The notes under the pieces: model-generated
What the model was told of the DNA's origin: nothing
Database searches by the model: none
What the model saw: the letters and a program-made list of their open reading frames with translations, nothing else
Shown: in pieces, positions 1 to 64,000 of the stretch
How the letters are laid out: each line of letters opens with the position of its first letter
Numbering within the stretch: position 1 is the stretch's first letter
Made by a program: the position numbers and the translations under genes
Sequence record: OQ411014.1
Length of the DNA stretch: 64,000 bases
Source: Escherichia phage EJP2
Reading direction: 5' to 3' (one strand)

Positions 1-47
1 ATCGTCGAAATAAATATGAATCCTATATTTAAAACAGGAGTATAATA

Positions 48-605
48 ATGCTACAAGAAATCCAAACACTAATTACACAAATTGAAAACTTCCTACAAGA
101 AAAAGAAGGTTTCAGTGCAGAAGTCCACACTGCTGGTGCAGTACTGAAAGTTCATGAACCATCTGGTAATGAAGTACAGTACGATGGGTATGAACTACTC
201 CTTTACACTCTAGCTTCACGTAAACTCGGTCATGAGATCAAACTAAGCGTAGTGAAAGATGAAAAAGGTAATGATACGTTCCGTATCAATTCAGGTGCTA
301 ATTATGACCTTGATAAATATATTGCAGAAGTAAACAGTACAGTACTGTCTAAAGTGAAAGCTAAAGATGTACACGCAGTAGTAATGAGCCGTCAAACTGG
401 TTCAGTAGAATTCCCGTACTGTATCAATACATTCTTTGAAGGTGGTTCTTGGTTGCGTTATGACGTAACTATGCCTGAAATGCTATATGCAGCTATTCAT
501 GAACTACCAGTAGAAGAACAGTCTGACAAGTCATTCGCGTTTACTAAACTACGTAACATCACTGAAACTCTACGCGTAGAGATTGAAGAATTTCTCAAAA
601 AATAA
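48..605 (+). CDS. hypothetical protein (185 aa)
   Basis: ORF track; AGGAG RBS 5 nt upstream of ATG. Confidence 0.6.
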   Translation: MLQEIQTLITQIENFLQEKEGFSAEVHTAGAVLKVHEPSGNEVQYDGYELLLYTLASRKLGHEIKLSVVKDEKGNDTFRINSGANYDLDKYIAEVNSTVLSKVKAKDVHAVVMSRQTGSVEFPYCINTFFEGGSWLRYDVTMPEMLYAAIHELPVEEQSDKSFAFTKLRNITETLRVEIEEFLKK

Positions 606-614
606 ATAAATTTT

Positions 615-643
615 TGAACATTTCAGAAAAAATGTGATATAAT
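615..643 (+). promoter_or_regulatory. sigma70-type promoter with extended -10 (TTGAAC N17 TGTGATATAAT), upstream of tRNA
   Basis: Conserved TGTGATATAATATAA block, one of 5 near-identical copies in window; followed by hairpin and tRNA. Confidence 0.5.
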
Positions 644-681
644 ATAAGTACAGGAGATGAGAGTTCTCCTGTAACAAATTA

Positions 682-754
682 GCTTGAATAGCTCAGTAGG
701 TAGAGCAGCGTACTTGTAATACGAAGGTCGTGGGTTCAATTCCTGCTTCAAGCA
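682..754 (+). tRNA. tRNA-Thr (anticodon UGU)
   Basis: Acceptor GCTTGAA/TTCAAGC, D-arm GCTC-AGTAGGTA-GAGC, anticodon loop CTTGTAA, T-loop GGTTCAATTCC; CCA not encoded. Confidence 0.75.
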
Positions 755-803
755 TTTATTCATACGATGATAATAAAAAATAAATATAGTCCTTGACAAT
801 CTT

Positions 804-833
804 ACCCAGAATTTGTATTCTGGGTTTTCTTTT
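804..833 (+). terminator. rho-independent terminator
   Basis: Inverted repeat ACCCAGAAT/ATTCTGGGT followed by T-run, immediately after tRNA. Confidence 0.5.
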
Positions 834-855
834 AACTAATCAAAAGGTAAATCCT

Positions 856-1362
856 ATGCAAATGACTTACGAAGATACAATGACTCATCTCAGTACTATT
901 GATATTGAAAAGTTCACTCTAGAAGTCACTACTGGCGACCGCAACAAGAAGATGTGGTACAGTGAATATGAAAATCAAGATGACCTGTATGTTGTGGTTT
1001 CTGATAACAGTTCTTGGGGATTGGTATCAATCACAGTATTCACACCAAATGCTGACAGGACAGTTTTGCATCGCTTCAACCGTTCTATCCATCCTAAGCA
1101 CGAACTGGACGTGATGAAGATTGAATCAATTATGTTCGACTTTGGTGGAAATCGAGATGATAAAGCGGACATTCCAGCAGTGTGCATTCAAAACCTAAGT
1201 ACACTGAAGTCCGAGTCTGATTTCTTCAGTTATATCCTAATGAACAACATCAATGATATCACACATCAGAATATCGTTGACTTCATTGAATTCACTGATA
1301 AACTGTACAGTAAATGGGTAGAACAGTTCGGTGAACCATCTCTAGGAGACGAAGATGAGTGA
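856..1362 (+). CDS. hypothetical protein (168 aa)
   Basis: ORF track 793..1362 trimmed to first ATG with AAAAGG RBS; track start overlaps terminator hairpin; C-terminal ESDFFSYIL resembles FFQ-family motif. Confidence 0.5.
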   Translation: MQMTYEDTMTHLSTIDIEKFTLEVTTGDRNKKMWYSEYENQDDLYVVVSDNSSWGLVSITVFTPNADRTVLHRFNRSIHPKHELDVMKIESIMFDFGGNRDDKADIPAVCIQNLSTLKSESDFFSYILMNNINDITHQNIVDFIEFTDKLYSKWVEQFGEPSLGDEDE

Positions 1363-1753
1363 AATTCAATCCAGATGTTATATAGTACTGAACAAAGAAC
1401 TCCAGATGCCTGTCGGTAAAGCTGCTGTACAGGTTGGTCATGCGATGGATCAGGTTTGGGGAGCTTTCTGTAATATGACTTCACAACCTACCATGTCTTT
1501 GTTGGGTAACCTGAAGTACATGGAAGACTTTTCCAAATGGAAAGATGAAGGCCGTAAGAAAGTAACACTAGGTGCTAAGAACGACGCTGAAGTTCAGAAA
1601 TATAAAGACAAACTCCTTGATGCGGGTTATACTGTGTTTGATATCGTTGACTACGGAATCAATTTCTTTGATGGTGTAACCAGGACTGGTATTGTAGTCT
1701 TTCCAGTACTGAATGCTATCCCTGAACTAAAACGTTTACAGGTATTCAAATGA
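1355..1753 (+). CDS. PTH2-like peptidyl-tRNA hydrolase domain protein (132 aa)
   Basis: Motif YIVLNKELQMPVGKAAVQVGHA resembles PTH2 core (hydrophobic strand, GK, AAQ..HA); ATGA start/stop overlap with upstream gene. Confidence 0.45.
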   Translation: MSEIQSRCYIVLNKELQMPVGKAAVQVGHAMDQVWGAFCNMTSQPTMSLLGNLKYMEDFSKWKDEGRKKVTLGAKNDAEVQKYKDKLLDAGYTVFDIVDYGINFFDGVTRTGIVVFPVLNAIPELKRLQVFK

Positions 1754-2172
1754 AAGAATTCAACCGTGCAGAAGCTATAGCAGAGGCTTATGAGAAAATA
1801 AAAAACAATGAACTACGTCTAAAGGATGTATCTCAATCGAATAAGCATCGTGAAACTGACGAATACGTATTGTATTTCAACCCATATGCTGGTATGTTCA
1901 TCTTACGAATGAACTTGGAATGTATCCTAGATACAAACCAGAATCGGACGTTATTATTTTATTCGACCGATGAACCAGATGAAGCATTAGTACCAGTACA
2001 GAACGGTATTGGTAGTATAATTGTACACCCTTATAAATCTGAAGCTGAACAGTTCCAGCGTACTTTGGTCGAAGAAGATTATCCTGACGTTGAAACTATG
2101 AAACAGATTCAATATATTGTTGAGTATATCAAAAGTACACATTTCGGAGGCGTTGATGCAGTACAAGAATAG
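1750..2172 (+). CDS. hypothetical protein (140 aa)
   Basis: ORF track; ATGA overlap coupling; C-terminal SEAEQFQRTL motif. Confidence 0.55.
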   Translation: MKEFNRAEAIAEAYEKIKNNELRLKDVSQSNKHRETDEYVLYFNPYAGMFILRMNLECILDTNQNRTLLFYSTDEPDEALVPVQNGIGSIIVHPYKSEAEQFQRTLVEEDYPDVETMKQIQYIVEYIKSTHFGGVDAVQE

Positions 2173-2521
2173 TTATGCAGTCCAACTCGGTACTATGCTG
2201 GCTTTTACTTTCCTGAACGGTTTGTTTGCGTTCTTTTCTCCTAGTACTCCAGAAGTACCAGCACAGGGTCAAGAGAAAGTACTCAAGATTGAAACCATCC
2301 GTCAGGACGTAACTTCATACACTCAAGTACTGAAAAAAGCCGATACGTGTGAAAAGGTAACTGATAAAGAAGAAAATGATTTCTATAGTTGTCCTGACAG
2401 TACTACTATTTCTATGGTACACTGGACTCGTAGCCCAGACCGTAAAGGTGTGGTAACAAAATACTATGACAAGGATAAGAACCTGTTGATGATCTATGGT
2501 CATCCAGATGATGTTTACTAA
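2156..2521 (+). CDS. hypothetical protein (121 aa)
   Basis: ORF track 2117..2521 trimmed to ATG preceded by GGAGG RBS. Confidence 0.5.
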   Translation: MQYKNSYAVQLGTMLAFTFLNGLFAFFSPSTPEVPAQGQEKVLKIETIRQDVTSYTQVLKKADTCEKVTDKEENDFYSCPDSTTISMVHWTRSPDRKGVVTKYYDKDKNLLMIYGHPDDVY

Positions 2522-2530
2522 GGATATATA

Positions 2531-2968
2531 ATGCAATCGTACTTCTCCATAATTACCGATGTACTCGCAGAATATACCAAACCAGAACAGTGGACACCAA
2601 TCAAATCAGACGTAGGAGAACGCTACCGTTCAGTACTGGATGGTAGTGTCCTGTCCGTATCTAAAGCATTGATTGGTTTCATTTACAATGGAGACAAAGC
2701 ACCAGTCCAGGAATTGACTGTGAACATTTTTGCTAACTCGAAGTATTTTGTATTTGTAGACCGAAATACCAACAAGGTAAGAATAAAGACCAGTGTAGGC
2801 AGTACTGGTATTATGACGAGTAAGGTACTTTCTACTTTAGTTCCAGAAGATGAGTATTTTCATTTGATGTTATCATCTGATGAGTATCAGATATCCTATG
2901 AAGAGCAGAAAATATTGCTCAAGTTCATAGAACTCGCAAAGTGGGTACACAGGAAAAATAATCGTTGA
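2531..2968 (+). CDS. hypothetical protein (145 aa)
   Basis: ORF track; TAAGGA RBS. Confidence 0.55.
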   Translation: MQSYFSIITDVLAEYTKPEQWTPIKSDVGERYRSVLDGSVLSVSKALIGFIYNGDKAPVQELTVNIFANSKYFVFVDRNTNKVRIKTSVGSTGIMTSKVLSTLVPEDEYFHLMLSSDEYQISYEEQKILLKFIELAKWVHRKNNR

Positions 2969-2993
2969 CAGTACTGCTAGGTGTGCGTATAAT
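2965..2993 (+). promoter_or_regulatory. sigma70-type promoter TTGACA N17 TATAAT
   Basis: Canonical hexamers; CAGTACTG abuts the -35 box. Confidence 0.55.
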
Positions 2994-3033
2994 CACTTCA
3001 TAACGAAATGACTTAAACACTAAGGATAACAAA

Positions 3034-3291
3034 ATGGCTAACGTAATTCGCTCTCGAAAAATGATTTCTGGTAATGACCTTCGCTATCTGAACAACTATC
3101 GTCATCTTTTCCAACAGTTGGGTAAAGGTGTAAAAATGACAGTTATTACTGATACCATTCAGGAACCAGAAGACATTTTTGGTGTATACCATAGCGTTTT
3201 CAATCTATACATCAAACGTGGTCTGTTGGACGTAAAAACCATTACTGAAATTGATGACGATGAAGAGATGGAGAATTTCCTGTTCCTATGA
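3034..3291 (+). CDS. hypothetical protein (85 aa)
   Basis: ORF track; AAGGA RBS. Confidence 0.55.
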   Translation: MANVIRSRKMISGNDLRYLNNYRHLFQQLGKGVKMTVITDTIQEPEDIFGVYHSVFNLYIKRGLLDVKTITEIDDDEEMENFLFL

Positions 3292-3434
3292 ATAATGAAT
3301 ACTACAATGCTTGGTCGTACGCGATTGAGTTTTGTCGAAAGTACGACATATGCACGAGTACTAAAAAATGGAAACCGTGGGAGAAGAAATTCTTCTTCTA
3401 CATTTATAACCTAAAATTAGGACGTGAGGTGTAA
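3288..3434 (+). CDS. small hypothetical protein (48 aa)
   Basis: Uninterrupted frame ATG..TAA found by hand; ATGA overlap with upstream stop; below ORF-track size cutoff. Confidence 0.35.
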   Translation: MNNEYYNAWSYAIEFCRKYDICTSTKKWKPWEKKFFFYIYNLKLGREV

Positions 3435-3457
3435 CATGCCAGAACCATTAGATCGTG

Positions 3458-3973
3458 ATGATGATTTCATGGATGAACGCTATGGTGATAAGGATGAGTA
3501 GATTCCTTACACTAGCTGATGTAATCAAGGAGGCTAATGATTATCTTGACAGTAAACCAGTGTTCAATGATAATGCAAAGGATACAAGAACATCTTTCGT
3601 CCCGAATTTGATTAACACTGCGTACGCTAATATTATTGACGTATTCGTGTGTCCACGCTATGCTATTTTCAAATTCCGTGATGTTGAGAATCTCGTGGAG
3701 TATCAACTATCAGTTCTTCCGTGGCGTAGTGGATTTTCGTTTATGTCATGGGATGATAGTTATATTGATGACGGTGAAGACATGCGGCATCTTTCAATGG
3801 GGTTTATTACATCAGAAGAACAGTTCTTCCAAGAATCGTTGAAACGTGATTTGTCATGGGTAGAATTGGTTGACGTTATCAATGCCAAGAAACTTCATGA
3901 CCGCATCTTTGAGTACTATGGTATTACACCATGTGATGATGAGCAGGACCAACTAGGTGACGTATACAAATGA
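3458..3973 (+). CDS. FFQ-motif family protein (start uncertain)
   Basis: ORF track 3455..3973; first ATG used; C-terminal TSEEQFFQESL motif. Confidence 0.5.
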   Translation: MMISWMNAMVIRMSRFLTLADVIKEANDYLDSKPVFNDNAKDTRTSFVPNLINTAYANIIDVFVCPRYAIFKFRDVENLVEYQLSVLPWRSGFSFMSWDDSYIDDGEDMRHLSMGFITSEEQFFQESLKRDLSWVELVDVINAKKLHDRIFEYYGITPCDDEQDQLGDVYK

Positions 3974-4488
3974 AAGTAGAACCGTTCAGTACTGAATTTA
4001 TGCTGGTGGACGTATCACTCTCCAATTTCAAGCGTACTATGCGAAATTCTGGAGTGCACTATTATCGTTTTAAGAATAAACGATTAGTGCATGATACGAT
4101 TCATAACACTGTAAAACTTGTATGTGAATATCAGATTGATGAAGATACTCACACAAACCAAGTTCTGCACTTCAATTACAAAACTAACGAGTTGACTGCA
4201 CTCTTTACTGTAGTTCACAATAAAGTCAAGGAAAAATTCGTAGGTAAATATAAGTTCACGCTAGACGAATGTGAGTACTTCTTACTAAGTTTATCTGCGG
4301 AGAAATATTTTCCTAGTCTACAAGATTTAGTTCAAATCAATTCAGTAGTTCAAGAATTGAAAGAAGATGTGAAGTCTTGGGATGAAGAGATGACCGCTGC
4401 CGCATATAAGCGTCGTGTTGAGAGTTTTCATAAATGGGAAATGAAAACAGGTCGGAAGTTATTTCATTATAATAGTAAGGCAAAATAA
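3970..4488 (+). CDS. hypothetical protein (172 aa)
   Basis: ORF track; ATGA overlap coupling. Confidence 0.55.
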   Translation: MKVEPFSTEFMLVDVSLSNFKRTMRNSGVHYYRFKNKRLVHDTIHNTVKLVCEYQIDEDTHTNQVLHFNYKTNELTALFTVVHNKVKEKFVGKYKFTLDECEYFLLSLSAEKYFPSLQDLVQINSVVQELKEDVKSWDEEMTAAAYKRRVESFHKWEMKTGRKLFHYNSKAK

Positions 4489-4742
4489 TGAGTGAATATT
4501 CAAACGTATTGAAAGCAATCATTGCTGATTTGGGCGAAGATTGTGCTAATGTTTCCGAAGAAGAATACCAGTTGTGGAAGATGAACTATGAAAGTCTCCC
4601 AGAGCATGATAAAGTATTCAATCTTCTAGGTGCAATGTCACAGTACTTGACTTGTGCATCTAAAGCTAGTGCAAGTATCTTAGCTACTGCGGTAGTTTGC
4701 ACAGAACGTTGGTGTAACGAAAAAGATTTGGAGAATTTCTAA
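4488..4742 (+). CDS. hypothetical protein (84 aa)
   Basis: ORF track; start overlaps upstream stop. Confidence 0.5.
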   Translation: MSEYSNVLKAIIADLGEDCANVSEEEYQLWKMNYESLPEHDKVFNLLGAMSQYLTCASKASASILATAVVCTERWCNEKDLENF

Positions 4743-4760
4743 TATATAAAAGGATTTTAT

Positions 4761-5618
4761 ATGCAACCAATAACAGTACTTAGTCTGTTCAATGGAATGT
4801 CAGGCGGGATGCTTGCTTTAAACGAAGCACAAATACCCGTACATAAGTACTATTCATCTGAGATAGATAAGTTCGCAAACGCTGAGTCCCAAGCGAATTT
4901 CCCTGATATAGTCCAGTTGGGTGATGTTACCAAGTGGAAGGAATGGGATATTGAATGGGACAAAATAGATCTACTCATGGGTGGATTTCCATGCCAGGCA
5001 TGGTCTGTGGCTGGTAAACAGGGTGGAACGAACGATCCACGTGGAATGCTATTCCATACTATGGTTGATATCTATCATCATATTAAGGCGTTGAATCCGA
5101 ACTTGAAAGTACTGTTCGAGAACGTCAAGATGAAAGAAGACTTCAAGCAATACATTGATGGTATCTTAGGAATGACACCTAAGATGATCAACTCTCAAAA
5201 CTACACTGCTCACTATCGCCAGCGATATTACTGGTACTCATCTGATAAGTACTTTATCCCGCCTCCTATCATGTCTTCCCCTTCACTGCAATCAATTCTT
5301 GATAGTGATTACACTGATAGAGAGAAATCGTACTGTATAGATGCGAACTATTGGAAGGGTGGAGATCCTAACCAGTACTTCAACAAGTCCAGGCGGCAGA
5401 TGGTGTTCATGGACCCTGATATTGATAGAGAGTACCTTATTGAAAAGGGTATAAACAAGATTGACTATCGTAAGCTAAGTGTAGTAGAATGTTGTCGTTG
5501 TCAGGGAGTGCCGGATGATTACTTTAAAGTGTCCAGCAATACCCAAGCGTACAAGATGTTAGGTAACGGGTGGACTATCCCAGTCATCGCTCACTTATTA
5601 CGTGATATATTCTTTTGA
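4761..5618 (+). CDS. DNA (cytosine-5)-methyltransferase
   Basis: C5-MTase motifs in order: I LFNGMSGG, IV GFPCQAWS, VI ENV, C-terminal GNGWTIPV; RBS AAAGGA. Confidence 0.8.
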   Translation: MQPITVLSLFNGMSGGMLALNEAQIPVHKYYSSEIDKFANAESQANFPDIVQLGDVTKWKEWDIEWDKIDLLMGGFPCQAWSVAGKQGGTNDPRGMLFHTMVDIYHHIKALNPNLKVLFENVKMKEDFKQYIDGILGMTPKMINSQNYTAHYRQRYYWYSSDKYFIPPPIMSSPSLQSILDSDYTDREKSYCIDANYWKGGDPNQYFNKSRRQMVFMDPDIDREYLIEKGINKIDYRKLSVVECCRCQGVPDDYFKVSSNTQAYKMLGNGWTIPVIAHLLRDIFF

Positions 5619-5648
5619 TATAATACTATGACTTACAAAGGAGAGCAT

Positions 5649-6218
5649 ATGAACTTTATCAAGTTCAATACATCTGAGTCAGAAGCATACTTTGATACAA
5701 ATAATAAATTCAATATTATTCTAAAAGACGGAACAGTTATTATCGGAGTATCATTACTATCATTTGATGGTGAAAACCGCAAAACTGTTTATAAATTCAC
5801 CAATCTTGATGGTGATTACTGGGATACATCAGATGTATCTAAAATTTGCACACATTATGTATTTGAATCAATTGAAGTTGGTGATGGATGGGCGTTGACT
5901 TGTAATGGTAATAAAGTATTTTCTGGTAACATATTTGGGGTAATCACCGAAAAGGAAATAGTAGACCATCATCTTCATGTCCTCAATGATACTGCTAACA
6001 CTTATACACCTGATAATATCAACCTTCGCGATATTGTAACATATACTGATTGTAATGGTTTCAGTCATAAAGCAATCGTAACTGAAGTCAAAAAACCAAG
6101 AAATTATTTCGACCACGGTGTAATTGAAGTATATATGGTAGATGTTGATAAACAATACTTTGAACATTTCACTTATACTGGTTGGGATAAATTCCTAACC
6201 GTTATTGAAGAATATTAG
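5649..6218 (+). CDS. hypothetical protein (189 aa)
   Basis: ORF track 5628..6218 trimmed to ATG with AAGGAG RBS. Confidence 0.55.
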   Translation: MNFIKFNTSESEAYFDTNNKFNIILKDGTVIIGVSLLSFDGENRKTVYKFTNLDGDYWDTSDVSKICTHYVFESIEVGDGWALTCNGNKVFSGNIFGVITEKEIVDHHLHVLNDTANTYTPDNINLRDIVTYTDCNGFSHKAIVTEVKKPRNYFDHGVIEVYMVDVDKQYFEHFTYTGWDKFLTVIEEY

Positions 6219-6272
6219 GATTACTCGTGTTCTTGATACATTTTTTACTAATTCAATGAGGTTTTTTATAGT

Positions 6273-6791
6273 ATGCCAAATACAAACAATTACAATATTC
6301 CGTCACTTGCTACTGCCAAATCAGACCGCATTAGTGAACAAAAAGAATATGTGAAACGCCGTACGGATGGTGGTTTTTGTCCAGAAAAGGGTGACCGCGT
6401 ATTCTTCCAAACAACCGACCGTGATGGTAATATTGGTCGCAGTGGTTATGGTAAAGTTAGTGGTAAACATCAGTACAGTTCAAAACACTACATGTACTTT
6501 ATAGACTGTGATGATGCTACAATAGAGAATGTTGTTGTTGGACATCCTAGTGGTTTCTATCCAAAGGACTTTATCCAGTTGGAATCAATGTATAATAAAG
6601 ATAAAGAACTCAAACCTGAAGTTGTACCAAAAGAATACTTTGGTCTATATGACTTCAGAACTCAACGAGTTGAACTTGGAAGTCTATTCACATACCGTTC
6701 TGATACGTTTGAGTATGCAACATCGAAGTACGGAAACCCATTACCACATAATTTAACGATTCGTGCATTCATCATACACGAAAAGTTATAA
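6273..6791 (+). CDS. hypothetical protein (172 aa)
   Basis: ORF track; followed by terminator. Confidence 0.55.
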   Translation: MPNTNNYNIPSLATAKSDRISEQKEYVKRRTDGGFCPEKGDRVFFQTTDRDGNIGRSGYGKVSGKHQYSSKHYMYFIDCDDATIENVVVGHPSGFYPKDFIQLESMYNKDKELKPEVVPKEYFGLYDFRTQRVELGSLFTYRSDTFEYATSKYGNPLPHNLTIRAFIIHEKL

Positions 6792-6798
6792 ATCATAC

Positions 6799-6823
6799 GG
6801 AGTCTTTTTTTAGACTCCTTTTA
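6799..6823 (+). terminator. rho-independent terminator
   Basis: GGAGTCT/AGACTCC hairpin with T-rich loop and tail. Confidence 0.55.
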
Positions 6824-6850
6824 AATTGAATATCCACACTAGGAGTTGTA

Positions 6851-7231
6851 ATGAATCAATTAGATTGGCTAGACAAAGCTCTTGAAAAGATGCGAGCCGA
6901 AGATCCTGAAGTCCTGCACAGAAAGTTATTCGGATTTAGTGCCGCCGAATTTGAACAGTACTGCAACGATTTGACATTCTTTGATGAAGCCAAAACTGTT
7001 CTTGACTTTATGAAGAGCAAAGACTACACGATCATTAACATCTATGATACTGATGATTTTGAGTTACCTTCTCGGATGTTCTTACATTATTTCGAATCTT
7101 ACTGTACTGAAGGATACGATGAATCCTTTTGGAGTGGGTATGGTGCACATACATTGACACATGATGAATTGCAGTTACAATATCTTTTCGTTAATGGTCA
7201 GGGGACTGAACATTTCTTTCGGATTATCTAA
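6851..7231 (+). CDS. hypothetical protein (126 aa)
   Basis: ORF track; TAGGAG RBS. Confidence 0.55.
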   Translation: MNQLDWLDKALEKMRAEDPEVLHRKLFGFSAAEFEQYCNDLTFFDEAKTVLDFMKSKDYTIINIYDTDDFELPSRMFLHYFESYCTEGYDESFWSGYGAHTLTHDELQLQYLFVNGQGTEHFFRII

Positions 7232-7233
7232 CT

Positions 7234-7602
7234 ATGTATGAAGATTACAAAGTAGTACTGGAACCTAAACATCTTGTAAAAATAAAACAAATTTATAAAA
7301 GAGCACATGAGTCCAATGAACCACATTCTTACATTGTAAATAACACAATGTTTTATCTGTGTAAGGGTTTTGCAACAATGACTCGTTCTGGTGGTAATTT
7401 TTATGTAATTTCACAAATGCATAATGACCACATAGAAATCTTCAAAATGAGTTCAATGGGAAAAATTACACATAGCCATACACTCAAATATTGTAATGAT
7501 GAAGACTATTTGTTTCAACTTTCCCTTGTGTGTGATTTTGATTTGACATTAGACGATATGAATCTTATGATTGGTATCCGAGACAATATAGTAAAGGAAT
7601 AA
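7234..7602 (+). CDS. hypothetical protein (122 aa)
   Basis: ORF track. Confidence 0.5.
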   Translation: MYEDYKVVLEPKHLVKIKQIYKRAHESNEPHSYIVNNTMFYLCKGFATMTRSGGNFYVISQMHNDHIEIFKMSSMGKITHSHTLKYCNDEDYLFQLSLVCDFDLTLDDMNLMIGIRDNIVKE

Positions 7603-7603
7603 A

Positions 7604-7816
7604 ATGAAATACCTAATAAAAGAAGTGTTTGCATTTCTGTATGTGTTGCTGTTGAGTATAGGCTCAATTACGTTAGCTCTTACTCCTTCAATTGTGTACC
7701 AATTCATTTGTGTATCAAATGATTATAACTTCGATGAAACGATCCATTTCACATTACGTGTTTTTGGCTTCATTGTGTGGTTATGTGCATTTAGTTATTT
7801 TATGAACAGGAAATAA
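7604..7816 (+). CDS. small membrane protein (70 aa)
   Basis: ORF track; hydrophobic segments. Confidence 0.5.
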   Translation: MKYLIKEVFAFLYVLLLSIGSITLALTPSIVYQFICVSNDYNFDETIHFTLRVFGFIVWLCAFSYFMNRK

Positions 7817-7817
7817 T

Positions 7818-8117
7818 ATGAACAAGCACGAAGTAATTATCTTTGACCGGAAAGTATTCGTACCAACCGAGAACAGTACTGAATCGTACTATCTCATCAA
7901 TGAGATCATGTCCGCAACTAGTACTAGCTGTGAGCAGAAACCAGGTGAGTACATCTTCAGTCAGACCATTGGGTATTATCGTTACAAAGAAAAAGAACAT
8001 TTTGACATTGATTCTGAAAAAATCATTGCAGTACTGAAAGAATGTGGCTATAATGAATGTATTGAAAACGACACTACCTTACCAGTTGTCGTGTTTACAC
8101 TAAACCCAACCATCTAG
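7818..8117 (+). CDS. hypothetical protein (99 aa)
   Basis: ORF track. Confidence 0.5.
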   Translation: MNKHEVIIFDRKVFVPTENSTESYYLINEIMSATSTSCEQKPGEYIFSQTIGYYRYKEKEHFDIDSEKIIAVLKECGYNECIENDTTLPVVVFTLNPTI

Positions 8118-8126
8118 GATAACATT

Positions 8127-8405
8127 ATGCATTTCGAAAAATTCAACGCAAACCGTAACACACGTATTGAAATGTTGTTTGAAACTCAAGATACTATCAG
8201 TATTTGTACTAAGAGTGGTGATGTTTACCATGAATGTACTATTGAGTGGGAACAAGGCCGAACACGTTCTGTTGAGTTTGACAACTACCATTTCAAACAA
8301 GGCGACCGCAAGATCTGGCCTGAACTGGTAGAAAGCATTGCATATGAAGATGAAGATAAAGAATCTTTTATCAAAGAAAATCCAGAAAATGATGAAGATT
8401 TTTGA
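8127..8405 (+). CDS. hypothetical protein (92 aa)
   Basis: ORF track; TAGGA RBS. Confidence 0.5.
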   Translation: MHFEKFNANRNTRIEMLFETQDTISICTKSGDVYHECTIEWEQGRTRSVEFDNYHFKQGDRKIWPELVESIAYEDEDKESFIKENPENDEDF

Positions 8406-8431
8406 GCATTTTGAAGAAAATGTGATATAAT
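8402..8431 (+). promoter_or_regulatory. extended -10 promoter (TTGAGC N18 TGTGATATAAT) upstream of tRNA pair
   Basis: Second copy of TGTGATATAATATAA block. Confidence 0.5.
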
Positions 8432-8485
8432 ATAATTAAGAAAGGGACAACATGATGTTCTTTTCTTGTTAATAAATAGAATACA

Positions 8486-8576
<91 letters not shown>

Positions 8577-8689
8577 GTTTTCAAAAGGTAGCCGAAAGGC
8601 AAGTTTATAGGATTTACGGATAGTTATAAATCTGAATTGACAGCAACTCCTAACAGAGTTACTATCCGCTCCTATCTTTTCTTAATCCA

Positions 8690-8764
8690 CGGGGTATAGC
8701 TTAATGGATAAAGCAGTAACCTTCTAAGTTATTGATCTAAGTTCGATTCTTAGTATCCCGACCA
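8690..8764 (+). tRNA. tRNA-Arg (anticodon UCU)
   Basis: Acceptor CGGGGTA/TATCCCG, anticodon stem GTAAC/GTTAT loop CTTCTAA, T-loop GTTCGATTC, encoded CCA. Confidence 0.75.
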
Positions 8765-8779
8765 AATAAGAGACACAAC

Positions 8780-9286
8780 ATGAACTCCAGAATCTATAAA
8801 GAACTAACTAATATAATGTATGAATTTATGGATTTTGAAGTCCAGCTTGGTGTCATATGGGGTCACACCCAACCCCGTGCCACAGATTTGTTTGAAAACT
8901 GTGGCTATTTTGTTTCTGATTGGTCATGGTATGATGGTCACATTGTATCATTACTTTCTAAACAGTACCCAAATATTGAAATTGACTACGCTGCTTGTGC
9001 TGATTCTTATACATTTAGCAGTACTGAATTTCCTGGTTTGGCAATATGTATAGAAGAAGTTCCTAAGATAAGGACAGAGCCATCAGATCATATCTTTAAT
9101 AGAGTTCCAATTTATAAGGTACTTGAAAATAGGTCAGAAGAAGTACGTATTACTAATCCAACTCCAGAGTTCAGTGAGTTCGTACAAGAATTATGTCAGT
9201 GGGTGATGACATTTGACAAGTCAGAAGAACTTGATTATACTGTCAGTATATATGTACAAGAAAACATTGAGGTCACTGAACTATGA
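8780..9286 (+). CDS. hypothetical protein (168 aa)
   Basis: ORF track. Confidence 0.5.
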   Translation: MNSRIYKELTNIMYEFMDFEVQLGVIWGHTQPRATDLFENCGYFVSDWSWYDGHIVSLLSKQYPNIEIDYAACADSYTFSSTEFPGLAICIEEVPKIRTEPSDHIFNRVPIYKVLENRSEEVRITNPTPEFSEFVQELCQWVMTFDKSEELDYTVSIYVQENIEVTEL

Positions 9287-9720
9287 TCAATTATGAAGCA
9301 GTACTGAAATCATTTATACACTGGTTGAACGACGATATCGTATACAAAACCATTGTGCGTACTAGAAATGATGAATACATTCCTATTCAGTATTTGGATA
9401 AGAATGAAGATATCTTCTTAGATAATGAAAACCTACATTACAGTTATCAACACTGGGAATTGAACACAACTACCCAAGCTGAAAGCCTGACTTCGTACTT
9501 TGGTATTGATATAAATCGTGATGGTTCTATTGTTATATTATATAATCCATCAGGAAGTGTACGTGATAAAACTCCACCTGCACGATTTAATATTAGTACT
9601 ACAGAAGAGGAATTATTCCAACTTAGTACTATCCAAGAGGATTATGACGTAACGATGGAAGTACTGAAAGAGTTTGCTAAACTGCACGAGAAATATTTTG
9701 GGAACCTAGACGATGTGTAA
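9283..9720 (+). CDS. FFQ-motif family protein
   Basis: ORF track; C-terminal TTEEELFQLST. Confidence 0.55.
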   Translation: MINYEAVLKSFIHWLNDDIVYKTIVRTRNDEYIPIQYLDKNEDIFLDNENLHYSYQHWELNTTTQAESLTSYFGIDINRDGSIVILYNPSGSVRDKTPPARFNISTTEEELFQLSTIQEDYDVTMEVLKEFAKLHEKYFGNLDDV

Positions 9721-10159
9721 TAGATATAACATAAAGATGATCCAACGTGGATTTGATGTGTTTAAAAATATCATTGCAGCTTATAGGTTCTTGATGGAAG
9801 TTGATAATCTTTCTGAACTTGACTTATGTAATGATTTCTGTATAATTGATGATGCTGGTAATCGCAATACTGCATCAGCCACTATAGACGATGATAGAAT
9901 AATTTTCTCATTTGACGCTGCTGGTGTTATAGTTGATAACAATGAACTGATTTACACGGAATGTCTATATGATGATTCTGGACATAAAATCAAGTTCATC
10001 GTGAAGAATCCGAAATTCATTGTAAATGAAGAAACATTCTTCCAAGCGAGTATGTTGTATGATTTGTCTGATGTGAAAAGTTACGAATGGTTTGTAACTA
10101 TTATGCAAACATATGATTTCGTTATGGATTTCATGAAAATGGATTTTGAACAATACTAG
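9713..10159 (+). CDS. FFQ-motif family protein (tandem paralog)
   Basis: ORF track; C-terminal VNEETFFQASMLYDLSDV nearly identical to next gene. Confidence 0.55.
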   Translation: MCNRYNIKMIQRGFDVFKNIIAAYRFLMEVDNLSELDLCNDFCIIDDAGNRNTASATIDDDRIIFSFDAAGVIVDNNELIYTECLYDDSGHKIKFIVKNPKFIVNEETFFQASMLYDLSDVKSYEWFVTIMQTYDFVMDFMKMDFEQY

Positions 10160-10167
10160 GACTTAAA

Positions 10168-10572
10168 ATGATTGATCTTCAGAAACTGCTAATGGTTCAG
10201 TATGGTTTTGATGTGTTGTCGAGTAGTGATTTATCGAACGTGAATTTGAAAGATTTTGAATTCATTATCAGAGATGCAAACAATAACAGTACTGATGCTT
10301 ATGCGTCAATTCATAACGAAAGCGTTGATTTCACATTCAATGATTGTTCTGTGTATGTTGATGCTACAGAAATCGAAATCGTTTACCGTGTATATAGTGA
10401 AAACTACGCGGACGATATCGAATATATCCTTTGTATTGAAAATCCAACTTATATAGTGAATGAAGAAACTTTCTTCCAGGCTAGTACACTTCAAGATTTA
10501 TCAGAAGTTCCTGGGTATGAGTGGATTGTTTCTATTATGCAAATGTACAAAAATATTATTACTAAGGTATAA
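10168..10572 (+). CDS. FFQ-motif family protein (tandem paralog)
   Basis: ORF track; C-terminal VNEETFFQASTLQDLSEV; TAGGA RBS. Confidence 0.55.
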   Translation: MIDLQKLLMVQYGFDVLSSSDLSNVNLKDFEFIIRDANNNSTDAYASIHNESVDFTFNDCSVYVDATEIEIVYRVYSENYADDIEYILCIENPTYIVNEETFFQASTLQDLSEVPGYEWIVSIMQMYKNIITKV

Positions 10573-10573
10573 T

Positions 10574-11092
10574 ATGAAAGAGCTTATTGAACGTGTAGAT
10601 TTCTTTGAACTGATTGCATTGGAATTTGATCCAGAATGTACTGATATTCTTTCAGATGTACCAATCTTCCCTATTGAAAACGATGATGGTACTTCATCGT
10701 ACTTAGAAGATTACGAAGATTATTTGCGTAGCTTCTGTCCAACATCAAACGATAAAGTGCATCTCTTTACTGAAATTATTCATGTACAATACAATACAAA
10801 TAATAAAGAAATTGTATTATGTGCAATGGATACATTCAACAGTACTGAAGCTGGTATTGCACGTGAGTATGCTAAACTATATCTCATTGATACAGGTGAG
10901 TATTGTAAACTTACCATCAAGGAAAATTCATTTATATTCAATAACAAAGAATATAAGCTAGGTACTACTGAAGAAGAGAACTTCCAGATTTCATGTACTG
11001 ACATGGGTTACTTCAATAATGTAGTAAATGAAGTAAAGAAATTTATTCTTCAAGATATTGACAAGAATGGATTACCTGAGTATAATAAATAA
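10574..11092 (+). CDS. FFQ-motif family protein
   Basis: ORF track 10460..11092 trimmed to ATG after TAAGGT RBS (track start overlaps upstream gene by >100 nt); motif TTEEENFQISC. Confidence 0.5.
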   Translation: MKELIERVDFFELIALEFDPECTDILSDVPIFPIENDDGTSSYLEDYEDYLRSFCPTSNDKVHLFTEIIHVQYNTNNKEIVLCAMDTFNSTEAGIAREYAKLYLIDTGEYCKLTIKENSFIFNNKEYKLGTTEEENFQISCTDMGYFNNVVNEVKKFILQDIDKNGLPEYNK

Positions 11093-11101
11093 CAGAATTA
11101 C

Positions 11102-11191
11102 AGAAGGTTGGCAGAGCGGCTAAATGCACTCGCCTACTAAGCGAGCACTCGCTCCGGCGAGTCGAGGGTTCGAATCCCCCACCTTCTGCCA
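11102..11191 (+). tRNA. type II tRNA with unusual anticodon loop (apparent anticodon ACU; identity uncertain)
   Basis: Acceptor AGAAGGT/ACCTTCT, T-loop GGTTCGAATCC, long variable arm, encoded CCA; anticodon stem CTCGC/GCGAG with loop CTACTAA. Confidence 0.6.
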
Positions 11192-11204
11192 TATTAGGAT
11201 TTCA

Positions 11205-11594
11205 ATGATGACAATGCATGTGTACGATGAGTATGAAGAACGTATAAAACATGAAATCCAAAGTTATTTGGATGGTGTCAATAAAAAATTGAAATACAGT
11301 TCGGGTAAACGTTTTCAATCATTCACCCTAGAATACATGGATTGTGATGATTATAAACAACGCAGAATAACTATAAAAATTGCAGTTGATCCGAAGTTTA
11401 GTTGTGTGCATTCATCTTTACAGATAGATTCCACTTTTGGTGAAGATGAAGATCAATACTGGAGTGGTTTTTCCTATATACCAGAAAGTGAAGAAAAGCA
11501 CTTTCAAGAAACGTTACTCAATAAACAGATTTTAAGCTGGGATTTATTGCAGTACTTGATTGTTTTCTTCACTAAAATGCAAAATAAAGATTGA
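11205..11594 (+). CDS. FFQ-motif family protein
   Basis: ORF track 11124..11594 trimmed because track start lies inside the tRNA; ATG after AGGAT RBS; motif SEEKHFQETL. Confidence 0.5.
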   Translation: MMTMHVYDEYEERIKHEIQSYLDGVNKKLKYSSGKRFQSFTLEYMDCDDYKQRRITIKIAVDPKFSCVHSSLQIDSTFGEDEDQYWSGFSYIPESEEKHFQETLLNKQILSWDLLQYLIVFFTKMQNKD

Positions 11595-11641
11595 CTGTAC
11601 TGTAATGAACTAGTATTATATTACTTAGAGGATATAAAAAC

Positions 11642-12001
11642 ATGGCAGTTCAGGATTTTTCAAAATATGAAAAGTTTCTTAGAACATTTTTGAATTCCAA
11701 ATTAACATCTTACGATGCAGCACATAGTGAAGATAAACCAGCACGTCGCATTGTAAATGAAAATCAAGATTCATTTATTATTACTAATGATGAAATTATT
11801 TTTGAATCATTTGAAGATATAAAAAGACCTGCAAAACCAACTTTACAAGATATCGTAAATAGCTTAAATGCTAGATACATTACCTTTCAGTTGTGTAATG
11901 ATGAAGAAGATGAATTTCAGAAAAGTACAGTATATGAGAATATCTTTCCACATGAATTAAATTCTGTTATACTTGATATACTGAATAGTACTGAACAGTA
12001 G
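11642..12001 (+). CDS. FFQ-motif family protein
   Basis: ORF track; RBS AGAGGA; promoter TTGACT N17 TATTAT upstream; motif EEDEFQKST. Confidence 0.55.
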   Translation: MAVQDFSKYEKFLRTFLNSKLTSYDAAHSEDKPARRIVNENQDSFIITNDEIIFESFEDIKRPAKPTLQDIVNSLNARYITFQLCNDEEDEFQKSTVYENIFPHELNSVILDILNSTEQ

Positions 12002-12028
12002 ATATCAGTACTGATAAAAGGGTAACAC

Positions 12029-12238
12029 ATGAAAGCACGAGAACTTGCTAAAATTCTGATGGATAATCCCGAAGCTGAAGTTGTTTTGAATGATAATGAA
12101 TCAAATTATCAATTTTCACATATTGCCTGTACTGAAACTTTTTATAAAGATTCGTATGCTGAATCTTGGCAAAACGATGATAACAAAACTATTTCAGAAA
12201 ATGAAAAATTCAAAGTTGATGTAATAGTTTTGTACTGA
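12029..12238 (+). CDS. small protein, MKxxELxxIL N-terminal family
   Basis: ORF track; N-terminus MKARELAKILMDNPEAEVV shared with 13494, 14536 and 16293 genes. Confidence 0.5.
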   Translation: MKARELAKILMDNPEAEVVLNDNESNYQFSHIACTETFYKDSYAESWQNDDNKTISENEKFKVDVIVLY

Positions 12239-12445
12239 TATAATGAATTCCACAATCAGACGTATATGGTGTAAGTTACGTCGATGTAATCCAGAACAAG
12301 ATCTCTGGTACTCTAGGAAGTGGTGAATGTTAACCTAGACGGGTTTGATAATTGGACGATAGGCAATTATTACTTGACTAGCAGGTTTAAACTAGAGGTG
12401 ACAGTCCTTCACCAAACTGGAAAACCGGATGGACTTTTTAATTTA

Positions 12446-12540
<95 letters not shown>

Positions 12541-12607
12541 TATTGTTCCGAAAAGAATCGAGTTCTAAGATTTGTGATAACTTGTCTTAGTATAAGATTT
12601 TGTGTAA

Positions 12608-12686
<79 letters not shown>

Positions 12687-12695
12687 TCCAAATTC

Positions 12696-12769
12696 GGCCC
12701 TTTAGCTCAGTTGGTTAGAGCAGAGAACTCATAATTCTTTGGTCACTGGTTCGAGTCCAGTAGGGGCCA
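12696..12769 (+). tRNA. tRNA-Met (anticodon CAU; could equally be a lysidine-modified tRNA-Ile)
   Basis: Acceptor GGCCCTT/AGGGGCC, D-arm AGCTCAGTTGGTTAGAGC, anticodon loop CTCATAA, T-loop GGTTCGAGTCC; CCA not encoded. Confidence 0.8.
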
Positions 12770-12785
12770 TTAACAAGGAAACAAA

Positions 12786-12971
12786 ATGCAACTTTTCATT
12801 CTTTCTGTATTGTATATTATGATAATGATTCCATTATCAATACGTCTAATTGCAGTAGAGGGATTTTTATCGAAACATGGACATAGATCTATGATCTTAG
12901 TTCCTATTGGTTTGATACTGTTTGGTATTGTTGCATTTATCATGGGAATTAAAGCTGCATTCTTTTCATAG
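12786..12971 (+). CDS. small membrane protein (61 aa)
   Basis: ORF track; AAGGAA RBS; two hydrophobic helices. Confidence 0.5.
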   Translation: MQLFILSVLYIMIMIPLSIRLIAVEGFLSKHGHRSMILVPIGLILFGIVAFIMGIKAAFFS

Positions 12972-12980
12972 GAAACAACA

Positions 12981-13238
12981 ATGACATATTTCTTGATTCA
13001 AAGCGATGCGGATGATGAAGTAATCGCAAAAACTAAAATCGATATTGATAACTACCGTACAGTACTGGAAGCTATTCACTACTATGATGTGCGTTTACCA
13101 AGCAATGTCAACGAAATCAAAAACTGGATTGAACTGGGTGAATACAAAATTGAATCTTTATCCATTTCAGGTGATGAGTTAGAAGAAGATGGTTTCCTTA
13201 CAGAAACTATGTACTTGACTATTGAAAACGAGTTCTAA
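12981..13238 (+). CDS. hypothetical protein (85 aa)
   Basis: ORF track. Confidence 0.5.
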   Translation: MTYFLIQSDADDEVIAKTKIDIDNYRTVLEAIHYYDVRLPSNVNEIKNWIELGEYKIESLSISGDELEEDGFLTETMYLTIENEF

Positions 13239-13255
13239 CTCACGGGGAATAACGA

Positions 13256-13507
13256 ATGTTATCAGTATATGTTGTAATATCAATGTCGATTGTCATTTCA
13301 CTTATTCTCATGGTTATCATTTACGATACACTGGTAACACTTAACATCGTTGATGGTACACGTATCAGTACTGGACTATTCGGTTGGCATGTGTTAGCAT
13401 TCATGCTTTCATTTCTACCATTTATCAATCTAGTATGGTTGATGGTTATTATCGTCCATATCCGAAACATGCGTAAAGACACTGGGAAATCAAATGAAAA
13501 AGAATGA
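13256..13507 (+). CDS. small membrane protein (83 aa)
   Basis: ORF track; hydrophobic. Confidence 0.5.
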   Translation: MLSVYVVISMSIVISLILMVIIYDTLVTLNIVDGTRISTGLFGWHVLAFMLSFLPFINLVWLMVIIVHIRNMRKDTGKSNEKE

Positions 13508-13895
13508 CTTGATCAAAATGCTCCAAGAGATTGACGGCAATCCAGAGATTGTTATTTGGAATGGCTATGTCGATGATTATATGAACATCGAAAAAGGCTT
13601 GACTAAAATCACTCTAGTCAAAGAAACTGAACAGTTCCTTCTGAACGCATTAGAACACGAATGGTGCGAACGTAACAAGACATTCGACATACCAGAAGAC
13701 CAACGAACTAAGATTGCTGAACGGGCAAAAGAACTTCATAAGAAACGTGAATACGATTTCCAGAACCCATATGTTACTGAAGAAGAATTCAATCACTGGT
13801 ACGGAAAGAAAAAGTTGACAAAGTATGTCCTTTCACCTAAACTACGTGGTAAGACTTCACTTGGTGTATTCAACGCTTCTGACTTGGACTACTAA
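13494..13895 (+). CDS. MKxxDLxxML N-terminal family protein (133 aa)
   Basis: ORF track; N-terminus MKKNDLIKMLQEIDGNPEIVIW. Confidence 0.5.
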   Translation: MKKNDLIKMLQEIDGNPEIVIWNGYVDDYMNIEKGLTKITLVKETEQFLLNALEHEWCERNKTFDIPEDQRTKIAERAKELHKKREYDFQNPYVTEEEFNHWYGKKKLTKYVLSPKLRGKTSLGVFNASDLDY

Positions 13896-13906
13896 GGAAA
13901 AATAAA

Positions 13907-14227
13907 ATGATGTGGTATTCTAACGTACCGTGTGAACCTAAATATATTCAGATTTCACATAATGCACTGAAAGCGTTCTGTGATAATTGCAGTACTAAAG
14001 ATTATCACTTCGAAGACTTCAGAACGTTGATTTATGACCATCACTGTCAGCCAGCAACCAAAGATGGTATGTTTGTAATTGAACAATTCTTTCATGGTAA
14101 AGTATTGCAAATTGTTGCTGATTATCTGAAAGCAATGGGATATATTATCAAAGATGATTATCTTGATTTGGAAGGTGAATGCATTGTTGATGGTTATGAT
14201 GGTGTACTGATGAATTGGACATGGTGA
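13907..14227 (+). CDS. hypothetical protein (106 aa)
   Basis: ORF track; TAAGGAA RBS. Confidence 0.5.
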   Translation: MMWYSNVPCEPKYIQISHNALKAFCDNCSTKDYHFEDFRTLIYDHHCQPATKDGMFVIEQFFHGKVLQIVADYLKAMGYIIKDDYLDLEGECIVDGYDGVLMNWTW

Positions 14228-14231
14228 TGAA

Positions 14232-14534
14232 ATGATTGCAACAATGATGATTGTACTTATCCCAATAGTACTAGTAATTCTAGTTACTTCATATGGTGCA
14301 ACCACAACTATTGAAGATCTAAAAACACATTACGCTATCGTCTTTAGTGAAGCACATGAAGACTTTGGTACAGTACTGACCGATAAGACTTATATTGCAA
14401 CTAAATGTAAGTACTACCGATTCTGGGAACGTTCTGACAAATACCACTACAGAGATGAGAAAGGCGTGAATCAGTACTTAGACGTACTGGATGCATTCTT
14501 GAAACCTTACTATACAGTAACCGAGGTAAAATAA
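14232..14534 (+). CDS. hypothetical protein with N-terminal hydrophobic segment (100 aa)
   Basis: ORF track. Confidence 0.5.
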   Translation: MIATMMIVLIPIVLVILVTSYGATTTIEDLKTHYAIVFSEAHEDFGTVLTDKTYIATKCKYYRFWERSDKYHYRDEKGVNQYLDVLDAFLKPYYTVTEVK

Positions 14535-14535
14535 C

Positions 14536-14751
14536 GTGAAAGCTAAAGATTTGATTTCAATTTTACAGAAAAACCCAGAAGCAGATATTCTTATTCATGC
14601 TTCGCCTTATGATGACTATGCGATTGGTAGTTGCGAAACTGCTCATTCATATCAAGCAGGGGACACCGCTGTTGAAGAGTCTGGTGAAGATTTTTCGGAT
14701 TCATTTGATGAAGATGGAAAACTCTTAGTACCAGTCATCATCCTCTCATAA
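14536..14751 (+). CDS. MKxxDLxxIL N-terminal family protein (71 aa)
   Basis: ORF track (GTG start, GAGGT RBS); N-terminus MKAKDLISILQKNPEADIL. Confidence 0.5.
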   Translation: MKAKDLISILQKNPEADILIHASPYDDYAIGSCETAHSYQAGDTAVEESGEDFSDSFDEDGKLLVPVIILS

Positions 14752-14840
14752 AAGAACGAAATGTAGACGGTCGTATTCAGTACTGAGTCACCAGGGGAGG
14801 TTGTGATTCCCGATTCAGTAGCTTATAAAGCAGTTCCGTG

Positions 14841-14941
<101 letters not shown>

Positions 14942-14960
14942 AGAGGTACTTCGAGTATGC

Positions 14961-15087
<127 letters not shown>

Positions 15088-15088
15088 A

Positions 15089-15135
<47 letters not shown>

Positions 15136-15232
15136 GTTAGATAAAGGTAAGAGTAAAAAATAATACAGTAAGATAACCTCCCCTCAATGCGAAAGAGTAT
15201 GGAGACTTGTTGGTTATCTTACTTCCTAAATA

Positions 15233-15294
15233 GCCGTTTAGCTCAGTTGGTAGAGCAAACACCTAGGTCGTCTGTTCGAGTCAGATAAACTGCA
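15233..15294 (+). pseudogene. tRNA-like element lacking an anticodon arm (degenerate tRNA or tRNA-derived RNA)
   Basis: Canonical D-arm TAGCTCAGTTGGTAGAGC and T-arm GTCTG-TTCGAGT-CAGAT with a 6/7 paired acceptor, but only 13 nt (containing palindrome ACCTAGGT) where the anticodon arm should be. Confidence 0.45.
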
Positions 15295-15311
15295 CAAAAT
15301 AAAGGTACAAT

Positions 15312-15728
15312 ATGGAATACAACATTGTTAAAATGGTGAACTACGTATTAAAAAACAACACATGGTCACTCTATGATGTACAAATAGAAGATATTGGTGA
15401 AGTTAGAGTATTTTGTTATGATCCAGATTTGTATGAAACCACAGATTTGAGTAAATGTTTTAATATTTTTCTTGGTTATGAAATCAATAATCATTTTTAT
15501 TCATTTGATGTGTATTTTGAACGAGTTATAATCAGAATTACTAATGTAGATAATGATTATTTTGACACTGAAATTATATTGAATTTTAACGATATTGATA
15601 CAGAAGAAAAATTCTTCCAGTACTCTTTAGTTAACGACACAATGGGATTGTCATTTGAGGACATTGAAGCTATACTTAAAGTTCAAAGTTCAATTTCAGA
15701 AGAGGTTCTAAATCCGTTAAATGTCTAG
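15312..15728 (+). CDS. FFQ-motif family protein
   Basis: ORF track; motif DTEEKFFQYSL. Confidence 0.55.
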   Translation: MEYNIVKMVNYVLKNNTWSLYDVQIEDIGEVRVFCYDPDLYETTDLSKCFNIFLGYEINNHFYSFDVYFERVIIRITNVDNDYFDTEIILNFNDIDTEEKFFQYSLVNDTMGLSFEDIEAILKVQSSISEEVLNPLNV

Positions 15729-15933
15729 AACAGTTTACAAGCACAATGGTGTAGTTTACATTACTGACAATGCTGGAACGTGGATTGTTAATAAAGGTAA
15801 TGCACCAAACCCGTACTCAATTGGTAGTGAGTTTTTATTGAAAAGGACATGGATTGCCACAGACAATATGTGCAAGTGCGGTGAGTACAGTACATATGAA
15901 GAAGCAATGAACCGTGTTCGTTCTATTATGTAA
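15721..15933 (+). CDS. hypothetical protein (70 aa)
   Basis: ORF track. Confidence 0.5.
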   Translation: MSRTVYKHNGVVYITDNAGTWIVNKGNAPNPYSIGSEFLLKRTWIATDNMCKCGEYSTYEEAMNRVRSIM

Positions 15934-15944
15934 TAGGAGATTTT

Positions 15945-16136
15945 ATGATTTGGAATTTAGCATGTTTATTTGGTCGTACATTCGTACTGGCAATTATCCA
16001 CACTCCTGGTATTCGTAATTTCGTTTCGTATGAATTCAAAGAAGCATACCATAACAACACTGAGCCTCGTCTTATTCGTATGAGTAAAGACTTTAACGTT
16101 CCTGTACAAAAATTCAAAAAGTACAGCGACGAATAA
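15945..16136 (+). CDS. hypothetical protein (63 aa)
   Basis: ORF track; TAGGAG RBS. Confidence 0.5.
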   Translation: MIWNLACLFGRTFVLAIIHTPGIRNFVSYEFKEAYHNNTEPRLIRMSKDFNVPVQKFKKYSDE

Positions 16137-16292
16137 TATAACAAATTTGAACAATTCAATCCGAACTAGTACTGATAGAACAAGCACTTACGGCTGTAAA
16201 CTGGGGTTCAGTACAAACCCCTTCAGGTACAGAGTGCAACAGATTGATGACAAAAGGTATCCTTCGTCACGTTCAACCCATAAGGACAACCC

Positions 16293-16658
16293 ATGAATGT
16301 AAAAGACCTCATGGCGATTTTAACTCGCCTTGACCCTGAAACTGAAGTAGTTATTGACGTTCAGGTTCCATATGACTCAATCGGTCCTACACCTAGTGTA
16401 GCTATCAAACACGCAGTAAAAGGATTTGATTGGGATAATGGTACAGTACGTTTATGTACTGAGCAGAAGTTAGTACTGTTCAATGAAGAGCAATATAAAC
16501 ATTTCTGTGTAATGAAGACTGAAGCTCGTAAAGAACGTTCAGATGCATGGAATAAACTAAACATCAGGAGTATGTCCTATGAAGAGTCCATTGAAGTTTC
16601 TAAGGACATTGATAAAAATGTACACCCTCTATTCAAAGGTTCTTACAATGAAAGATAA
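16293..16658 (+). CDS. MxxKDLxxIL N-terminal family protein (121 aa)
   Basis: ORF track; TAAGGA RBS; N-terminus MNVKDLMAILTRLDPETEVVI. Confidence 0.55.
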   Translation: MNVKDLMAILTRLDPETEVVIDVQVPYDSIGPTPSVAIKHAVKGFDWDNGTVRLCTEQKLVLFNEEQYKHFCVMKTEARKERSDAWNKLNIRSMSYEESIEVSKDIDKNVHPLFKGSYNER

Positions 16659-16877
16659 GAAATTCAATACAAAACGGTTTATCAGTCCAGAAGTAAAAGC
16701 TCGTCTAATCGAGATGTTGAAAAAGAAATAATCAATAATACCTATCATCTAATATCAGTACTACCAGGCGAGGTTCTACGTTTGCAGTACTGACAGGATA
16801 CCTCGTTCGCCAGTGGTGGGTTCGGGGGATGTACGTAAAGTCGTACTGGGTATGCCAAATGTGATATGGAGAGAAAC

Positions 16878-17357
16878 ATGGAATTAAGTTTAAAGCACCA
16901 GAATGCTCTGAAACGAGTAATGGACCATATCAAAACGAACAAGTCACTTTCTATGAGTACGTATGATTCCTTCCACAAAACAACACAAGTGTGGGCGAGT
17001 GATTCATTCGATAACTCGAAAGATAAAAGTAATTCTTGTATAGAAGATACTGATGGTGTAATATATGTAAATCTAAAGTACTCAAATTTTGAAGAAATGT
17101 ATATGTATATCGACATCAGAGATATGGTGGTTAACATTTCATATGCATATGATGAAGACATTGCTGCATTGAAACATGAATCGGAGATAACAAATGATTA
17201 TTGGTATGCTGATTTCACTGTTCCGATATTTGAAAAAGAAGAAGAATATTTCCAGTACTTAACTACTGAAGAGAATCCTTTGTCTATAGAAGAAAACAAA
17301 ATGTTTATTGATTTTGTTGTTGAATTTTATAAAAGAAAAGAAAAACATATTCGTTGA
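16878..17357 (+). CDS. FFQ-motif family protein
   Basis: ORF track 16866..17357, second in-frame ATG preferred (GGAGAG RBS); motif KEEEYFQYL. Confidence 0.55.
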   Translation: MELSLKHQNALKRVMDHIKTNKSLSMSTYDSFHKTTQVWASDSFDNSKDKSNSCIEDTDGVIYVNLKYSNFEEMYMYIDIRDMVVNISYAYDEDIAALKHESEITNDYWYADFTVPIFEKEEEYFQYLTTEENPLSIEENKMFIDFVVEFYKRKEKHIR

Positions 17358-17382
17358 CACATGACCTGTACTTGAGTATAAT
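17354..17382 (+). promoter_or_regulatory. sigma70-type promoter TTGACA N17 TATAAT with hairpin spanning the -10
   Basis: Inverted repeat ACCTGTACT/AGTACAGGT encloses the -10 and is followed by a T-run. Confidence 0.5.
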
Positions 17383-17417
17383 CAGTACAGGTTTTTTTAT
17401 TGTCAAAAGGTGAAGAC

Positions 17418-17885
17418 ATGACAGCCCAAACTATAGCAAAGCACTTTCAACAGGAATGTGAAACGTTCAGGACATTTAAAATTGACAACTGGTTAGGTCC
17501 AGATGGTAAGCCAACTGTAGATTTCAATGCTAGTGGTGAAGGAATTACTAATTACTACGCCCCGAACTATAAACCATCTGTAGGTTTAGCACAGACTATA
17601 TACATCGGCAATTATGCAACATCTATTGGTGTAGTTGGTGGTGATGGAACAGGTGATATTGAACTGGATTTGAGTTATTATTACGAAACCAGTACTCTGA
17701 AGATTCACTACAGTTATACTAACGCCAATGACTACGGTCAGATTGAAACGAAAATTAGCGGTACTGAAGAAGATTACTTTCAACAAAGTACAATTCATGA
17801 GAAGCTATTCTCGCTGGAGTTCGAAAAAGAAATGTACGAATTCTTTCAAGAAGTCAAGAAACATTTCGCATATAAATCTAGGTGA
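17418..17885 (+). CDS. FFQ-motif family protein
   Basis: ORF track 17400..17885 (TTG) trimmed to ATG with GGTGA RBS; motif GTEEDYFQQST. Confidence 0.55.
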   Translation: MTAQTIAKHFQQECETFRTFKIDNWLGPDGKPTVDFNASGEGITNYYAPNYKPSVGLAQTIYIGNYATSIGVVGGDGTGDIELDLSYYYETSTLKIHYSYTNANDYGQIETKISGTEEDYFQQSTIHEKLFSLEFEKEMYEFFQEVKKHFAYKSR

Positions 17886-17888
17886 CAT

Positions 17889-18302
17889 ATGAGTAAGTTA
17901 TTTGAAGAGTTATTAGACATGCTCGTTCAAGGGGCATATGATTTGGGTACGTTCTCTGCTGAAGAACATGCACGGAAATTCCGCTACGGCCTGACTAGTT
18001 CTTCTATGATCGTCGGGACGTACGCAGTGTTTGCACCTGATTCGTCCTTTAGTCTCAAAAGTGAAGCATATACTATTGACAAAGACGTATTGAAACTACC
18101 TAACGGTACTAAGATTCCACACAAAGAGTGCCAAACAGAAGAACAGTACTTCCAATTTAGTTTATTAGAGAATACTCTGGACCTGGAGTACCATGAATAC
18201 GCGTACGTTGTGAAGAAATATAAAACTCTACAATTCACTGCGAATCGCAAGATTTATCATTACAACAATTTATCACATAACAGTTTAGTTGCGAGGTACT
18301 AA
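17889..18302 (+). CDS. FFQ-motif family protein
   Basis: ORF track; motif QTEEQYFQFSL. Confidence 0.55.
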   Translation: MSKLFEELLDMLVQGAYDLGTFSAEEHARKFRYGLTSSSMIVGTYAVFAPDSSFSLKSEAYTIDKDVLKLPNGTKIPHKECQTEEQYFQFSLLENTLDLEYHEYAYVVKKYKTLQFTANRKIYHYNNLSHNSLVARY

Positions 18303-18700
18303 TGATGTGGACTATCAATGTAAAATATCAAACTGGGGATAGCTTTGGTTCTTCTGAATCTGAAGATACTATCCCTGTTGTGTGGGAAAACTTGGCATTA
18401 GCTAAAGAAGCACTACAGGCGATCCGTAATCACAACACAGCGGCGAATGAAATCGATAACGCAAGAAACCGTGAAGCAAAAATTGCATCCATGATGAAAT
18501 ACAATGCTGAGTACTGGTTCCTTCCATCAGAGAACCTGACAGGCCAGCACTGGGACTACAACTTAGCAGTACTGAACGATGATCGAATCCCTACTATTAT
18601 TCATGCTTTCTGGCGTGGATACTTTGAGCGTATTATTTGTGCTAAGATTGTGAAGTACACTGAAGATGATGAAGATGATGGTATGGAAATTTATTTCTAG
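18302..18700 (+). CDS. hypothetical protein (132 aa)
   Basis: ORF track; overlapping start/stop. Confidence 0.55.
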   Translation: MMWTINVKYQTGDSFGSSESEDTIPVVWENLALAKEALQAIRNHNTAANEIDNARNREAKIASMMKYNAEYWFLPSENLTGQHWDYNLAVLNDDRIPTIIHAFWRGYFERIICAKIVKYTEDDEDDGMEIYF

Positions 18701-18728
18701 TTGACAACGCATTCAGTACTGATATAAT
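18701..18728 (+). promoter_or_regulatory. sigma70-type promoter TTGACA N16 TATAAT with TCAGTACTGA in spacer
   Basis: Spacer and -10 context TTCAGTACTGATATAAT is identical to the promoter at 38714. Confidence 0.55.
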
Positions 18729-18759
18729 GTCAGTACTTTAACCAACTAAGGGTAATGAA

Positions 18760-18939
18760 ATGCAAAAGCAACGTATAGTGAACGTTCCAAAGGCGAATGA
18801 ACCTAATAACCGTGTGTTAGGGTTCGTGGTCGATTCTTCTAAAATTCCAGTAATGGGTTTATTCGAAGAAGAGTTCGAAGAAGAGTGCATTAACTATCTT
18901 CGTTCTAAGGGTTATGTTATTCAGTCCATAGGGGAATGA
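18760..18939 (+). CDS. small hypothetical protein (59 aa)
   Basis: Uninterrupted frame found by hand downstream of promoter; AAGGG RBS; below ORF-track cutoff. Confidence 0.45.
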   Translation: MQKQRIVNVPKANEPNNRVLGFVVDSSKIPVMGLFEEEFEEECINYLRSKGYVIQSIGE

Positions 18940-18940
18940 T

Positions 18941-19456
18941 ATGTTTTCAATTATGTACAAAGATGAGAATAATCAGCCACAGTACTTAGAGAGTTCCAGA
19001 TTTTACTCTTGGACTGATGATCTCGACGATGCTGCAAAGTTCGCACAAGAGAAGACAGCAGAAAAAGAAGTCAAGAAGATGTACAAAAATGGCTTCGATG
19101 AACAACTCTACGTAGTCTCTGTGAAGTGTGTTGCTATGTCTTTGAATACTGTAAAAATGCCCCCTATGAAGAATGGGTATACTTTCTGGTTGTCTGTTAC
19201 TGAAGAGTTCTATCGTGGTCCTAAGAAAAACTTCGGATTCAGTTCTTTCAGTACTGCGGTAAGTGCATGTACTATATTCAAAACAGAAGAAGAAGCTGAA
19301 AAAACAATGCAAGAATATATTCAGTTCTTGCAGGATTGTTATAATATGTATAAAACAACTTCACCTTCGTATAAAGTATATAAAGATACATATGATAAAG
19401 AATCAGTACAGCTTCGTGTTGTGAAAATTGTTGATGGGAAAATGCACAATGCGTAA
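18941..19456 (+). CDS. hypothetical protein (171 aa)
   Basis: ORF track; start overlaps upstream stop. Confidence 0.55.
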   Translation: MFSIMYKDENNQPQYLESSRFYSWTDDLDDAAKFAQEKTAEKEVKKMYKNGFDEQLYVVSVKCVAMSLNTVKMPPMKNGYTFWLSVTEEFYRGPKKNFGFSSFSTAVSACTIFKTEEEAEKTMQEYIQFLQDCYNMYKTTSPSYKVYKDTYDKESVQLRVVKIVDGKMHNA

Positions 19457-19937
19457 AATTCATCACAAGATGAAACCCTTCTGGAAAGAAGTTGATGGGC
19501 TGGTGGAGTACTTAGTGTACTACCATGCATTTGGTTCCGTCTATGAACGACAAGGCTTGAAGGACCGTTCCATCTGTATCAATAAATCCAAATCGTACTT
19601 CATTTCATTTCAGTACGATAACTTATTGTACATGATTCTTTACAGCCTGAAGAACCCGAATGTGTTTTCTATTGAGATTGCAGATACATGGGACAAAACA
19701 TCATATTCTACACTATATGATTTCACTGTACCAGTACTGCTAACTGAAGAAGAACTGTTCAGTAAAGCATTGACGCAAGACATTGCGGAGTATAGTATTG
19801 AATTGCATAAGGAAGTATATAATTACTTCATGTACGTTCACACTATGCTTGGGGTTGGTCAGTTGAAAGATATGGACCCAATCACACCGCACATCCAGTC
19901 AGTACTGGATTCTGTAAAAGATTTGAAGAAGTGTTGA
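19434..19937 (+). CDS. FFQ-like family protein (start uncertain)
   Basis: ORF track 19428..19937 (TTG); first ATG used; motif LTEEELFSKAL. Confidence 0.5.
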   Translation: MGKCTMRKIHHKMKPFWKEVDGLVEYLVYYHAFGSVYERQGLKDRSICINKSKSYFISFQYDNLLYMILYSLKNPNVFSIEIADTWDKTSYSTLYDFTVPVLLTEEELFSKALTQDIAEYSIELHKEVYNYFMYVHTMLGVGQLKDMDPITPHIQSVLDSVKDLKKC

Positions 19938-19962
19938 CATAGGGGGAATCTTCCCCTATAAT
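19934..19962 (+). promoter_or_regulatory. sigma70-type promoter TTGACA N17 TATAAT with hairpin in spacer
   Basis: GGGGGAATCTTCCCC inverted repeat sits in the spacer. Confidence 0.5.
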
Positions 19963-19989
19963 TAATTCATACAAAACGCAGAGGTTAAC

Positions 19990-20691
19990 ATGGACATTAC
20001 TGATTCTTTAATTGTGGTATTACGTAATCACATACAAAAGCACTTCAATAGGACTGAAATTAGAAATTTCAATTATGAACTATCTGAATGCACCAAGCTG
20101 CAATTTGTACACGAAGAACCATTTAAGGTTATTAGTGTAGCATTTGTTTCCGAAGGTGGGTGTACACAGCATCCGTTCTTTGAGTTCGAGGACAAATACT
20201 TAAAGAGTGCATTTAGCTATGAAGATACTATTTCAATTGAAACATCAAGGATTGCACCAATTCATATAGAAACGATTCCGTGGAGTCGATTACTTGATGC
20301 ACCTGCAATTCAATGCGAACCTGACTGGGTGGGACTTAGTATTGAAGTAATATCGTACATTCAATATCCTACGTCAGACGATTATGGATTTGCTCTTGAT
20401 GCGTACCTATTACAATGTACTGATTTGAAGATGAAAACAGTACTGAAGACTTCCAGAAAGCGAACTGACCTGATATACTATAAGGATGAGATTATAGCTA
20501 TCATGTCCGGTACTGGATCATATGGGATGCGTTATACAGTACTCAGTACTGATAGAGATAAGTTCACTGAAATGATACATACAATCATTACAGAATCCAA
20601 AGCTGAAGATTACAAAATTCCAATTGAACATACGAAAGTGATTGACTTCACCCAAGACCCTGATGTATACTTTCATGTACCAGGTTTATAA
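19990..20691 (+). CDS. hypothetical protein (233 aa)
   Basis: ORF track; GAGG RBS. Confidence 0.55.
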   Translation: MDITDSLIVVLRNHIQKHFNRTEIRNFNYELSECTKLQFVHEEPFKVISVAFVSEGGCTQHPFFEFEDKYLKSAFSYEDTISIETSRIAPIHIETIPWSRLLDAPAIQCEPDWVGLSIEVISYIQYPTSDDYGFALDAYLLQCTDLKMKTVLKTSRKRTDLIYYKDEIIAIMSGTGSYGMRYTVLSTDRDKFTEMIHTIITESKAEDYKIPIEHTKVIDFTQDPDVYFHVPGL

Positions 20692-20710
20692 ACAAACATA
20701 GGAACAGAAA

Positions 20711-20905
20711 ATGAAATTTTTTGAACGTATCGTCGCATCAATCAAAGCATATCTTGGTAACAACAACACAGGCCCAGGTGAGCTAGAGTGCTGGCGTGAT
20801 TGGGATAAACGTATGGATAGTATTGTTCCAGCGGCACATCCTAAGACGTATGACCGTTACGACCCGAAGTACAATCTTCATGAAAAAATTGAAAAAGATT
20901 CATAA
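20711..20905 (+). CDS. hypothetical protein (64 aa)
   Basis: ORF track; TAGGAA RBS. Confidence 0.5.
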   Translation: MKFFERIVASIKAYLGNNNTGPGELECWRDWDKRMDSIVPAAHPKTYDRYDPKYNLHEKIEKDS

Positions 20906-20910
20906 AAAAA

Positions 20911-20939
20911 TGAGACAAACTGGAAAATTGTGATATAAT
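20911..20939 (+). promoter_or_regulatory. extended -10 promoter (TGAGAC N~17 TGTGATATAAT)
   Basis: Third copy of TGTGATATAATATAA block; followed by ~95 nt leader with hairpin. Confidence 0.45.
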
Positions 20940-21036
20940 ATAATTATCCAAACATCGTCGGATGTAAAACGAAAAACTCACAGCGTTCAATCATTTGAAC
21001 GCAATTCTATAGAAAAGTAATAAAAGGATTTATAAA

Positions 21037-21258
21037 ATGGCTAACGAACTAAACCAAACCGCAGTAATCGCTGACATTTCCGATGTAGAACGTACCATGA
21101 ACTACATTCAATTCCAACTAAGTCAAGCAGATGCTGAATTGGCTACCTTTGCTGGTACAGATGCTAAGAAAATCTGTTATGTTCACCTACTTGCTTGGAA
21201 GCAAGAGCTACAAACTGAACTACATGAACTACGCAAAGCTCTAAAGCGTAAAGCATAA
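21037..21258 (+). CDS. hypothetical protein (73 aa)
   Basis: ORF track; AAAGGA RBS; host-like codon usage. Confidence 0.5.
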   Translation: MANELNQTAVIADISDVERTMNYIQFQLSQADAELATFAGTDAKKICYVHLLAWKQELQTELHELRKALKRKA

Positions 21259-21261
21259 GTT

Positions 21262-21296
21262 CATAATGAATGCCATCCACATGGGTGGCATTTTTA
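21262..21296 (+). terminator. rho-independent terminator
   Basis: ATGCCATCC/GGGTGGCAT hairpin followed by TTTTT. Confidence 0.5.
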
Positions 21297-21319
21297 AACT
21301 TACCTATTTGGAGATTATA

Positions 21320-21568
21320 ATGAAACAAGGCGATTTGGAGCAACAAGTCAAACATCTACACAAACGTATTGAGCAGATGAAAGCCCAACGTACAGAAGCG
21401 TGGAGTAAATGGCAAGAACTACAAAACGTACAAGCAACTCGTGAAATTCAAAAAGAAATTTCTTCTCTTTCTGGATTGATTTGTTCTCTGAACTATAGTA
21501 TTATGGGTACTCAGAAGACGTACAAAGAAGCGTGTTCCGAATTGATTTCATTCATCACTAAAGGGTAA
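21320..21568 (+). CDS. coiled-coil protein (82 aa)
   Basis: ORF track 21266..21568 trimmed to ATG after GGAG RBS (track start lies in terminator). Confidence 0.5.
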   Translation: MKQGDLEQQVKHLHKRIEQMKAQRTEAWSKWQELQNVQATREIQKEISSLSGLICSLNYSIMGTQKTYKEACSELISFITKG

Positions 21569-21573
21569 TAACA

Positions 21574-22101
21574 ATGTCAATTGAAATGATTTTTCTGTTC
21601 TCATGTTTAGCTTTCCTGGGTGCGTTCATTGTACTGCTAACTATCAGTACTGCGGTAATTGGTTCTAACAAAGCACTTCGTTTGCAATACATGATGAGTG
21701 CTCTGAAGAAAGATAAGAACGTTACTGATATCGTTGAGCATATCTTAGCTAAAGAAGAAGTAGGTCTTCTTGAAGTTTCACTATCTGGTAATCGCTTACG
21801 TTTTTATGAAGTAGGTGAAGTTCCAAATGATGGTCTTTCCTGGAGCAACCGTAACTCACATAGTGTTTCTATTTGGATTGGTAATCGTTATTCTAACTAT
21901 GGTTATATCGAGAAGTACTATTCCGAAGATGATTCACAGTTCGACGGTAAGTGTCCAGCATATAAGACTTGGTTGAAACTGATTGCACTTGAACAAAGGA
22001 TTGCAAACAAAGAAACTGGTATCAATACCGACAAGACCAAAGCTAAGAAAGAAACTACTTACAAAGCTGAAAAGAACAAAGTAACAGAAATCGAATTATA
22101 A
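21574..22101 (+). CDS. membrane-anchored protein (175 aa)
   Basis: ORF track; N-terminal transmembrane segment. Confidence 0.55.
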   Translation: MSIEMIFLFSCLAFLGAFIVLLTISTAVIGSNKALRLQYMMSALKKDKNVTDIVEHILAKEEVGLLEVSLSGNRLRFYEVGEVPNDGLSWSNRNSHSVSIWIGNRYSNYGYIEKYYSEDDSQFDGKCPAYKTWLKLIALEQRIANKETGINTDKTKAKKETTYKAEKNKVTEIEL

Positions 22102-22104
22102 TCA

Positions 22105-22127
22105 AAAGGGGTCTTGTGCCCCTTTTT
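22105..22127 (+). terminator. rho-independent terminator
   Basis: AAAAGGGGTC/GTGCCCCTTTTT hairpin. Confidence 0.55.
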
Positions 22128-22144
22128 CGTGTAAGGAAATGAAT

Positions 22145-22444
22145 ATGAGTATTCACCAAACTATTGTTGATAAACTCCAAGAAGTTCTCGATGAAGTTCA
22201 AGAACTTCCTGCTGGATATCAGTACAAGATTCGTGAGTTATGTTCTTGTATTGAAACTGTTGTTAGCATGTATGAAGATGTTCAGAAGGGTATCATCCCT
22301 GAAGTTTTCAAAAAGAATACGGCACAGCATGTAGATGCAGCAGAACATGAAGTTCAGGATGAACCACAGCCTGTTCAAGAAGTAAAAGAAGAAGTAAAGC
22401 CCATAAAGAATGATGTGTTGAATATCCCTAACATCGAGCTATAA
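22145..22444 (+). CDS. hypothetical protein (99 aa)
   Basis: ORF track 22139..22444, ATG with better spacing to AAGGA RBS preferred. Confidence 0.5.
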   Translation: MSIHQTIVDKLQEVLDEVQELPAGYQYKIRELCSCIETVVSMYEDVQKGIIPEVFKKNTAQHVDAAEHEVQDEPQPVQEVKEEVKPIKNDVLNIPNIEL

Positions 22445-22446
22445 TT

Positions 22447-22947
22447 ATGATAAACCCAAAGGTACTCAAAACTATAAAAGACGAATTGACAGTACTGCAA
22501 AGTACTATCCCAATGACTCGTAATAGTGGTGTACACAATTCAACAAAGAAGACTACCGTATTCATACCCATTGATGGTGTTAGTGGTGAAGATATAAATC
22601 TCACAGTGAACACGTATCATAATGGAGAGACATTCTTTGATGGTAAGTGTAGTAACATTCATATACTCGTTGTGGGTAGAAATGATGATGTTGATGCAGC
22701 GGGGAATCGATATTCTTCATTTTTCGAGATTGACATATATCGAGATAGATTGTTCATGCCTGGAATGAATGGTGAAGGATCTATCGATTTCAGTATGTTC
22801 TCTGACGATTATGAAATTAGTGAAAAAGAATTGTTTGAATTTTTCCTAGTTACTGATACAATGGGTTTACCAGATGACCTCATGTTGACTATCATCGAAG
22901 TTACACGAGTATTACAAGATACTGATACGTTTTCACCCATATTCTAA
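22447..22947 (+). CDS. FFQ-like family protein
   Basis: ORF track; C-terminal ISEKELFEFFLVTDTMGLPDD parallels 15312 protein FFQYSLVNDTMGLSFED. Confidence 0.55.
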   Translation: MINPKVLKTIKDELTVLQSTIPMTRNSGVHNSTKKTTVFIPIDGVSGEDINLTVNTYHNGETFFDGKCSNIHILVVGRNDDVDAAGNRYSSFFEIDIYRDRLFMPGMNGEGSIDFSMFSDDYEISEKELFEFFLVTDTMGLPDDLMLTIIEVTRVLQDTDTFSPIF

Positions 22948-22956
22948 GGAACAACA

Positions 22957-23229
22957 ATGCAAAATTTAGATGGCTTCAAACCTTTCTTCACTTTCTATGA
23001 CTTTGGTATTCGCAAAGAAGATGCTAAAGGTTTCTTACAATTTGGTGCTACTGTAGCAGGTTCCCCAAACAGTGGATATCATGTGTTCATTGCAGCACTA
23101 GGGAAACGTTCTAAAGTACTGGCAGACTTGGAACTCTTCCATAAGCTACATGTTGCGTTAGAAGATAATCAAGAGTTTTATGATTTGTGTGTTCAAATTG
23201 TAACAGAAAATCCAGAACGTAATAAATAA
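22957..23229 (+). CDS. hypothetical protein (90 aa)
   Basis: ORF track; TAAGGAA RBS. Confidence 0.5.
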   Translation: MQNLDGFKPFFTFYDFGIRKEDAKGFLQFGATVAGSPNSGYHVFIAALGKRSKVLADLELFHKLHVALEDNQEFYDLCVQIVTENPERNK

Positions 23230-23366
23230 TAATACCAAAAGAAGAATAACATAATTATATCCCTCCCCTACCTATGGGATTTGGTGTACTAGTACTGCAA
23301 TAGTACTGTACATCCCGTTGGTAGACAACTTGTGTATCTCCTGCACATATAAACATCCGCAAACTG

Positions 23367-23396
23367 TCCAGCTTTATGCTGGACTTTTTGTTTTTA
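23367..23396 (+). terminator. rho-independent terminator
   Basis: GTCCAGC-TTTAT-GCTGGAC hairpin followed by T-run. Confidence 0.5.
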
Positions 23397-23438
23397 TGCT
23401 GTTATAATTTAAGTATTAACAACCATAAAGAGATAATC

Positions 23439-23828
23439 ATGAAAGCTGAACTATATGATTTATTGTTACAATCATTGAAGACTGAATTTGTATTTGACTT
23501 CAAGAACCCAACTGGCTCAATTGTATTCACGAACAAGATCGTTTATGCCAAAGCTGAAGGCGGGGCATCTGTAATCTACGTACCGTATGAAGGTCAATCA
23601 TTTTATGTGTGTATCTATCCTGACACAACAGATTACGTTACAGTAATGTACATGTCAGGTGATGATTTTGAAGAAAAAGAGGGCAGTACTGAATCTTTTG
23701 GTACATTCAAAATGATCAGTACTGAAGAAGAGTTCTTCATGAAGAGTACTATCAACGATATGAATCATTCTTTTGAATTGATCAGTACTCTTCATGAACT
23801 CCAGAAAGAACTTGACCAGTATTTGTAA
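23439..23828 (+). CDS. FFQ-like family protein
   Basis: ORF track 23376..23828 trimmed (track start inside terminator); motif STEEEFFMKST. Confidence 0.55.
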   Translation: MKAELYDLLLQSLKTEFVFDFKNPTGSIVFTNKIVYAKAEGGASVIYVPYEGQSFYVCIYPDTTDYVTVMYMSGDDFEEKEGSTESFGTFKMISTEEEFFMKSTINDMNHSFELISTLHELQKELDQYL

Positions 23829-23834
23829 GGACAG

Positions 23835-24170
23835 ATGATGTTAGAACTACTAGAAACAATCCTGTACGCAGCTAGAGCAGAACGATATGATAAACTCGAT
23901 GCACTAGCACCTAAAGTGTTTTATGGTCGAGAAGGTGATGCGATATTGTCCTTTACTATCATGACAGAAGAAAACTTTTCTATCATGATTAGGGCAACAC
24001 ACGTCATTGACTGTCGTTGTAAAAACTGGTCTGACGCAACATTGAAGTACGGTTACAAGGAAGATGAATTCTTCTTAGAATCACTCAAGCGTGAAATACA
24101 TTTTTCCTATGAAGAATATCTACTTGCACAAAAAATTTCAGAAGTTCTAAAAAGACTCGCATATAAATGA
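23835..24170 (+). CDS. FFQ-like family protein
   Basis: ORF track; motif YKEDEFFLESL. Confidence 0.55.
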   Translation: MMLELLETILYAARAERYDKLDALAPKVFYGREGDAILSFTIMTEENFSIMIRATHVIDCRCKNWSDATLKYGYKEDEFFLESLKREIHFSYEEYLLAQKISEVLKRLAYK

Positions 24171-24196
24171 GAAATTTAGGATAAATGTGATATAAT
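24168..24196 (+). promoter_or_regulatory. extended -10 promoter (TGAGAA N17 TGTGATATAAT)
   Basis: Fourth copy of TGTGATATAATATAA block; followed by ~140 nt leader with two hairpins. Confidence 0.45.
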
Positions 24197-24338
24197 ATAA
24201 TTATTAGGGACATTCGTCCCAACCGCCCTCACTGAAGCATGGTCAGACTCAGTGAGCACACTACGGGTGCTCTGACTGGTAAATGGAGGCTACCATAGAT
24301 GTAGCCTCCAATTTATCCTTAAACAAAAGGAGAGCAAA

Positions 24339-24785
24339 ATGAAATTCAACAAAATTCAGTTAGTGTTTGAAAACTGTGAAACTTTAGTTATTAATGCATC
24401 TGATATTGTTACATTGAAGACTTCACCAGCCCAAACTTCTTATCACAAGAACTACGGTAACAGTATCATTGAAGAACATGAAATCAAACACATCTTCCTG
24501 GCAGTGAAGAATGGCACTAAGGCTGATCCTGATTCTGTGTCATGGGACGATGACAGTACTGTGCGATTCCGTAATGACGTTACGAACATTACCTTCATTA
24601 GTGATAATGAAAGTAAAAACTACGTAGTTCGTTGGGAAGAGAGTAATACTAATAATTACTCATCTGCGTATCAGCGTTGCACAACCACTCTAGATGGTCA
24701 TCAAGTCTGGATCAACTCATCTGATGTTATTATGGATTTGCAAATTTCTGACGTTGATGAGTTAGCATCGTTTATGAATATCTAA
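24339..24785 (+). CDS. hypothetical protein (148 aa)
   Basis: ORF track; AAGGAG RBS. Confidence 0.55.
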   Translation: MKFNKIQLVFENCETLVINASDIVTLKTSPAQTSYHKNYGNSIIEEHEIKHIFLAVKNGTKADPDSVSWDDDSTVRFRNDVTNITFISDNESKNYVVRWEESNTNNYSSAYQRCTTTLDGHQVWINSSDVIMDLQISDVDELASFMNI

Positions 24786-24794
24786 GGAAATCAA

Positions 24795-25157
24795 ATGACA
24801 AAGCACCGTACATTACATAATGCAATAAAACATGTTCATACTAATATCAGTACTATCATGTCTAACCAGCCATATATATGCGGTGCTTTGGAATTCACAT
24901 CTCTAGGACACCAAACTGTCCACGCATACGAACTCTTCTGGAACACCCACAGAGCCATTACTATTGATATGTATGAGAATCACATGGCCTTCAAATCATG
25001 GAACGTTGATACGTACCGATGGATGGATGTGTGCAAGATAAGTTATGACATCACCAGGGAAGAGTTCGATCAGTTGTTGTTCGTTCATGACTTACGTACT
25101 TTGGAGTTCAAATCATTCAAGTACCTAAAGCTCATCAAAGAACACATTTTCAGTTGA
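24795..25157 (+). CDS. hypothetical protein (120 aa)
   Basis: ORF track. Confidence 0.5.
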   Translation: MTKHRTLHNAIKHVHTNISTIMSNQPYICGALEFTSLGHQTVHAYELFWNTHRAITIDMYENHMAFKSWNVDTYRWMDVCKISYDITREEFDQLLFVHDLRTLEFKSFKYLKLIKEHIFS

Positions 25158-25210
25158 CAATGATTTGTTATGATGTATAATACTAACAAATAACACAGAG
25201 GATTGAAAAC

Positions 25211-25639
25211 ATGTCATTAGAAGCTAAAGTACATTTCAAAGATACGTGGATTGACTTAACCACCAATACAGTACTGAACAATGAATTCAGTACACAAACT
25301 CTTTCTGCTGATACAGTAGAAGAACTAACCAAAGATGTTAAGCAACTCATCTCATCACGTGTTGGCTCTGACGTATACAACGCTCAACGCCATATTACTG
25401 AATTGTTAGGTGTAGATGGTATTGAATACCAGATGCAGTACAAAATGAGCAAAGAAGAGATGTTTGACTTCATTTTGACTAACAATGTAGAAATCACACG
25501 AGATGGTGCTGTTTGGACTAAAACTGACGGTCGTAAAGTTCGTGTGAAATATTCTGTCAAGATCAATGATTTGAACTTAGCTGGATATGATTTAGAAGAA
25601 GCTATTCAGTACTATCACGATACGAGAGGTTCACGATGA
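25211..25639 (+). CDS. hypothetical protein (142 aa)
   Basis: ORF track; promoter TTGACA N16 TATAAT at ~25154. Confidence 0.55.
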   Translation: MSLEAKVHFKDTWIDLTTNTVLNNEFSTQTLSADTVEELTKDVKQLISSRVGSDVYNAQRHITELLGVDGIEYQMQYKMSKEEMFDFILTNNVEITRDGAVWTKTDGRKVRVKYSVKINDLNLAGYDLEEAIQYYHDTRGSR

Positions 25640-26028
25640 TTGTAGTTGCAGTATTACTTGGATTTGCTATAATGGCTATAACGTTACGTCTTAACGGTTA
25701 CTACAGAGACGAACGATTTCGCATTGAGCGAGAGAAAGAACGTGACTTGCACAAAGAAATATATAAAGCACATGAGCCAGTAAAATCACCATATGAAGTT
25801 CGATTGTCTTTGAGTAAGGACAAGAAGTTGGGTTATGCAGTGTATGACCACAGTGTGGGGCATTTTGCGAACTCAAATGGTGTTTTTATGTGGTTTCCTG
25901 ATTCGAAAAGTGCTATGATATTTCAAACAACACTGGAAGTGATTGGTTCATATCCACTAACGTACAAAGAATATCTAGATGTAATTCTTCCTGAAGTACT
26001 AAACCAAGAGAAAACTGAGGAAAAATAA
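25636..26028 (+). CDS. membrane-anchored protein (130 aa)
   Basis: ORF track; N-terminal TM; related to next gene (shared RWGYAIWD / KLGYAVYD segment). Confidence 0.5.
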   Translation: MIVVAVLLGFAIMAITLRLNGYYRDERFRIEREKERDLHKEIYKAHEPVKSPYEVRLSLSKDKKLGYAVYDHSVGHFANSNGVFMWFPDSKSAMIFQTTLEVIGSYPLTYKEYLDVILPEVLNQEKTEEK

Positions 26029-26379
26029 ATGTTAGCTGCAATCATCTGTACTGTTATCTTTTCTGCAACGTATTATATTTGCCAGAAGAAACGTACTGAA
26101 GCGTTTGAAACAGCACAAGCTAATCAACTAGAACTTGAGCGTTCTATGTTGATACAGGAGTCCAATGAGGGTAAAGAAGATTCCCCATTCCTCATTAAAC
26201 GTGTAGAATGTAATGGTCGCTGGGGTTATGCAATTTGGGATAAACGTATTTCTGATTATGCTAACATCTCTGACCAAAAGATTGAATTCTTCAGGACATT
26301 GGCTGCGGTTTATTGTATTATGAACGAAATAGAAACTTTTGAGAACTTTAAAGTTACTAAACCTATGCATACATTATAA
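26029..26379 (+). CDS. membrane-anchored protein (116 aa), paralog of previous
   Basis: ORF track; N-terminal TM. Confidence 0.5.
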   Translation: MLAAIICTVIFSATYYICQKKRTEAFETAQANQLELERSMLIQESNEGKEDSPFLIKRVECNGRWGYAIWDKRISDYANISDQKIEFFRTLAAVYCIMNEIETFENFKVTKPMHTL

Positions 26380-26390
26380 GGAGATATAAG

Positions 26391-26537
26391 ATGATTACTG
26401 TACAACTAAATGGTGTAGAACTAGAACTATCTGTCAAGGATGCAGAGAAACTAGTAGAAGAACTGAACTTCAAAATCAACGAGTACTATTACAGTACTAC
26501 TAACGTTCCTGACTCGGAAATCCTATACCGCGAGTAA
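26391..26537 (+). CDS. small hypothetical protein (48 aa)
   Basis: Uninterrupted frame found by hand; strong AAGGAG RBS; below ORF-track cutoff. Confidence 0.45.
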   Translation: MITVQLNGVELELSVKDAEKLVEELNFKINEYYYSTTNVPDSEILYRE

Positions 26538-26540
26538 ATC

Positions 26541-26942
26541 ATGCAAGAAGAAGATATTGTCGATATACTGAAGGGTGTAGTCAAAGAAATCAGAGATAAT
26601 GGTGAATGCAAACAATGTAGGTTCACCATCAATGATGGTAATGGTTCTGATGGCTCATTTCTTATGCAGTTTGAGAATATGACACTTACCATTTACCCGA
26701 CTTCAGTTATAACAAATCAGTTCGAAACAAATTCAGTGAATTACTTTCGGCGGCATCCAAACGATACAGAAGAACAGTACTTCGCTAGAATGCTAACAGG
26801 CACTGAGAGTATAATTTCTCCCAGTACTGAATTAGTACTACAAAGATTCTTTTTCGTTGTCATTACATTCATTCGTGATGGTCTATCCATGTTTCACGAT
26901 ACAGTCTGGACTGGCAATGCATACTACGATGACCAATTATAA
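26541..26942 (+). CDS. FFQ-like family protein
   Basis: ORF track; motif DTEEQYFARML. Confidence 0.55.
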   Translation: MQEEDIVDILKGVVKEIRDNGECKQCRFTINDGNGSDGSFLMQFENMTLTIYPTSVITNQFETNSVNYFRRHPNDTEEQYFARMLTGTESIISPSTELVLQRFFFVVITFIRDGLSMFHDTVWTGNAYYDDQL

Positions 26943-26956
26943 GTTAGGAGATATAT

Positions 26957-27754
26957 ATGATTTTTGATAAAGTTAGTTTTCCTGCACATGCCTTCACTCA
27001 TGCGATTGTAGAAGACACAACTCTGTACGTGTACCTTAGTACTGGTAAGTGTATTGATATTGAATACGATAGCAATGACGCAGCAGAATACGCACTACTA
27101 CGCATTGATGCAGCCGTTTCACAATCCAATCCAGCACAAGAAGTTGTGTACGATGTGAAAGGTAAGATCACTGACATTGTGGGTTCTCTGAAAGAAAAAG
27201 TACTAGACGTTGCTAAAGATAAGGTCAAGAAAACTGCTCAAGAGAAAATCCAAGACACCATTGAAGAACGTGCACAGAAAATGTACGATGACCTACAGAA
27301 TGCACTAACTAACACCAAAGGTGTAGTTCAGAAGGTAGATGATATTTTCAGTACTATCTTTAGTGTTGGTGCACCCACTGAAGAAGAAAAACCTAAAGCA
27401 AAACCAGAAGTGAAACCTTCCCAACCTAAGAAGAAAACATACAAGCATTTTGGTGAAGATTTTTACAGTACTGTAAAAGTAACTGACCAACCGCGTGATC
27501 TAGACGGTCATCAACTACTCAATACTAAAGTATCTGATTTGACCCTGGATGAACTACGTACTGCTGTTGGTTTTGGTATTGATGATGCAATTTCTAACAA
27601 TCCAAATGTTAGTGAAAGTATCAAGATGATTGTGAAAACATTTGGTGCACAAGAAACTGAAGAAGCAATGACTTATCTAAAAGACCTGATTGTGGATTAT
27701 GCACAATCACAACCGAACGCAACCGTTCGACAAGCAATCGCTAAATTCTTGTAA
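26957..27754 (+). CDS. hypothetical protein with K/P/E-rich linker (265 aa)
   Basis: ORF track; TAGGAG RBS. Confidence 0.6.
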   Translation: MIFDKVSFPAHAFTHAIVEDTTLYVYLSTGKCIDIEYDSNDAAEYALLRIDAAVSQSNPAQEVVYDVKGKITDIVGSLKEKVLDVAKDKVKKTAQEKIQDTIEERAQKMYDDLQNALTNTKGVVQKVDDIFSTIFSVGAPTEEEKPKAKPEVKPSQPKKKTYKHFGEDFYSTVKVTDQPRDLDGHQLLNTKVSDLTLDELRTAVGFGIDDAISNNPNVSESIKMIVKTFGAQETEEAMTYLKDLIVDYAQSQPNATVRQAIAKFL

Positions 27755-27759
27755 TAAAA

Positions 27760-27785
27760 AAGGCTCCTATAAAGGAGCCTTTTGT
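27760..27785. terminator. bidirectional rho-independent terminator
   Basis: AAAAAGGCTCC/GGAGCCTTTT hairpin between convergent genes. Confidence 0.6.
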
Positions 27786-27786
27786 T

Positions 27787-28929
27787 TTAATCTTTTCCAG
27801 CAATTACGATAGAACCAGCAAACCCATCGAGGGCTGTTAGTACTATATCATCTGCGTCATTAACCTGAACCTGAACAGTACAAACTGATGTACCATCATA
27901 TACAGTATATGACATATTGGATTTACCATGTTGTGCTTTGGTAATAGAAGCACTTGAGGAACCATCACCATTTGGTGTCCATGATAGAGCAGAACGGAAT
28001 GGAACACTTTGAGATGTTTTACCAATAATAACAACAACAGCGGCAGACGCAGCACTTTGTGTAACAGTAATGTTACCACTTGCATCTACGTCTACAGTAC
28101 TGAATTGTACTGCGTCATCTTGAGGTTCATGTAACTGAACAACCAGGTCCGCACCACGTCCGTGAATGATAGCAGGAACAGTAGCTTTGTACTGACCATC
28201 TGATTGTATTGCAAAATCAGCAGGAGCAATGTTGATTGAAGTTACATAGTCAGAATCAGCACCATCTGCATATACAGGGAATTGTACTTGAATTTCATTG
28301 TAATTCGGTGAAGTAATTGTTATAGTAGCTGTACCAGTTTGGGAGATAACCACTGGAGAAATACTGAATGTTCCATCTGGATTAACAGTACCTTCATATT
28401 CAGAACCATCTGGTAGAACAATTTTAACAACCATATCAGTAACGTCTAGAGCACCCGAACTAGAGGTGATAGCACCACTAATTTCAGTATCATTAACGTG
28501 AACTGGATTGATTACGATGTTGTCAATATCTGGTAGAGGGATAGTACATGTAGGTGTGTACATATCATAAAGCGTTTTACCAGTACTGAGAATTATTTTG
28601 TTCAATAGGAAACGAATGACGAAACCTTCCTTGGTCTTTTGATCATTGTAACCCCTTACAAAGAAGGTATTGCGTGGAATCTTAGCCAAGATTTGATCGT
28701 TATTTTCTAGATAATCCAGAACTCTACCCTCGGTGTCATAACCAGTGAGTAGTACTTTTTGATAAATTGTGTTTGTCGCAGGATCAATAAGGTCGAACAT
28801 TACATCAGAACGTTGTTTGTATATACGTAACATCTTTTTCTTTGTAAAGTCTCGCAGATATGCCCCATCAACTACAAATCCACAAACCCCATAAGGATAA
28901 TCCCCAACCCCAGCTATCGGTTTAGCCAT
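27787..28929 (-). CDS. Ig-like domain protein (possible virion decoration or adhesin)
   Basis: ORF track 27787..29025 trimmed to ATG (MAKPIAG) preceded by AAGGAG RBS; S/T/V/G-rich beta-sandwich-like repeats. Confidence 0.55.
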   Translation of the reverse strand: MAKPIAGVGDYPYGVCGFVVDGAYLRDFTKKKMLRIYKQRSDVMFDLIDPATNTIYQKVLLTGYDTEGRVLDYLENNDQILAKIPRNTFFVRGYNDQKTKEGFVIRFLLNKIILSTGKTLYDMYTPTCTIPLPDIDNIVINPVHVNDTEISGAITSSSGALDVTDMVVKIVLPDGSEYEGTVNPDGTFSISPVVISQTGTATITITSPNYNEIQVQFPVYADGADSDYVTSINIAPADFAIQSDGQYKATVPAIIHGRGADLVVQLHEPQDDAVQFSTVDVDASGNITVTQSAASAAVVVIIGKTSQSVPFRSALSWTPNGDGSSSASITKAQHGKSNMSYTVYDGTSVCTVQVQVNDADDIVLTALDGFAGSIVIAGKD

Positions 28930-29049
28930 AGATAAACTCCTTTTTTTGTTTTTCATTATGAACGTATTTACCCCTTGACATGTGATTATGCTTGTATTAT
29001 GATACATGCATTGATTGACGCACATGTAATAAAGAACATTAAATGTGTG

Positions 29050-29078
29050 TTGACAGTACTGAATGACTGCTCTATAAT
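29050..29078 (+). promoter_or_regulatory. sigma70-type promoter TTGACA N17 TATAAT
   Basis: Canonical hexamers; CAGTACTG abuts -35. Confidence 0.55.
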
Positions 29079-29123
29079 ACTTACATCAACTACGAACTTA
29101 AAGAAACCATAAGGAATACTAAA

Positions 29124-29702
29124 ATGACTACTCGCTTAAAAATCGTTGACAACAAAATGTCCATCAGCCTGTTCAAAGACGAAGCTGATTCTTACATGGC
29201 TAAAGCAATGGCTAAATCACAGCGTTATAACAACATGCTGAATGGTCGTAAAGCTCCTTACGGTCAGAACCACCCACACAGCCACTACGTTGGTATGGTT
29301 GCTGAACACGCTACTTTAGTACTGATGGAAGAAATCGAACAGCTTCTGAACATTGATATGAAAATCGATGCAGTGTTCCTGGACGACAAGCGTGACAAAG
29401 AATGTGATATCGTTGTGAATGGTCTGCGTATTGAAGTAAAATGCATCAAGTACGGTTCATGGGTAAAATTCGGCCCTTGCATTACTGCCGCTCAACGTAA
29501 GAACATTGAACGCAAAGCTGATGTAGTACTGTGGGCTGTATACAACGAACGTAAACAATCCTTTACGTTTGAAGGTTTCAACCGTGTAGAAGACATTGCT
29601 AACATCCCAACTGAAATGACTGGTGTCCAAGGTCGTGAGAAGATCGAAAACCATCCAGTAATGAGTATCATCAAACCTTTACAGGAGATGCAATTTTGCT
29701 AA
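29124..29702 (+). CDS. hypothetical protein (192 aa), host-optimal codon usage
   Basis: ORF track; TAAGGAA RBS; CTG/CGT/GGT/AAC-rich codon usage unlike neighbours. Confidence 0.6.
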   Translation: MTTRLKIVDNKMSISLFKDEADSYMAKAMAKSQRYNNMLNGRKAPYGQNHPHSHYVGMVAEHATLVLMEEIEQLLNIDMKIDAVFLDDKRDKECDIVVNGLRIEVKCIKYGSWVKFGPCITAAQRKNIERKADVVLWAVYNERKQSFTFEGFNRVEDIANIPTEMTGVQGREKIENHPVMSIIKPLQEMQFC

Positions 29703-29905
29703 AATATTTCTTACACTTCGAAGATGATGATGAGTTTATTGTGGTACGTGAATTTACATTACCACATAAACCACAGAAAGGTGATTTCATTACAATTGGA
29801 ACTGAATACCATTCAGTACAATATGTAGTTCAAGAAGTCGATACGTTCCTTGATATTGAAAGTGCAGCGTATAGTGTGAATGTTCATTTGGAAAAACGAA
29901 AATAA
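29696..29905 (+). CDS. hypothetical protein (69 aa)
   Basis: ORF track. Confidence 0.45.
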   Translation: MLKYFLHFEDDDEFIVVREFTLPHKPQKGDFITIGTEYHSVQYVVQEVDTFLDIESAAYSVNVHLEKRK

Positions 29906-30252
29906 TGAAAATTGTATCAGTACTGGCTGGGTTGATTTTATGTAGTACTCAAGTATTGGCTAGTACAGTCGATACTGATGTGAATTATAAGAAAGAGTAC
30001 AAGACTGGTATTGCATCTGACCCATCATATTGTATTGGTTATGCGGATGCAAAGATGTTCCAGACAGGGAATCAGCAGTACTACGAATGGATGAAACAAT
30101 GGTACGAGGATCAAACTAGTAATACTGATTTGGTCATGAAGCCATTCAATCATCGTTCGTACGTTAACGGTACTGAAATGAATAATAACGATTTGACCGT
30201 TGAATGTGTAATGGAATTTGATTTCATTATCACTGACGAGGTACAACAGTGA
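29905..30252 (+). CDS. secreted protein (signal peptide)
   Basis: ORF track; N-terminus MKIVSVLAGLILCSTQVLAS. Confidence 0.5.
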   Translation: MKIVSVLAGLILCSTQVLASTVDTDVNYKKEYKTGIASDPSYCIGYADAKMFQTGNQQYYEWMKQWYEDQTSNTDLVMKPFNHRSYVNGTEMNNNDLTVECVMEFDFIITDEVQQ

Positions 30253-30258
30253 GGCTCT

Positions 30259-30723
30259 ATGAGTGTATTTGATTTGGTATCTAGTATTTCGTGGATTGAA
30301 GTAATAATCTTTATTGTACTTAGTGCAGTACTGTTCATGTTCATGTTCAACGATGATTACACGTACTGTAAAAAGATTCATAAAGCATGTGCAGAACCAG
30401 TATGGAAATCATTTTGGTATATGCAGTTCATCCCGAATAAGTTCATACGACCGTTTGAAAGCTGGTGTGATGTTTCAACCAGAACAGTCCCCACGATTGA
30501 AACGATTTTATCTCTCTATGAAGATAATCGAGATTCGTTGATTATCAAACTTATACCTACATTAGATGATGATACAATCGAATTCATATGCAAGAGATTA
30601 CCATCCGTATCAATTAGGGTTAGTAACAAAATGGTTGTGAACTACAGGACTGAGCATGTGATTCCACCACGAGTTCTTGTGGGTTTGTTGAATATGTACG
30701 AAATAGAACGAAAGAAAATCTAG
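30259..30723 (+). CDS. membrane protein (154 aa)
   Basis: ORF track; N-terminal TM. Confidence 0.5.
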   Translation: MSVFDLVSSISWIEVIIFIVLSAVLFMFMFNDDYTYCKKIHKACAEPVWKSFWYMQFIPNKFIRPFESWCDVSTRTVPTIETILSLYEDNRDSLIIKLIPTLDDDTIEFICKRLPSVSIRVSNKMVVNYRTEHVIPPRVLVGLLNMYEIERKKI

Positions 30724-30780
30724 ACATATACTTTGAGTGTGTTATAATACAGTCATCAAATAACAAGAAGAGAGGTTTAT

Positions 30781-31230
30781 ATGAACGTACTAGGAACGAA
30801 GTTCAGTACTGCAATGGGTGCACGTAATGGTTGGTTTACTATCAATGAAGTACTGGACGATACTTTCAAACATTACACGTTCAATCAGTGCCTAAAACTC
30901 AAAGTAACTCCAGAAACTAAAGATGACATGAACTTCATCGAGTGGGTTATGTATTGGGAAGGTTCACCCGTTGCAGTGCATTTACACGTTCTAACTACAG
31001 TATTGAGTACTGGTTATGTGAAAGCAACTGTCATCTCTAAGCGTCATGTATTCACTGATGAAATTGGTGAATTCCCAGGTAAACAAGCAATCATTGATGG
31101 TTACATGATTGATGGGAAATTCATGGATAAGAAGGGTGCAGAGGCATATCATACTCGTAAGCTAATGAACGGGAACTTCCGTCCAGCAGCTAAGATCCCT
31201 GATGCAGTCATTCAACCTAAACGTAAGTAA
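30781..31230 (+). CDS. hypothetical protein (149 aa)
   Basis: ORF track. Confidence 0.55.
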   Translation: MNVLGTKFSTAMGARNGWFTINEVLDDTFKHYTFNQCLKLKVTPETKDDMNFIEWVMYWEGSPVAVHLHVLTTVLSTGYVKATVISKRHVFTDEIGEFPGKQAIIDGYMIDGKFMDKKGAEAYHTRKLMNGNFRPAAKIPDAVIQPKRK

Positions 31231-31279
31231 TGTAGTCCCTCCTTAACTGGGGGGATTTAAACACATAAGGACAAAATAA

Positions 31280-31705
31280 ATGTTCAAATATTGTTTCCGT
31301 ACGTATGTAGTACTGTTCTTAGTACCAGCACTGTACTTGATTACTGCACAACTTAGTAAAATCTTCGAAAGTCTTAGCTTTTTGAATTTTACTGCACCAG
31401 AACAGTACAAAATTCTATTGACAATAATGTACGTTTTTTCTTTCATATTGTCAGTACTGATCATTTTCAATTCAGGATGTGACTACCGAGAGTTTCATAT
31501 TTTCAGAAACTTCAAGAACGTAACGTACTCAAAGTTCTGGAGTTATATACTCGCAGTCCCTGTTGTATTGAATTTCCATATTGAGGGCTTCTCGTTCACA
31601 ACTTTTATGCTCTTCATTGAACCAATTGCAATCTATATGTACATCCATCAACATAACCGATTCGTATTGAGTCATAATCTAGTCCACGTAGAGGAACAAC
31701 CATGA
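31280..31705 (+). CDS. multi-pass membrane protein (141 aa)
   Basis: ORF track; several hydrophobic helices. Confidence 0.5.
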   Translation: MFKYCFRTYVVLFLVPALYLITAQLSKIFESLSFLNFTAPEQYKILLTIMYVFSFILSVLIIFNSGCDYREFHIFRNFKNVTYSKFWSYILAVPVVLNFHIEGFSFTTFMLFIEPIAIYMYIHQHNRFVLSHNLVHVEEQP

Positions 31706-32199
31706 ATACGTATATCAGTGGGTTTTACAAGTACTACCTATCGTTCATAACTATATTTGCTATTCTGTTATTGAATGAAACAGAACAATTTGGATCAAAA
31801 TTCCTATCAGAAGGACTAGGAATCTTCCTTCAGGTTATCTTTGCACTGATGGCTGCTATATCAATGCCAGTACTGATCTATGGTATTCATCTTGTTGCGA
31901 GCGATGACCAGGATAGTAAGGACTCGTGTATCCGTGAGTACTGCCAAGCAGCAAAATACAGTACTATAAGTTCTATGATACCGTTTAGTCTAATTATTGT
32001 GTCCATCGCTATGTTCCAATGGAATCTGTGGTTCTTGGGTACGTTTGGATTTATTATGGGTTGTAGTATGTACGTGTATACTAAAGTACTATACAGAGGT
32101 GAGAAACTATTCACTGAAATGGAAGCCCGTAAAGGAACCAAAGCACCAGTTCAACGAGAAGAGCGAGATTATTTCGCACCAGACGATGAGTTACCTTGA
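31702..32199 (+). CDS. multi-pass membrane protein (165 aa)
   Basis: ORF track. Confidence 0.5.
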   Translation: MNTYISGFYKYYLSFITIFAILLLNETEQFGSKFLSEGLGIFLQVIFALMAAISMPVLIYGIHLVASDDQDSKDSCIREYCQAAKYSTISSMIPFSLIIVSIAMFQWNLWFLGTFGFIMGCSMYVYTKVLYRGEKLFTEMEARKGTKAPVQREERDYFAPDDELP

Positions 32200-32224
32200 C
32201 ACGTACCTGAAGAGTAGCTATAAT
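32196..32224 (+). promoter_or_regulatory. sigma70-type promoter TTGACA N17 TATAAT
   Basis: Canonical hexamers upstream of 32260 gene. Confidence 0.55.
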
Positions 32225-32259
32225 ACTTTCATTGAAGCGAAACTAACAAAGGAAACATA

Positions 32260-32514
32260 ATGGATACCGTACAGATTGAATCTTTGACTTCACTTGTTCT
32301 TGATAATGTAAAAGCTGAAGAAGAAATTTCAGTACAAATCAAAGCAGAGTATCAGTGCATTACTGAAAAGCTCCAAGATGCGAAGTACACTGTAACGAAA
32401 GAAATTGAAGAGCATTATAAGAACATTGAACGTCTGTTCCGTGTCAAGCAAGAACACATTGTTCGTCAGAATAACGCTAAGACTGCAATCAATAAACTTC
32501 TGGGAATCGCATAA
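32260..32514 (+). CDS. hypothetical protein (84 aa)
   Basis: ORF track. Confidence 0.5.
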   Translation: MDTVQIESLTSLVLDNVKAEEEISVQIKAEYQCITEKLQDAKYTVTKEIEEHYKNIERLFRVKQEHIVRQNNAKTAINKLLGIA

Positions 32515-32993
32515 TGAAAAACGTACAACAATACATTCAGAACTTCACCGCATATCCAGTATCAGTAATGTTCGGACATATCGATACACCTACTCCTAAG
32601 CAGAAGAAAGCGGAGAAACGTGTAGCAGAAATCTGTGAAGAACTGTATCGTTTTGATTGTACAGTACTATCAGATGTGCGAGCAGCATTCCGCGAGTTAG
32701 ATGTTCTTATCTCCTTGAGTGATGATAAGTTCCGCATCAAGCAAGTGCGTCTAACTCGTATGACTGGTCGTTTGGCATATTTTGTTGACAAAGCGGTTGT
32801 AATGCTCGATAATATGCACAAGAAAGACCAGCAACTTCAGCAGTACTGGCAACCGCTGTCAATGAAAGCTAAAGTACTGAAGGATGAAATCAAATCATTC
32901 CTTATCCAGTACGATACTTCAGTTGATAAGATTGTATTACTGTCTGAATTTGACAATGCATACAAAGAAGCCCAAGAGGAAGATAAGAAATGA
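32514..32993 (+). CDS. hypothetical protein (159 aa)
   Basis: ORF track. Confidence 0.55.
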   Translation: MKNVQQYIQNFTAYPVSVMFGHIDTPTPKQKKAEKRVAEICEELYRFDCTVLSDVRAAFRELDVLISLSDDKFRIKQVRLTRMTGRLAYFVDKAVVMLDNMHKKDQQLQQYWQPLSMKAKVLKDEIKSFLIQYDTSVDKIVLLSEFDNAYKEAQEEDKK

Positions 32994-33490
32994 CAACTGT
33001 TTTCGTGAGTAAAGAATTAGGAATTGCTATTACTGACTCACGAGCCACGTTTCAAGAGTCCAGGAAGTTTCTTGGGCTTTTTAACTTGACTCCATTACCA
33101 TCGTATAAAGTTGTGAATCAAAAGGCTTTGTATGTTCATGACCGTTTATTCTTAGCATGTGGAAGTGTAGATACTATTGATAAAGTATTGCAATATTTCA
33201 TCGACGGTACTAAGTTCAAGATAAACAAGAAAACTCCAAGCTGTGAGTGTCTTCTTCTTGGTAAAGAATACGGTGTACACTTGTACGTGTGGAATGGTAA
33301 GATTCATAAGAAGACTATCTTCTTGGCGTATAATTTTGTACACTTCATGGGGTCTGGTAGTTCTGCCCTACTCAGAAAGTACTACAAGACTTTAGAACGT
33401 AATACACCAGATGAAGTTATTGATATTTTCAAGACTGTACATTTGGATGATAGCTTCACTGACGATAACGTAAATTTATACAGAATCTAG
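32990..33490 (+). CDS. hypothetical protein (166 aa)
   Basis: ORF track. Confidence 0.55.
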   Translation: MTTVFVSKELGIAITDSRATFQESRKFLGLFNLTPLPSYKVVNQKALYVHDRLFLACGSVDTIDKVLQYFIDGTKFKINKKTPSCECLLLGKEYGVHLYVWNGKIHKKTIFLAYNFVHFMGSGSSALLRKYYKTLERNTPDEVIDIFKTVHLDDSFTDDNVNLYRI

Positions 33491-33519
33491 TTGACAGTCT
33501 AAAAGAGATATCATATAAT
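33491..33519 (+). promoter_or_regulatory. sigma70-type promoter TTGACA N17 TATAAT
   Basis: Canonical hexamers upstream of small ORF and sigma gene. Confidence 0.55.
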
Positions 33520-33549
33520 CATTGCATACCACAACGAGAGAGAAACAAA

Positions 33550-33696
33550 ATGAGTACATTCATCGTAGAATATGTTCTGACTGGTCAAAGCATCTGGCAG
33601 GTACAAATGGTAAAAGCATGTAATAAAGAGCAAGCCCAGAGCACGCTCAAGAAAATGATTTCTGGTGTAGTAACCACCAAAGCATACCCAGCATAA
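33550..33696 (+). CDS. small hypothetical protein (48 aa) upstream of sigma factor
   Basis: Uninterrupted frame found by hand; followed by terminator hairpin AATCCGC-TCTGT-GCGGATT plus T-run. Confidence 0.4.
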   Translation: MSTFIVEYVLTGQSIWQVQMVKACNKEQAQSTLKKMISGVVTTKAYPA

Positions 33697-33758
33697 TTTA
33701 GAGCTATAATGAATCCGCTCTGTGCGGATTCTTTTTTTTAATATCAAAGGAGAAAGTA

Positions 33759-34751
33759 ATGACTGTAAAACAACTCAATCTAGAATCTATTCAAGACGAT
33801 ATCATGGATGAATGTTTTGTAAATGAAAACAATACGTTCGAGCGTATTAGTGAACAGTCACATGACAGTACTGAAGAAGTAGAAGAAAGTACTGATGACG
33901 TAGGTTCTTTCAAGACTTACAACACATCTAGCGTTTTACCAGAAGGTGAGACGAATGAATCTATTATTCGTTTAATCCGTGACGGTATCAATGTGAAGCG
34001 TAACATTGACCTTATCGTACGTAACAACGTAGGCTTAGTATATAGCCAAGCACGTCAGTGTACTTGTAATATCCCATTCCAAGATAAAGCACAGTACGCT
34101 TTTGAAGGTCTAATGCGTGCAATCCATCGTTATGATGTGAATCAGAATATTCTTTTCAGTACTTACGCTACTGTGTCTATTCGCCAAACACTCTATAACT
34201 TTGGTAATGATGAAGTTCGTCTAATCAGTATTCCACGTCACTTGTCAGTGGATAACATCAAGATTCAGAACTACATTGAGAAGCATCGTTCTAAGTTCGG
34301 TCGTACCCCAAGTGAAGATGAAATCAGTACTGCTACTGGCATCAAGTTATCCGCAGTGAAACGTGTAGTGCAGTACATGAACAGTAAGCCAATGAGTTTC
34401 GATACTCCAATGGGTTCTGACAGTACTGAAAACGATATGAGCTTAGTGGATGTAATCCCAGGAACTTCCAATGATTACACACTAAGTGCAGATACAGTTC
34501 AGAAAGCACCACTAGATGTAATTGCATTGGTCATGTCTGAACTACCAGAAGAAGAGCAGTTGCTGATCAATAAGATTCACGGCTTGAATGGACATGAAGA
34601 AAGTACTTTTATTGCTCTAGAGACTGCTGGATTGGTAGATGCGAAGGGTAAGAAGCTAACTAACCGTTGCACTATTCATCGTCGTTACAATGCAATACTG
34701 GATAAGATTCGTAATATTCTAAAAGCACGTGACATTTCATTCGATGACTGA
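33759..34751 (+). CDS. RNA polymerase sigma factor, sigma70 family
   Basis: Region 2 match VGLVYSQARQ..FEGLMRAIHRYD..FSTYATVSIRQT and C-terminal region-4-like helix-turn-helix; AAGGAG RBS. Confidence 0.7.
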   Translation: MTVKQLNLESIQDDIMDECFVNENNTFERISEQSHDSTEEVEESTDDVGSFKTYNTSSVLPEGETNESIIRLIRDGINVKRNIDLIVRNNVGLVYSQARQCTCNIPFQDKAQYAFEGLMRAIHRYDVNQNILFSTYATVSIRQTLYNFGNDEVRLISIPRHLSVDNIKIQNYIEKHRSKFGRTPSEDEISTATGIKLSAVKRVVQYMNSKPMSFDTPMGSDSTENDMSLVDVIPGTSNDYTLSADTVQKAPLDVIALVMSELPEEEQLLINKIHGLNGHEESTFIALETAGLVDAKGKKLTNRCTIHRRYNAILDKIRNILKARDISFDD

Positions 34752-34911
34752 TATGATTCGTTACAAGGCAAACAAAGTACAAGGAACTGCTGTTGTAGTT
34801 TTCTTGTACTGGACTGAGAATCCGGTCTATGTTCTGGCAGAGAACAGTACTGTATCGCTGTCGGAGTTCATTGATATAGCAATTGAAGAATTCAAATCAT
34901 TAGAGGAATAA
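34744..34911 (+). CDS. small hypothetical protein (start uncertain)
   Basis: ORF track 34729..34911 (GTG); internal ATG chosen; weak RBS. Confidence 0.35.
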   Translation: MTDMIRYKANKVQGTAVVVFLYWTENPVYVLAENSTVSLSEFIDIAIEEFKSLEE

Positions 34912-34915
34912 TACT

Positions 34916-35287
34916 ATGTTGCACAAAGTTGAAGGTTCAAAGCACAATTGGATTGACGAATACGATATCTATGTTGGGTATGATACTTCCCCGTGTTGTT
35001 GTGAATATGCGGATTACTTCTTGAGTTATGAGATTGAGAGGAATGGAGTACCAGACGAAGAACTAATTGATAAAAGTACTTTCAAATGGGAAGAATACGA
35101 CTTCTATCCATTCGCATCTGCACTGATCGAAAACGTCCCAGGACTTGATGAAGGTGCTATTGCGATGTTCCCAATGATCCACAAAACGACTTCCCGTATG
35201 GTGTACTTGCACTTGTTTAACGCTCACAATGGTTATTACAGCCACGGGTTCGAAAGCAATACATTCATTGGTAACGGTTCTTTATAA
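34916..35287 (+). CDS. hypothetical protein (123 aa)
   Basis: ORF track; AGAGGA RBS. Confidence 0.55.
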   Translation: MLHKVEGSKHNWIDEYDIYVGYDTSPCCCEYADYFLSYEIERNGVPDEELIDKSTFKWEEYDFYPFASALIENVPGLDEGAIAMFPMIHKTTSRMVYLHLFNAHNGYYSHGFESNTFIGNGSL

Positions 35288-35296
35288 GGAATTTTT

Positions 35297-35470
35297 GTGA
35301 AAACTAAAAACTCAAAATCTTTAGGTACATATGTGAATGGTAATCGCTATGCGAAAATCAGTACATGTATTGATTGCAGTACTGGAAATACTTTATACTA
35401 TTACTGTATTCCTGGTGAGCGGGTGTATATCAGTTCAGAAGAATTCAAGAATGAATGGGTAAAAAACTAA
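35297..35470 (+). CDS. small Cys-containing protein (57 aa, GTG start)
   Basis: Uninterrupted frame found by hand; TAAGGAA RBS. Confidence 0.35.
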   Translation: MKTKNSKSLGTYVNGNRYAKISTCIDCSTGNTLYYYCIPGERVYISSEEFKNEWVKN

Positions 35471-35476
35471 AACAAA

Positions 35477-35512
35477 ATGCTTGACTTCGGTCGAGCATTC
35501 TTTTAATATAAT
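35477..35512 (+). promoter_or_regulatory. terminator-promoter module (hairpin containing -35 TTGACT, T-run, -10)
   Basis: ATGCTTGAC-TTCG-GTCGAGCAT hairpin then TTTT then TAATAT. Confidence 0.5.
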
Positions 35513-35549
35513 TGCATCAACTACACTACTACACTTGAGGATAACAATC

Positions 35550-35990
35550 ATGGCTTGGATTCACAGCAATCATTCTGAACTGAACAATTTCGATATCTTT
35601 GCATTCGTGAACATGCAAGAGAAGATCTTCATCAAAGGACGTCTCTGCACGCTCTCTGACGGCTCACGGGCCATCTGTAACATGAACAACAAGGGTGAAG
35701 TACTGGATATCGTTGCTCTTCCTGCGTGGGCTACTGTGCAGCCTGAAGAGGCACTTATGCGTCTACTCTTTGAAGAGATTGGTAAACTTCCAGGTACTGA
35801 TGTGGAGAACAAACTCTTCAACATCAAACACTCCAAGTACAGTGCTGACCAATTATCTGGTTTAACTGATACAGTACTGAAAGAAGTTGTAAGTAATCAA
35901 TGTAACGTAATTCTTAAGTACGTTCCTGAACTGGAACTGACTGAAGAAATGCTAGTGGAATTTGACATCAACGCTAAGGGTTCTCTATGA
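35550..35990 (+). CDS. hypothetical protein (146 aa)
   Basis: ORF track 35481..35990 trimmed (track start is the TTG of the promoter -35); ATG after GAGGA RBS. Confidence 0.55.
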   Translation: MAWIHSNHSELNNFDIFAFVNMQEKIFIKGRLCTLSDGSRAICNMNNKGEVLDIVALPAWATVQPEEALMRLLFEEIGKLPGTDVENKLFNIKHSKYSADQLSGLTDTVLKEVVSNQCNVILKYVPELELTEEMLVEFDINAKGSL

Positions 35991-36349
35991 GACTAATCCT
36001 GTTACTGATTTTGTTAGTAACTGCACAGACGATACCATCTGATTCATATATCGATATAAATCCAGCACGTGAGTTCATTATTTGTACAGACAGAGTAGAC
36101 AGTACTAAAAAGATTGAAGTCCTCTTCGATTCAAGTACTCCAGAATATGTAGTGACGAACAAAGTACAGTACAAATTCATTTCTCACGAAGTTATTGGGG
36201 ATGTAGATGTACTTCAATATAAGTTCGGTTCAAAGACTATGAATTTTGAATTTATTATGCAAGGTGATAAAGTATCTTCTATTCGATTGGAAGTACTTGG
36301 TGCTATCCCTGGTATGGAATTCATGGATGGGGAGTGTAAACTGCTATGA
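35987..36349 (+). CDS. secreted protein (signal peptide)
   Basis: ORF track; N-terminus MRLILLLILLVTAQT. Confidence 0.5.
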   Translation: MRLILLLILLVTAQTIPSDSYIDINPAREFIICTDRVDSTKKIEVLFDSSTPEYVVTNKVQYKFISHEVIGDVDVLQYKFGSKTMNFEFIMQGDKVSSIRLEVLGAIPGMEFMDGECKLL

Positions 36350-36690
36350 TTTCAGTACTGAATAGTATTAGTATTGTTGTTATGATTTTAGCCTGTACCT
36401 ACGCTATCCTAGCTGGGGTGCTCATCTTCTACAAGAAGACTAAGTTCTTGGGGTGGTTACAGATAAGTAAAACTGGCTATTGTTTTGTGTACGGAATAAG
36501 TGCCTTTTGTATATACAGGGATTTATTTTTAGGAGTACTTCCTCCTGATTTCAATGGGTACAACTTTAGTGCAGTGTTCTTATTGTTTTATATTGTACTT
36601 ATTGTGCTTGGTCTTTGTATACCGTATGTACTTATAGTTGGTGTTTCAAAGGTACTTGAGTACCGTAAACGTATTCCTGATGAGGATTGA
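36346..36690 (+). CDS. multi-pass membrane protein (114 aa)
   Basis: ORF track. Confidence 0.5.
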   Translation: MISVLNSISIVVMILACTYAILAGVLIFYKKTKFLGWLQISKTGYCFVYGISAFCIYRDLFLGVLPPDFNGYNFSAVFLLFYIVLIVLGLCIPYVLIVGVSKVLEYRKRIPDED

Positions 36691-36693
36691 TAA

Positions 36694-37023
36694 ATGAAGA
36701 TGGAAGACTTAGTAGAACTATTACAGCCGTACGCTACAGTACTATTTTTGATTGCTTCAATGTATACTGTTGTAACTCTAGTACTTGGATTCTTCAAGTA
36801 TCGAACACTAGCTAAACGCTTAGACGAGAACTTATGGCTCTCTGTTCCTAGTATCTTTAGTGTAGCTATTAGTATTGCAAACTATTTTATTGAAGATCGT
36901 ATGTTCGCTGCTATTATGTTATTATTTGTTTTGGTTGGGGTAACATTTGTAGGTACTATCTATGCAATGTGTAAAGGATTTGTGTACGTTCGTTCCAAGA
37001 TACCAGATCCAGAACAAGAATAA
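36694..37023 (+). CDS. multi-pass membrane protein (109 aa)
   Basis: ORF track; ends KIPDPEQE like previous gene (RIPDED). Confidence 0.5.
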   Translation: MKMEDLVELLQPYATVLFLIASMYTVVTLVLGFFKYRTLAKRLDENLWLSVPSIFSVAISIANYFIEDRMFAAIMLLFVLVGVTFVGTIYAMCKGFVYVRSKIPDPEQE

Positions 37024-37029
37024 TTCTAA

Positions 37030-37058
37030 TTAATGCTCACTTCGGTGAGCATTTTTTT
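37030..37058 (+). terminator. rho-independent terminator
   Basis: GCTCAC-TTCG-GTGAGC hairpin followed by TTTTTTTT. Confidence 0.6.
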
Positions 37059-37074
37059 TATTTTGTGATATAAT
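37045..37074 (+). promoter_or_regulatory. extended -10 promoter (GTGAGC N~16 TGTGATATAAT)
   Basis: Fifth copy of the TGTGATATAAT block; drives a ~580 nt ORF-free region. Confidence 0.45.
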
Positions 37075-37654
37075 TAAGCTATAATCTCGATTAACCATTA
37101 TGGTATAAAGAAACCTAATCCACTCGAAAATGTAGAGGGTAGATGAGTTGAGTAATCGCAACGAAGTGCAAATGAAACCCGTTAGGTGAAGGCATAGTTA
37201 GTACCTCCCACGGCGACGCGGCACTATAAATGAGCATGGTAAGATGATATTGCTCACTCGATAGACGTATAGGATGAACACCTACCAAATATCTAAGGGA
37301 GTTCATCAAAAAGGCTGGCTATAGATCCGTCCAGAATTTGATGAACACAGTACTGAATTGACTGTATAGTTCAGTACTGAAGTGTAGTAAGACTACGACC
37401 GTTGCAGAACAGAGATAGGGAGAAACAGGGCAACCCGCTTCCGTATCGTAAGATAATTCTCTATACAGTACTCCGATGCTATCAGCGTCAGATTGTCGTC
37501 CCTCCCTTGTGGGGGGATGAAATTTCCTCAACAAATCTCGTCAGGATTGATTCAGTACTATTGATATTAAATGAATATTCAGTTATGATACGAAGTATCT
37601 AACGAATACCAGACTTCTCATAAGAGAAGGATGTGATGACCCAAAGGAGATATA
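37075..37654 (+). ncRNA. putative structured non-coding RNA region (identity unknown)
   Basis: No + strand ORF of 60 aa or more across ~580 nt downstream of a promoter; multiple strong inverted repeats. Confidence 0.3.
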
Positions 37655-37903
37655 ATGAAGATTTTCAAATTTATTGCTGCTTCAGTACTAGCACTTTCCC
37701 TAAGTGCGTGTGATCGCGTAACAGAAGAACGTTCGCATGAGTTCGCACTTCCTTCTGAGTTAGTTCAAGCAGGATGTAAGATTTATCGTATGCGAGCTGA
37801 AAGTGGTGTAACTCTATATGCTTTGTATTGTCCTAATTCCACAACCACAACAAGCTACACCAGTGGTAAACAAACTCATCATGTCACTACGTACAGTAAC
37901 TAA
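37655..37903 (+). CDS. lipoprotein (82 aa)
   Basis: ORF track; AAGGAG RBS; signal MKIFKFIAASVLALSLSAC with lipobox LSAC. Confidence 0.55.
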   Translation: MKIFKFIAASVLALSLSACDRVTEERSHEFALPSELVQAGCKIYRMRAESGVTLYALYCPNSTTTTSYTSGKQTHHVTTYSN

Positions 37904-37905
37904 CT

Positions 37906-38676
37906 ATGTTCAAAATATCATACTACTCACCTAAGTGTATAACTGAGCTTACACAGTCAGAGATTGATGGTATTGACTGGACTGAAATAGATCCACCAAC
38001 AATGGATTCTATCCCAGAGGATTATCTACATCACGTCAAGAATCTTCCGATTCTCTTTGAAAAGAGAACACCTGGTACGGTCAGTGATGCGTGTCTTCGT
38101 AAGTTACTTCTCAAAAGCATGAAAGGACGTAGTACGTACTATCGTGATAGTATTTGTGAAAGTCTCTGTGACTGGGCTGGGCCAGAATTTAGTGCTAGAA
38201 ATGTGACAATGTTTGCACGTTTCATGCGAACTGGACCAATGTGGAGAACTAAACTCTACCTTATGAAACATAACATCATTAGCCTAAATGTTTACAGAAG
38301 TACCAAATCATTGAGTTCTGCAAACATGGAAGAAGTGCTGAGTTCTGTACATGTCCCAGTGCAGGAAAAGTTTGAGTACTTACTGCATTCGAATTACATT
38401 TTCGACAAGTACAATATCATTGACGAATCGTGCTTATTCGTTCATAATAAGTATCTCATAGATTTGGGCCTACCACCAATAGTGGTTAACCCTAACTCCA
38501 TGAACGAATATGAAGTACAAGAATGGAGTAATCTCGGATGTCTACAATGGGATGTTCTCCTTGATGCGTACCTTCGTGGAGAAATCGCTCCAGAATATCT
38601 GTATGACATTCATATGATGTTCTTTGATGAAAATAGCATGAAAGATAGAACCTTCTATTTTCGTGATAATGAATAG
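37906..38676 (+). CDS. hypothetical protein (256 aa)
   Basis: ORF track. Confidence 0.6.
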   Translation: MFKISYYSPKCITELTQSEIDGIDWTEIDPPTMDSIPEDYLHHVKNLPILFEKRTPGTVSDACLRKLLLKSMKGRSTYYRDSICESLCDWAGPEFSARNVTMFARFMRTGPMWRTKLYLMKHNIISLNVYRSTKSLSSANMEEVLSSVHVPVQEKFEYLLHSNYIFDKYNIIDESCLFVHNKYLIDLGLPPIVVNPNSMNEYEVQEWSNLGCLQWDVLLDAYLRGEIAPEYLYDIHMMFFDENSMKDRTFYFRDNE

Positions 38677-38682
38677 AATAAT

Positions 38683-38712
38683 ACAGTACAGAAACTTTTC
38701 TGTACTTTTTAA
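38683..38712 (+). terminator. rho-independent terminator
   Basis: CAGTACAGAAA/TTTCTGTACT hairpin followed by TTTTT. Confidence 0.55.
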
Positions 38713-38713
38713 G

Positions 38714-38740
38714 AAAAAAGAGTTGACACAGATTTCAGTA
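38714..38740 (+). promoter_or_regulatory. sigma70-type promoter TTGACA N15 TATAAT with TCAGTACTGA in spacer
   Basis: Spacer and -10 identical to promoter at 18701. Confidence 0.5.
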
Positions 38741-38801
38741 CTGATATAATTACTACATCAAGAACGAACTAACTAAAACACTCAAACATAGGATTAAAAA
38801 T

Positions 38802-38960
38802 ATGCCATATCTTCTGATTATTATCATTTCTTTCGGTGCAGGTATCTACAGTGGTAAAGTGATGTTTGAAAAAGAAATCACTGCTGGTGCTTGTTTGGAC
38901 AACAGTACTAAGTCCATCGGAGAGAAGTATGATGATATTATGAAAATCATCAAAGAATAA
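38802..38960 (+). CDS. small membrane protein (52 aa)
   Basis: Uninterrupted frame found by hand; AGGA RBS; preferred over antisense track ORF 38769..38975. Confidence 0.4.
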   Translation: MPYLLIIIISFGAGIYSGKVMFEKEITAGACLDNSTKSIGEKYDDIMKIIKE

Positions 38961-38987
38961 TTCTACACTATACAAAAGGAAACAACT

Positions 38988-39311
38988 ATGAAAGCTCTAC
39001 GTAACATTATCGCTTATGCAGTAATCTCTATGGGTATGACCTTTGCAGCACATGCAAACAGTTCTATCCTATGTGAATCGGAAAATGGCAAACAGCACGT
39101 TATGAAACATAACAGTACTGTTATGACTGTTCACGGTGAAAACTTCAACTTTGAACAAACTGGCACTCTCAAGAGCGGTGCGGATGTATTTGTTTACTGG
39201 AACCAAGAGCGTACTAAACTATTGGCGGTAACTTCTGCTGATAAGCAAACTATTGTTTATCAAATCATGGATAAGCGTCAACGTGTACTTGACATGGGTA
39301 CTTGTAACTAA
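38988..39311 (+). CDS. secreted protein (signal peptide)
   Basis: ORF track; AAGGAA RBS; N-terminus ends AAHA. Confidence 0.55.
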   Translation: MKALRNIIAYAVISMGMTFAAHANSSILCESENGKQHVMKHNSTVMTVHGENFNFEQTGTLKSGADVFVYWNQERTKLLAVTSADKQTIVYQIMDKRQRVLDMGTCN

Positions 39312-39371
39312 TATACTTTATGGGTGCATTAATATTGATGCACCTAAAACAACTAGCTCTGGAGTTTAGAT

Positions 39372-39677
39372 ATGATTGGTGTAAATTGGAATATCATTGT
39401 ATTATGTGTACCGTTGTTATTCATGACTATTGCAATGCTTGTCCGAATGTGGAAGCCCAGCATCACTGAAAAGGATATCGGATTCAATCCGCTGATTCAG
39501 CTACTCGACAATGTTTTATGTATGTGGGTAGTACTGGCATTCGTTTGGCTCTATGTATTCAATGAAGATTATCTAAACGCCAGAGCAGCACTGTATTCAA
39601 TGATTGCACTTGGGTGGTTGTGGTTGACGTGCTTCACTATTCAAACTACAGTAAAGTTCTTTCAAAATAAGGGTTGA
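39372..39677 (+). CDS. membrane protein (101 aa)
   Basis: ORF track. Confidence 0.5.
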   Translation: MIGVNWNIIVLCVPLLFMTIAMLVRMWKPSITEKDIGFNPLIQLLDNVLCMWVVLAFVWLYVFNEDYLNARAALYSMIALGWLWLTCFTIQTTVKFFQNKG

Positions 39678-39700
39678 CTTCGGTCAACCTTTTTTGAGCC
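39671..39700 (+). terminator. rho-independent terminator (hairpin-with-TTGACT family)
   Basis: GGTTGAC-TTCG-GTCAACC then TTTTTT. Confidence 0.55.
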
Positions 39701-39742
39701 TAATTTTGGGAACTTGATCTAGATCAATGTACAGGAGTAGTA

Positions 39743-40069
39743 ATGAAAAAGATATTTTTCAGCACTTTAGTAGTACTGAGTTTGTTGTCTTTCAATGTTA
39801 GTGCTTTAGAGTGCATAGATGATGCCGATAATCATTACATCATTGAGCCAGGAGAAGAAGATTCAGTACTGATCAATAACACAGAGTTTTATAAACTCAA
39901 TACGGAGGAATTCAAAGATACAGAGACAACCATTCATGATACTTGGTTACAGGATGAATCTGGAACCATTGCATTACTATCAGTAATAACAACAAAGAAA
40001 TCAAAAGAAGTTCAAACTAAACTGCACTTCGTCCAGGGAGATGAAATGTATAAGGGGATTTGTAAGTGA
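39743..40069 (+). CDS. secreted protein (signal peptide)
   Basis: ORF track; AGGAG RBS; N-terminus MKKIFFSTLVVLSLLSFNVSA. Confidence 0.55.
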   Translation: MKKIFFSTLVVLSLLSFNVSALECIDDADNHYIIEPGEEDSVLINNTEFYKLNTEEFKDTETTIHDTWLQDESGTIALLSVITTKKSKEVQTKLHFVQGDEMYKGICK

Positions 40070-40371
40070 ATACAACACGCGTCATAAACTATGTCATGGC
40101 AGACATGAAACAAGCGTACGAAGATGCATACGTACGTTACTTAGGGAAAGAGGAAGTTATTGCGACGCGAGTATACCTTGCATATGAGATGAGTTGTTCT
40201 ACACACCCTTCACTGAATAGCAAAGAAAACGCTAAGTTATTTCGTAAAGTAATTATTGACCACTACCGTAAAAACGGGTATCATATCCCTAGTGTTATGA
40301 AACTCTTCATGAATGTGATTCCTTCTAAGTATTCAGTTCATGGGGACTACGAGCCATTAACCTTAGAGTGA
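40066..40371 (+). CDS. hypothetical protein (101 aa)
   Basis: ORF track. Confidence 0.5.
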   Translation: MNTTRVINYVMADMKQAYEDAYVRYLGKEEVIATRVYLAYEMSCSTHPSLNSKENAKLFRKVIIDHYRKNGYHIPSVMKLFMNVIPSKYSVHGDYEPLTLE

Positions 40372-40377
40372 TAAACC

Positions 40378-40710
40378 ATGCAACTAAGAGAAGTACCATT
40401 AGTCCTGCCAGTACTGGCAAATTGTGTAGTACTGTTGATATTTGTATACGCATTCTTTGAATGTTTGTGTCACTTATATGTAACAGGAAGATACAGAAAC
40501 AAGTTCTTTGAGTACTCAAGAGTAGACGTAATTGCTTCAACATATTGTACGTTACTGTCGAGTACTTTGGTATGTGCTTTCTGTGTTTATATATTACCGG
40601 ACACATATTTCGCATTGACTATGTGGGCTATGATATCTAATGGTGCTGCTTTGATGTACCTGATATACATCGTGGACTACTGGAATCTAAAAAGAACTAA
40701 ACGTATATGA
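40378..40710 (+). CDS. membrane protein (110 aa)
   Basis: ORF track. Confidence 0.5.
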   Translation: MQLREVPLVLPVLANCVVLLIFVYAFFECLCHLYVTGRYRNKFFEYSRVDVIASTYCTLLSSTLVCAFCVYILPDTYFALTMWAMISNGAALMYLIYIVDYWNLKRTKRI

Positions 40711-40832
40711 TTTTATTCTTTATTTTATGTAGTACTGTAGTGTATACTCTCTTCGCTCCAAAGAAATCTACTATACAGATCTTGAGCGAAGAGATTAATA
40801 AATCCAAATCTAAATCCAATAAGGAGAAGTAA

Positions 40833-41084
40833 ATGTCACTACTTGCTTTTGTAGTACAAATGCTCATTGCAGTTTTAGTCGTACTTCCAGTACTGATCGC
40901 GTTATTCCGTGCTAAACAGGGTGTGTTCTTCGCAACAATGGGCTTGACATTTGTTATCCCAGTTGGACACCAAATCATCTTTGGTTCTTACGCAAACATG
41001 AGCAATACTGTACTAATTGTATATGGTGTATGTTATGTTACAGCACTAGCCCTCGCAATCTTCACTGAAGCAGATAAAGGATAA
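40833..41084 (+). CDS. membrane protein (83 aa)
   Basis: ORF track; AAGGAG RBS. Confidence 0.5.
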   Translation: MSLLAFVVQMLIAVLVVLPVLIALFRAKQGVFFATMGLTFVIPVGHQIIFGSYANMSNTVLIVYGVCYVTALALAIFTEADKG

Positions 41085-41088
41085 GAAC

Positions 41089-41592
41089 ATGCAACTAGAA
41101 AATTGGTTAGGATGGACTATCGTAGTAATATGTGTAGTACTGATGTATGCCCCACTAGTGCTGGTATTCGTCAAAACTAAAACAATCTCAATGCTGCTTC
41201 TGTCAATGGCAATCATTGCTGGTGCAGTAGGTGCACTCTTCGGTCAAGCATCTCCTAAAATCAGTGCAGTATTGATGGTAATGATTTGGGTAGTGATGTT
41301 GTTCGTTTCTCTCAAACTCATTTGGGCTGAGAAGGCTCCAATGTTTGAAGCTGATGAAAAGGGTAAGCGATGGTTCCTGTACTGCTTGAGTCATGATTTA
41401 CGTGTACGCATTACTGACGGAAAGATTGAGTACTATCTAGGTGAAGTAGTAACGCTTGACGAAATTCTAAAAGTGTATAAACTATCAGAACAGAATCATA
41501 ATGCATTACTTGACCAGATTGAAGCTGAAGAGTTCGCAGAACATCGTGAACAAATCAAGAAGGACTTAGCTGATTTGCGTTGTGCAAACTAA
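41089..41592 (+). CDS. membrane-anchored protein (167 aa)
   Basis: ORF track; terminator GGGAACC/GGTTCCC follows. Confidence 0.55.
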   Translation: MQLENWLGWTIVVICVVLMYAPLVLVFVKTKTISMLLLSMAIIAGAVGALFGQASPKISAVLMVMIWVVMLFVSLKLIWAEKAPMFEADEKGKRWFLYCLSHDLRVRITDGKIEYYLGEVVTLDEILKVYKLSEQNHNALLDQIEAEEFAEHREQIKKDLADLRCAN

Positions 41593-41646
41593 ACACTAGG
41601 GAACCGATGGGTTCCCTTTATTAATCCAACACACATAGAGAACAAA

Positions 41647-41946
41647 ATGAATTACATCTTATCTGTCATCTTCTTCAGTACTCTAATTGCGTATTCAGTC
41701 AATTCTTATAAAGAGAACATTGCACCAGATATGTATGAGTGTACAATAAATGTACAGTACGATACAGTACTGAAGACTAAGAAAGATACGTTCACATCCA
41801 CACGTCTGAACGAGATTGTAGACCACGGTGGTGCAATGCTGGGTGTTCATGTAGAAGATATGAAAGAAGATTCAGATTCATATAAAGGTGTAGTACTGAA
41901 ATATGAAGACGTAGTTGGTGGTAGTGTAGTGTGTAACAGAATATAA
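41647..41946 (+). CDS. hypothetical protein with N-terminal hydrophobic segment (99 aa)
   Basis: ORF track. Confidence 0.5.
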   Translation: MNYILSVIFFSTLIAYSVNSYKENIAPDMYECTINVQYDTVLKTKKDTFTSTRLNEIVDHGGAMLGVHVEDMKEDSDSYKGVVLKYEDVVGGSVVCNRI

Positions 41947-41961
41947 AAAGAGGTACGAGTG

Positions 41962-42135
41962 ATGAAAAAATGTACACTTTATGTATTGGCTTTTAGTATC
42001 TTTGCTGTACTGACATATTTTTCATTTTCTATCAAAGAAAGTTCTTCCCTTTGGGTATTCGTTGTGTTAGAATTCTTTTCGTTGGCAGTGACAATGTTGT
42101 TCATCGAACTATATTGTCGTTACATTAAAACTTAA
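41962..42135 (+). CDS. small membrane protein (57 aa)
   Basis: Uninterrupted frame found by hand; AGAGG RBS; below ORF-track cutoff. Confidence 0.4.
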   Translation: MKKCTLYVLAFSIFAVLTYFSFSIKESSSLWVFVVLEFFSLAVTMLFIELYCRYIKT

Positions 42136-42149
42136 ATGAGATACTAACC

Positions 42150-42785
42150 ATGACTAAACAAGATATTTTCAAAACTGTAATCAATGCTCTTCGGTCTGAA
42201 GAAGTTCGTTGTATGATGGAATACAACATCAATAAAGCCACTGACGCTATCGTTCCTGTTATTGAAGCTGCTGGCCTGGTGTTCGTTGGTATTGGTATGT
42301 ATTCTGTCGTTGTGGAGCATCCTAAGTACCCTGGACGTGTGTTTAAGGTTAGTACTTCACGTTGGGATGGTTTCCGTGAGTACGCTAAGTACTGCAAAGA
42401 TAACAGCAACAAACCATTTGTACCTGCTATCTATAGTGCTGAAGTTAAAGGTAACTTCGCATGGTATGAGATGGACAAATACTTCTCAATCATGAAGGCT
42501 GATGAATCTGATTTCGTAAGCAACAAAGCAGATGAAATGTATTCCTTTGCTAATGCTGGTCAGTACGGTTCATCTCTTCGTGAAGAGATGGATGTACAAC
42601 AGGATCGTATGGATATCTACAACTTCGCTAAGGAGTTAGAAAGTGCATACGGTTCGCGTTTCACGCTGGACATTCACACTGGCAATATCATGATGGATGT
42701 ATTCGGTAACTTCTTTATCACTGACCCACTTGCTGGTGATTTACGCCGCGAGATTCCAGTACTGGAAGAAGATCCAGTATTCTAA
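42150..42785 (+). CDS. protein kinase-like fold protein (211 aa)
   Basis: ORF track; glycine-rich GIGMYSVV, lysine in VFKV, catalytic-loop-like DIHTGNIMMD, DFG-like ITDP. Confidence 0.5.
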   Translation: MTKQDIFKTVINALRSEEVRCMMEYNINKATDAIVPVIEAAGLVFVGIGMYSVVVEHPKYPGRVFKVSTSRWDGFREYAKYCKDNSNKPFVPAIYSAEVKGNFAWYEMDKYFSIMKADESDFVSNKADEMYSFANAGQYGSSLREEMDVQQDRMDIYNFAKELESAYGSRFTLDIHTGNIMMDVFGNFFITDPLAGDLRREIPVLEEDPVF

Positions 42786-42794
42786 GGAGATATA

Positions 42795-43088
42795 ATGAAA
42801 GGTGCATTATTAGTAATTTTTGGAATGATTTTGATTTATTTTAGTGTTGACAAGTACACACAAAAGTCTGTACAATCAGTACCAGAAGCCCAAGAGACTT
42901 CACCAGTTCAGGAGCCACCAGCACCGGAACCTAAGTCCCAAGAGCAAGTACAAAACGAATACTACGCACATCACGTGTATCGTTTTAAAGATGACAAGTA
43001 CAAAGTTATTTGCTGGCGTATCATGAATATGAACCATGCAGGTTTATCTTGTCTCCCTGAACATTTGGTAAACGAAAGGACCGAATAA
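42795..43088 (+). CDS. membrane-anchored Pro/Gln-rich protein (97 aa)
   Basis: ORF track; AAGGAG RBS. Confidence 0.5.
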   Translation: MKGALLVIFGMILIYFSVDKYTQKSVQSVPEAQETSPVQEPPAPEPKSQEQVQNEYYAHHVYRFKDDKYKVICWRIMNMNHAGLSCLPEHLVNERTE

Positions 43089-43420
43089 TGAATATCATTT
43101 ATCCTAACACAAGCACCAATTTTGATGACGTTGTAAGTGTTCTGAACAATAACAGTACTGTAACAATTCAGTTTCAGTTATCACCAAGTACTGGTCTTCT
43201 TGTGAAGAAAGAAGTATCCAAATACGTTGGCTATGAAAACCAAACTGTAATTGAAGTTTCGTTCTATGAAGATGATGCATCTGTGTTCGGTCGCATGTCA
43301 TCTGGTACTGAAATTCATGCAGCAGATGAAGCACTATTAGTAGTGCGTGCACTAAAGGAACGCTTGGCTTCAACGTCACCAAGCGATGTCAGTTCTATCT
43401 CTCTAGCTCGCGTGTGGTAA
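43088..43420 (+). CDS. hypothetical protein (110 aa)
   Basis: ORF track. Confidence 0.5.
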   Translation: MNIIYPNTSTNFDDVVSVLNNNSTVTIQFQLSPSTGLLVKKEVSKYVGYENQTVIEVSFYEDDASVFGRMSSGTEIHAADEALLVVRALKERLASTSPSDVSSISLARVW

Positions 43421-43425
43421 ACGAA

Positions 43426-43728
43426 ATGAAACAGGTTATTATTGCAACGTTTGTATTTTTACTATTCACTCCAGTAACTTATGCTGGTATCAATCTGGAT
43501 TGTGTACTCACTAATTCATCTGGTGCAAAGATGCAGATCAATACCAGACAGACCTTTGGTGAATCTTATATTGAGTCAGATGCTTATATCAACTTCAAAG
43601 CAGTGGACTTTGTTGAAGGCTCGTTCATCAACTCCAACATGGTACTGGATAAGATTACTCTCAAGGGAGTGTTCAGTACTCAAAAGGATAACGGTAAAAC
43701 CCATCACGCAATGGTAGATTGTAACTAA
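43426..43728 (+). CDS. secreted protein (signal peptide)
   Basis: ORF track 43414..43728 (GTG) trimmed to ATG; N-terminus MKQVIIATFVFLLFTPVTYAG. Confidence 0.5.
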   Translation: MKQVIIATFVFLLFTPVTYAGINLDCVLTNSSGAKMQINTRQTFGESYIESDAYINFKAVDFVEGSFINSNMVLDKITLKGVFSTQKDNGKTHHAMVDCN

Positions 43729-43743
43729 GAGGAAAGCTAAGTT

Positions 43744-43827
43744 ATGACGTACTTATCTATTGCAGTTGTTGTATTTTTAGTTTTAGTCGTTTGTGCATTT
43801 GGGTATCTCATGACTAAAGGTGATTGA
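43744..43827 (+). CDS. membrane micro-protein (27 aa)
   Basis: GAGGAAAG RBS then ATG; single hydrophobic helix; speculative. Confidence 0.3.
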   Translation: MTYLSIAVVVFLVLVVCAFGYLMTKGD

Positions 43828-44018
43828 ATGTGAAATACATATTAGTCCTACTAGTATTATTCACTACATGCACAAATGCTAGTGCATTGAAGGAGCAGAA
43901 ATTCTTTGTATCCTTCTTTGCACCAGTACAAACGAAGCACATTAAATGGACGTATAATTCAAATCTACTAGAGTTGAATGAGCACAGGATTGGATTCGTT
44001 ATCAATTACGTGTGGTGA
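43824..44018 (+). CDS. secreted small protein (64 aa)
   Basis: ORF track (TTG start overlapping upstream stop); signal-peptide-like N-terminus. Confidence 0.4.
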   Translation: MNVKYILVLLVLFTTCTNASALKEQKFFVSFFAPVQTKHIKWTYNSNLLELNEHRIGFVINYVW

Positions 44019-44040
44019 ATAACAATTCAGTACTGAAGAA

Positions 44041-44073
44041 TGGGTTGACTTAGGTCAGCCCTTTTGTTATAAA
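44041..44073 (+). promoter_or_regulatory. terminator-promoter module (GGGTTGACTTAGGTCAGCCC hairpin, T-run, TATAAA)
   Basis: -35 TTGACT inside hairpin stem, 17 nt spacer, -10 TATAAA. Confidence 0.55.
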
Positions 44074-44120
44074 TAACGGTATAGAAAAACACTATATGAA
44101 ATCTATGGAGAGAAATCAAA

Positions 44121-45641
44121 ATGCCAAATGATATGAAACACAAGAATGGTGCATTAGTACAACACTCTGACAAATGGAGTGAAGCTAATCGTCGTAAGAA
44201 TTCACACAACGCAGGCCAAGGATCTCGTGGCTCTCGCAATCAGGGGACTGGTGAAGCTGGTAAAGCTAATACAGTTGCTTCTGGTGGTATGGACACTTCC
44301 AATATGTCTCAACATGAGAAACTAAAGTACTTCAACAGTTTAGGACTCCTAAACCCTACACAGAAGAAGCAATTACAAGACATGGACGCTGCTGCATCTG
44401 CACCAAAAGAACAGCCACAGCAAGCTCCTAAAGCTGCTCCTGCTGGTAATCCTGTCAAAGAGCTATCTGATAACTTAGGTCGTATCTTTGCACAGAAGCC
44501 TAATCTAATTCAAGGTATTGTAAAAGAACTACAAGCAGTACCGAAGGAAGAGCTAAAGAGTAAAGCACAAGCTGTACTTGATGCTATGAAAGGCAATCGC
44601 AGTACTGAACCAACCGAAGTATTCAGTACTATCATGCGTGCACTTCAAGCTAAACCACAAGCTGCTCCAGCACAGAAAGCACCTAAGATGGACAGTGCAC
44701 AGGACATGTCAGATTTGTTTGGTAAAGTTGGTGCTGAAGGTAAGAACAACGCACAACAAGTCAAGAACGTCCAAGCTAAGATTATTGATCGTTTAGGTGA
44801 TAATCAAGACAAGACTAAGCGGGCATTTGACGCATTGAACAAAGCACTTGAATCTTATGTTCCTGGTGAGAAAGACAAGTTCCAGACCATCATGAACGCA
44901 GTCTTTGGTGAAATGAAGAAGTACGAAGCAGAGCACGGTGAGAAGGTATCATCTGATGGCTATATGATTCGTAAAGACGAAGAAGGTGCAGTAGACCAGA
45001 AAGATGCTCCTAAAGAGCAAGAAGACCTACCTGATACAGTTGATATGGATGGTTACATTTCTCGTCCAGATGAATATGACTTCGGTTCAGACAAAGAAGG
45101 TTATGAGTATGCTATGGACATTTATCGTTTCCTAGCTAAGAACTATGATTATGCTAACAAGTACGTAGATCAGTTTGTCAGTGCTTGGGATAATTACAAA
45201 GATAAAGGTTATGACTTCCCTGCGGAAGCTGCATTCTTTGAGTTAGGTAAACTACTCCAGAAAGATGGTGTAGAGATTGGCTCGAAAGAAGATACTTCTA
45301 GTCTAGATGCAGAATTGGCAAAAGACCGTCAAATGACACCAGGTTCTAAAGCTGAATTGAATAAGCTCCTATCATGGATTGTTGACATTGGTAAAAATGC
45401 TGGTAAAGATAACAAGAGTATCAACCGCAGTATTTCTTGGATCAATAATAAAATTGATAACAACGGGCGTAAGCTACAGAAAGCATGGAGTGATTTAGTC
45501 AATGGTGCAGATGAGATCGATATTGATTCTCCTGAAGCATATGAGTATGCGATGACGACTCTAGACAATTCCTTCCAGGACTATGAAAATGGTAATCTAA
45601 CTGCTAGTGAACAAGACATCATGCGTTCACACGGAAAATAA
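44121..45641 (+). CDS. large A/K/Q/P-rich protein (506 aa)
   Basis: ORF track; GGAGAG RBS; low-complexity N-terminal half; host-like codon usage. Confidence 0.65.
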   Translation: MPNDMKHKNGALVQHSDKWSEANRRKNSHNAGQGSRGSRNQGTGEAGKANTVASGGMDTSNMSQHEKLKYFNSLGLLNPTQKKQLQDMDAAASAPKEQPQQAPKAAPAGNPVKELSDNLGRIFAQKPNLIQGIVKELQAVPKEELKSKAQAVLDAMKGNRSTEPTEVFSTIMRALQAKPQAAPAQKAPKMDSAQDMSDLFGKVGAEGKNNAQQVKNVQAKIIDRLGDNQDKTKRAFDALNKALESYVPGEKDKFQTIMNAVFGEMKKYEAEHGEKVSSDGYMIRKDEEGAVDQKDAPKEQEDLPDTVDMDGYISRPDEYDFGSDKEGYEYAMDIYRFLAKNYDYANKYVDQFVSAWDNYKDKGYDFPAEAAFFELGKLLQKDGVEIGSKEDTSSLDAELAKDRQMTPGSKAELNKLLSWIVDIGKNAGKDNKSINRSISWINNKIDNNGRKLQKAWSDLVNGADEIDIDSPEAYEYAMTTLDNSFQDYENGNLTASEQDIMRSHGK

Positions 45642-45654
45642 GTAAAAATAAGGG

Positions 45655-45683
45655 TTGACATATGTCATCCCTTTTTGTATCCT
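45655..45683 (+). promoter_or_regulatory. terminator-promoter module variant (GGGTTGACATATGTCATCCC)
   Basis: Hairpin with TTGACA in stem followed by TTTTT and weak -10. Confidence 0.45.
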
Positions 45684-45720
45684 ATCAGTACTGAATTAAT
45701 CCCAACTAAGGTGACAAAAC

Positions 45721-46041
45721 ATGGAACTCAAACAATACGACGCAGCAATCGAATTTATGGGTTATACTGAAGAGTACCCAAATGACTTCATCTATAAGCA
45801 CGATGTAGGGCGTGATCATTCAATTTATTTCATTCAGCATAAACAAACTGGTGTACGCATTGGTGTGAATGATACATATTCTGTAGCGAAGAACTTTTCT
45901 TCCTTCAATCATGTAAATTCAACTGTAGCAAAGAATGTTGTTGACACAGTACGCAAATTCATAGAGAATGAACGTCATCAGGAATCAGTTTCCTCCGACA
46001 ACGCAAGCCTTATGAAAGTGTTTGCTCACTATAAACTCTAA
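45721..46041 (+). CDS. hypothetical protein (106 aa)
   Basis: ORF track; AAGGTGA RBS. Confidence 0.55.
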   Translation: MELKQYDAAIEFMGYTEEYPNDFIYKHDVGRDHSIYFIQHKQTGVRIGVNDTYSVAKNFSSFNHVNSTVAKNVVDTVRKFIENERHQESVSSDNASLMKVFAHYKL

Positions 46042-46355
46042 TGCTGAGACTAATCATGACTAATCCACAATCTGATTTTGATATTGAAGTGTATGTAGGT
46101 TCTAATGTGTACCCTGAAATCTTGTCAGATGTACAGGAACTGAAAGGTACAAGTTCAGTACTGCACTTTGAAGAACTTTGCGTGAAGTACGGTTCTATGG
46201 GTGATAAAGAGTTTATTGCATTCTACATGGAAGCGAGAAACTTGAAGTTTTTAGATGGTTCATATTTCAAAGTACAAGAAACAGTCGCAGCAGACTATTC
46301 AAAGAAATATGAAAGTTCAATCATTGACTTGTATAAAAAGTACGGAATCTTATAA
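46041..46355 (+). CDS. hypothetical protein (104 aa)
   Basis: ORF track. Confidence 0.55.
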   Translation: MLRLIMTNPQSDFDIEVYVGSNVYPEILSDVQELKGTSSVLHFEELCVKYGSMGDKEFIAFYMEARNLKFLDGSYFKVQETVAADYSKKYESSIIDLYKKYGIL

Positions 46356-46364
46356 GGAACTCCA

Positions 46365-46742
46365 ATGCGTGTATCATATAAAGTAACTGAATTCAACAAA
46401 GATTTGTTAGTACGTTCTATGTTTGAAGATGCGAAATCATTCAAGTACTTCAAAATTGGATTAGATGCGTGTATTGAGATTCAGAAGTTGATAGATGCTG
46501 GATATATCATCATGGATAATGGTGAACCTATTCCACGGCATTATGAGTTCAAGATTGCATTTGACTCATTCGATTCAGTGCTTAGTATGCCGCGACTGGG
46601 ACCAGATGGGGTTATGTGGTTAGGTTCAACTATGGGTAACATTGAAGATACTGTGTTTGTGTATAAGAAAGAACTCAACGAAGCATTTGGTAAACTTTCT
46701 TACATCAAGCCAGAAGACCAATGTAAACTGAAATTTATTTGA
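46365..46742 (+). CDS. hypothetical protein (125 aa)
   Basis: ORF track; TAAGGAA RBS. Confidence 0.55.
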   Translation: MRVSYKVTEFNKDLLVRSMFEDAKSFKYFKIGLDACIEIQKLIDAGYIIMDNGEPIPRHYEFKIAFDSFDSVLSMPRLGPDGVMWLGSTMGNIEDTVFVYKKELNEAFGKLSYIKPEDQCKLKFI

Positions 46743-46749
46743 GGTATGT

Positions 46750-47082
46750 ATGTTAGTATATAATTACTTCAGTTTTATAATCTTCATGATGTTTTCGCTT
46801 TATATCATCATGGGTAACGTTGCGTGTTTCTTGAAGCATTATAAACTCGCAAACAGATGGTTTATGATGACAAATCCTTGCTTCCCGAATTTCTGTGCAT
46901 TTATATCTGGGATTTTAGTACTGGTAGATTTGTTCTTGGGTATCTCATCGGAACAACCATGCTTCTCTGCGGTAGCGATGACATTTTTGCTCGTTGCAAC
47001 AGTCCTGGGTATTGTGTTTATCATCTGTACAGTACTGATAGAGTTGATTAGTGATTGGCGACGAAAGTGGCCTGAACAATAA
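46750..47082 (+). CDS. multi-pass membrane protein (110 aa)
   Basis: ORF track. Confidence 0.5.
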   Translation: MLVYNYFSFIIFMMFSLYIIMGNVACFLKHYKLANRWFMMTNPCFPNFCAFISGILVLVDLFLGISSEQPCFSAVAMTFLLVATVLGIVFIICTVLIELISDWRRKWPEQ

Positions 47083-47095
47083 CATCATAAAAGGG

Positions 47096-47124
47096 TTGAC
47101 TTCGGTCAGCCCTTTCTGTATTAT
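47096..47124 (+). promoter_or_regulatory. terminator-promoter module (GGGTTGACTTCGGTCAGCCC, TATTAT)
   Basis: -35 TTGACT in hairpin stem, 17 nt spacer, -10 TATTAT. Confidence 0.55.
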
Positions 47125-47151
47125 ACATACATCAACTGAGAGGATAATTAA

Positions 47152-47580
47152 ATGCGTGTATTTCGTTTTGAATTAAAATATTCTATTCTTGAAGGTAAGT
47201 ACAACTCTATCATTACTGGTATGGGACCATTCACATGGTACTACAAAGATTACAGTACTGAAGCTGGCTACCGTGCACTTGAAATGAAAACGCTTGAAGA
47301 GTGTCAACCAGAGCCAGAGGATGATGGTATTCATGCTATTAAGAACGGATGGGCTTTTGGGTGTGACTCACTGGAATCGCTGTATGAGTTCTTTAATGCT
47401 GATATCCAGGCTTTGAGTGCTGCTGGGTTTGCAGTGTCTGAATATGAAGTTCCTTATCAGCACGTAGACATTGGTCTACATCAAGTACAGTACTACAAAA
47501 AGAGTGCACAATTGCTAGCTATCCATGATGTGAATGAAATATTCAAATCAGTACTTGACAATTGTACTGTTCAGTACTAA
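47152..47580 (+). CDS. hypothetical protein (142 aa)
   Basis: ORF track; GAGAGGA RBS. Confidence 0.55.
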   Translation: MRVFRFELKYSILEGKYNSIITGMGPFTWYYKDYSTEAGYRALEMKTLEECQPEPEDDGIHAIKNGWAFGCDSLESLYEFFNADIQALSAAGFAVSEYEVPYQHVDIGLHQVQYYKKSAQLLAIHDVNEIFKSVLDNCTVQY

Positions 47581-47612
47581 ACTATATCTAACTTAACAGA
47601 GGAATCAAACAA

Positions 47613-48224
47613 ATGACTAAATGTGCTTACGGTCTGGACTATTCCATCAATGGTAAATTCACATCTCTCGGCACTTCTAACGATTGGCGTGCCATTTTTG
47701 AGACATTCATTAATGATGTTATTAGCACATCAGTTGAAAGTGTTGAATATGCAATCCTCACGTTCAACGATGAACCGATTGTAAATTCAGTACTGGACGT
47801 TATTCTTTTTGGGATGGTAGAACACAAATATCGTGTAGTTCTTTTGAATAAAGAACGTGACACTATTATTTCATGTGCTTCTTACAACGAAACATATAAC
47901 ATGCGTGAATGTAATTTATGCTCTGGTATTATTGAAGTAAAAGCAGTAAATCAAAACAACTTATGTTTTTCATTGGGTAAGGACTTTTCATTTAGTAGTG
48001 CTGATTTTGAAGTGTTCATGAATGATTGGAATACTATGCATCTCAAGACTAAAACTAAAATTTCTAGCTTACAACGCCCTACTGAAGTTGCAAAAAACGA
48101 GAATACTATTCAGTACCATGTCAGTACTGAATTAGAGAAAGCAATCAAAGTAATTGATTCTAATCCAGAAGAAGCAAAGCGTATTCTTAACGTAATGCAA
48201 TATATGTTCACTAACAAAGGATAA
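47613..48224 (+). CDS. hypothetical protein (203 aa)
   Basis: ORF track; AGAGGAA RBS. Confidence 0.6.
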   Translation: MTKCAYGLDYSINGKFTSLGTSNDWRAIFETFINDVISTSVESVEYAILTFNDEPIVNSVLDVILFGMVEHKYRVVLLNKERDTIISCASYNETYNMRECNLCSGIIEVKAVNQNNLCFSLGKDFSFSSADFEVFMNDWNTMHLKTKTKISSLQRPTEVAKNENTIQYHVSTELEKAIKVIDSNPEEAKRILNVMQYMFTNKG

Positions 48225-48229
48225 TTGAA

Positions 48230-48826
48230 ATGCTATTCAATAAAAGTAATTATTTTTCAGTACCGAAGGTTTCTGGCAAACCGCTCCAAATGACTTTTGA
48301 TATGAATATCAGTACTATATTCTATAATTTGCTTCGCATTCAAAATAATGATAAAGAGTTCGTCTTGGGTAAAGCAGCAATTTACAATTCAGATGATATT
48401 CCTTTGATTTGTGATTTTGATAAAATTCTTGAAGCAGCACGTTCAGCCACCAGTAGAGTATATAAATTCACTGTTTGTGATTTGTCACAGAAGGTACTTG
48501 ATTATAGTTTCTATATGGATGAAGAAAGTTTGAAGGTAAGTATCACAAATATCATCAATGCAGACATTACCCTTGATAAGAAACCGCACCTTTCGATCAC
48601 AGATAATGAGACTGGGGAAACTCGAAGTGGTACTGTGAATGAAATTTATGATCATTACTTCCATGCACAGATTGCACCTAAAAATGATTCTACTATGTCT
48701 GTAGTACTGGACATGGAAGAAGTACTGAATGAAATGCGTCCTATTATTCAGAATGGTACTGACGTAGAAAAGTCCAACGCAAAAGCAATCCTGGCGTATG
48801 TTGCAGCTAAATTGGCTAAACAATAA
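48230..48826 (+). CDS. hypothetical protein (198 aa), paralog of 53302 gene
   Basis: ORF track; C-terminus LNEMRPIIQNGTDVEKSNAKAILAYVAAKLAKQ matches VNDMREQIKSGTDKEKIEAKAVLSYIATKIALKQ. Confidence 0.6.
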   Translation: MLFNKSNYFSVPKVSGKPLQMTFDMNISTIFYNLLRIQNNDKEFVLGKAAIYNSDDIPLICDFDKILEAARSATSRVYKFTVCDLSQKVLDYSFYMDEESLKVSITNIINADITLDKKPHLSITDNETGETRSGTVNEIYDHYFHAQIAPKNDSTMSVVLDMEEVLNEMRPIIQNGTDVEKSNAKAILAYVAAKLAKQ

Positions 48827-48832
48827 AAGAAA

Positions 48833-48856
48833 AAAGGAGACTTTGTAGTCTCCTTT
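48833..48856. terminator. bidirectional rho-independent terminator
   Basis: AAAGGAGAC-TTTGT-AGTCTCCTTT between convergent genes. Confidence 0.6.
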
Positions 48857-48860
48857 CTTT

Positions 48861-50039
48861 TTATGGTAAATCAAATTCCGTATATGAATATTTGTATACA
48901 CCATCTGGTCCACGACCTGAGTATCGTAATTTACCAGAAGTAGTTATATATGCTGAAGTAATATTACTAGTACTGAATATGTTAAACACTGACTTCATAT
49001 CATTCACTGTACCGTTACCGAATGGTATCAGGTTAAGTTCATTGCCGTTGACACCAGTACTCAATCTTCCTGAAGAATTTGCTCCACAACCATATGCATT
49101 TGATGGGCTAAGAGCAACGTAACCAGTATTACTAGTATAATAACTTAGTAAACCAATAAAATTCTCTGTAGTGGCTATTTCAGTAAAGACTCTAATATTG
49201 ACAGAACTATTCACTCCATTACCTAAGTTTCCAGCATTCTGGCTTCCCGCAGCATATAGATGTGTTTTACCAGTACCGTCACTGTACAATATTGTGAATG
49301 CTGATTCAGTTAGACCAATATCAAAAACACTAAGACCTGGGTCTGGTAGTGGTACTTGTGTTAGCACATTTATTCTTGTATCTGGATGACCAATACCGAG
49401 TTGACCAAATGAGTTTGAACCTGAAACCCAAACACTTAAATCATTTTTTAATATCAGTACTGATGAATTAACAAATTCAACTTTTTGAACATCTGATGTA
49501 AGTTTTGAGAAAGTAGTTAGTGCAAGATAATTACCAGTTGCTAGTTGGCCTTGGTTATTAAAACCGCTTCTATAAAGATCACCATTGTTCATTAATATAT
49601 ATAATGCATATACACCAGCATGAACAGATGTTATTTGATTAAGATTCCCTGTACCTATACCAGCTTCAATAAATGGGGTACAATCAGTATATGATGTCAC
49701 AACTTCAGTAGATGATGTATTGCCAGTTTGAAAGCTACGGCGACCAGTATATAATAATTTTCCATCCATAGTTTTAATGATAACAAAACTTGTGTTTGTA
49801 CACCAAACATCTTGAACATCATCTCTGATTAAAGTCCACTCTAGCTTTTGTTCTGTTGGCTTTCCATCCCCATAGATATAATTATCAACTGTTCCTCCAC
49901 CGATACCATACAATCTGTTATCATCATATAATACCATAAATGCCGGACGAGACGATGCATAAGGTACTAATATTTTTGTAATTTCAGGTAATGAAGGTGC
50001 TTTATTACCATAATTAAGCATTCGTACAAAAGGTAACAT
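48861..50039 (-). CDS. RCC1-like repeat (beta-propeller) protein (392 aa)
   Basis: ORF track; GGAGA RBS on minus strand; repeated G-x-N-x-x-G-Q/N-L-G motifs (GFNNQGQLATG, GSNSFGQLGIG, GSQNAGNLGNG). Confidence 0.65.
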   Translation of the reverse strand: MLPFVRMLNYGNKAPSLPEITKILVPYASSRPAFMVLYDDNRLYGIGGGTVDNYIYGDGKPTEQKLEWTLIRDDVQDVWCTNTSFVIIKTMDGKLLYTGRRSFQTGNTSSTEVVTSYTDCTPFIEAGIGTGNLNQITSVHAGVYALYILMNNGDLYRSGFNNQGQLATGNYLALTTFSKLTSDVQKVEFVNSSVLILKNDLSVWVSGSNSFGQLGIGHPDTRINVLTQVPLPDPGLSVFDIGLTESAFTILYSDGTGKTHLYAAGSQNAGNLGNGVNSSVNIRVFTEIATTENFIGLLSYYTSNTGYVALSPSNAYGCGANSSGRLSTGVNGNELNLIPFGNGTVNDMKSVFNIFSTSNITSAYITTSGKLRYSGRGPDGVYKYSYTEFDLP

Positions 50040-50148
50040 AATTAAATCTCCGTCTAATAATTATAATGTATTTACCAAAAAGGACTTGACAGTACTGAAC
50101 AGTACTAGTAGAATTGTATCCAAGATAACTCACTAAGGAATATCCAAA

Positions 50149-50439
50149 ATGACAACTGTTACTTATTATCAAACACGCCGCCTTTTTGACATGACTGAAG
50201 GGCGTGGCCCAATGATCAATGATTTGGCATTCACTGAGTACCGCCATGCTGAAGCATACATCAACTCCCAACCTGGTGTTATGGGTCGTCGCTGTAACTG
50301 GACACAAGAGCGTCATGCGTCTGACTGGGACATTCAAACAGTACACGCCAGGACTGAAGCCTATGATCCACAAGAAGAAGCACGTCAGCGTGCATTAGCT
50401 AAACTAACCAAAGAAGAACGTAAACTACTAGGACTCTAA
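50149..50439 (+). CDS. hypothetical protein (96 aa)
   Basis: ORF track; TAAGGAA RBS; promoter TTGACA at ~50082 with two CAGTACT copies in spacer. Confidence 0.55.
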   Translation: MTTVTYYQTRRLFDMTEGRGPMINDLAFTEYRHAEAYINSQPGVMGRRCNWTQERHASDWDIQTVHARTEAYDPQEEARQRALAKLTKEERKLLGL

Positions 50440-50440
50440 T

Positions 50441-50653
50441 ATGACAGTACAACTAAAAACTTATAAAGAAGATGATAAAACATATGTAGCTACTGGTTTT
50501 ATCAAAGACAATGGCTTCCATCGTGCACACGATCAACGTCAATACACAGCAGAACGTGCTGGCGGTGAAGTACTCAACACTGACAGCTATGATGATGCAT
50601 TAGCTTTCATTGCTGCCGGACTAGGTAAACCAGAGCGGTTATATACGTTATGA
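50441..50653 (+). CDS. hypothetical protein (70 aa)
   Basis: ORF track. Confidence 0.5.
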   Translation: MTVQLKTYKEDDKTYVATGFIKDNGFHRAHDQRQYTAERAGGEVLNTDSYDDALAFIAAGLGKPERLYTL

Positions 50654-50916
50654 AATACATTCTAGTACTTCTAAGTATCTTCTTTCTTACGGCATGTGAA
50701 CCGGAAGAAGAACGTGAAGAACGTATTGATGCGAAGTATCTGGTGGCGAATGATTGTAAGTACACTGGCGAATCCTTTATAAACGAAGAAACCATTATGG
50801 TGGGTCCAGCCCGTTTCTCTAGGCCAGAGGTCGTTGAGAAGCGTTATTACGTGTATAAATGCAGTCAAGAGCGGAAGGTTCTCGCTACAGTTCGATTTGA
50901 AATTGAAAAAGAATAG
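50650..50916 (+). CDS. lipoprotein (88 aa)
   Basis: ORF track; signal MKYILVLLSIFFLTAC with lipobox LTAC. Confidence 0.55.
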   Translation: MKYILVLLSIFFLTACEPEEEREERIDAKYLVANDCKYTGESFINEETIMVGPARFSRPEVVEKRYYVYKCSQERKVLATVRFEIEKE

Positions 50917-50944
50917 TTGACACACAATGGGAGTACTGTATAAT
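50917..50944 (+). promoter_or_regulatory. sigma70-type promoter TTGACA N16 TATAAT with hairpin across -10
   Basis: GGGAGTACTGTATAATACTCCC inverted repeat encloses -10. Confidence 0.5.
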
Positions 50945-50976
50945 ACTCCCATCTTAACGACAAAAGAGGAATTGAA

Positions 50977-51126
50977 ATGGAACGTGTATACTTGAACGTA
51001 ATCACTGGTGCTAAACGTAAGTTCATCGGCAAAGAAGGATATTTCTGGATGAACAATAAGCAGTGGGTTCCTAATGGTACATCAGAAGAACTCATCAAAG
51101 CATTACCATATTACAAAGTACTCTAA
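50977..51126 (+). CDS. small hypothetical protein (49 aa)
   Basis: Uninterrupted frame found by hand; AAGAGGA RBS. Confidence 0.4.
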   Translation: MERVYLNVITGAKRKFIGKEGYFWMNNKQWVPNGTSEELIKALPYYKVL

Positions 51127-51143
51127 CTATAGGAATCAATCCC

Positions 51144-51791
51144 ATGCTCAAAGATATATCAATTGATGTAGATGCACTGAATGAAGAGTACAAAGATAAA
51201 GGGATTGATTTTTTTGAAACCGTAAGGGAAAACCCAATTAATGGTTCAAAACTACAAGTTACAATGGGAGTTGTTAATCCATTACATCCAGCAATACAGG
51301 CAAAGAAACTACCTATTAGTACTAAACCAATACGCCTTATGCTCGCGGCACATTGTAGTACTGGTATCTATATGGGATTCCCATTACATGAAACTATTCG
51401 CAAGTACAGCAAAAGCGAAGTTGTTTCTCGTATGGTTGAGTTTGATTTGAGTACTGGAATGTGGTATGATTCTCATGAAGTGGCACAGTCCTTCAATGAG
51501 AAGGAATTACCTTCTGGAAAGGCTCCTGCCGATATTACTCGCTTGAGTAGTTCTTATGGTTTAGCTGATAACATCAAGCAAATCATCAAGCACTACAGAA
51601 AAGTAATTAACAGGAGTGACTTCAATGTAGTGCTGCATATTACGTACAACAATGAAAAGCAACTGGCTGGATTGCGTTGGCATAAATGCGGGAAGTACTT
51701 GGGTAAGCATAAACAGAAGCACGAATACTTAGAAGAAGATAATATAAAGAGTATTCTACAATTCCACCTTTATGTACTGAAGGAGGACTAA
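51144..51791 (+). CDS. hypothetical protein (215 aa)
   Basis: ORF track; TAGGAA RBS. Confidence 0.6.
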   Translation: MLKDISIDVDALNEEYKDKGIDFFETVRENPINGSKLQVTMGVVNPLHPAIQAKKLPISTKPIRLMLAAHCSTGIYMGFPLHETIRKYSKSEVVSRMVEFDLSTGMWYDSHEVAQSFNEKELPSGKAPADITRLSSSYGLADNIKQIIKHYRKVINRSDFNVVLHITYNNEKQLAGLRWHKCGKYLGKHKQKHEYLEEDNIKSILQFHLYVLKED

Positions 51792-51950
51792 ATGAATCAT
51801 GATAAGATTCAAGAAATTGAAGAGAAGCGTAATCACTTAAACGCACTCACGTATGAAATGACACAGACTGCTGATGTGGTGATGGGAGTATTATCAACAT
51901 CCGCAGTTCTTTCAGTACTGATAGCGATTTATATATTTTTCTTGTCATGA
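51792..51950 (+). CDS. small tail-anchored membrane protein (52 aa)
   Basis: Uninterrupted frame found by hand; strong AGGAGG RBS; C-terminal hydrophobic helix. Confidence 0.45.
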   Translation: MNHDKIQEIEEKRNHLNALTYEMTQTADVVMGVLSTSAVLSVLIAIYIFFLS

Positions 51951-52016
51951 AGTGTTTGACAATCTTAGTATCATCTAGTATGATGTTTGTACTATAATGA
52001 TATAAGGAAATACAAA

Positions 52017-52262
52017 ATGAAATTTATTAGTGCAATTATTCTTTCGATGACTTTATTGGTTGGATGTTCAACTGATTTCATGAAAGAAGCATACGTTGGT
52101 GAAGTGAATGGACGTACAATCGTCTTCTTCAAAGATATCCAACGTAACGGTATGCAGTACTACACTCCGCAGTTTGCATCTGTATGCCGTGATATGTTCG
52201 GGGTAAGTTCACCATGTAGGATAAAAGAAACTGCAATCAAAAACATTCGTCCATACAAATAA
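52017..52262 (+). CDS. lipoprotein (81 aa)
   Basis: ORF track 51987..52262 (TTG) trimmed to ATG after TAAGGAAA RBS; signal MKFISAIILSMTLLVGCS with lipobox LVGC. Confidence 0.55.
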   Translation: MKFISAIILSMTLLVGCSTDFMKEAYVGEVNGRTIVFFKDIQRNGMQYYTPQFASVCRDMFGVSSPCRIKETAIKNIRPYK

Positions 52263-52273
52263 GGAAACACAAT

Positions 52274-52597
52274 ATGTTTATTCTTTCTTTCCCACTGTTC
52301 GTTCTGCTTATCTGTTATATTGCAGTAGTAGCAGTAGGTTCTAAGTACAAAGATCTCCCTGAATATCTGAACATTGGTGACGGTCAAACAAATTCGCTAC
52401 GCTTTGTTCTGGGTGCAACGTTTGTATCATTAGGGTTCCAAATTCTTGGTCTGTTCTTTGCGTTTGCAATTAGTCTAGGACTGTTGTTTTCAACTATTGC
52501 TTCAGTCCTTGCGTGGTGGTGGTTGTTTGAAACATTCCAGTCTGGTAAGATCAAGATCTGGTACAAAGATGCTAAAGCATATTTCGATCAGGACTAA
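52274..52597 (+). CDS. multi-pass membrane protein (107 aa)
   Basis: ORF track; TAAGGAAA RBS. Confidence 0.5.
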   Translation: MFILSFPLFVLLICYIAVVAVGSKYKDLPEYLNIGDGQTNSLRFVLGATFVSLGFQILGLFFAFAISLGLLFSTIASVLAWWWLFETFQSGKIKIWYKDAKAYFDQD

Positions 52598-52615
52598 TTG
52601 ATTCATTGTTTCATC

Positions 52616-52645
52616 GGGGTTAACATGTGTTAGCCCTTTTTTGTA
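52616..52645 (+). terminator. rho-independent terminator (variant of hairpin family)
   Basis: GGGGTTAACA-TGTG-TTAGCCC hairpin followed by TTTTTT. Confidence 0.5.
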
Positions 52646-52652
52646 GGTAATA

Positions 52653-53036
52653 ATGCGAGCGATGATTAGTATAGATAAGAAAGGTGCAACTCGGATTGTA
52701 TTCTTGACGAAGAGATACGCAATCAAGATACCATCTTTCTATTCGTGGAAAATGTTCTTACATGGATTGATTGCTAATCTAAATGAAAGAGCATTCAAAG
52801 AGTACTCATGTTCTCCTGGTTCTGGATTATGCCCTACTGTATATGCGTCAGGAACGGGTCTAATAAGCATTCAGAAGAGATGTTTACCAGTACAGCACAG
52901 AGGTATGTTCTGGGTGGAATTGGCTCACCTAGCGTGCAGTACTGTACTACATGAGGACTTCTTTTATTCGGATGCGAAGCCTGAGAACTTCGGGTATATA
53001 GATGGGAAGTTAGTAAAATTGGATTACGGAGATTGA
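52653..53036 (+). CDS. protein kinase-like protein, N-lobe plus catalytic loop only (127 aa; possibly truncated or split)
   Basis: ORF track; YAIKIP (VAIK-like lysine), HEDFFYSDAKPENFGY (HRD-LKPEN-like catalytic loop), KLDYG (DFG-like); frame ends right after DYG. Confidence 0.5.
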   Translation: MRAMISIDKKGATRIVFLTKRYAIKIPSFYSWKMFLHGLIANLNERAFKEYSCSPGSGLCPTVYASGTGLISIQKRCLPVQHRGMFWVELAHLACSTVLHEDFFYSDAKPENFGYIDGKLVKLDYGD

Positions 53037-53037
53037 T

Positions 53038-53226
53038 ATGCTAATTTACAATAACAATGGTATTAGAGTACTTCAGCATGAATACTTACAAGTGTTTCAT
53101 GTACAGAAGTTCATGGAGGGTGATAATCCTCGGAGCTATGGTCGTACGATGGATTACTTCACTGTAAAGGAATGCTATAGTATTCAAGAAGTTCGTGAAG
53201 TTGTATCTGAATTACTTGAAGAATAA
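53038..53226 (+). CDS. hypothetical protein (62 aa), possibly C-terminal part of split kinase-like gene
   Basis: ORF track; begins 2 nt after previous stop in another frame. Confidence 0.4.
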   Translation: MLIYNNNGIRVLQHEYLQVFHVQKFMEGDNPRSYGRTMDYFTVKECYSIQEVREVVSELLEE

Positions 53227-53239
53227 TATTAGAAAGGGG

Positions 53240-53269
53240 TTGACTTCGGTCGGCCCTTTTTGTTATAAT
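53240..53269 (+). promoter_or_regulatory. terminator-promoter module (GGGGTTGACTTCGGTCGGCCC, TATAAT)
   Basis: -35 TTGACT in hairpin, T-run, -10 TATAAT. Confidence 0.55.
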
Positions 53270-53301
53270 CATTACATCGACAACCAATAGGAAATCTAAA
53301 A

Positions 53302-53964
53302 ATGCCAATTCCATTGTTTCATGAAAGTAATACATTCACTATCTACAAAAATAATGGCGAACTGAAGACTATTCACTTCACTGGTCACAAAGTAGGTTTG
53401 TATTACAAGTTGTATTCAATCCTACGTAAGAGTCACAACTTCAATATGCCTTCAGTAACTGTACGTGATATTACAGGGCGGGTATTATCCAATGGAAACT
53501 TCTTGGATATCTATTTTGAGTTGATTGATGTATTGAAAGCAGAACACAAGTACTCAATCATGACGACCAATAGTGTTGGTGAAGATCTATATCACTTCCG
53601 TGATGAACCTGAAGGTGTACTGCAACAACTGAAGCATCTGAGAGATACATATACTAAAAATGGTGATCCGCGTCGTTTTGAATATCACACAGTAGTACGA
53701 AGAGATGACTCATCGTTTATTCGTAACAAGTTGGATTATTTGATTATAGAATACCAGAAAATTGCTGATGCAGAGAACTCAGAGAAAGCTGGCGAAACCG
53801 ACTGCATTGGTGAAACTGGCGAAATGGGGTTAGGTGTGTACCTGGAGTTCGATGAAGTAGTGAACGATATGCGTGAGCAAATCAAATCAGGTACTGACAA
53901 AGAGAAGATTGAAGCTAAAGCAGTACTGTCATATATCGCTACTAAAATAGCACTGAAACAGTAA
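53302..53964 (+). CDS. hypothetical protein (220 aa), paralog of 48230 gene
   Basis: ORF track; TAGGAAA RBS; shared C-terminal block. Confidence 0.6.
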   Translation: MPIPLFHESNTFTIYKNNGELKTIHFTGHKVGLYYKLYSILRKSHNFNMPSVTVRDITGRVLSNGNFLDIYFELIDVLKAEHKYSIMTTNSVGEDLYHFRDEPEGVLQQLKHLRDTYTKNGDPRRFEYHTVVRRDDSSFIRNKLDYLIIEYQKIADAENSEKAGETDCIGETGEMGLGVYLEFDEVVNDMREQIKSGTDKEKIEAKAVLSYIATKIALKQ

Positions 53965-53974
53965 AATAAAAGGG

Positions 53975-54004
53975 TTGACTTCGGTCGGCCCTTTTTGCTA
54001 TAAT
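53975..54004 (+). promoter_or_regulatory. terminator-promoter module (GGGTTGACTTCGGTCGGCCC, TATAAT)
   Basis: Same architecture as 53240 copy. Confidence 0.55.
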
Positions 54005-54034
54005 CATTTCAACTTCTGATGAAAGGAAAATTAT

Positions 54035-54283
54035 ATGTTCGCACTACGCCACAAAGAAACAAAGAACTTCATGTGTATTGATACACAGTGGGATTGCTTT
54101 GGTAGTACTGAAGTATTGGAAGAACACGCTGAGAACGTCTTTGTTGTTAGTGAACGTTCATTGTTGGAAGCACTAATTGAGGACTTCAATGCTGGTACTA
54201 ATGCATTCTCTCTGAACTTTCCGGTTGTTGCAGATCCAGAAGCATTTGTTATGTACGAAATTGTAGAACTTACTGTGAAATAG
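54035..54283 (+). CDS. hypothetical protein (82 aa)
   Basis: ORF track; AAAGGAAA RBS. Confidence 0.5.
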   Translation: MFALRHKETKNFMCIDTQWDCFGSTEVLEEHAENVFVVSERSLLEALIEDFNAGTNAFSLNFPVVADPEAFVMYEIVELTVK

Positions 54284-54300
54284 TATCATTGGAGATAACC

Positions 54301-54597
54301 ATGAAAGCACTGACCGCCGTAGAAATCAAAGAGCAATACAAAGATTTATTCGAGTTTAAACACAACGGTGAAGAATTCAAACGTAGTAGTACTGTACGTG
54401 ACTTCTTGAACAAACTCTTCTGTACTAAGTTCAAAGCTGCGTACATTACTATGCCTGAGCGTACTTCAAGTGCAGAAGATATCAAGAAGTTCGGTTTAGG
54501 TTGGGATGCACAATCAATCATCCTGGTGAATGCAGATGAAGAGCTAGTGTACTTGACTAACTCCGAGTGGGCTTCTTTCATGTATCTTCGTAAATAA
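54301..54597 (+). CDS. hypothetical protein (98 aa)
   Basis: ORF track 54289..54597 (TTG) trimmed to ATG after GGAGA RBS. Confidence 0.5.
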   Translation: MKALTAVEIKEQYKDLFEFKHNGEEFKRSSTVRDFLNKLFCTKFKAAYITMPERTSSAEDIKKFGLGWDAQSIILVNADEELVYLTNSEWASFMYLRK

Positions 54598-54606
54598 GGA
54601 ACTATA

Positions 54607-54789
54607 ATGAAACTGAAACGTTATGACCGCAATCGTATTATGGATGCTTTGTATCGTGAAGAAATTTCACTCAATAAGGTGAAAGTGTACTTTATGTTAG
54701 AAGGACGGCTTCCAGCACGTAAAGCTAAACAGTTAGCTATTGAACTGTTGAACGAAGGTATTGAGTACTGGCATTATGACGGATATTGA
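54607..54789 (+). CDS. hypothetical protein (60 aa)
   Basis: ORF track; TAAGGAA RBS. Confidence 0.45.
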   Translation: MKLKRYDRNRIMDALYREEISLNKVKVYFMLEGRLPARKAKQLAIELLNEGIEYWHYDGY

Positions 54790-54800
54790 TTTGTGAAATA

Positions 54801-54856
54801 AAAGGTTGACTTCGGTCAGCCTTTTTCGTATTATGTACTCATCGAAACGAAGGAGA
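54801..54856 (+). repeat. repeated ~55 bp promoter-leader cassette, copy 1 (hairpin with TTGACT, TATTAT, leader, AAGGAG)
   Basis: Near-identical to copies at 56641 and 56937. Confidence 0.6.
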
Positions 54857-54865
54857 TATAAAAAA

Positions 54866-55102
54866 ATGAAACTATCTTTTATACGATTGGGTCAATTCTT
54901 CGGTACTAATGTTATAACTTTACAACAAATTGCAGATAATACATCTCTAACGATTCAAGAAGTACTTGACTTGGATGACATAAATTACGATACTACATGT
55001 ATCGAGTACAAAGAAGGTCTTATCGAAAAGGATAAGATTCAGGCTAAAATTAATGGTGCTGGAAAAGTTCAGTACTGGAAGGGAGTGTTAAGTAATGTGT
55101 AA
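54866..55102 (+). CDS. hypothetical protein (78 aa)
   Basis: ORF track 54806..55102 trimmed: track start is TTG of the promoter -35 and the first 20 codons translate the cassette; ATG after AAGGAG RBS. Confidence 0.5.
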   Translation: MKLSFIRLGQFFGTNVITLQQIADNTSLTIQEVLDLDDINYDTTCIEYKEGLIEKDKIQAKINGAGKVQYWKGVLSNV

Positions 55103-56192
55103 CTTTGATGTTTTAGATTGTTTTTCTGTAGATGAAATTATTTATGAACCCAAATCACATAATTCAGTATCCCCAGGGCAATATGAAAAGAAAATAACAG
55201 AGTTATTTTCATTAAATGATCATAATGTTGTTTTTATCGGATTCAATATGAAAACCGCCAATGAATGGCAAGCGGGTGATACTAAAGTACATTTTAAACT
55301 CGTCAACAAATATTACGAGGATATTTTTTCTGATGTGACAATAGAAAAGATTATCAAAAAATTTAAGAAAAAAACCTACAAACCTAAACATAAAAAATTA
55401 ACAATGGAAATTATTGAATATCAGGCCAAGGCTGTATCTTACTTAAAAGGCCATCGGATTATATCATTTGGTCCATTTGATGGTGCACTCACTAAAATTG
55501 AGATGGAATGTCTAATGGATTCACATACGTGGTCTACCAGTTACAATTCATATGTGACAAATGACAAAGGTTGTGTTAAATGTGGAATTGTAGTGACCTC
55601 TGAGTTTCACCGGACAAATCACGATGATGTGAACTTGTTCTTAAAAGAAAATGGAGATATTAACAATTATGATTTATATGAAGAATTCATATATTCTAAT
55701 AATTTAACAATAATAAAAAGAATTTGCAAAATATGTAATCATGGTAAATGTGGAGAATGGAAAACGTCTTATGAATGCATTAAGAATCGTGATCATCAGT
55801 GTCCAGTATGTAAGACAACTGAAGCTCGGTGCATCAAACGTGATCTAGATCCGATTTTTAGTGGGTTCGGTGTGGTAGAATGTGAAAAAAAATATGATGA
55901 TTGTAGGATGATTAATCATTTACGCTACGACCGCTTCATCCCGAAACTCAACATGTTATTTGAATATGATGGAGAGCAACATTTCAATAAGAGGAACATT
56001 CGTTGGCATGGTGAAAGTGGTGAAAAACGTGATCAAATAAAAACAGAGTTCGCAATCAACAACGGTTACAACTTCATTAGGATTGCATACTATGAAGACC
56101 ACGTTGCAGTACTGGAATCTTTCCTTAAACTCATAGAAGAGAACCCAGGAAAGCAAATCGTACAGATCTATGGTGATGTGAAAATTATCTAA
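55095..56192 (+). CDS. PD-(D/E)xK nuclease-like protein (Vsr/DUF559-like), possible homing endonuclease
   Basis: ORF track; C-terminal FEYDGEQHF..RDQIKTEFAINNGYNFIRI resembles E-x-DG-x-x-H..RD..GW-x-x-R nuclease core; Cys-rich middle; markedly AT-rich. Confidence 0.5.
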   Translation: MCNFDVLDCFSVDEIIYEPKSHNSVSPGQYEKKITELFSLNDHNVVFIGFNMKTANEWQAGDTKVHFKLVNKYYEDIFSDVTIEKIIKKFKKKTYKPKHKKLTMEIIEYQAKAVSYLKGHRIISFGPFDGALTKIEMECLMDSHTWSTSYNSYVTNDKGCVKCGIVVTSEFHRTNHDDVNLFLKENGDINNYDLYEEFIYSNNLTIIKRICKICNHGKCGEWKTSYECIKNRDHQCPVCKTTEARCIKRDLDPIFSGFGVVECEKKYDDCRMINHLRYDRFIPKLNMLFEYDGEQHFNKRNIRWHGESGEKRDQIKTEFAINNGYNFIRIAYYEDHVAVLESFLKLIEENPGKQIVQIYGDVKII

Positions 56193-56201
56193 AATAAAAG
56201 G

Positions 56202-56230
56202 TTGACTTCGGTCAGCCTTTTTGCTATTAT
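56202..56230 (+). promoter_or_regulatory. terminator-promoter module (GGTTGACTTCGGTCAGCC, TATTAT)
   Basis: -35 in hairpin, 17 nt spacer. Confidence 0.55.
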
Positions 56231-56366
56231 ATCAGTACTATCAATGTGAAAGAGTTCGATAAACATCTGAAGAAGAATGGCTTCGATACGAACAACTTTG
56301 CTATCAGTAGTATTACTGAAATCATGATTCAATACAACATTATTGTAGATACATTACGAGGGTAAA

Positions 56367-56633
56367 ATGAAACCAATCACAACAACACAGAGTACTAACC
56401 TAACGGTTTTACATGATGGTTTAAAAGGTACAGTACGTGATCTTCTGAACTTCATTGATAGTATTCAAGGTGATACCGGATACTGCATTTATACTACTAT
56501 CATTCCTGGTGGTACAGAACTGTACTTCACCAATATGGAAGTATCGGAATCGGGTGAAACTGATGATTCATTCCAAGAAGCCATCCAACAATTTCAGGAA
56601 TCCTTAGAGGATTTAGGTTTTACGGTACAATGA
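56367..56633 (+). CDS. hypothetical protein (88 aa)
   Basis: ORF track; GAGGG RBS. Confidence 0.5.
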   Translation: MKPITTTQSTNLTVLHDGLKGTVRDLLNFIDSIQGDTGYCIYTTIIPGGTELYFTNMEVSESGETDDSFQEAIQQFQESLEDLGFTVQ

Positions 56634-56640
56634 CGAAAAA

Positions 56641-56698
56641 AAGGTTGACTTCGGTCAGCCTTTTTCGTATTATGTACTCATCGAAACGAAGGAGATTA
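56641..56698 (+). repeat. repeated promoter-leader cassette, copy 2
   Basis: AAGGTTGACTTCGGTCAGCCTTTTTCGTATTATGTACTCATCGAAACGAAGGAGAT. Confidence 0.6.
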
Positions 56699-56700
56699 TT

Positions 56701-56832
56701 ATGTATATTTTAATAGTGGAGTACTGCTTCTATACTCTATGGATTTACTTAGGTTGTCGATATGGCTTACCTTTATTTGGTAAGTACTTCTTAGATTCTG
56801 GTTCAGACAAATATGGCGAGAGAAATGACTAA
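56701..56832 (+). CDS. small hydrophobic protein (43 aa)
   Basis: ATG directly downstream of cassette RBS; uninterrupted frame found by hand. Confidence 0.35.
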   Translation: MYILIVEYCFYTLWIYLGCRYGLPLFGKYFLDSGSDKYGERND

Positions 56833-56936
56833 AGGAATGCAGAAGTTAAACTGTTCGTGAAAACTCAAGACTGGCCTGAAGTTGTACAGCAAGTAATATG
56901 TTCATTCACTAAGACTGAACTAATATAAGAAAAAAT

Positions 56937-56990
56937 GGTTGACTTCGGTCAGCCTTTTTCGTATTATGTACTCATCGAAACGAAACGTAC
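56937..56990 (+). repeat. repeated promoter-leader cassette, copy 3
   Basis: Same cassette; explains identical spurious N-terminus MTSVSLFRIMYSSKR of track ORFs 54806 and 56939. Confidence 0.6.
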
Positions 56991-57004
56991 TAAGGATTAA
57001 GAAA

Positions 57005-57775
57005 ATGAACCGCACAGAAAAAGCAATGCAAATCGAAAAGAACTTCAACTCCATGATGGCTGCTCTTGAATGTCTTCTGGATACCCAAGCTAACTCAATC
57101 AACTCTCTGATTGTTTCTGGTAAAGGTGGTGTTGGTAAAACTTATAACGTAGACAAACGTCTGCAACAAGCAGATAACAACTACGAAATCGACTACAAAA
57201 AGATTTCTGGTAAAGTAACTACTATGGGTCTGTACGAAGCACTGTATCACTCTCGCCACGCTGCTTCAGTACTGTTACTCGATGACGTTGATATCTTCGG
57301 TGACGAAACTAATATCGACCTCCTTAAAGCAGTACTGGATACTTCCGATAAGCGTGTTGTTTCTTATGCAACTTCCGGTAAGCACTTGGACGCGATGGGT
57401 ATTCCTAAGCAGTTCGAGTTCCGTGGTAAAGTGATCTTCCTGACGAACAAAAACCTGTCACAGATTGCTAAAGGTAAAAGCAGTTTAGCACCACACATCG
57501 ATGCTCTGATTACTCGTAGTATCTTCGTGGACCTGCAACTGTTCAGCAACGAAGAAGTAATGATTCACATCGAAAACGTTATGTCCAAAACTAACATTCT
57601 GGAAAACCAGTTCGTTAGTCCAGAAGGTGCAGGTCACATTCTGAACTTCATGCTCAAGAATGAAGATCGTCTGCGTAGTCCTTCTCTGCGTATGCCAGTA
57701 CTGATCGCTGGCTTGTATAATAAGTTCCCGTTTGATTGGGAATCAATGGCTGAAAACATGTTCCTGGAGAAATAA
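57005..57775 (+). CDS. P-loop ATPase with deviant Walker A (ParA/MinD-like)
   Basis: ORF track 56939..57775 trimmed to ATG after TAAGGA RBS; Walker A SGKGGVGKT, Walker B-like VLLLDDVD; host-optimal codon usage. Confidence 0.6.
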   Translation: MNRTEKAMQIEKNFNSMMAALECLLDTQANSINSLIVSGKGGVGKTYNVDKRLQQADNNYEIDYKKISGKVTTMGLYEALYHSRHAASVLLLDDVDIFGDETNIDLLKAVLDTSDKRVVSYATSGKHLDAMGIPKQFEFRGKVIFLTNKNLSQIAKGKSSLAPHIDALITRSIFVDLQLFSNEEVMIHIENVMSKTNILENQFVSPEGAGHILNFMLKNEDRLRSPSLRMPVLIAGLYNKFPFDWESMAENMFLEK

Positions 57776-57776
57776 T

Positions 57777-58154
57777 ATGCAAATGTTCTTGACACCTTTT
57801 GGTTCAATCTGTTTAGTACTGGAAACTTTCCTATCTGTTGCAGTACTATGTATGCTGATTGGGAAGTTCTTTAATGCTCGCCCATTCAATAAGTACTATG
57901 ATGCAATTTATGATCAAAGTGAAAGTGAAGGCGTAGCTATCTTTCAATTGCTGGTGGCTATCGTAATCGCTACTATCCTTGCATGGATTGGTATCATCGG
58001 GGAATTCGAACTCCTAACAGAATTTTCAGTTGTAGCAGCTTCTGTGTGTACTGCCTTTACAATTCTGTACTTTACAATCTGTGCAGTGGATGCTATTATT
58101 CCTTATATCAAAAACGTGCACCACAAAATCGTAAAGAAAACCAACGGGGAATAA
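57777..58154 (+). CDS. multi-pass membrane protein, tandem family member 1
   Basis: ORF track 57732..58154 trimmed to ATG after GGAGA RBS; C-terminus HHKIVKK. Confidence 0.5.
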   Translation: MQMFLTPFGSICLVLETFLSVAVLCMLIGKFFNARPFNKYYDAIYDQSESEGVAIFQLLVAIVIATILAWIGIIGEFELLTEFSVVAASVCTAFTILYFTICAVDAIIPYIKNVHHKIVKKTNGE

Positions 58155-58155
58155 A

Positions 58156-58284
58156 ATGAAACCTGAGCAGTGGATTATTGATGACATGCGTTCTATGCGA
58201 GCAATTAAAGAACGCACATACGTACAAGAACAATATCTCGAACTCTTGATGTGGTACGTAAAAGTACTGAACTCTAAGGAATAA
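58156..58284 (+). CDS. small hypothetical protein (42 aa)
   Basis: Uninterrupted frame found by hand; GGGGA RBS. Confidence 0.35.
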   Translation: MKPEQWIIDDMRSMRAIKERTYVQEQYLELLMWYVKVLNSKE

Positions 58285-58286
58285 TT

Positions 58287-58634
58287 ATGTCTGCATATAC
58301 TATGATTACATGTTCTAATCTTGTTAGTATTGCGTACTTTATGTACGTCGCACTTATGGTTGTATGTTGGTACTTTCGCTTGTCAAAGGTTTATTGTGCA
58401 ATTGTCCCAAGTTCTGAATTTGGGATGTTCTTTATAAAATTCATGTTCATTGTTACATCAGTAACGAACTTCCTACAACTTATGGACTCCTTCTTCCCAG
58501 GTACTGGTGAGCCAGTAGCGTTTGCATTCTATATGAACGTTGCAATTGCCGGAGCTTTATTAGGTTGGTTCTTACTGTGTAAAGTAGTGAATTACCTTTT
58601 GTACATCCGAGCAGAACATATTCCACGGAGATAA
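58287..58634 (+). CDS. multi-pass membrane protein, tandem family member 2
   Basis: ORF track; TAAGGAA RBS. Confidence 0.5.
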   Translation: MSAYTMITCSNLVSIAYFMYVALMVVCWYFRLSKVYCAIVPSSEFGMFFIKFMFIVTSVTNFLQLMDSFFPGTGEPVAFAFYMNVAIAGALLGWFLLCKVVNYLLYIRAEHIPRR

Positions 58635-58637
58635 TAA

Positions 58638-58985
58638 ATGAATTCGTTCTTTTCTTCATTAGCAGCATTAGCAACAGAAAACACACTATACACCATCTTC
58701 ATTTGTACTCTATCATTATGTTATGGTGCAATGTGGTTCACTAATCATCGCTGGTTCCATGTTATTGATAAGAAGTTCGGTATAGTAGTATTTGCAATAC
58801 ATTTAGCAACACTAGTAGCAGTACTGACGTGGGTGATTGATACTCTAGCTCCAGGAAAGCCCGTTGGGATGGTTATCAACTTCATGTATTGGGTTGTGAT
58901 GGGTGTATTTGTTGGTGGTGTATTCATCTTTGAATATATGTCAAAGATTCGTAAAAAATATTTTATTGATAAAGGAAACTACTAA
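58638..58985 (+). CDS. multi-pass membrane protein, tandem family member 3
   Basis: ORF track. Confidence 0.5.
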   Translation: MNSFFSSLAALATENTLYTIFICTLSLCYGAMWFTNHRWFHVIDKKFGIVVFAIHLATLVAVLTWVIDTLAPGKPVGMVINFMYWVVMGVFVGGVFIFEYMSKIRKKYFIDKGNY

Positions 58986-59323
58986 TGTTTTATTTCTGTT
59001 CAGCAGTAATGCTATTGTGGATCTTCACATGGGTTAGTTGGATCTTCTGTCTAGATATCGCCAAATGGTTCGACAAACAACTCAAATACACTACATATGA
59101 CTTTGATGGTAAGATCTTTATCATAATCGTTTCGGTTTTTGCTGTCATCGCTGAAGTTCTTGCGTGTCTTGGTATCTTTGTGATGCACGGTAAGGACTCA
59201 ACGGTACTATTGGTAATTGCTACACTAATTACTAGTACTACCTTGATATCTTATGTAGTTTCGTTTATAATCTTTTGTGTCGTCCCCTGGAGGGATAAAC
59301 TAGCACGTAAGAAAGGATATTAG
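58985..59323 (+). CDS. multi-pass membrane protein, tandem family member 4
   Basis: ORF track. Confidence 0.5.
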   Translation: MFYFCSAVMLLWIFTWVSWIFCLDIAKWFDKQLKYTTYDFDGKIFIIIVSVFAVIAEVLACLGIFVMHGKDSTVLLVIATLITSTTLISYVVSFIIFCVVPWRDKLARKKGY

Positions 59324-59324
59324 T

Positions 59325-59681
59325 ATGGAATCATTATCACCGTTCGGGTTAGGTATTTGGTACATGAACGTAGTCATTTCAGTACTGATAGTGTTGTTGT
59401 TCGTACTGAAGTTCTTCCATGTATCACCGTTTTATAAGTTCTATGACTCAATGATAGAAACTGCTGTTATTGTTCCTATTCTGTCTGTGGTATATGTAAT
59501 ATGCACATTGATTCTAGTGCCATCAAATATCAATACGTTCTGGACTATTTTTGGGATGATGATCCCAACGTTGTATGATATTTGTTTAGTAGTTTTCTTA
59601 TTCATTTTAGGACTACTCGGTGCATATCAAGGCTTAGAGAATCTTCACAAGAAAATCGTTGATAAAAAGGTAAATCGATAA
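59325..59681 (+). CDS. multi-pass membrane protein, tandem family member 5
   Basis: ORF track; C-terminus LHKKIVDKK parallels member 1. Confidence 0.5.
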   Translation: MESLSPFGLGIWYMNVVISVLIVLLFVLKFFHVSPFYKFYDSMIETAVIVPILSVVYVICTLILVPSNINTFWTIFGMMIPTLYDICLVVFLFILGLLGAYQGLENLHKKIVDKKVNR

Positions 59682-60019
59682 TGAATATTTCACCTGACTT
59701 CATCGTACTAGTGAACTGCATGAGTATCTTTGTATGTGCATGTTCACTGTTCCTTGCTGTTATCTGGTTCTTTGACACTCCATTATGGAACCATTTTACC
59801 AGTACTGATGGATGTACCTTCATTGTTATTCCAGTGCAATTGTTCCTTACTGTTCTAGTACTTACAGGTCAGTACGCAACAACTGGTGGTAATATGAAGC
59901 CATACGAAATATTATTCCTAGGTATTCTTCTCGGAATGGCAGTAAACATCGGTTCAGTACTAGTAGCTTTAGTAATGTACTGGAGAACAAAGATGCTAGA
60001 ACGTCGTGATAGACGATAA
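59681..60019 (+). CDS. multi-pass membrane protein, tandem family member 6
   Basis: ORF track. Confidence 0.5.
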   Translation: MNISPDFIVLVNCMSIFVCACSLFLAVIWFFDTPLWNHFTSTDGCTFIVIPVQLFLTVLVLTGQYATTGGNMKPYEILFLGILLGMAVNIGSVLVALVMYWRTKMLERRDRR

Positions 60020-60174
60020 AAAATAGTTTCAAATAACCCAGTCCTAATGGCTGGGTTTTGCTCTTGAATGTATTAAATACATTTTTAGACAATATCTTTC
60101 TTGTCTAATGCTTAAAAAAACAAGAGGAAATAAATGATAAATTTTGACTTCTATTTGATTGTTGAGGACTGTAT

Positions 60175-60477
60175 ATGCTAATTTATATATTGACCTCGAT
60201 TGTTGTGTATTATCACGTATGTATACTATTAGGTACTTCGCTGTTGTTGCTAGACTATGCTTTGGATGTAAACTATCTCGAAGGTTATAGATGGATTGCG
60301 GACGAGCCTCTCTTTATAATGTTGTGGTTCGTTGAGATCCCAATGATTATAGGATATGCATTGTCTTTCTACATGAACAGTACTTTAATATTAAGCATCT
60401 TATGGGTTAGTACTTTCATAGTACTAATAACTATCTTATTAACGTTAATTGGATATTATATACATAAAAATGTATAA
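60175..60477 (+). CDS. multi-pass membrane protein (100 aa)
   Basis: ORF track; GAGGA RBS. Confidence 0.5.
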   Translation: MLIYILTSIVVYYHVCILLGTSLLLLDYALDVNYLEGYRWIADEPLFIMLWFVEIPMIIGYALSFYMNSTLILSILWVSTFIVLITILLTLIGYYIHKNV

Positions 60478-60481
60478 CATA

Positions 60482-60508
60482 AAGCCCCTCAATCGAGGGG
60501 CTTTTTTT
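60482..60508 (+). terminator. rho-independent terminator
   Basis: AAAGCCCCTC-AATC-GAGGGGCTTTTTTT hairpin; TTGACA promoter immediately downstream. Confidence 0.6.
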
Positions 60509-60565
60509 ATTGACACAATCCCTTAGACTATGCTATGATGTATCAAATTCATTGGAGACGCAACG

Positions 60566-61243
60566 ATGCATAAGAAGACACAAAAGAAGAAATCCCGTAC
60601 ATTCAAACATTACTTACACAGTTTTAAGTTCTGGCGGTACAGGTCTAAGTTATATGAGAAGATGTATGATGTTGGGCGTGAACCTTGGCAGTACTATTCG
60701 ACTTACTCATTGGCAGTTCGAGAAAACGATTATGGCATTTCTAAGAAAGTACATAAGCTATTAGAAGCCTGTAATGTACGTTTGGACTATGCAGAAGTAC
60801 TACATGACTTTGTGTACATGTACATGGCAAAACCAAATGACCAAATGCACTACACAAGTGGTGAATTTATACACAGCAATACACAGTACGAATTCAATAT
60901 CATGGGGGATAAATCCTTTATGATCCGTGAGTACAATCGTGCTGATCCACAGGTGTATATTTCGTACAAGAAAGGTTCAGTAAAGGTAGAACTAAAGTAC
61001 GCATACAGTGCTAGACCTAAAAATAATGATGAGCTACAAGAAGCTCTCACTAAGCACGTACAATCTGAACTAACCGAAGCGGAGTTATTTCAGTACACAA
61101 TTATGTACGAACAGTTCGAGAGACTCATTTTCATGTTGAATCTGCTTAAACCTTTATGTATATTCAAAGATACTAAAGTAAATGCCTATTCGTTGTACAC
61201 ACTATTCAGTACTCACGAGACTTACAAAGGACAATTACAATGA
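60566..61243 (+). CDS. large FFQ-family paralog (225 aa)
   Basis: ORF track; GGAGA RBS; motif LTEAELFQYTIMYEQ. Confidence 0.6.
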   Translation: MHKKTQKKKSRTFKHYLHSFKFWRYRSKLYEKMYDVGREPWQYYSTYSLAVRENDYGISKKVHKLLEACNVRLDYAEVLHDFVYMYMAKPNDQMHYTSGEFIHSNTQYEFNIMGDKSFMIREYNRADPQVYISYKKGSVKVELKYAYSARPKNNDELQEALTKHVQSELTEAELFQYTIMYEQFERLIFMLNLLKPLCIFKDTKVNAYSLYTLFSTHETYKGQLQ

Positions 61244-61860
61244 AGCTAACAGCCTTACAGAAGCACTATCAACAAACGTTCAATTTCTACCGAACTCGAT
61301 ATCATCGCACACACGGAGCAACAATCTATCGCCCTCGTAGATTGGGACGTGTACGTAAAGGAGGTAAGTTCTTCAAAAAGATCTGTAACGAACTGAACAT
61401 CAAATGTCATGGACTGTACGGTTCTAATTCTAATGGCAAAGTAAACGTAAATGAAAACCTTCGCAGTGGTACACGTATTGATACGGTTGCTGGGAATATC
61501 TACACATCCGAAAGCCGGATGTATTTCCCTAAAGGTAAGTCCGAAGATTCTCGCTATGTATTGTGTTATGATTCTTGTGAGTCACCGCTTAGTATCGAAG
61601 ATATCATGGTACTTGATTATAAGTTCGAATACCAGGATGATTCGGTCACTAGTGAAGAACTAACCGACATCGTTCAGAAGCACCTAAAAGGTACTCTAAC
61701 GGAGGCAGAACTATTTGTAGCCCTACTATACCATGAAGAGGTAATGCAGCTTCTGGCTGGTGCTGAGATGCTTTATAAGCTATTTGGATACGTACACAAA
61801 GAGCAAGTATCACTCATTGACATTTATGTTTCAGTACTGAAGAGTGAGCAATCTAAATGA
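61240..61860 (+). CDS. large FFQ-family paralog (206 aa)
   Basis: ORF track; motif LTEAELFVALLYHEE. Confidence 0.6.
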   Translation: MKLTALQKHYQQTFNFYRTRYHRTHGATIYRPRRLGRVRKGGKFFKKICNELNIKCHGLYGSNSNGKVNVNENLRSGTRIDTVAGNIYTSESRMYFPKGKSEDSRYVLCYDSCESPLSIEDIMVLDYKFEYQDDSVTSEELTDIVQKHLKGTLTEAELFVALLYHEEVMQLLAGAEMLYKLFGYVHKEQVSLIDIYVSVLKSEQSK

Positions 61861-62531
61861 AGATGAACCGTTTTGGGAATCACTACAACAAGTACTTCAA
61901 ACATATGCACTACGTACAAGCAGAATCTACTACTTCTGCGTATGTATATAACCGTAATGCAACCAGACGGACTCATATGCGTAGGTCGTTTTCTGCTGTA
62001 CTGAAGAAGTTCATGCGAGCTAAAGGATTTATGTTCAAAAAAGATACACGGTCTGGATGGTCTTGGGAGAACCATAACACATCACCATCATCTGTGTATA
62101 ATATAGGTCTAACATATTTCAGTTTTATGATTGATGATATTCCTTGTTTGGTTTCGTATTATACATATCCATATACCTACAATGTCACTGTATATGTGAA
62201 TTATATATCAGTCGATGATGATGAAAAATTACTGAAACAAAACGTTATTCAAGTTGGTATATCAAATGAAGTATACGCCGCCCAGGATAAAGAGTTGGAG
62301 GATATTCTTAGGAAAAAGTTACCAAAGTACCATGAAGTACTGACGGATGAAAAGATGTTTCAGTACAGTACAATGATACCGAATGCAGATGTATATTGGA
62401 AAGCTAACAATATATATCATAATATTACACAAATGATAATGAGTAGTTATCATGAGAACATACATCACCCATACAATAAAAAGAATAAAACAATCATTCA
62501 TTTATTGAATTGTATCTTGAAGGAATTATAA
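61857..62531 (+). CDS. large FFQ-family paralog (224 aa)
   Basis: ORF track; motif LTDEKMFQYSTM. Confidence 0.6.
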   Translation: MKMNRFGNHYNKYFKHMHYVQAESTTSAYVYNRNATRRTHMRRSFSAVLKKFMRAKGFMFKKDTRSGWSWENHNTSPSSVYNIGLTYFSFMIDDIPCLVSYYTYPYTYNVTVYVNYISVDDDEKLLKQNVIQVGISNEVYAAQDKELEDILRKKLPKYHEVLTDEKMFQYSTMIPNADVYWKANNIYHNITQMIMSSYHENIHHPYNKKNKTIIHLLNCILKEL

Positions 62532-62537
62532 AAGAAA

Positions 62538-62566
62538 AATGCCAGTACATATTTTAGTACTGGCAT
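62538..62566. terminator. bidirectional rho-independent terminator
   Basis: AATGCCAGTAC-ATATTTTA-GTACTGGCATT hairpin between convergent genes. Confidence 0.55.
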
Positions 62567-62570
62567 TTTG

Positions 62571-63701
62571 TTAAAATGGTAAATCTATTTGTTTGGTAAT
62601 CGTCATACCTAAAGGTATTGAACACATTGACATATTTTTCCCATTTAGATTGGAAGGCGGCTGTCCGTTCATCCATATATTGGTATCGTCATAGAATGTA
62701 CTCCACCACGTAGAACCACCTTCTATGTGAATATTTTGATTAAAATCAGCGAATTGGCATTCTTGAAAAACTTCAAAAAACGGAATAGATGATAAACTAC
62801 TACTAGTAAATGGTGTATATCCTGTTGCCATTAACTTATTCGTATCTGAATTTACTAAAAAGATAACATTACCTGCATTGTATGGTACATATTTGGGATA
62901 TAAATTACTCATATCACCAATAGGGAAGTTAATATTAAATATTTTACTATGCGTACCCGTTCCTGAAAGTGTAGTACCAGTTACGTATATTTTATTATCA
63001 GTTGTACCCATAATAAACCCAATACCAAACCCAGAACAAAATGTAATGTCGTATGAAACATTATCAAATAGTTGAACAAACGTAGTTACATCACCTGCTG
63101 GACTTTGTATTTGTAAACTATTGTTTGCACCTGCTCCCCAAACAGTTCCGTTACTTTTCACTTTGAATAAAGTATCTCCTATATAGTGACCATATATGCT
63201 ATCAACTTCAGTATCAAGTTCTGTCCATTGTGACACAAAGTTTTTATGCCCTAAACCTAAACACCCATTACGATTAAGCCCTCTACCGTACAATGTACCA
63301 TCATTCATCAATACAAATACTGTATATCCACATAACATTTTTTTAATTTGTGTAACGTCGATACCATTAAAATACCCACTCCAATCTGCATAACCTTGTT
63401 GCATTGTCGAAGAATTTGTAAATGCTTGTGTTGGCCCTGAACCATATATTTTACCACCTTTAATAATGACTGAAAACGATCCCAACCACACATCTTGAAC
63501 ATCCTGAGCAATTGTTTTCAATTCACCATATGCAGTTAAGGGAGTACTTTGCCCTGAACTATATGTTGAATCTTCTCCGTGTGCATATAATGTTCCATCT
63601 TGTGTTAGAATCATTTCTAAGTAAACAGCACTTACACTTTTCTTTATTTTATTAACTTCTATTTTATTTCCGTACTTCAACATCCTTGCAAAAGGTAACA
63701 T
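62571..63701 (-). CDS. RCC1-like repeat (beta-propeller) protein (376 aa), paralog of 48861..50039
   Basis: ORF track; shared N-terminus MLPFARMLKYGNK vs MLPFVRMLNYGNK; motif GLNRNGCLGLG; GGAGA RBS on minus strand. Confidence 0.65.
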   Translation of the reverse strand: MLPFARMLKYGNKIEVNKIKKSVSAVYLEMILTQDGTLYAHGEDSTYSSGQSTPLTAYGELKTIAQDVQDVWLGSFSVIIKGGKIYGSGPTQAFTNSSTMQQGYADWSGYFNGIDVTQIKKMLCGYTVFVLMNDGTLYGRGLNRNGCLGLGHKNFVSQWTELDTEVDSIYGHYIGDTLFKVKSNGTVWGAGANNSLQIQSPAGDVTTFVQLFDNVSYDITFCSGFGIGFIMGTTDNKIYVTGTTLSGTGTHSKIFNINFPIGDMSNLYPKYVPYNAGNVIFLVNSDTNKLMATGYTPFTSSSLSSIPFFEVFQECQFADFNQNIHIEGGSTWWSTFYDDTNIWMNGQPPSNLNGKNMSMCSIPLGMTITKQIDLPF

Positions 63702-64000
63702 GATAATCTCCTATCGATCAAATTTAAAATCTGTTATGTGTGTCCAAACATGTGGTAATGGTGTACTCAATGGTGTAAATCCAGCAGGGTCTGACAAAGT
63801 ACTACCACATGCGTACATAAATTGATTACCAGTACAATCCATTATAGCATAAGAACGTGTAGCTGTACCACATTTGAATCCAACTGCACTGCTTGGTGTT
63901 GGTAATACTTCAAATGTTAGTGCATTTGATGAACCACCACCATCCTTTGTACCTGCGATGTATAGTACTCCATTATTATCAATGATTAAGTTGGTCCAAT
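63677..64000 (-). CDS. hypothetical protein, partial (5' end beyond window)
   Basis: Uninterrupted minus-strand frame from window edge to a stop ~25 nt inside the start of the 62571..63701 gene; G/T/S-rich like neighbours. Confidence 0.4.

Follow-up and report, generated by a model that had tools for sequence, protein, structure and literature searches.

The stretch of DNA analysed here, referred to as the window, comprises 64,000 nt of Escherichia phage EJP2 (OQ411014.1). In the ORF list, an ORF for a 285-aa protein runs from ATG to stop at positions 4761..5618 on the + strand. A Shine-Dalgarno-like AAGGA, read from the sequence, is located at 4750..4754 (+), 6 nt before the ATG. According to the ORF list, PF00145 and TIGR00675, 4761..5618 (stop codon included) is a complete CDS for a C5 DNA methyltransferase. 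NCBI already lists a protein with 100% identity to the product, under the title "DNA-cytosine methyltransferase [Escherichia phage EJP2]". The gene had thus been annotated before, and it is an ordinary orphan phage C5 methylase. A promoter and terminator scan of positions 3000-7000 gave counts no higher than chance. No Dam gene, second C5 methylase or relative of the intein described below was found elsewhere in the window.

The protein matched Pfam PF00145 (C-5 cytosine DNA methylase; E=2.4e-38, 132.8 bits, cutoff 22), NCBIfam TIGR00675 (126.5 bits, cutoff 100.65) and, over its whole length, PHROG 116 'DNA methyltransferase' (E=2e-62). In a sequence search of the PDB, it matched M.HhaI (E=1.5e-19) and the DNMT3A catalytic domain (E=1.3e-18). 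A HMMER alignment to M.HhaI and an alignment of 92 homologs showed that all the C5 motifs are present in the canonical order. Motif I, the SAM-binding loop, is F10-N-G-M-S-G-G16 (4788..4808, +, M.HhaI alignment), in which F10, G12 and S14 are invariant in the 92 homologs. Motif II (E34) and motif III (G54-D55), both on the + strand, were placed by the M.HhaI and homolog alignments. Motif IV is G75-F-P77-C78-Q79 (4983..4997, +), with the catalytic Cys codon TGC at 4992-4994. Motif VI, E120-N121-V122 (5118..5126, +), is invariant among the homologs and aligned to the ENV of M.HhaI, and motif VIII is R153-Q-R155-Y-Y (5217..5231, +), in which R153 and R155 are invariant. Motifs IX-X, R237-K-L ... 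G268-N-G-W271 (5469..5573, +), were placed by alignment to domain 2 of M.HhaI, and R237, G268 and N269 are invariant. The target-recognition region lies between motifs VIII and IX at residues about 160-235 (5238..5465, +); in the conservation list its core, DR-KSYCIDANYWKGG-QYFNKSRRQ (residues 186-213), is almost unchanging across the family. An AlphaFold2 model built on the 92-homolog alignment had a mean pLDDT of 93.7 and a pTM of 0.91, and shows the two-lobed C5-methyltransferase fold composed of a Rossmann catalytic domain and a small recognition domain. By profile, motifs and predicted fold, the ORF is thus a complete cytosine-5 DNA methyltransferase. The sequence-only reading, made before these searches, had proposed a compact 285-aa C5 methyltransferase with FxGxGG-like, PCQ, ENV and GN motifs, and had singled out the catalytic Cys as the residue to be checked in an alignment. 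The assignment agrees with PF00145, TIGR00675, PHROG 116 and the motif order. Cys78 is present and, like the other key motif residues, invariant in the 92 homologs, and PCQ, ENV and GN were all recovered; motif I, however, has the DNMT3-like FxGxSG form rather than FxGxGG.

With the AlphaFold2 model as query, Foldseek placed the catalytic domains of DNMT3B and DNMT3A nearest among solved structures, at a TM of 0.80 across the whole protein. The family profile also ranked DNMT3B/3A first (E=1e-34), with a small margin over M.HhaI (123 versus 114 bits). The catalytic domain of DNMT3A/3B/3C is of similar size, about 285 aa. Motif I is alike (SLF-D/N-G in DNMT3, SLF-N-G-M in EJP2), as is motif X, which reads LGNGWTIPVIAHLL in EJP2 and LGRSWSVPVIRHLF in DNMT3 (LG-x-x-W-x-x-PVI-x-HL). 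However, the EJP2 enzyme has neither PWWP and ADD domains nor a DNMT3L partner, and the sequence of its recognition region is unrelated. DNMT3 targets CpG, whereas CpG-wide methylation was not reported in EJP2 relatives (PMC11780129). A DNMT3-type enzyme is marked by PWWP/ADD domains together with CpG specificity, and the EJP2 protein appears instead as a bare catalytic domain, so that the resemblance is that of the catalytic domain only. The methylase family has thousands of phage and prophage members, typically of about 270-340 aa. As a tentative idea, which we rate as rather doubtful, this family may be the closest prokaryotic-virus relative of the DNMT3 catalytic domain and may read CCWGG through a minimal, DNMT3-sized recognition region independent of Dcm.

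E. coli Dcm and M.EcoRII would perform the same chemistry, probably at the same target and hence with the same protection against EcoRII-type enzymes. Dcm is not an ortholog, however. It has 472 aa against 285 aa in EJP2, BLASTP aligned only motifs IV-VI and IX with no similarity in the recognition domain, and the Dcm subfamily model NF007772 gave 24.9 bits against a cutoff of 710, which places the EJP2 protein outside that subfamily. M.HhaI (GCGC) and M.HaeIII (GGCC) are classical type II C5 methylases with cognate restriction enzymes, unlike the EJP2 enzyme. Since GCGC is wholly absent from the window (0 observed, 73 expected), GCGC would not be what the EJP2 enzyme protects. The Drexlerviridae 'Dcm-like' methylase of phage KarlJaspers, bas06_0055, is also a compact orphan phage C5 enzyme, and it acts at CCWGG. 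It belongs to a different family, with 236 aa and PPC and ENP motifs, and no significant similarity to the EJP2 enzyme was found (best BLASTP E=0.11). Two weak tblastn matches considered as possible bridges were rejected: that in CobraSix belongs to a large fusion protein with an N6-adenine methylase annotation, and Omnitron has no ORF of at least 120 aa resembling a C5 methylase.

Full-length orthologs were found in more than 40 jumbo phage genomes, throughout the RaK2/121Q-like group. The gene thus lies in a virulent phage genome and is conserved across a phage lineage, as is characteristic of an orphan phage enzyme. The closest ortholog is CDS_0275 of Erwinia phage Hallingskeid (84.6% protein identity). 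It is followed by those of 121Q (gp91), PBECO4, phAPEC6 and about 30 other coliphages (about 75-76%) and of XbC2, Kaldavass, CBB (Pectobacterium) and GAP32 (Cronobacter) (74-76%; Kaldavass 75%, CBB and GAP32 74%), and by the more distant ones of Klebsiella phage RaK2 (gp194) and of K64-1 (59.6%) and of alia and PaulScherrer, coliphages of roughly 145-150 kb (52%). The jumbo-phage orthologs resemble the EJP2 enzyme in length, motifs and recognition-domain core, and, as in EJP2, they are placed among small early-type genes without a nuclease. The recognition core (residues 184-216) is 97% identical to that of Hallingskeid, 85-91% to those of the Asteriusvirus orthologs and 73% to that of RaK2. 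The RaK2 enzyme departs from that of EJP2 in reading PCT where EJP2 has PCQ and in carrying an insertion of 8 residues after motif IV. Protection of phage DNA was proposed for RaK2 gp194 already in 2013 (PMC3622015). The window as a whole has patchy nucleotide identity of 90-95% to Asteriusvirus jumbo phages (121Q, PBECO4), and the EJP2 methylase allele has its nearer counterpart in the Erwinia phage, the E. coli Asteriusvirus alleles being more distant. Despite this Erwinia-like allele, the DNA just downstream of the methylase is 92-95% identical to Asteriusvirus.

In comparisons of EJP2 with Hallingskeid and ELP-22, dN was 0.12-0.20 and dS was saturated. Because dN is low while synonymous sites are saturated, the comparison indicates strong purifying selection on the methylase. 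Inteins are known to home into sites that are conserved and under functional constraint. The tblastn match was split at residue 78 in Asteriusvirus A4, JNE01, TH47, ph0011 and UE-S1. In A4 the annotated methylase CDS is a single 632-aa ORF in which an intein of 346 aa (CFPAGT...VVHN), containing Hint and LAGLIDADG domains, separates P77 from the catalytic C78. Thus some Asteriusvirus alleles carry an intein, whereas the EJP2 allele is intein-free, with an empty homing site within motif IV.

The sequence-only reading had left the target unnamed. Indeed, no characterised homolog with an informative match in the recognition domain was found by PDB sequence, profile or fold searches. These returned only DNMT3, M.HhaI, M.HaeIII, M.MpeI, Dnmt2 and Dcm, which matched in the catalytic core or overall fold only. 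The automatic names 'HaeIII', 'HpaII' and 'DNMT2' carried by relatives are unsupported labels and were rejected as evidence of specificity. The literature is of limited help: the EJP2 paper has no mention of methylation, the methylase is covered only by annotation labels in the Sharanji and Korf et al. papers, and in the BASEL paper methylases showed no straightforward relation to restriction resistance. The RIMS-seq2 paper contains a CCWGG motif with no methyltransferase gene assigned to it.

The target can nevertheless be narrowed indirectly, probably to CCWGG, from the methylome of Hallingskeid. Nanopore sequencing of native versus amplified Hallingskeid DNA found modification only as 6mA at GATC and 5mC at CCWGG, and both motifs were confirmed with E. 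coli Dam and Dcm models (PMC11780129). Hallingskeid encodes two predicted methylases, one of Dam type (CDS_0623, PF05869, E=1e-31) and the C5 enzyme, against two modified motifs. In Kaldavass, which has the 75% ortholog, the nanopore motifs were GATC, CCWGG and TGCAT, with 5mC at CCWGG (PMC11780129). Given the 97% identity of the recognition core, the EJP2 and Hallingskeid enzymes very probably share the same specificity. From these comparisons, CCWGG is the most likely target of the EJP2 methylase, and we lean towards it, if only by a little.

The site frequencies of the window are consistent with this target. CCWGG occurs 56 times (46 expected), whereas CCSGG is absent (27 expected under a zero-order model and 10 under a second-order Markov model). 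RCCGGY, YGGCCR, CYCGRG and GGYRCC are also absent (18 expected for each), as are many 6-bp palindromes such as AAGCTT, CTGCAG, CCATGG and GGTACC (about 7-21 expected for each). The window therefore displays extreme avoidance of restriction sites from which CCWGG is spared, and GCWGC is kept at the same ratio as CCWGG, 1.21. Retention of CCWGG with purging of CCSGG was seen as well in 58 kb of Hallingskeid and in KarlJaspers, the owner of the unrelated CCWGG methylase. This pattern fits CCWGG methylation as protection against CCWGG and CCNGG cutters, with the unprotectable CCSGG selected away. It is equally compatible with methylation by the phage enzyme or by host Dcm. E. coli hosts usually carry Dcm, and host Dcm alone could account for the retention of CCWGG.

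A less likely reading, which still deserves some weight, is that the EJP2 gene encodes an active orphan C5 enzyme with another target, CpG-containing or some other short motif, and that the CCWGG 5mC of its relatives comes from host Dcm. The authors of the Hallingskeid study stated that host methylases could explain GATC and CCWGG, and host methylases are a possible source in Kaldavass also (PMC11780129). A methylated CpG-containing site in RaK2 DNA was noted from bisulfite analysis in the RaK2 paper, given as data not shown. In addition, the recognition domain is unlike that of Dcm, and DNMT3A/B and M.MpeI, among the closest solved folds, are CpG enzymes. On the other hand, no further cytosine motif appeared in the native-versus-amplified comparison of Hallingskeid (PMC11780129). 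In both Hallingskeid and Kaldavass there are as many modified motifs as phage methyltransferases, and the window contains 1719 CG dinucleotides, so that CpG-wide methylation would be conspicuous.

It seems improbable that the enzyme has a non-canonical activity, such as Dnmt2-like tRNA methylation or the activity of a 5-carboxymethylcytosine transferase, or that it serves chiefly in regulation or packaging rather than in anti-restriction. Evading restriction is not the only role open to phage methylases, and they can even set off retron defences. However, the best matches by both sequence and fold are DNA methyltransferases (DNMT3, M.HhaI and M.HaeIII), there is no CmoA-like carboxy-SAM synthase beside the gene, and in the relatives the CCWGG signal is fitted as 5mC by nanopore models specific for E. 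coli Dcm (PMC11780129).

The sequence-only reading had also suggested that the target could relate to the GTAC core of an over-represented palindrome. The over-representation is real. In the window, GTAC occurs 659 times (215 expected), AGTACT 240 times (21 expected) and CAGTACTG 84 times (0.7 expected at zero order and 3.6 in second-order Markov simulations). Most of the sites are inside ORFs, in two codon phases, and five AGTACT sites are within the methylase gene itself. The excess of GTAC and CAGTACTG is shared by Hallingskeid, 121Q, ELP-22, A4 and RaK2, so that it accompanies the methyltransferase in all sampled relatives. In 49 kb of Hallingskeid, GTAC was observed 555 times (172 expected), or one per about 88 bp, and CAGTACTG 61 times (0.6 expected). 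A literature search for CAGTACTG returned primer sequences only. In spite of this enormous excess and of the five sites in the gene, it is very unlikely that the EJP2 methylase acts on the GTAC core of (C)AGTACT(G). Hallingskeid, with the same GTAC excess and the 97% identical recognition core, is modified only at GATC and CCWGG, and this speaks against the suggestion. GGTACC is fully avoided in the window (0 observed, about 6-7 expected), an avoidance that would be needless if GTAC were protected. Moreover, the known GTAC-family methylases (M.CviQI, M.KpnI, M.ScaI and M.RsaI) are N6A or N4C enzymes. The palindrome merits a separate study, apart from the methylase gene.

The genes around the methylase provide no sign of a partner restriction enzyme. 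None of the nine flanking ORFs (3034-8117) had a significant Pfam hit, and their PHROG matches were only to families of unknown function. A PADLOC scan of seven flanking ORFs together with the methylase gave no defence-system match for the flanking ORFs, and the two immediate neighbours had no NCBIfam hit. Thus, no nuclease signature was detected within about 2.5 kb on either side by Pfam and PADLOC, or by NCBIfam on the immediate neighbours; nor does a Vsr-like gene adjoin the methylase. The genes that surround the ortholog are not the same in Hallingskeid, ELP-22, RaK2 and A4. The sole semi-conserved neighbour is an 84-aa ORF (4488-4742), which is directly upstream in EJP2, ELP-22 and A4. 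Its homolog is 2.5 kb from the methylase in Hallingskeid, and none was found in the sampled RaK2 locus. The downstream ORF (5628-6218) has a homolog 7 kb from the methylase in 121Q. We confirmed 540 family members in species-representative genomes and surveyed the neighbours at 80 bacterial or MAG loci. The recurrent neighbours there were SSB, helicase and other C5 or N6 methyltransferases, a context that by gene content is a prophage replication module, and no restriction enzyme or nuclease recurred across the 80 loci. Because no neighbour encodes a recognisable nuclease, the neighbours are not conserved and none recurs in the 80 loci, the view that the EJP2 methylase is solitary appears well supported, although restriction enzymes can evade profile searches; the pairing of a methylase with an endonuclease of the same specificity, which defines a type II restriction-modification system, was not found. 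The absence of an adjacent nuclease claimed from the sequence alone thus holds in the flanking-ORF scans, in the shifting neighbourhoods and at the 80 other loci. Least likely of all is that the gene belongs, as the methylase, to a restriction-modification or toxin-like system with a nuclease that has diverged beyond recognition: restriction enzymes are fast-evolving and frequently go without a Pfam hit, all the neighbours are of unknown function and the 84-aa ORF is immediately upstream in three of the phages, but 84 aa is too small for a typical restriction enzyme, the two nearest ORFs have homologs that lie apart from the methylase in Hallingskeid and 121Q or, for the 84-aa ORF, went undetected in the sampled RaK2 locus, and neither a recurrent nuclease neighbour nor a PADLOC hit was found.

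Taken together, we consider it probable that the gene at 4761..5618 encodes an active stand-alone C5 methyltransferase of jumbo phage EJP2, which most probably acts at CCWGG and serves in anti-restriction. The protective role proposed in the sequence-only reading is, in our judgement, the most reasonable one, though the benefit itself is presumed. By the mechanism of the C5 class, the target cytosine would be flipped out of the DNA, Cys78 of the PCQ motif would attack C6, and the methyl group of SAM would be transferred to C5. The enzyme would methylate the replicating phage genome, most probably at the inner C of CCWGG, and a Dcm-like specificity would have been reached through an unrelated recognition domain. 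All progeny genomes would then be resistant to CCWGG and CCNGG cutters (EcoRII and SsoII/StyD4I/Ecl18kI types), whatever the Dcm of the previous host. The unprotected CCSGG and most other GC-rich palindromes would have been purged from the genome instead.

The practical value of this finding is modest and the current understanding is unchanged; orphan phage methylases are textbook material. For the evolution of methyltransferases, the resemblance of the fold to DNMT3 is of interest as a curiosity. If the relationship to DNMT3 is true, the phage family would provide an analogue of Dcm and a tractable bacterial model of the de novo methyltransferase fold, and might even be the source from which that fold evolved. 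Enzymes of this kind can be sensed by host defences: the Dcm-like methylase of KarlJaspers triggers the retron Ec86. Although that phage Dcm is unrelated to the EJP2 enzyme, host sensing of phage C5 methylases bears on the prediction of host range. If CCWGG is methylated, the phage DNA would resist Dcm-sensitive enzymes in the laboratory, and EJP2 and related therapeutic jumbo phages would have intrinsic immunity to restriction of the EcoRII and SsoII types, regardless of the Dcm status of the production host.

Avoidance of restriction sites across the window is extreme. GCGC has no copies against 73 expected and CCSGG has none against 27 expected. Zero copies were also found of the degenerate sites RCCGGY, YGGCCR, CYCGRG and GGYRCC, and of AAGCTT, CTGCAG, CCATGG, GGTACC, GCATGC, CAGCTG, CTCGAG and GGATCC. 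GATC is halved (108 vs. 215-245 expected) and TTAA stands at 0.27-0.54 of expectation, while CCWGG and GCWGC are kept, each at 1.2 times expectation.

The 8-bp palindrome CAGTACTG, which has a GTAC core, occurs 84 times in the whole window (139, 340, 1704, 2631, 2800, 2969, 3987, 6956 and on to 61832), against 0.7 copies expected under a zero-order model and 3.6 from second-order Markov simulations. AGTACT (240 vs. 21 expected) and GTAC (659 vs. 215 expected) are likewise in excess in the window. The median spacing of CAGTACTG is about 630 bp, and 71 of the 84 copies lie inside ORFs, nearly all of these in two codon phases, read as x-Val-Leu or Ser-Thr. The excess is shared by Erwinia phage Hallingskeid (61 copies in 49 kb), for which GTAC modification is not reported (PMC11780129), and by phages 121Q, ELP-22, A4 and RaK2. 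Escherichia phage KarlJaspers, which is unrelated, lacks the palindrome excess.

In phages A4, JNE01, TH47, ph0011 and UE-S1, the orthologous cytosine-5 methylase is split exactly before the catalytic cysteine. In A4, where the interrupted methylase gene spans positions 1732-3630 of the locus, the insert is an in-frame 346-aa intein, CFPAGT...VVHN followed by C, which carries Hint and LAGLIDADG homing-endonuclease domains. The catalytic cysteine of the methylase would also act as the +1 extein nucleophile for the A4 intein. The corresponding insertion point in the window, the P77/C78 junction at 4989-4994, is empty. In the ortholog of Klebsiella phage RaK2 (positions 3995-4888 of its locus), motif IV reads PCT rather than PCQ and is directly followed by 8 inserted residues. 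Since RaK2 DNA was also described, as data not shown, to carry a methylated CpG-containing site (PMC3622015), methylase specificity may have drifted in the Klebsiella branch.

The methylase stop codon coincides with an abrupt mosaic junction (5616-5619). From 5616 downstream, the window DNA is 91-95% identical to that of Asteriusvirus phages, and by megablast the methylase and its upstream genes had no match in these phages. The methylase protein is 75% identical to the Asteriusvirus alleles and 85% identical to that of an Erwinia phage. The 121Q genome has some 7 kb, comprising gp92-gp110, lying between its methylase and its counterpart of ORF 5628-6218; the window lacks this stretch. The gap that separates ORF 6273-6791 from ORF 6851-7231 contains a perfect hairpin at 6799-6818 (GGAGTCT-TTTTTT-AGACTCC), with TTTT directly after it. 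The hairpin has features of a putative bidirectional intrinsic terminator, such sites occurring at a chance-level count across the region.

KarlJaspers possesses an unrelated CCWGG methylase, and its site signature matches that of the EJP2 window: over its whole 50 kb there are 125 copies of CCWGG, an excess over the 65 expected, and just 2 of CCSGG against 51 expected. Enrichment of CCWGG with depletion of CCSGG may generally mark out phages dependent on Dcm-type protection.

Follow-up and report, generated by a model that had tools for sequence, protein, structure and literature searches.

A phage tRNA-Ser(ACU) gene of Escherichia phage EJP2, conserved in Rak2/121Q-like jumbo phages, as a candidate AGU specialist with an unmodified wobble adenosine

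The 64,000-nucleotide stretch of Escherichia phage EJP2 analysed here (record OQ411014.1, hereafter the window) carries a genuine long-variable-arm tRNA-Ser with an ACU anticodon (Table 1). We think it probable that this tRNA, Ser(ACU), is functional, expressed early and specialised in the codon AGU, with its adenosine at position 34 (A34) left unmodified. The type is already annotated in GenBank relatives of the phage, and the gene of the window is another such member. As a finding in a single window it is modest; its interest is that of a natural exception to the near-absence of A34 in two-codon boxes.

Table 1. Coordinates of the features of the window discussed in the text.
Feature	Position	Strand	Evidence or detail
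tRNA-Thr(UGU)	682		ARAGORN, Rfam
PTH2 (peptidyl-tRNA hydrolase) ORF, 132 aa	1355-1750	+	Pfam, E = 6.7e-14
Perfect promoter 1	2965-2993	+	
C5 cytosine DNA methylase	4761-5615	+	Pfam
Promoter-like site	8402-8431	+	9-10/12 matches
tRNA-Ser(UGA), upstream cluster member	8487-8576	+	ARAGORN, Rfam
Promoter-like site	8637-8665	+	9-10/12 matches
tRNA-Arg(UCU), upstream cluster member, AGA reader	8690-8764	+	ARAGORN, Rfam
Perfect promoter 2, TTGACA-17 nt-TATAAT	11058-11086	+	sigma-70 consensus, 12/12 matches
tRNA-Ser(ACU), 90 nt	11102-11191	+	ARAGORN; Rfam RF00005; covariation across 83 homologues
Acceptor stem, 5' strand AGAAGGT	11102-11108	+	covariance alignment; pairs with ACCTTCT 11181-11187
Anticodon arm	11129-11145	+	CTCGC 11129-11133 / GCGAG 11141-11145, loop CTACTAA 11134-11140
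Anticodon ACT (A34 C35 U36), complement of codon AGU	11136-11138	+	ARAGORN, covariance alignment
Variable-arm hairpin ACTCGC-TCCG-GCGAGT	11147-11162	+	stem repeats the anticodon-stem sequence
T arm GAGGG-TTCGAAT-CCCCC	11164-11180	+	Rfam alignment; one A50·C64 mismatch
Discriminator G73 and encoded CCA	11188-11191	+	
Promoter-like site	12216-12244	+	9-10/12 matches
tRNA-Ser(GCU), paralogue, conventional AGY reader	12451-12540	+	ARAGORN, Rfam
Promoter-like site	12644-12671	+	9-10/12 matches
tRNA-Met(CAU)	12696		ARAGORN, Rfam
Perfect promoter 3	15030-15057	+	
Perfect promoter 4	17354-17382	+	
Perfect promoter 5	18701-18728	+	
Perfect promoter 6	19934-19962	+	
Perfect promoter 7	25154-25181	+	
Perfect promoter 8	29050-29078	+	
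Perfect promoter 9	32196-32224	+	
Perfect promoter 10	33491-33519	+	
Sigma-70-family factor	33759-34748	+	Pfam
Perfect promoter 11	38723-38750	+	
RCC1-like repeat protein	48864-50039	-	Pfam
Perfect promoter 12	50917-50944	+	
RCC1-like repeat protein	62574-63701	-	Pfam

ARAGORN calls tRNA-Ser(act) at this locus, and the Rfam covariance model RF00005 scores 47.9 bits over positions 11102-11188 (gathering threshold: 29 bits), with the full model (1-71) covered. The two programs agree on a loop CUACUAA closed by a CUCGC/GCGAG stem, just as the original prediction, made from the sequence letters, had read a type II tRNA with an apparent ACU anticodon; a covariance fold with a conventional anticodon, which would have spoken against that reading, did not emerge, ACU being placed in a loop of 7 nt. 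The variable region, 18 nt long with its own 6-bp hairpin, is that of a class II tRNA. The acceptor stem is entirely Watson-Crick (7/7 pairs, including G2-C71 and A3-U70) and, like the encoded CCA, is canonical as predicted, but the T arm, described in the same terms, is not: its A50·C64 mismatch is the sole unpaired cell at that pair across 83 aligned sequences, and the Rfam score of the gene is the lowest among the six tRNAs of the window. The identity elements of the E. coli seryl-tRNA synthetase (SerRS) comprise G73, G2-C71, A3-U70 and C11-G24, all of which are present along with the long variable arm; since these serine identity features are in place, no recoding is expected. The worry that the fold might be a misprediction is countered by the two programs and by the covariation presented below. 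A minus-strand match to the Rfam family Plastid-psbl-rps4 (27.7 bits vs. a threshold of 68), which overlaps the T and variable arms in antisense, was taken for an artefact.

The repetition of the anticodon stem in the variable arm, also pointed out beforehand, is genuine, with copies of CACTCGC at 11127 and 11146 and of GCGAG at 11141 and 11157. An alternative fold through the repeated sequence was rejected, as the minimum free energy structure computed by RNAfold retains the anticodon and variable-arm hairpins as separate elements. Among the matches listed, the duplication is found in one of 82 unique Ser(ACU) tRNAs, that of the window alone, which rules it out as a family trait, and the homologues of 121Q and SE_PL (see below) do not have it. 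Exact-pattern metagenome scans with the arm junction and with the anticodon arm of the window yielded no match for either. Most simply, the variable-arm copy of the anticodon stem is a local accident of sequence turnover.

The window has a GC content of 36.9% and about 128 ORFs, of which 120 lie on the plus strand. The perfect sigma-70 promoter associated with Ser(ACU) sits within the 3' end of the upstream ORF, its -10 hexamer ending 15 nt before the tRNA. Perfect TTGACA-16-18 nt-TATAAT sites number 12 in the window, all on the plus strand, vs. 0.07 expected, and the whole looks like an early region transcribed by the host RNA polymerase. Ser(ACU) starts 9 nt past the stop codon of ORF 10460-11092, and the next ORF, with a likely start at ATG 11205 preceded by AGGA, begins 13 nt after it. 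No terminator was found downstream of Ser(ACU); judging from this layout, the tRNA probably heads a transcript running on into the downstream ORFs. As to the neighbours themselves, PHROGs returned 'unknown function' only, and no relatives of ORF 10460-11092 were found in IMG/VR. Among the 128 ORFs of the window, Pfam matches were limited to PTH2, the methylase, the sigma factor and the two RCC1-like repeat proteins, the latter encoded on the minority strand. The PTH2 ORF lies 0.6 kb downstream of tRNA-Thr, which places another gene related to translation in the vicinity of the tRNA cluster.

Altogether, ARAGORN identifies six tRNAs in the window, all of which pass the Rfam tRNA model. The paralogue Ser(GCU) is located 1.26 kb downstream of Ser(ACU), while Arg(UCU), upstream, reads AGA and is therefore a competitor for that codon. 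Promoter-like sites precede Ser(UGA), Arg(UCU) and Met by 24-55 nt and Ser(GCU) by 206 nt, and most tRNAs of the cluster may thus have their own promoter.

A megablast of the region 10700-11600 against phage genomes gave no near-identical match. The relationships of the phage are apparent from a 506-aa ORF (44121-45641) whose product, labelled structural in the annotation of several relatives, shares 61-68% identity with its counterparts in the Asteriusvirus jumbo coliphages 121Q, PBECO4 and A4, with weaker matches in Klebsiella, Salmonella, Erwinia, Yersinia and Cronobacter phages. The phage is thus related to the Rak2/121Q group, and its host is probably an enterobacterium. By BLAST, positions 2-46 of Ser(ACU) are recovered at 91% identity in 18 Asteriusvirus records (121Q and 17 others). 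In 121Q, the gene is annotated as tRNA-Ser(act) (PBI_121Q_131, NC_025447 75464-75555), and it shares with the window an identical anticodon arm (CACTCGC-CTACTAA-GCGAGCA), the same D arm and, gene order apart, the same tRNA-cluster neighbourhood, but it differs by an unrelated variable arm (AAGTGTTAGAAATAACGCTT), two G·U pairs in the acceptor stem, a fully paired T stem and a CCA that is not encoded. Moreover, Ser(ACU) of 121Q lies 7 nt before tRNA-Met, a position occupied by Ser(GCU) in the window. The Salmonella Rak2-like phages SE_PL and Munch also have ACU within CTACTAA and a similar acceptor stem (GGAAGGT/ACCTTCC) and D arm, but their anticodon stem is ACGGT/ACCGT, i.e., four of the five pairs are changed on both sides, and the discriminator of SE_PL (L348:3500-3590) is A73 instead of G73. 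A sigma-70-type promoter or promoter-like site precedes each of the three Ser(ACU) genes examined, by eye in the last two: the perfect site of the window, TTGACT-17-TATAAT ending 10 nt before the gene in 121Q, and a -10-like element, TGtgaTATAAT, ending 10 nt upstream in SE_PL.

The history of these genes appears to be entangled with that of their GCU paralogues. The variable and T arms (query 45-81) of SE_PL and Munch (L351:1456-1546) are 97% identical to the Ser(GCU) of the group, which suggests, from the sequences compared, that their Ser(ACU) genes are chimeras of ACU and GCU paralogues and hence that the paralogues exchange segments. The Ser(GCU) of the window is itself 100% identical in many Asteriusvirus phages, PBECO4, BF17 and A4 among them, and in Salmonella phages of the SD series, the identity being 97.7% for Klebsiella phages RaK2 and K64-1; set against the 61-68% identity of the structural protein, this points to either extreme conservation or recent exchange. 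Within Asteriusvirus, 121Q has ACU only (it has no GCU gene at 62-92 kb and is absent from the Ser(GCU) sequence matches), PBECO4 and BF17 have GCU only, and ph0011, Turkey3, JP4 and WPEC3 have both, as in the window. The cluster members Ser-UGA, Arg-UCU, Met and Thr are shared, but gene order differs between phages: ACU, three ORFs, GCU and Met in the window, GCU, HNH, ACU and Met in ph0011, and ACU then Met in 121Q. The gene found between Ser(gct) and Ser(act) in ph0011 (L350:2811-3335) is annotated as a NUMOD4 HNH homing endonuclease. Its placement recalls that of SegB in the tRNA cluster of T4, and it may be the driver behind the presence or absence of these tRNAs in one phage or another.

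The taxonomic reach of Ser(ACU) was examined by scanning IMG/VR with a pattern combining a type II D arm and the loop CTACTAA, which retrieved at least 120 loci. ARAGORN calls tRNA-Ser(act) in at least 118 contigs (118 of the 120 matches listed). Among the matches listed, these loci provide 81 unique Ser(ACU) sequences, 81-94 nt long and with more than 40 different anticodon stems, and tRNA arrays are common (73% of the listed loci hold at least three tRNAs). When 83 sequences were aligned, 97.7% of the cells formed standard pairs, vs. 65% after shuffling and 35-48% with slid partners, and compensatory changes were seen in 23 of the 26 pairs, the evidence coming only from helices other than the parts of the D arm and the loop fixed by the scan pattern. 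By this comparison of sequences, the ACU anticodon is more than a chance occurrence, A34 being kept in diverged homologues with co-varying stems. A recent G34-to-A point mutant was discarded as an explanation: A34 persists from one lineage to another, and no sampled GCU neighbour exceeds 87% identity.

When the pattern was relaxed to allow any base at position 34, the viral matches listed comprised 17 A vs. 103 G (120 matches, i.e., about 14% A) and those of species-representative bacteria and archaea, from at least 120 loci, 0 A vs. 121 G, a difference that is significant among the matches listed (Fisher p = 4e-6), these counts being samples of one D-arm type and not a census. The rarity of A at the wobble position, as first claimed, is borne out. 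About 8 of 82 Ser(ACU) sequences are short and devoid of CCA, like eukaryotic tRNAs, and four of the eight are on contigs labelled as giant-virus MAGs. Two such contigs (L002:8448-8530 and L003:3037-3119) have an 83-nt Ser(ACU) without encoded CCA that shares the exact 17-nt anticodon arm of the window and 121Q, either by convergence or by transfer. Other tRNAs with A34 were called by ARAGORN in the viral loci (L006-L225): Leu-AAG (8), Phe-AAA (4), Thr-AGU (4), Ser-AGA (4), Asp-AUC (3), Val-AAC (3), Asn-AUU (2), Ala-AGC (2) and Tyr-AUA (1). Some of these may come from eukaryotic viruses. Among the matches listed for the cellular loci (247 tRNAs), A34 is confined to Arg-ACG (50) and one Ile-AAU.

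Codon usage provides a context for this tRNA. Over the 128 ORFs of the window, AGT (367 codons) is the commonest serine codon, vs. 73 AGC, whereas the AGT fraction of AGY codons is 0.27 in the cellular loci sampled. In E. coli, AGC outnumbers AGU about two to one. A stronger AT bias in phages with ACU was considered and rejected, viral ACU and GCU loci having equal GC contents (0.387 vs. 0.383, p = 0.92) and AGT fractions (0.71 vs. 0.70, p = 0.37). Therefore, codon supply explains why AT-rich phages carry an NCU serine tRNA but not why A34 is preferred to G34.

As for decoding, a precedent is available from E. coli, where an orthogonal M. jannaschii tRNA with ACU in the loop CUACUAA keeps A34 unmodified, without inosine, and decodes AGU at 9.4% and AGG at 0.36%, with AGC and AGA below detection (PMC11066159). 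The gammaproteobacterial deaminase TadA needs a YUACGAA stem-loop, single changes of which abolish or nearly abolish editing (PMC12255301), and the loop of Ser(ACU), CUACUAA, misses this motif, U36 replacing the G36 of the UACG core. Furthermore, an overexpressed engineered Ser-tRNA(ACU) improved the growth of E. coli, unlike most ANN tRNAs of two-codon boxes (Raval et al. 2026, bioRxiv 10.64898/2026.05.15.725136). The idea of a Ser(AGY) decoder with a modified A34 hence survives in part: the serine identity features support a decoder in the narrower form of Ser(AGU), while the modification is disfavoured by the departure from the TadA motif and by the lack of inosine in the identical loop.

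The mechanism that we propose is as follows. The consensus sigma-70 promoter of Ser(ACU) would probably be used early by the host RNA polymerase, RNase P would trim off a leader of about 8 nt, and the host SerRS, for which the anticodon is no recognition element, would charge the tRNA with serine. The unmodified A34 would then read AGU by forming a Watson-Crick A34:U3 pair, with little or no reading of AGC and AGA, so that Ser(ACU) would be a specialist for the commonest serine codon of the phage. Ser(GCU) would work alongside it, reading AGC well and AGU by G:U wobble. The present analysis establishes the gene, its fold, the conservation of A34, the promoter match and the codon usage. Expression, charging and a fitness benefit for the phage are what we infer, whereas the lack of inosine and the AGU-only reading are carried over, by analogy, from published work on this anticodon loop in E. 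coli. The Ser(ACU) of the window may nonetheless be mildly redundant beside the GCU gene, given also its T-stem flaw.

Several other readings must be weighed against an AGU specialist with unmodified A34. In one of them, either the host TadA or a phage enzyme encoded outside the window would deaminate A34 to inosine, giving an ICU anticodon able to read AGU, AGC and, at some cost, AGA. The anticodon arm indeed resembles that of the TadA substrate tRNA-Arg(ACG) (14/17 identical), overexpressed TadA edits mRNA at sites of which 29% are one base off TACG (PMC12255301), A-to-I editing of the two-codon-box Phe-tRNA(AAA) has been inferred in E. coli (Raval et al. 2026), and the tRNA-Arg(UCU) of the window would compete at AGA. 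However, U36 breaks the required UACG core (PMC12255301), and the identical loop retained an unmodified A34 in E. coli, without reading of AGC or AGA (PMC11066159). No Pfam match to a deaminase family exists among the 128 ORFs of the 64-kb window (the genome being of about 350 kb). The Arg-like stem is lineage-specific, given the diversity of stems in other Ser(ACU) tRNAs (more than 40 among the matches listed), and a 4/5 stem match has a chance of about 0.016. Finally, an ICU anticodon would place serine at AGA, for which the window has 100 codons. We consider inosine formation quite unlikely. Also improbable, in our view, is that A34 is kept mainly to escape an anticodon nuclease, of the host or of a competitor, that recognises tRNA-Ser(GCU) or G34, with decoding of AGU continuing all the while. 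The evasion of tRNA-cleaving defences by phage tRNAs is an established paradigm (PMC10264068, PMC11464382, PMC11555353). In Asteriusvirus, ACU, GCU or both can occupy this part of the tRNA cluster, which would fit a conflict-driven polymorphism, and as ACU and GCU phages are equally AT-biased, there is room for something besides codon supply. Yet no nuclease specific for tRNA-Ser(GCU) emerged from our literature search or is otherwise known to us; the presumably sensitive GCU copy is also retained by the window and by four Asteriusvirus phages, and no sign of such a conflict is seen in the window.

A different possibility is that Ser(ACU) is a decaying redundant copy, drifting since the GCU gene was gained or kept. 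Its Rfam score (47.9 bits) is the lowest of the six tRNAs, the A·C mismatch of its T stem recurs nowhere else in the alignment of 83 sequences, its variable arm is oddly self-copied, a GCU paralogue is at hand 1.26 kb downstream, and PBECO4 and BF17 do without an ACU gene. Against this, the remaining 25 of 26 pairs are intact, as are the loop, the serine identity and the CCA; a 12/12 consensus promoter lies directly upstream; identity to 121Q reaches 91% in the 5' half and 100% in the anticodon arm; and an A·C pair is a mild defect. Decay is thus very unlikely to account for the gene. The last reading is that of a suppressor or recoding tRNA, raised at the outset, in the form of a tRNA through which a stop codon or the arginine codons AGA/AGG would be reassigned to serine. 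It could invoke the reading of AGG at 0.36% by the orthogonal ACU tRNA in E. coli, about 26x weaker than that of AGU (PMC11066159), and the lack of a tRNA-Arg(CCU) in the window. However, ACU is complementary to no stop codon, and all three stops end ORFs (TAA 73, TGA 38, TAG 17) at a coding density of 86% under the standard code. We regard recoding as extremely improbable, and an AGU specialist with unmodified A34 as the reading to retain.

The question of why A34 is avoided reportedly originates in Crick's wobble paper of 1966. In GtRNAdb, 695 of 246,393 bacterial tRNAs have an anticodon starting with A other than Arg-ACG, about one fifth of them in two-codon boxes (Raval et al. 2026), and a review of 2021 states that phages lack the same ANN anticodons as bacteria (PMC8007984). 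The Ser(ACU) data contradict the latter statement, the tRNA being conserved in Rak2/121Q-like phages and endowed with its own strong promoter. In our literature search, no paper discussing a phage Ser(ACU) was found; recent papers on phage tRNAs are silent on ACU and A34, and phages go unmentioned in the preprint that deals with how rare ANN tRNAs are (Raval et al. 2026). The viral loci also held Asp-AUC, Phe-AAA, Asn-AUU and Tyr-AUA, all from split boxes (ARAGORN calls), and it seems to us an even call whether Ser(ACU) is one face of a virus-specific habit, namely selected unmodified A34 tRNAs in split boxes, with anticodons deemed universally absent from cells or even 'prohibited' there; this wider viral pattern may be under-appreciated. 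If so, a genome that merely supplements the tRNA pool of its host could afford Watson-Crick specialists for U-ending codons, and the culturable coliphages of the 121Q group would offer a natural test of Crick's 1966 conjecture on the avoidance of A34. Because E. coli served as the isolation host of 121Q and ph0011, direct measurements of the modification, decoding, missense cost and fitness effect of a natural split-box A34 are within reach.

The closest known systems, besides the genes of 121Q, SE_PL and Munch, include tRNA-Ser(GCU), e.g., the paralogue of the window, which has in common with Ser(ACU) the long arm, G73, the loop CU-NCU-AA, serine identity and the AGY box, but which reads both AGC and AGU with G34 and accounts for 121/121 cellular matches listed, A34 being seen in viral contigs only. 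tRNA-Arg(ACG) resembles Ser(ACU) by its encoded A34, its loop (6/7) and its stem (4/5), the arm of E. coli having 14 of 17 bases in common with that of the window (CTCGG-CTACGAA-CCGAG vs. CTCGC-CTACTAA-GCGAG). Nevertheless, it has G36 and is a TadA substrate and the usual A34 tRNA of bacteria, while Ser(ACU) is a long-arm tRNA of a two-codon box where inosine means missense. Natural tRNAs with an unmodified A34 are not known to read other than four-codon boxes, in which loose reading is harmless. The tRNA-Thr(AGU) of Mycoplasma capricolum, with a natural unmodified A34 (Andachi et al. 1987, as reported in PMC11066159), shares the wobble adenosine, but Ser(ACU) operates in a split box shared with arginine. 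Finally, the engineered ACU tRNAs (PMC11066159; Raval et al. 2026) have the same anticodon and, in the M. jannaschii construct, the same 7-nt loop; they are artificial, whereas the gene of the window is natural, conserved and preceded by its own promoter.

Follow-up and report, generated by a model that had tools for sequence, protein, structure and literature searches.

The 64,000-nucleotide stretch of Escherichia phage EJP2 analyzed here (OQ411014.1; hereafter, the window) contains a noncoding leader of about 140 nt (24197-24338) between a promoter and the gene at 24339, which raises the question of what this leader does. The original prediction, made from the sequence, described two strong hairpins behind an extended -10 promoter, the second of them directly before the AAGGAG ribosome-binding site (RBS), and took the arrangement for a riboregulator, RNA thermometer, or attenuator. 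The reading we prefer, with a probability of about 0.4, is a constitutive structured 5' untranslated region (UTR) that combines a 5' stabilizer with a leaky terminator or RNA barrier. The region would be the ~136-nt untranslated leader of an early-gene mRNA in an EJP2-like (RaK2-related) Escherichia coli jumbo phage.

The promoter is present as a perfect extended -10 element, TGATATAAT (TG-A-TATAAT), at 24188-24196 on the plus strand, upstream of the ~136-nt leader. The following features define the module.

24167..24172, plus strand: weak -35-like hexamer, ATGAGA, at 18-nt spacing to the -10
24183..24202, plus strand: 20-nt promoter core, AAATGTGATATAATATAATT, which holds the extended -10 (24188-24196)
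24203, plus strand: predicted transcription start, an A located 7 nt past the -10 (sigma-70 spacing rule)

The -35-like hexamer overlaps the TGA stop codon (24168-24170) of a 111-aa open reading frame (ORF) upstream, and a second TATAAT overlaps the first within the core (24196-24201). The core occurs four times in the 64-kb window (starts at 630, 8418, 20926, and 24183) versus 0.06 expected copies. Those at 630 and 8418 sit before tRNA-Thr and tRNA-Ser, respectively, and the copy at 20926 (P20926) shares with the promoter at 24167 the upstream motif AAATGAGA. In all four copies (4/4), an A directly follows the 20-mer and a hairpin lies within ~7 nt of the predicted +1 (Fisher P = 1.2e-4 versus the genome background). 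From the established spacing of sigma-70 promoters, we infer that transcription starts near A24203; the leader would then be transcribed from one of at least four near-identical extended -10 modules read by host sigma-70. The related phage CBB carries sigma-70-like promoters before short early-gene clusters, beside a phage sigma factor; these promoters are RpoD-like and were predicted with MEME (PMC5259590). A sigma-factor gene is also present in the EJP2 window (33759-34751).

Folding of 149 nt containing the leader yielded -49.2 kcal/mol, compared with -31.7 ± 3.9 kcal/mol for 200 dinucleotide shuffles, none of which was as stable (z = -4.45). The energy per nucleotide (-0.315 kcal/mol/nt) is the lowest of the 33 intergenic gaps of at least 60 nt, below even that of gaps containing tRNAs, and the lowest absolute 120-nt minimum free energy on the plus strand of the window also falls here. 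The structure that had been claimed is thus real and beyond chance: the leader is the most strongly folded noncoding stretch of the window, and both named hairpins lie exactly where they had been placed. Three hairpins are robust (H1, H2, and H3), of which H1 and H3 form with a probability of ~1 in all constructs folded. One detail of the original description needs correction, as 16 nt separate the end of H3 from the Shine-Dalgarno sequence (SD), AAGGAG (24327-24332); the ATG lies 28 nt downstream of H3. The features of the leader and its gene are as follows.

24207..24220, plus strand: H1, GGGAC-AUUC-GUCCC, with an unpaired probability of ~0 in every construct
24228..24256, plus strand: H2, CUCACUGA / UCAGUGAG, 8 bp with a 13-nt loop, the first of the two hairpins originally described
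24284..24310, plus strand: H3, UGGAGGCUAC-loop-GUAGCCUCCA, 10 bp, -16.5 kcal/mol, with UAAAU/AUUUA flanks that can extend the stem
24294..24300, plus strand: H3 loop, CATAGAT, present as its reverse complement in part of the strains
24311..24320, plus strand: weak U-rich tail after H3, AUUUAUCCUU, with a U-tail score of 1.84
24316..24331, plus strand: small hairpin, UCCUU-AAACAA-AAGGA, 5 bp, -4.1 kcal/mol, which partly covers the SD
24339..24785, plus strand: downstream gene, 148 aa, assigned to phrog_2349 (PHROG), function unknown

The downstream protein has no Pfam match, and its PHROG has no known function. Its 90%-identity cluster includes WEM33472.1 (EJP02_411; Escherichia phage EJP2, 148 aa), and a single-sequence AlphaFold model was useless (pLDDT 29.6).

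H3, with arms (T)GGAGGCTAC (24284-24293) and GTAGCCTCC(A) (24301-24310) and a 7-nt loop, ranks fifth by stability among the simple hairpins of the 64 kb. Seven hairpins at or below -16 kcal/mol occur in the window, versus ~0.75 in first-order Markov simulations; apart from H3, most hairpins of such stability are canonical A-tract/stem/T-tract terminators. H3 shares the layout of these terminators (UAAAU-stem-AAUUUAU) with a weak tail, and it was picked up by a simple terminator scan. Its stem (10 bp, 6 G-C pairs, 7-nt loop) falls within the range of terminator stems (~5-14 bp, GC-rich, with a 3-8-nt loop). An uninterrupted U-rich tract of ~6-8 nt is absent 3' of H3, where the tail reads A-AUUUAUCCUU. 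With weights after d'Aubenton-Carafa/TransTermHP, the tail ranks 42/128, its 1.84 comparing with 3.1-5.3 for clear terminators in the window. Given this poor U-tract, termination may be negligible, and another role for H3 is possible. Like the leaky terminators of phage early operons, H3 has a GC-rich stem, preceded by A-rich and followed by U-rich sequence, and is positioned between promoter and RBS; unlike them, its U-tract is interrupted (AAUUUAUCC) and its score is far under that of the phage's real terminators. Most likely, H3 would be a leaky intrinsic terminator, a pause site, or a barrier at an RNA 3' end. In this capacity, it would dampen the transcription that enters the 148-aa gene and insulate the gene from it, whether polymerases come from the leader's own promoter or from the upstream operon, a two-gene unit that has no terminator of its own before H3.

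A sister leader, in which a hairpin is conserved across the clade, offers an analogy that supports H3 as a leaky terminator or barrier. This sister has the same promoter core (P20926) and the same layout and precedes a phrog_15704 gene. Its hairpin ends 30-40 nt before the ATG, the same distance as for H3, and is kept in 12 RaK2-like phages. The stems vary (GCGTTCAA/TTGAACGC, TCCTCA/TGAGGG, GTCTC/GAGAC, and GGTACTTA/TAAGTACT) and covary across the clade; a T-rich tail follows them, with a strong T bias in 121Q, Yen9-04, and Serratia BF.

H1, absent from the original prediction, begins 4 nt past the predicted +1 and is invariant among the 24 strain sequences. It is probably the local version of the hairpin common to all four promoter modules. 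In E. coli, the hairpin in the ompA 5' UTR protects the mRNA from 5'-end-dependent decay by RppH/RNase E. With H1 lying so close (~4 nt) to the predicted 5' end, and with a hairpin at +1 to +7 after all four promoter copies, H1 most likely shields the 5' end from such decay in the manner of the ompA stem-loop. A difference from ompA is seen in the sister leader, whose +1 hairpin keeps its sequence (CATCGACGGATGTAAAACG) from genus to genus. A generic stabilizer would not need such conservation, which hints at specific recognition rather than at generic 5' protection.

Two point variants weaken H3 in 5/24 strains: A24287U (n = 3), which lowers the stem stability to -12.7 kcal/mol, and U24284C (n = 2), both uncompensated. 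Of the 24 strain sequences, 14 carry the H3 loop as its reverse complement, ATCTATG (or ATCGATG), with the arms unchanged. Both orientations are thus common (14 versus 10), which argues that what matters is the stem rather than the sequence of its loop. Loops flanked by short inverted repeats are well known to flip-flop in chloroplast noncoding hairpins, and this is attributed to template switching during replication. The exact reverse complementation of the 7-nt H3 loop between identical arms resembles these inversions, but here a virulent phage shows it within its natural population, the two states standing at ~40:60. A literature search on AGTACT or hairpin-loop inversion found nothing directly relevant. 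The flip also toggles a mini-ORF, which reads ATG-TAG in the orientation of the window and becomes a 14-codon upstream ORF, with its TGA overlapping the main ATG, in the flipped orientation.

Between H1 and H3, the arms of H2 (CTCACTGA at 24228-24235 and TCAGTGAG at 24249-24256) are invariant in the 24 strain sequences, and H2 is unique in the window. This middle domain has two further candidate pairings.

24250..24278, plus strand: H2', CAGUGAGCAC-ACUACGG-GUGCUC(UG)ACUG, from suboptimal folds of 24221-24283
24241..24277, plus strand: candidate H-type pseudoknot, GGUCAGA (24241-24247) with UCUGACU (24271-24277), read from the sequence

H2' excludes H2 because both use 24250-24256, and the two are nearly isoenergetic in folds of 24221-24283 (-16.8 kcal/mol with H2 versus -16.3 kcal/mol with H2'). 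A G24267U variant in one strain strikes the loop-closing pair of H2'. The candidate pseudoknot engages the loop strand of H2 through six Watson-Crick pairs and one G-U pair, and with connecting loops of 5, 1, and 14 nt it seems possible on steric grounds. The middle domain is predicted to be bistable, and it appears species-specific and strain-invariant. A pure stabilizer or terminator role leaves this 56-nt bistable, fully invariant domain unexplained. A 19-aa ORF that crosses the domain (ATG at 24239 to TAG at 24298) was rejected as coding: it lacks an SD, and the point variants within it are all nonsynonymous (3/3; G24267T, Gly>Val; T24284C, Trp>Arg; A24287T, Arg>Trp).

The leader is present in 24/24 strain sequences, with the 5' two-thirds invariant and the variation concentrated in the part from H3 to the SD. 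Compared with strain L015 (3.5% divergent), 4-fold degenerate sites differ at 9.7% and the leader at 3/168 positions. No differences occur in the 134 nt from 24150 to 24283, against a local third-position divergence of 4.5-8%. The 5' part of the leader therefore looks selected, with the reservation that the strains are recombinant mosaics of uneven divergence, so that the clean 134-nt stretch could partly be a recent recombination tract. Covariation, proposed as a check of the original prediction, yielded no compensatory pair and two uncompensated changes in the leader helices (24 sequences, 9 haplotypes). This test is uninformative and of low power because the strains are >96% identical.

Outside these strains, the leader has no detectable homologue. 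BLAST of the leader by itself and of 1 kb against 50,697 phage records gave no match. IMG/VR, JGI metagenomes, and GTDB genomes, scanned with exact patterns and with protein guidance, yielded no homologue, with at most two obvious chance matches in GC-rich bacterial DNA, and E. coli genomes gave no match to the leader at BLAST sensitivity. A covariance model of the leader, run against the syntenic 50 kb of phage A4 and other loci, returned its self match alone. In Hallingskeid, RaK2, and 121Q, the homologue of the 148-aa gene directly adjoins its upstream neighbor or overlaps it, and A4 has an unrelated 103-nt gap at the corresponding place. The hairpins are thus absent from the available relatives, an outcome that the original prediction had named as speaking against it, although the relatives compared are very distant (25-31% identity in the downstream protein). 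Rfam at gathering thresholds identified six tRNAs in the window and nothing on the leader. At E ≤ 10, the leader gave just chance matches to MALAT1 and U4atac, and known riboswitch, thermometer, ribozyme, tRNA-like, and small RNA (sRNA) families were rejected on this basis. The literature on promoters and noncoding RNAs (ncRNAs) of RaK2-like phages contained nothing covering this element.

With these results, the original prediction retains its structured leader behind a real promoter, while the switch mechanisms attached to it are mostly unsupported. In an RNA thermometer of the ROSE or FourU type, a hairpin holding the SD or AUG would have to melt between ~30 and 42°C. The SD lies in the 5-bp, -4.1 kcal/mol hairpin, and its predicted mean unpaired probability stays nearly flat, at 0.19 (20-30°C), 0.20 (37°C), 0.21 (42°C), and 0.22 (45°C). 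A riboswitch is likewise disfavored, with no Rfam family at E ≤ 10, no homologue, and no covariation. As to an attenuator, no antiterminator or anti-sequestor overlapping H3 or the SD helix was found, and the 5' arm of H3 has an unpaired probability of ≤0.01. Lacking an antiterminator alternative, H3 is not an attenuator of the trp or riboswitch type. The classical form of the claim therefore falls, and a weaker form survives, in which H3 is a leaky factor-independent terminator or RNA barrier. A sensing riboregulator acting in cis, with H2/H2' as sensor and H3 or the SD hairpin as expression platform, would make use of the two near-isoenergetic folds of 24221-24283 and the possible pseudoknot, of the strong sequence constraint on the H2/H2' domain, and of an SD predicted to be paired most of the time (unpaired probability, ~0.2). 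The alternative folds stay within 24221-24283, and since neither H2 nor H2' touches H3 or the SD, sensor and platform could not communicate. Together with the flat SD accessibility from 20 to 45°C, the negative Rfam and covariation results, the lack of homologues in phage, viral, metagenome, and genome collections, and the existence of relatives whose downstream gene has no leader at all, this makes such a device very unlikely. Nothing indicates ligand or temperature sensing.

The same elements can be read in other ways. An independent phage sRNA of ~110 nt (~24203 to ~24315), which would have a strong promoter of its own, end at H3, and act in trans on RNAs or proteins of host or phage, with the gene expressed by read-through alone, is unlikely. 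A promoter followed by a terminator-like hairpin is what such an RNA would require, the same promoter core drives tRNAs (stable RNAs) at two other sites, the leader is a GC-rich island (49% versus 37%) of tRNA-like fold stability, and its H1-H2 part is wholly sequence-invariant. The related jumbo phage PA5oct produces abundant ncRNAs of unknown function (PMC7318152). PA5oct is also RaK2-related, and its ncRNA001-004 are, like this leader, short, structured, lineage-specific, and without database homologues. They differ in being defined by RNA-seq, in measuring 236-619 nt, and in being described without known promoters (PMC7318152), whereas the EJP2 leader has a clear promoter and an RBS-bearing ORF 28 nt downstream. 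This good SD and ATG, reached with no intervening promoter, count against an sRNA, as does the weak U-tail (1.84) next to the phage's real terminators. Nor does the leader have complementarity of >10 nt to the rest of the window beyond chance-level 10-12-nt matches, a match in E. coli genomes at BLAST sensitivity, or a homologue in any relative. That the leader is a lineage-specific filler or remnant between genes, folding by chance and without specific function, is improbable. Its absence from all relatives, the lack of covariation, and the uncompensated stem changes in the variable H3-SD part would fit a remnant; the z score of -4.45 and top rank among intergenic gaps, the 134 nt without differences amid 4.5-8% third-position divergence, and retention in 24/24 strain sequences of a tightly packed genome (90.7% coding) would not.

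An architectural parallel suggests antitermination of the put/nut type, in which the RNA of H1 and H2, by itself or together with a factor of phage or host origin, would modify RNA polymerase so that polymerases from the leader's own promoter pass H3 and those from the upstream operon stop. The promoter-proximal RNA elements put of HK022 and nut of lambda make RNA polymerase terminator-resistant. Here, as there, two stem-loops (H1 and H2, between +5 and +54) stand between the promoter and a terminator-like hairpin (H3, at +82), a likeness that is purely architectural; no factor resembling N or Q was identified, and the "terminator" that follows is weak. The order of stop codon, promoter, two stem-loops, terminator-like hairpin, and RBS would otherwise be wasteful, and it is kept clade-wide in the sister leader, which adds the sequence-conserved +1 hairpin and several strong U-tracts on the second hairpin. 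The upstream two-gene unit, with no terminator before H3, would supply the polymerases to be stopped. A boxA-like UGCUCUGA at 24268-24275, which we take to resemble boxA (UGCUCUUUA), is short enough to be a chance match. H1 and H2 resemble in sequence neither the sister +1 element nor the two tRNA leaders, and the weak U-tract of H3 perhaps makes antitermination needless. We consider this mechanism improbable in general and very unlikely in its extreme form; the extreme form makes H1-H2 a put-like antitermination RNA, possibly clade-wide together with the sister CATCGACGGATGTAAAACG, with inversion of the H3 loop as a means of tuning. If it were true, polymerases from the early promoter alone would pass the hairpin before the RBS, and upstream read-through would end there. 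Finally, the inverted repeats might act at the DNA level, with the RNA folds incidental: a phage regulator could bind them as a dimer, making them an operator or roadblock (+25 to +53), or they could simply be quasi-palindromes. The arms of CTCACTGA-N13-TCAGTGAG match each other perfectly in inverted orientation over 8 bp, with 21 bp between the half-site centers, the minus strand of the leader folds at least equally (-46.4 versus -43.8 kcal/mol), every stem is pure Watson-Crick and so carries no strand signal, and the loop inversion shows that the H3 hairpin is formed by DNA or replication intermediates. Neither half-site recurs above chance in the 64 kb, and a repeated operator was rejected, as the arm sequences of H2 and H3 are not enriched elsewhere in the window. 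Three hairpins plus one that covers the SD exceed what an operator needs, and the location downstream of a promoter and the covarying hairpin of the sister leader fit an RNA role better, which leaves a DNA-level role highly improbable.

If the leader is a constitutive structured 5' UTR, as we favor, it would represent ordinary phage expression hardware rather than a new principle. It would help in the annotation of EJP2-like therapeutic phages and would offer compact, portable expression parts, and the flip of the H3 loop would serve as a natural experiment on stem versus loop. The layout of promoter, +1 hairpin, terminator-like hairpin, and RBS recurs, and its sister version shows compensatory changes in at least 12 RaK2-like phages. 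This recurrence suggests that early genes of the RaK2-like clade follow a regulatory convention that is as yet undescribed.

The 148-aa gene with its ATG at 24339 is preceded by a leader of ~136 nt, in and around which the following elements were located.

24171-24338, intergenic gap between a 111-aa ORF (stop 24168-24170) and the 148-aa ORF (ATG 24339)
24188-24196, promoter TG-A-TATAAT, with a weak -35 (ATGAGA) 18 nt upstream
24207-24220, hairpin H1 (GGGAC-AUUC-GUCCC), 4 nt after the predicted start A24203
24228-24256, hairpin H2
24250-24278, hairpin H2' (CAGUGAGCAC/GUGCUC(UG)ACUG), competitor of H2
24284-24310, hairpin H3
24327-24332, Shine-Dalgarno (SD) sequence AAGGAG, covered only by a 5-bp hairpin (UCCUU/AAGGA, -4.1 kcal/mol)

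The original prediction of an extended -10 promoter followed by two strong hairpins was confirmed: H2 and H3 lie at the positions proposed, and each is unique in the window. H1 is a third hairpin beyond that first reading. The 149-nt stretch folds with -49.2 kcal/mol, compared with -31.7 ± 3.9 in shuffled sequences (z = -4.45; 0/200 as stable). When the 33 intergenic gaps of 60 nt or more are ranked by folding energy per nucleotide, this one comes out lowest (-0.315), below even those that contain tRNAs. The leader region also gives the lowest absolute 120-nt minimum free energy (MFE) on the + strand; once GC content is regressed out, it drops to 8th place (z = -3.0), although the high GC of the leader (49% versus 37% for the genome) also belongs to the signal. 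Only four simple hairpins in the window are more stable than H3 (-16.5 kcal/mol), and seven hairpins of -16 kcal/mol or below were observed versus ~0.75 in Markov simulations. H1 and H3 formed with a probability near 1 in every construct folded, and no alternative structure involving H3 appeared among the predicted folds. The middle region (24221-24283) is predicted to be bistable (H2, -16.8 kcal/mol; H2', -16.3 kcal/mol), and the H2 loop could pair with 24271-24277 as a candidate pseudoknot.

The promoter belongs to a repeated module. Its 20-nt core, AAATGTGATATAATATAATT, occurs four times in the window versus 0.06 expected.

630, before tRNA-Thr
8418, before tRNA-Ser and tRNA-Arg
20926, before a 73-aa gene (phrog_15704)
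24183, before the leader of the 148-aa gene

At all four copies, an A directly follows the 20-mer and a hairpin lies within 0 to 6 nt of it, with MFEs for the first 32 nt of -12.0, -12.1, -5.1, and -8.6 kcal/mol (Fisher P = 1.2e-4 versus genome background). Thus, H1 is this leader's version of a module-wide feature. The window carries six tRNA genes, ~145 mostly short + strand ORFs, a sigma-70-family gene (33759-34751), and a 506-aa protein with 62 to 68% identity to proteins of Asteriusvirus and other RaK2-like jumbo phages. EJP2, a virulent E. coli phage with a 349-kb genome, has been described as a separate lineage among the RaK2-like phages, in a paper that gives no promoter or noncoding RNA analysis (PMC10213699). 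In the related phage CBB, predicted RpoD-like promoters cluster before short early genes, and a phage sigma factor has also been predicted (PMC5259590), a layout that matches the window. Separately, a tRNA-like sequence at 15233-15294 (31.3 bits, E = 5.6e-4 with the Rfam tRNA model under permissive filters) was missed by ARAGORN and by Rfam scanning at default settings. Its acceptor, D, and T arms are present, with 5 nt in place of the anticodon arm; a 12-bp hairpin precedes it at ~15167-15223, and it may represent either a tRNA-like RNA or a pseudogene.

The leader behind the 20926 copy (the sister leader) is laid out in the same way: a +1 hairpin comes first, then a second hairpin (GCGUUCAA-UCAU-UUGAACGC) followed by AAUUCUAU, an A-rich spacer, and finally the SD and ATG. 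It was compared in 12 RaK2-like jumbo phages whose hosts span six genera (window locus 20926-21036 and 11 homologous leaders, L030-L040, from Hallingskeid, 121Q, A4, JNE01, RaK2, CBB, GAP32, Munch, XbC2, Yen9-04, and Serratia BF). A sigma-70 or extended -10 promoter is kept in all homologues, and the +1 element (A)CATCGACGGATGTAAAACG is conserved in sequence in most, with variants in 121Q, A4, JNE01, and RaK2. In every sister leader, the second hairpin ends 30 to 40 nt before the ATG and is followed by a T-rich tail; its stem sequence differs by lineage while the hairpin is kept, which indicates compensatory change. 121Q, Yen9-04, and Serratia BF carry a strong tail, as do CBB and GAP32 by our own reading when their outer GGTA/TACT pairs are included (their gapless-stem scores are only 1.3). 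The sister leader resembles a conserved cis-regulatory leader or leader terminator of an undescribed type. Because H3 likewise ends 28 nt before its ATG, a terminator-like hairpin downstream of a promoter and just before the ribosome-binding site appears to be a conserved clade design, of which the leader of the 148-aa gene is an EJP2-specific form with a far stronger stem plus a middle domain of 56 additional nt.

The hairpins themselves do not recur in the related phages compared. The 148-aa protein falls in a 90%-identity cluster with the 148-aa member WEM33472.1 (EJP02_411, Escherichia phage EJP2) and has homologues in 44 RaK2-like phages (25 to 31% identity). In Hallingskeid, RaK2, and 121Q, the homologous gene abuts or overlaps its upstream gene; in A4, a 103-nt gap precedes it that is unrelated to this leader, and a covariance model found no match in the syntenic 50 kb. 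No similar leader was found in 50,697 phage records, IMG/VR, JGI metagenomes, GTDB genomes, or E. coli genomes. Given these negative searches, the leader is specific to the EJP2 species. Two pattern matches in the JGI metagenome and GTDB scans fall in GC-rich DNA and are due to chance.

Within the species, 24 sequences (the window and 23 metagenome contigs; nine haplotypes) show zero variation in H1, H2, and the H2 loop and no compensatory changes in leader helices. Variation is concentrated between H3 and the SD. Two H3 base pairs are broken in 5/24 sequences, and A24287U reduces H3 from -17.1 to -12.7 kcal/mol. Relative to the most divergent strain, L015 (3.5% overall; 9.7% at 4-fold degenerate sites), 3/168 leader positions differ (binomial P = 4e-5) and none in 24150-24283, figures to be read against divergence that is mosaic along the genome, with flanking genes still at 4.5% and 8.1% in third positions. 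Across 21338-27785, variation among strains L005 to L015 is a recombinant mosaic: third-codon-position divergence from L015 alternates between ~1% (22957-23828, 26029-26942) and 8 to 16% (24339-25639, 26957-27754), and SNP patterns are mutually incongruent among strains >99% identical.

In 14/24 sequences, with the arms unaltered, the 7-nt H3 loop CATAGAT (24294-24300) reads instead as ATCTATG, its exact reverse complement, or as ATCGATG. Logan assemblies use k = 31. Since the 27-nt hairpin presumably lies below the assembler k-mer length and both ENA and Logan assemblies show the inversion, we consider it real. Strain L005 has the flipped loop, yet its flanking SNPs within 250 bp to the right are those of the window, which suggests a recurrent flip or a very short conversion tract; the loop has possibly flipped more than once. 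In functional terms, the H3 stem is important and its loop sequence is not, which argues against loop-specific recognition (kissing loop, seed, or boxB-type protein site). As read from the sequence, the window orientation contains a start-stop (GGAGG-N9-ATG-TAG) and the flipped one a 14-codon upstream ORF (GGAGG-N8-ATG plus 13 more codons) whose TGA overlaps the main ATG. Since a very stable stem encloses both, their translation is doubtful.

The palindrome CAGTACTG occurs 84 times in the window versus 1.1 expected (e.g., 139, 340, 1704 ... 61832), and its core AGTACT 240 times versus 23 (~11-fold, against no more than 2.2-fold for the next palindromic hexamer). Spaced ~740 bp apart on average, the sites occur in every reading frame of the three as well as in intergenic DNA, are often paired and able to form long hairpins, and are conserved among strains (1 change/150 site bases versus 3.4% background). 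Similar densities in Hallingskeid, A4, RaK2, and 121Q (8 to 12 sites per 3.4 kb) point to a clade-wide DNA-level signal; a literature search gave no explanation. The most stable 120-nt fold on both window strands (23681-23800, inside ORF 23376-23828; z ~-4.4) arises from AGTACT-containing direct and inverted repeats (GATCAGTACTGAAGAAGAG... / ...AGTACTCTTCATGAA) in a coding region. Five further stretches of 187 to 305 nt lack any ORF of 45 aa or more (14306-14535, 14752-14938, 16659-16865, 56634-56938, and 57776-58025), and several of them hold long AGTACT-anchored inverted repeats, such as GTATTCAGTACTGA at 14773 and 14894. An Rfam scan of 14300-16900 gave no match besides the tRNA-like element.

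The best-supported reading of the leader, held tentatively (probability about 0.42), is a constitutive structured 5' untranslated region. H1 would protect the mRNA 5' end. H3, whether as a leaky terminator, a pause site, or an RNA barrier, would attenuate and insulate transcription that enters the 148-aa gene both from its own very strong promoter and from the two-gene unit upstream, which lacks a terminator. The H3 flanks UAAAU and AAUUUAU share the layout of EJP2 canonical terminators (AAAGGG...CCCTTTT), with a U-tail score of only 1.84 versus 3.1 to 5.3 for those of the window. The canonical terminators form a near-identical family (A-tract, stem with TTCG loop, T-tract) reused at many gene ends.

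39669, 44042, 47090, 53232, 53968, 56638, + strand, AAAGGGTTGACTTCGGTCAGCCCTTTT-type terminators

Of the riboregulator originally proposed, the structured leader behind a promoter is supported and the sensing switch is not: the leader matches no known family, the bistable domain is isolated from H3 and the SD, and predicted opening of the SD hairpin is unchanged over 20 to 45°C, which speaks against an RNA thermometer. A discrete small RNA of ~110 nt would fit the tRNA-type promoter and the invariance of the leader sequence, and we regard it as unlikely. An antitermination module of the put/nut type coupled to the promoter would account for a promoter-before-terminator order that is otherwise wasteful, for the sequence conservation of the sister leader's +1 element, and for UGCUCUGA, which may resemble boxA; this seems improbable, and a DNA-level operator very improbable.

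The original interpretation is supported in part, and the element is a new, species-specific structured leader of a phage early gene, of a known kind, with putative stabilizer and terminator-like hairpins. More surprising than this leader are the AGTACT excess, the clade-conserved sister leader, and the tRNA-like gene without an anticodon arm.
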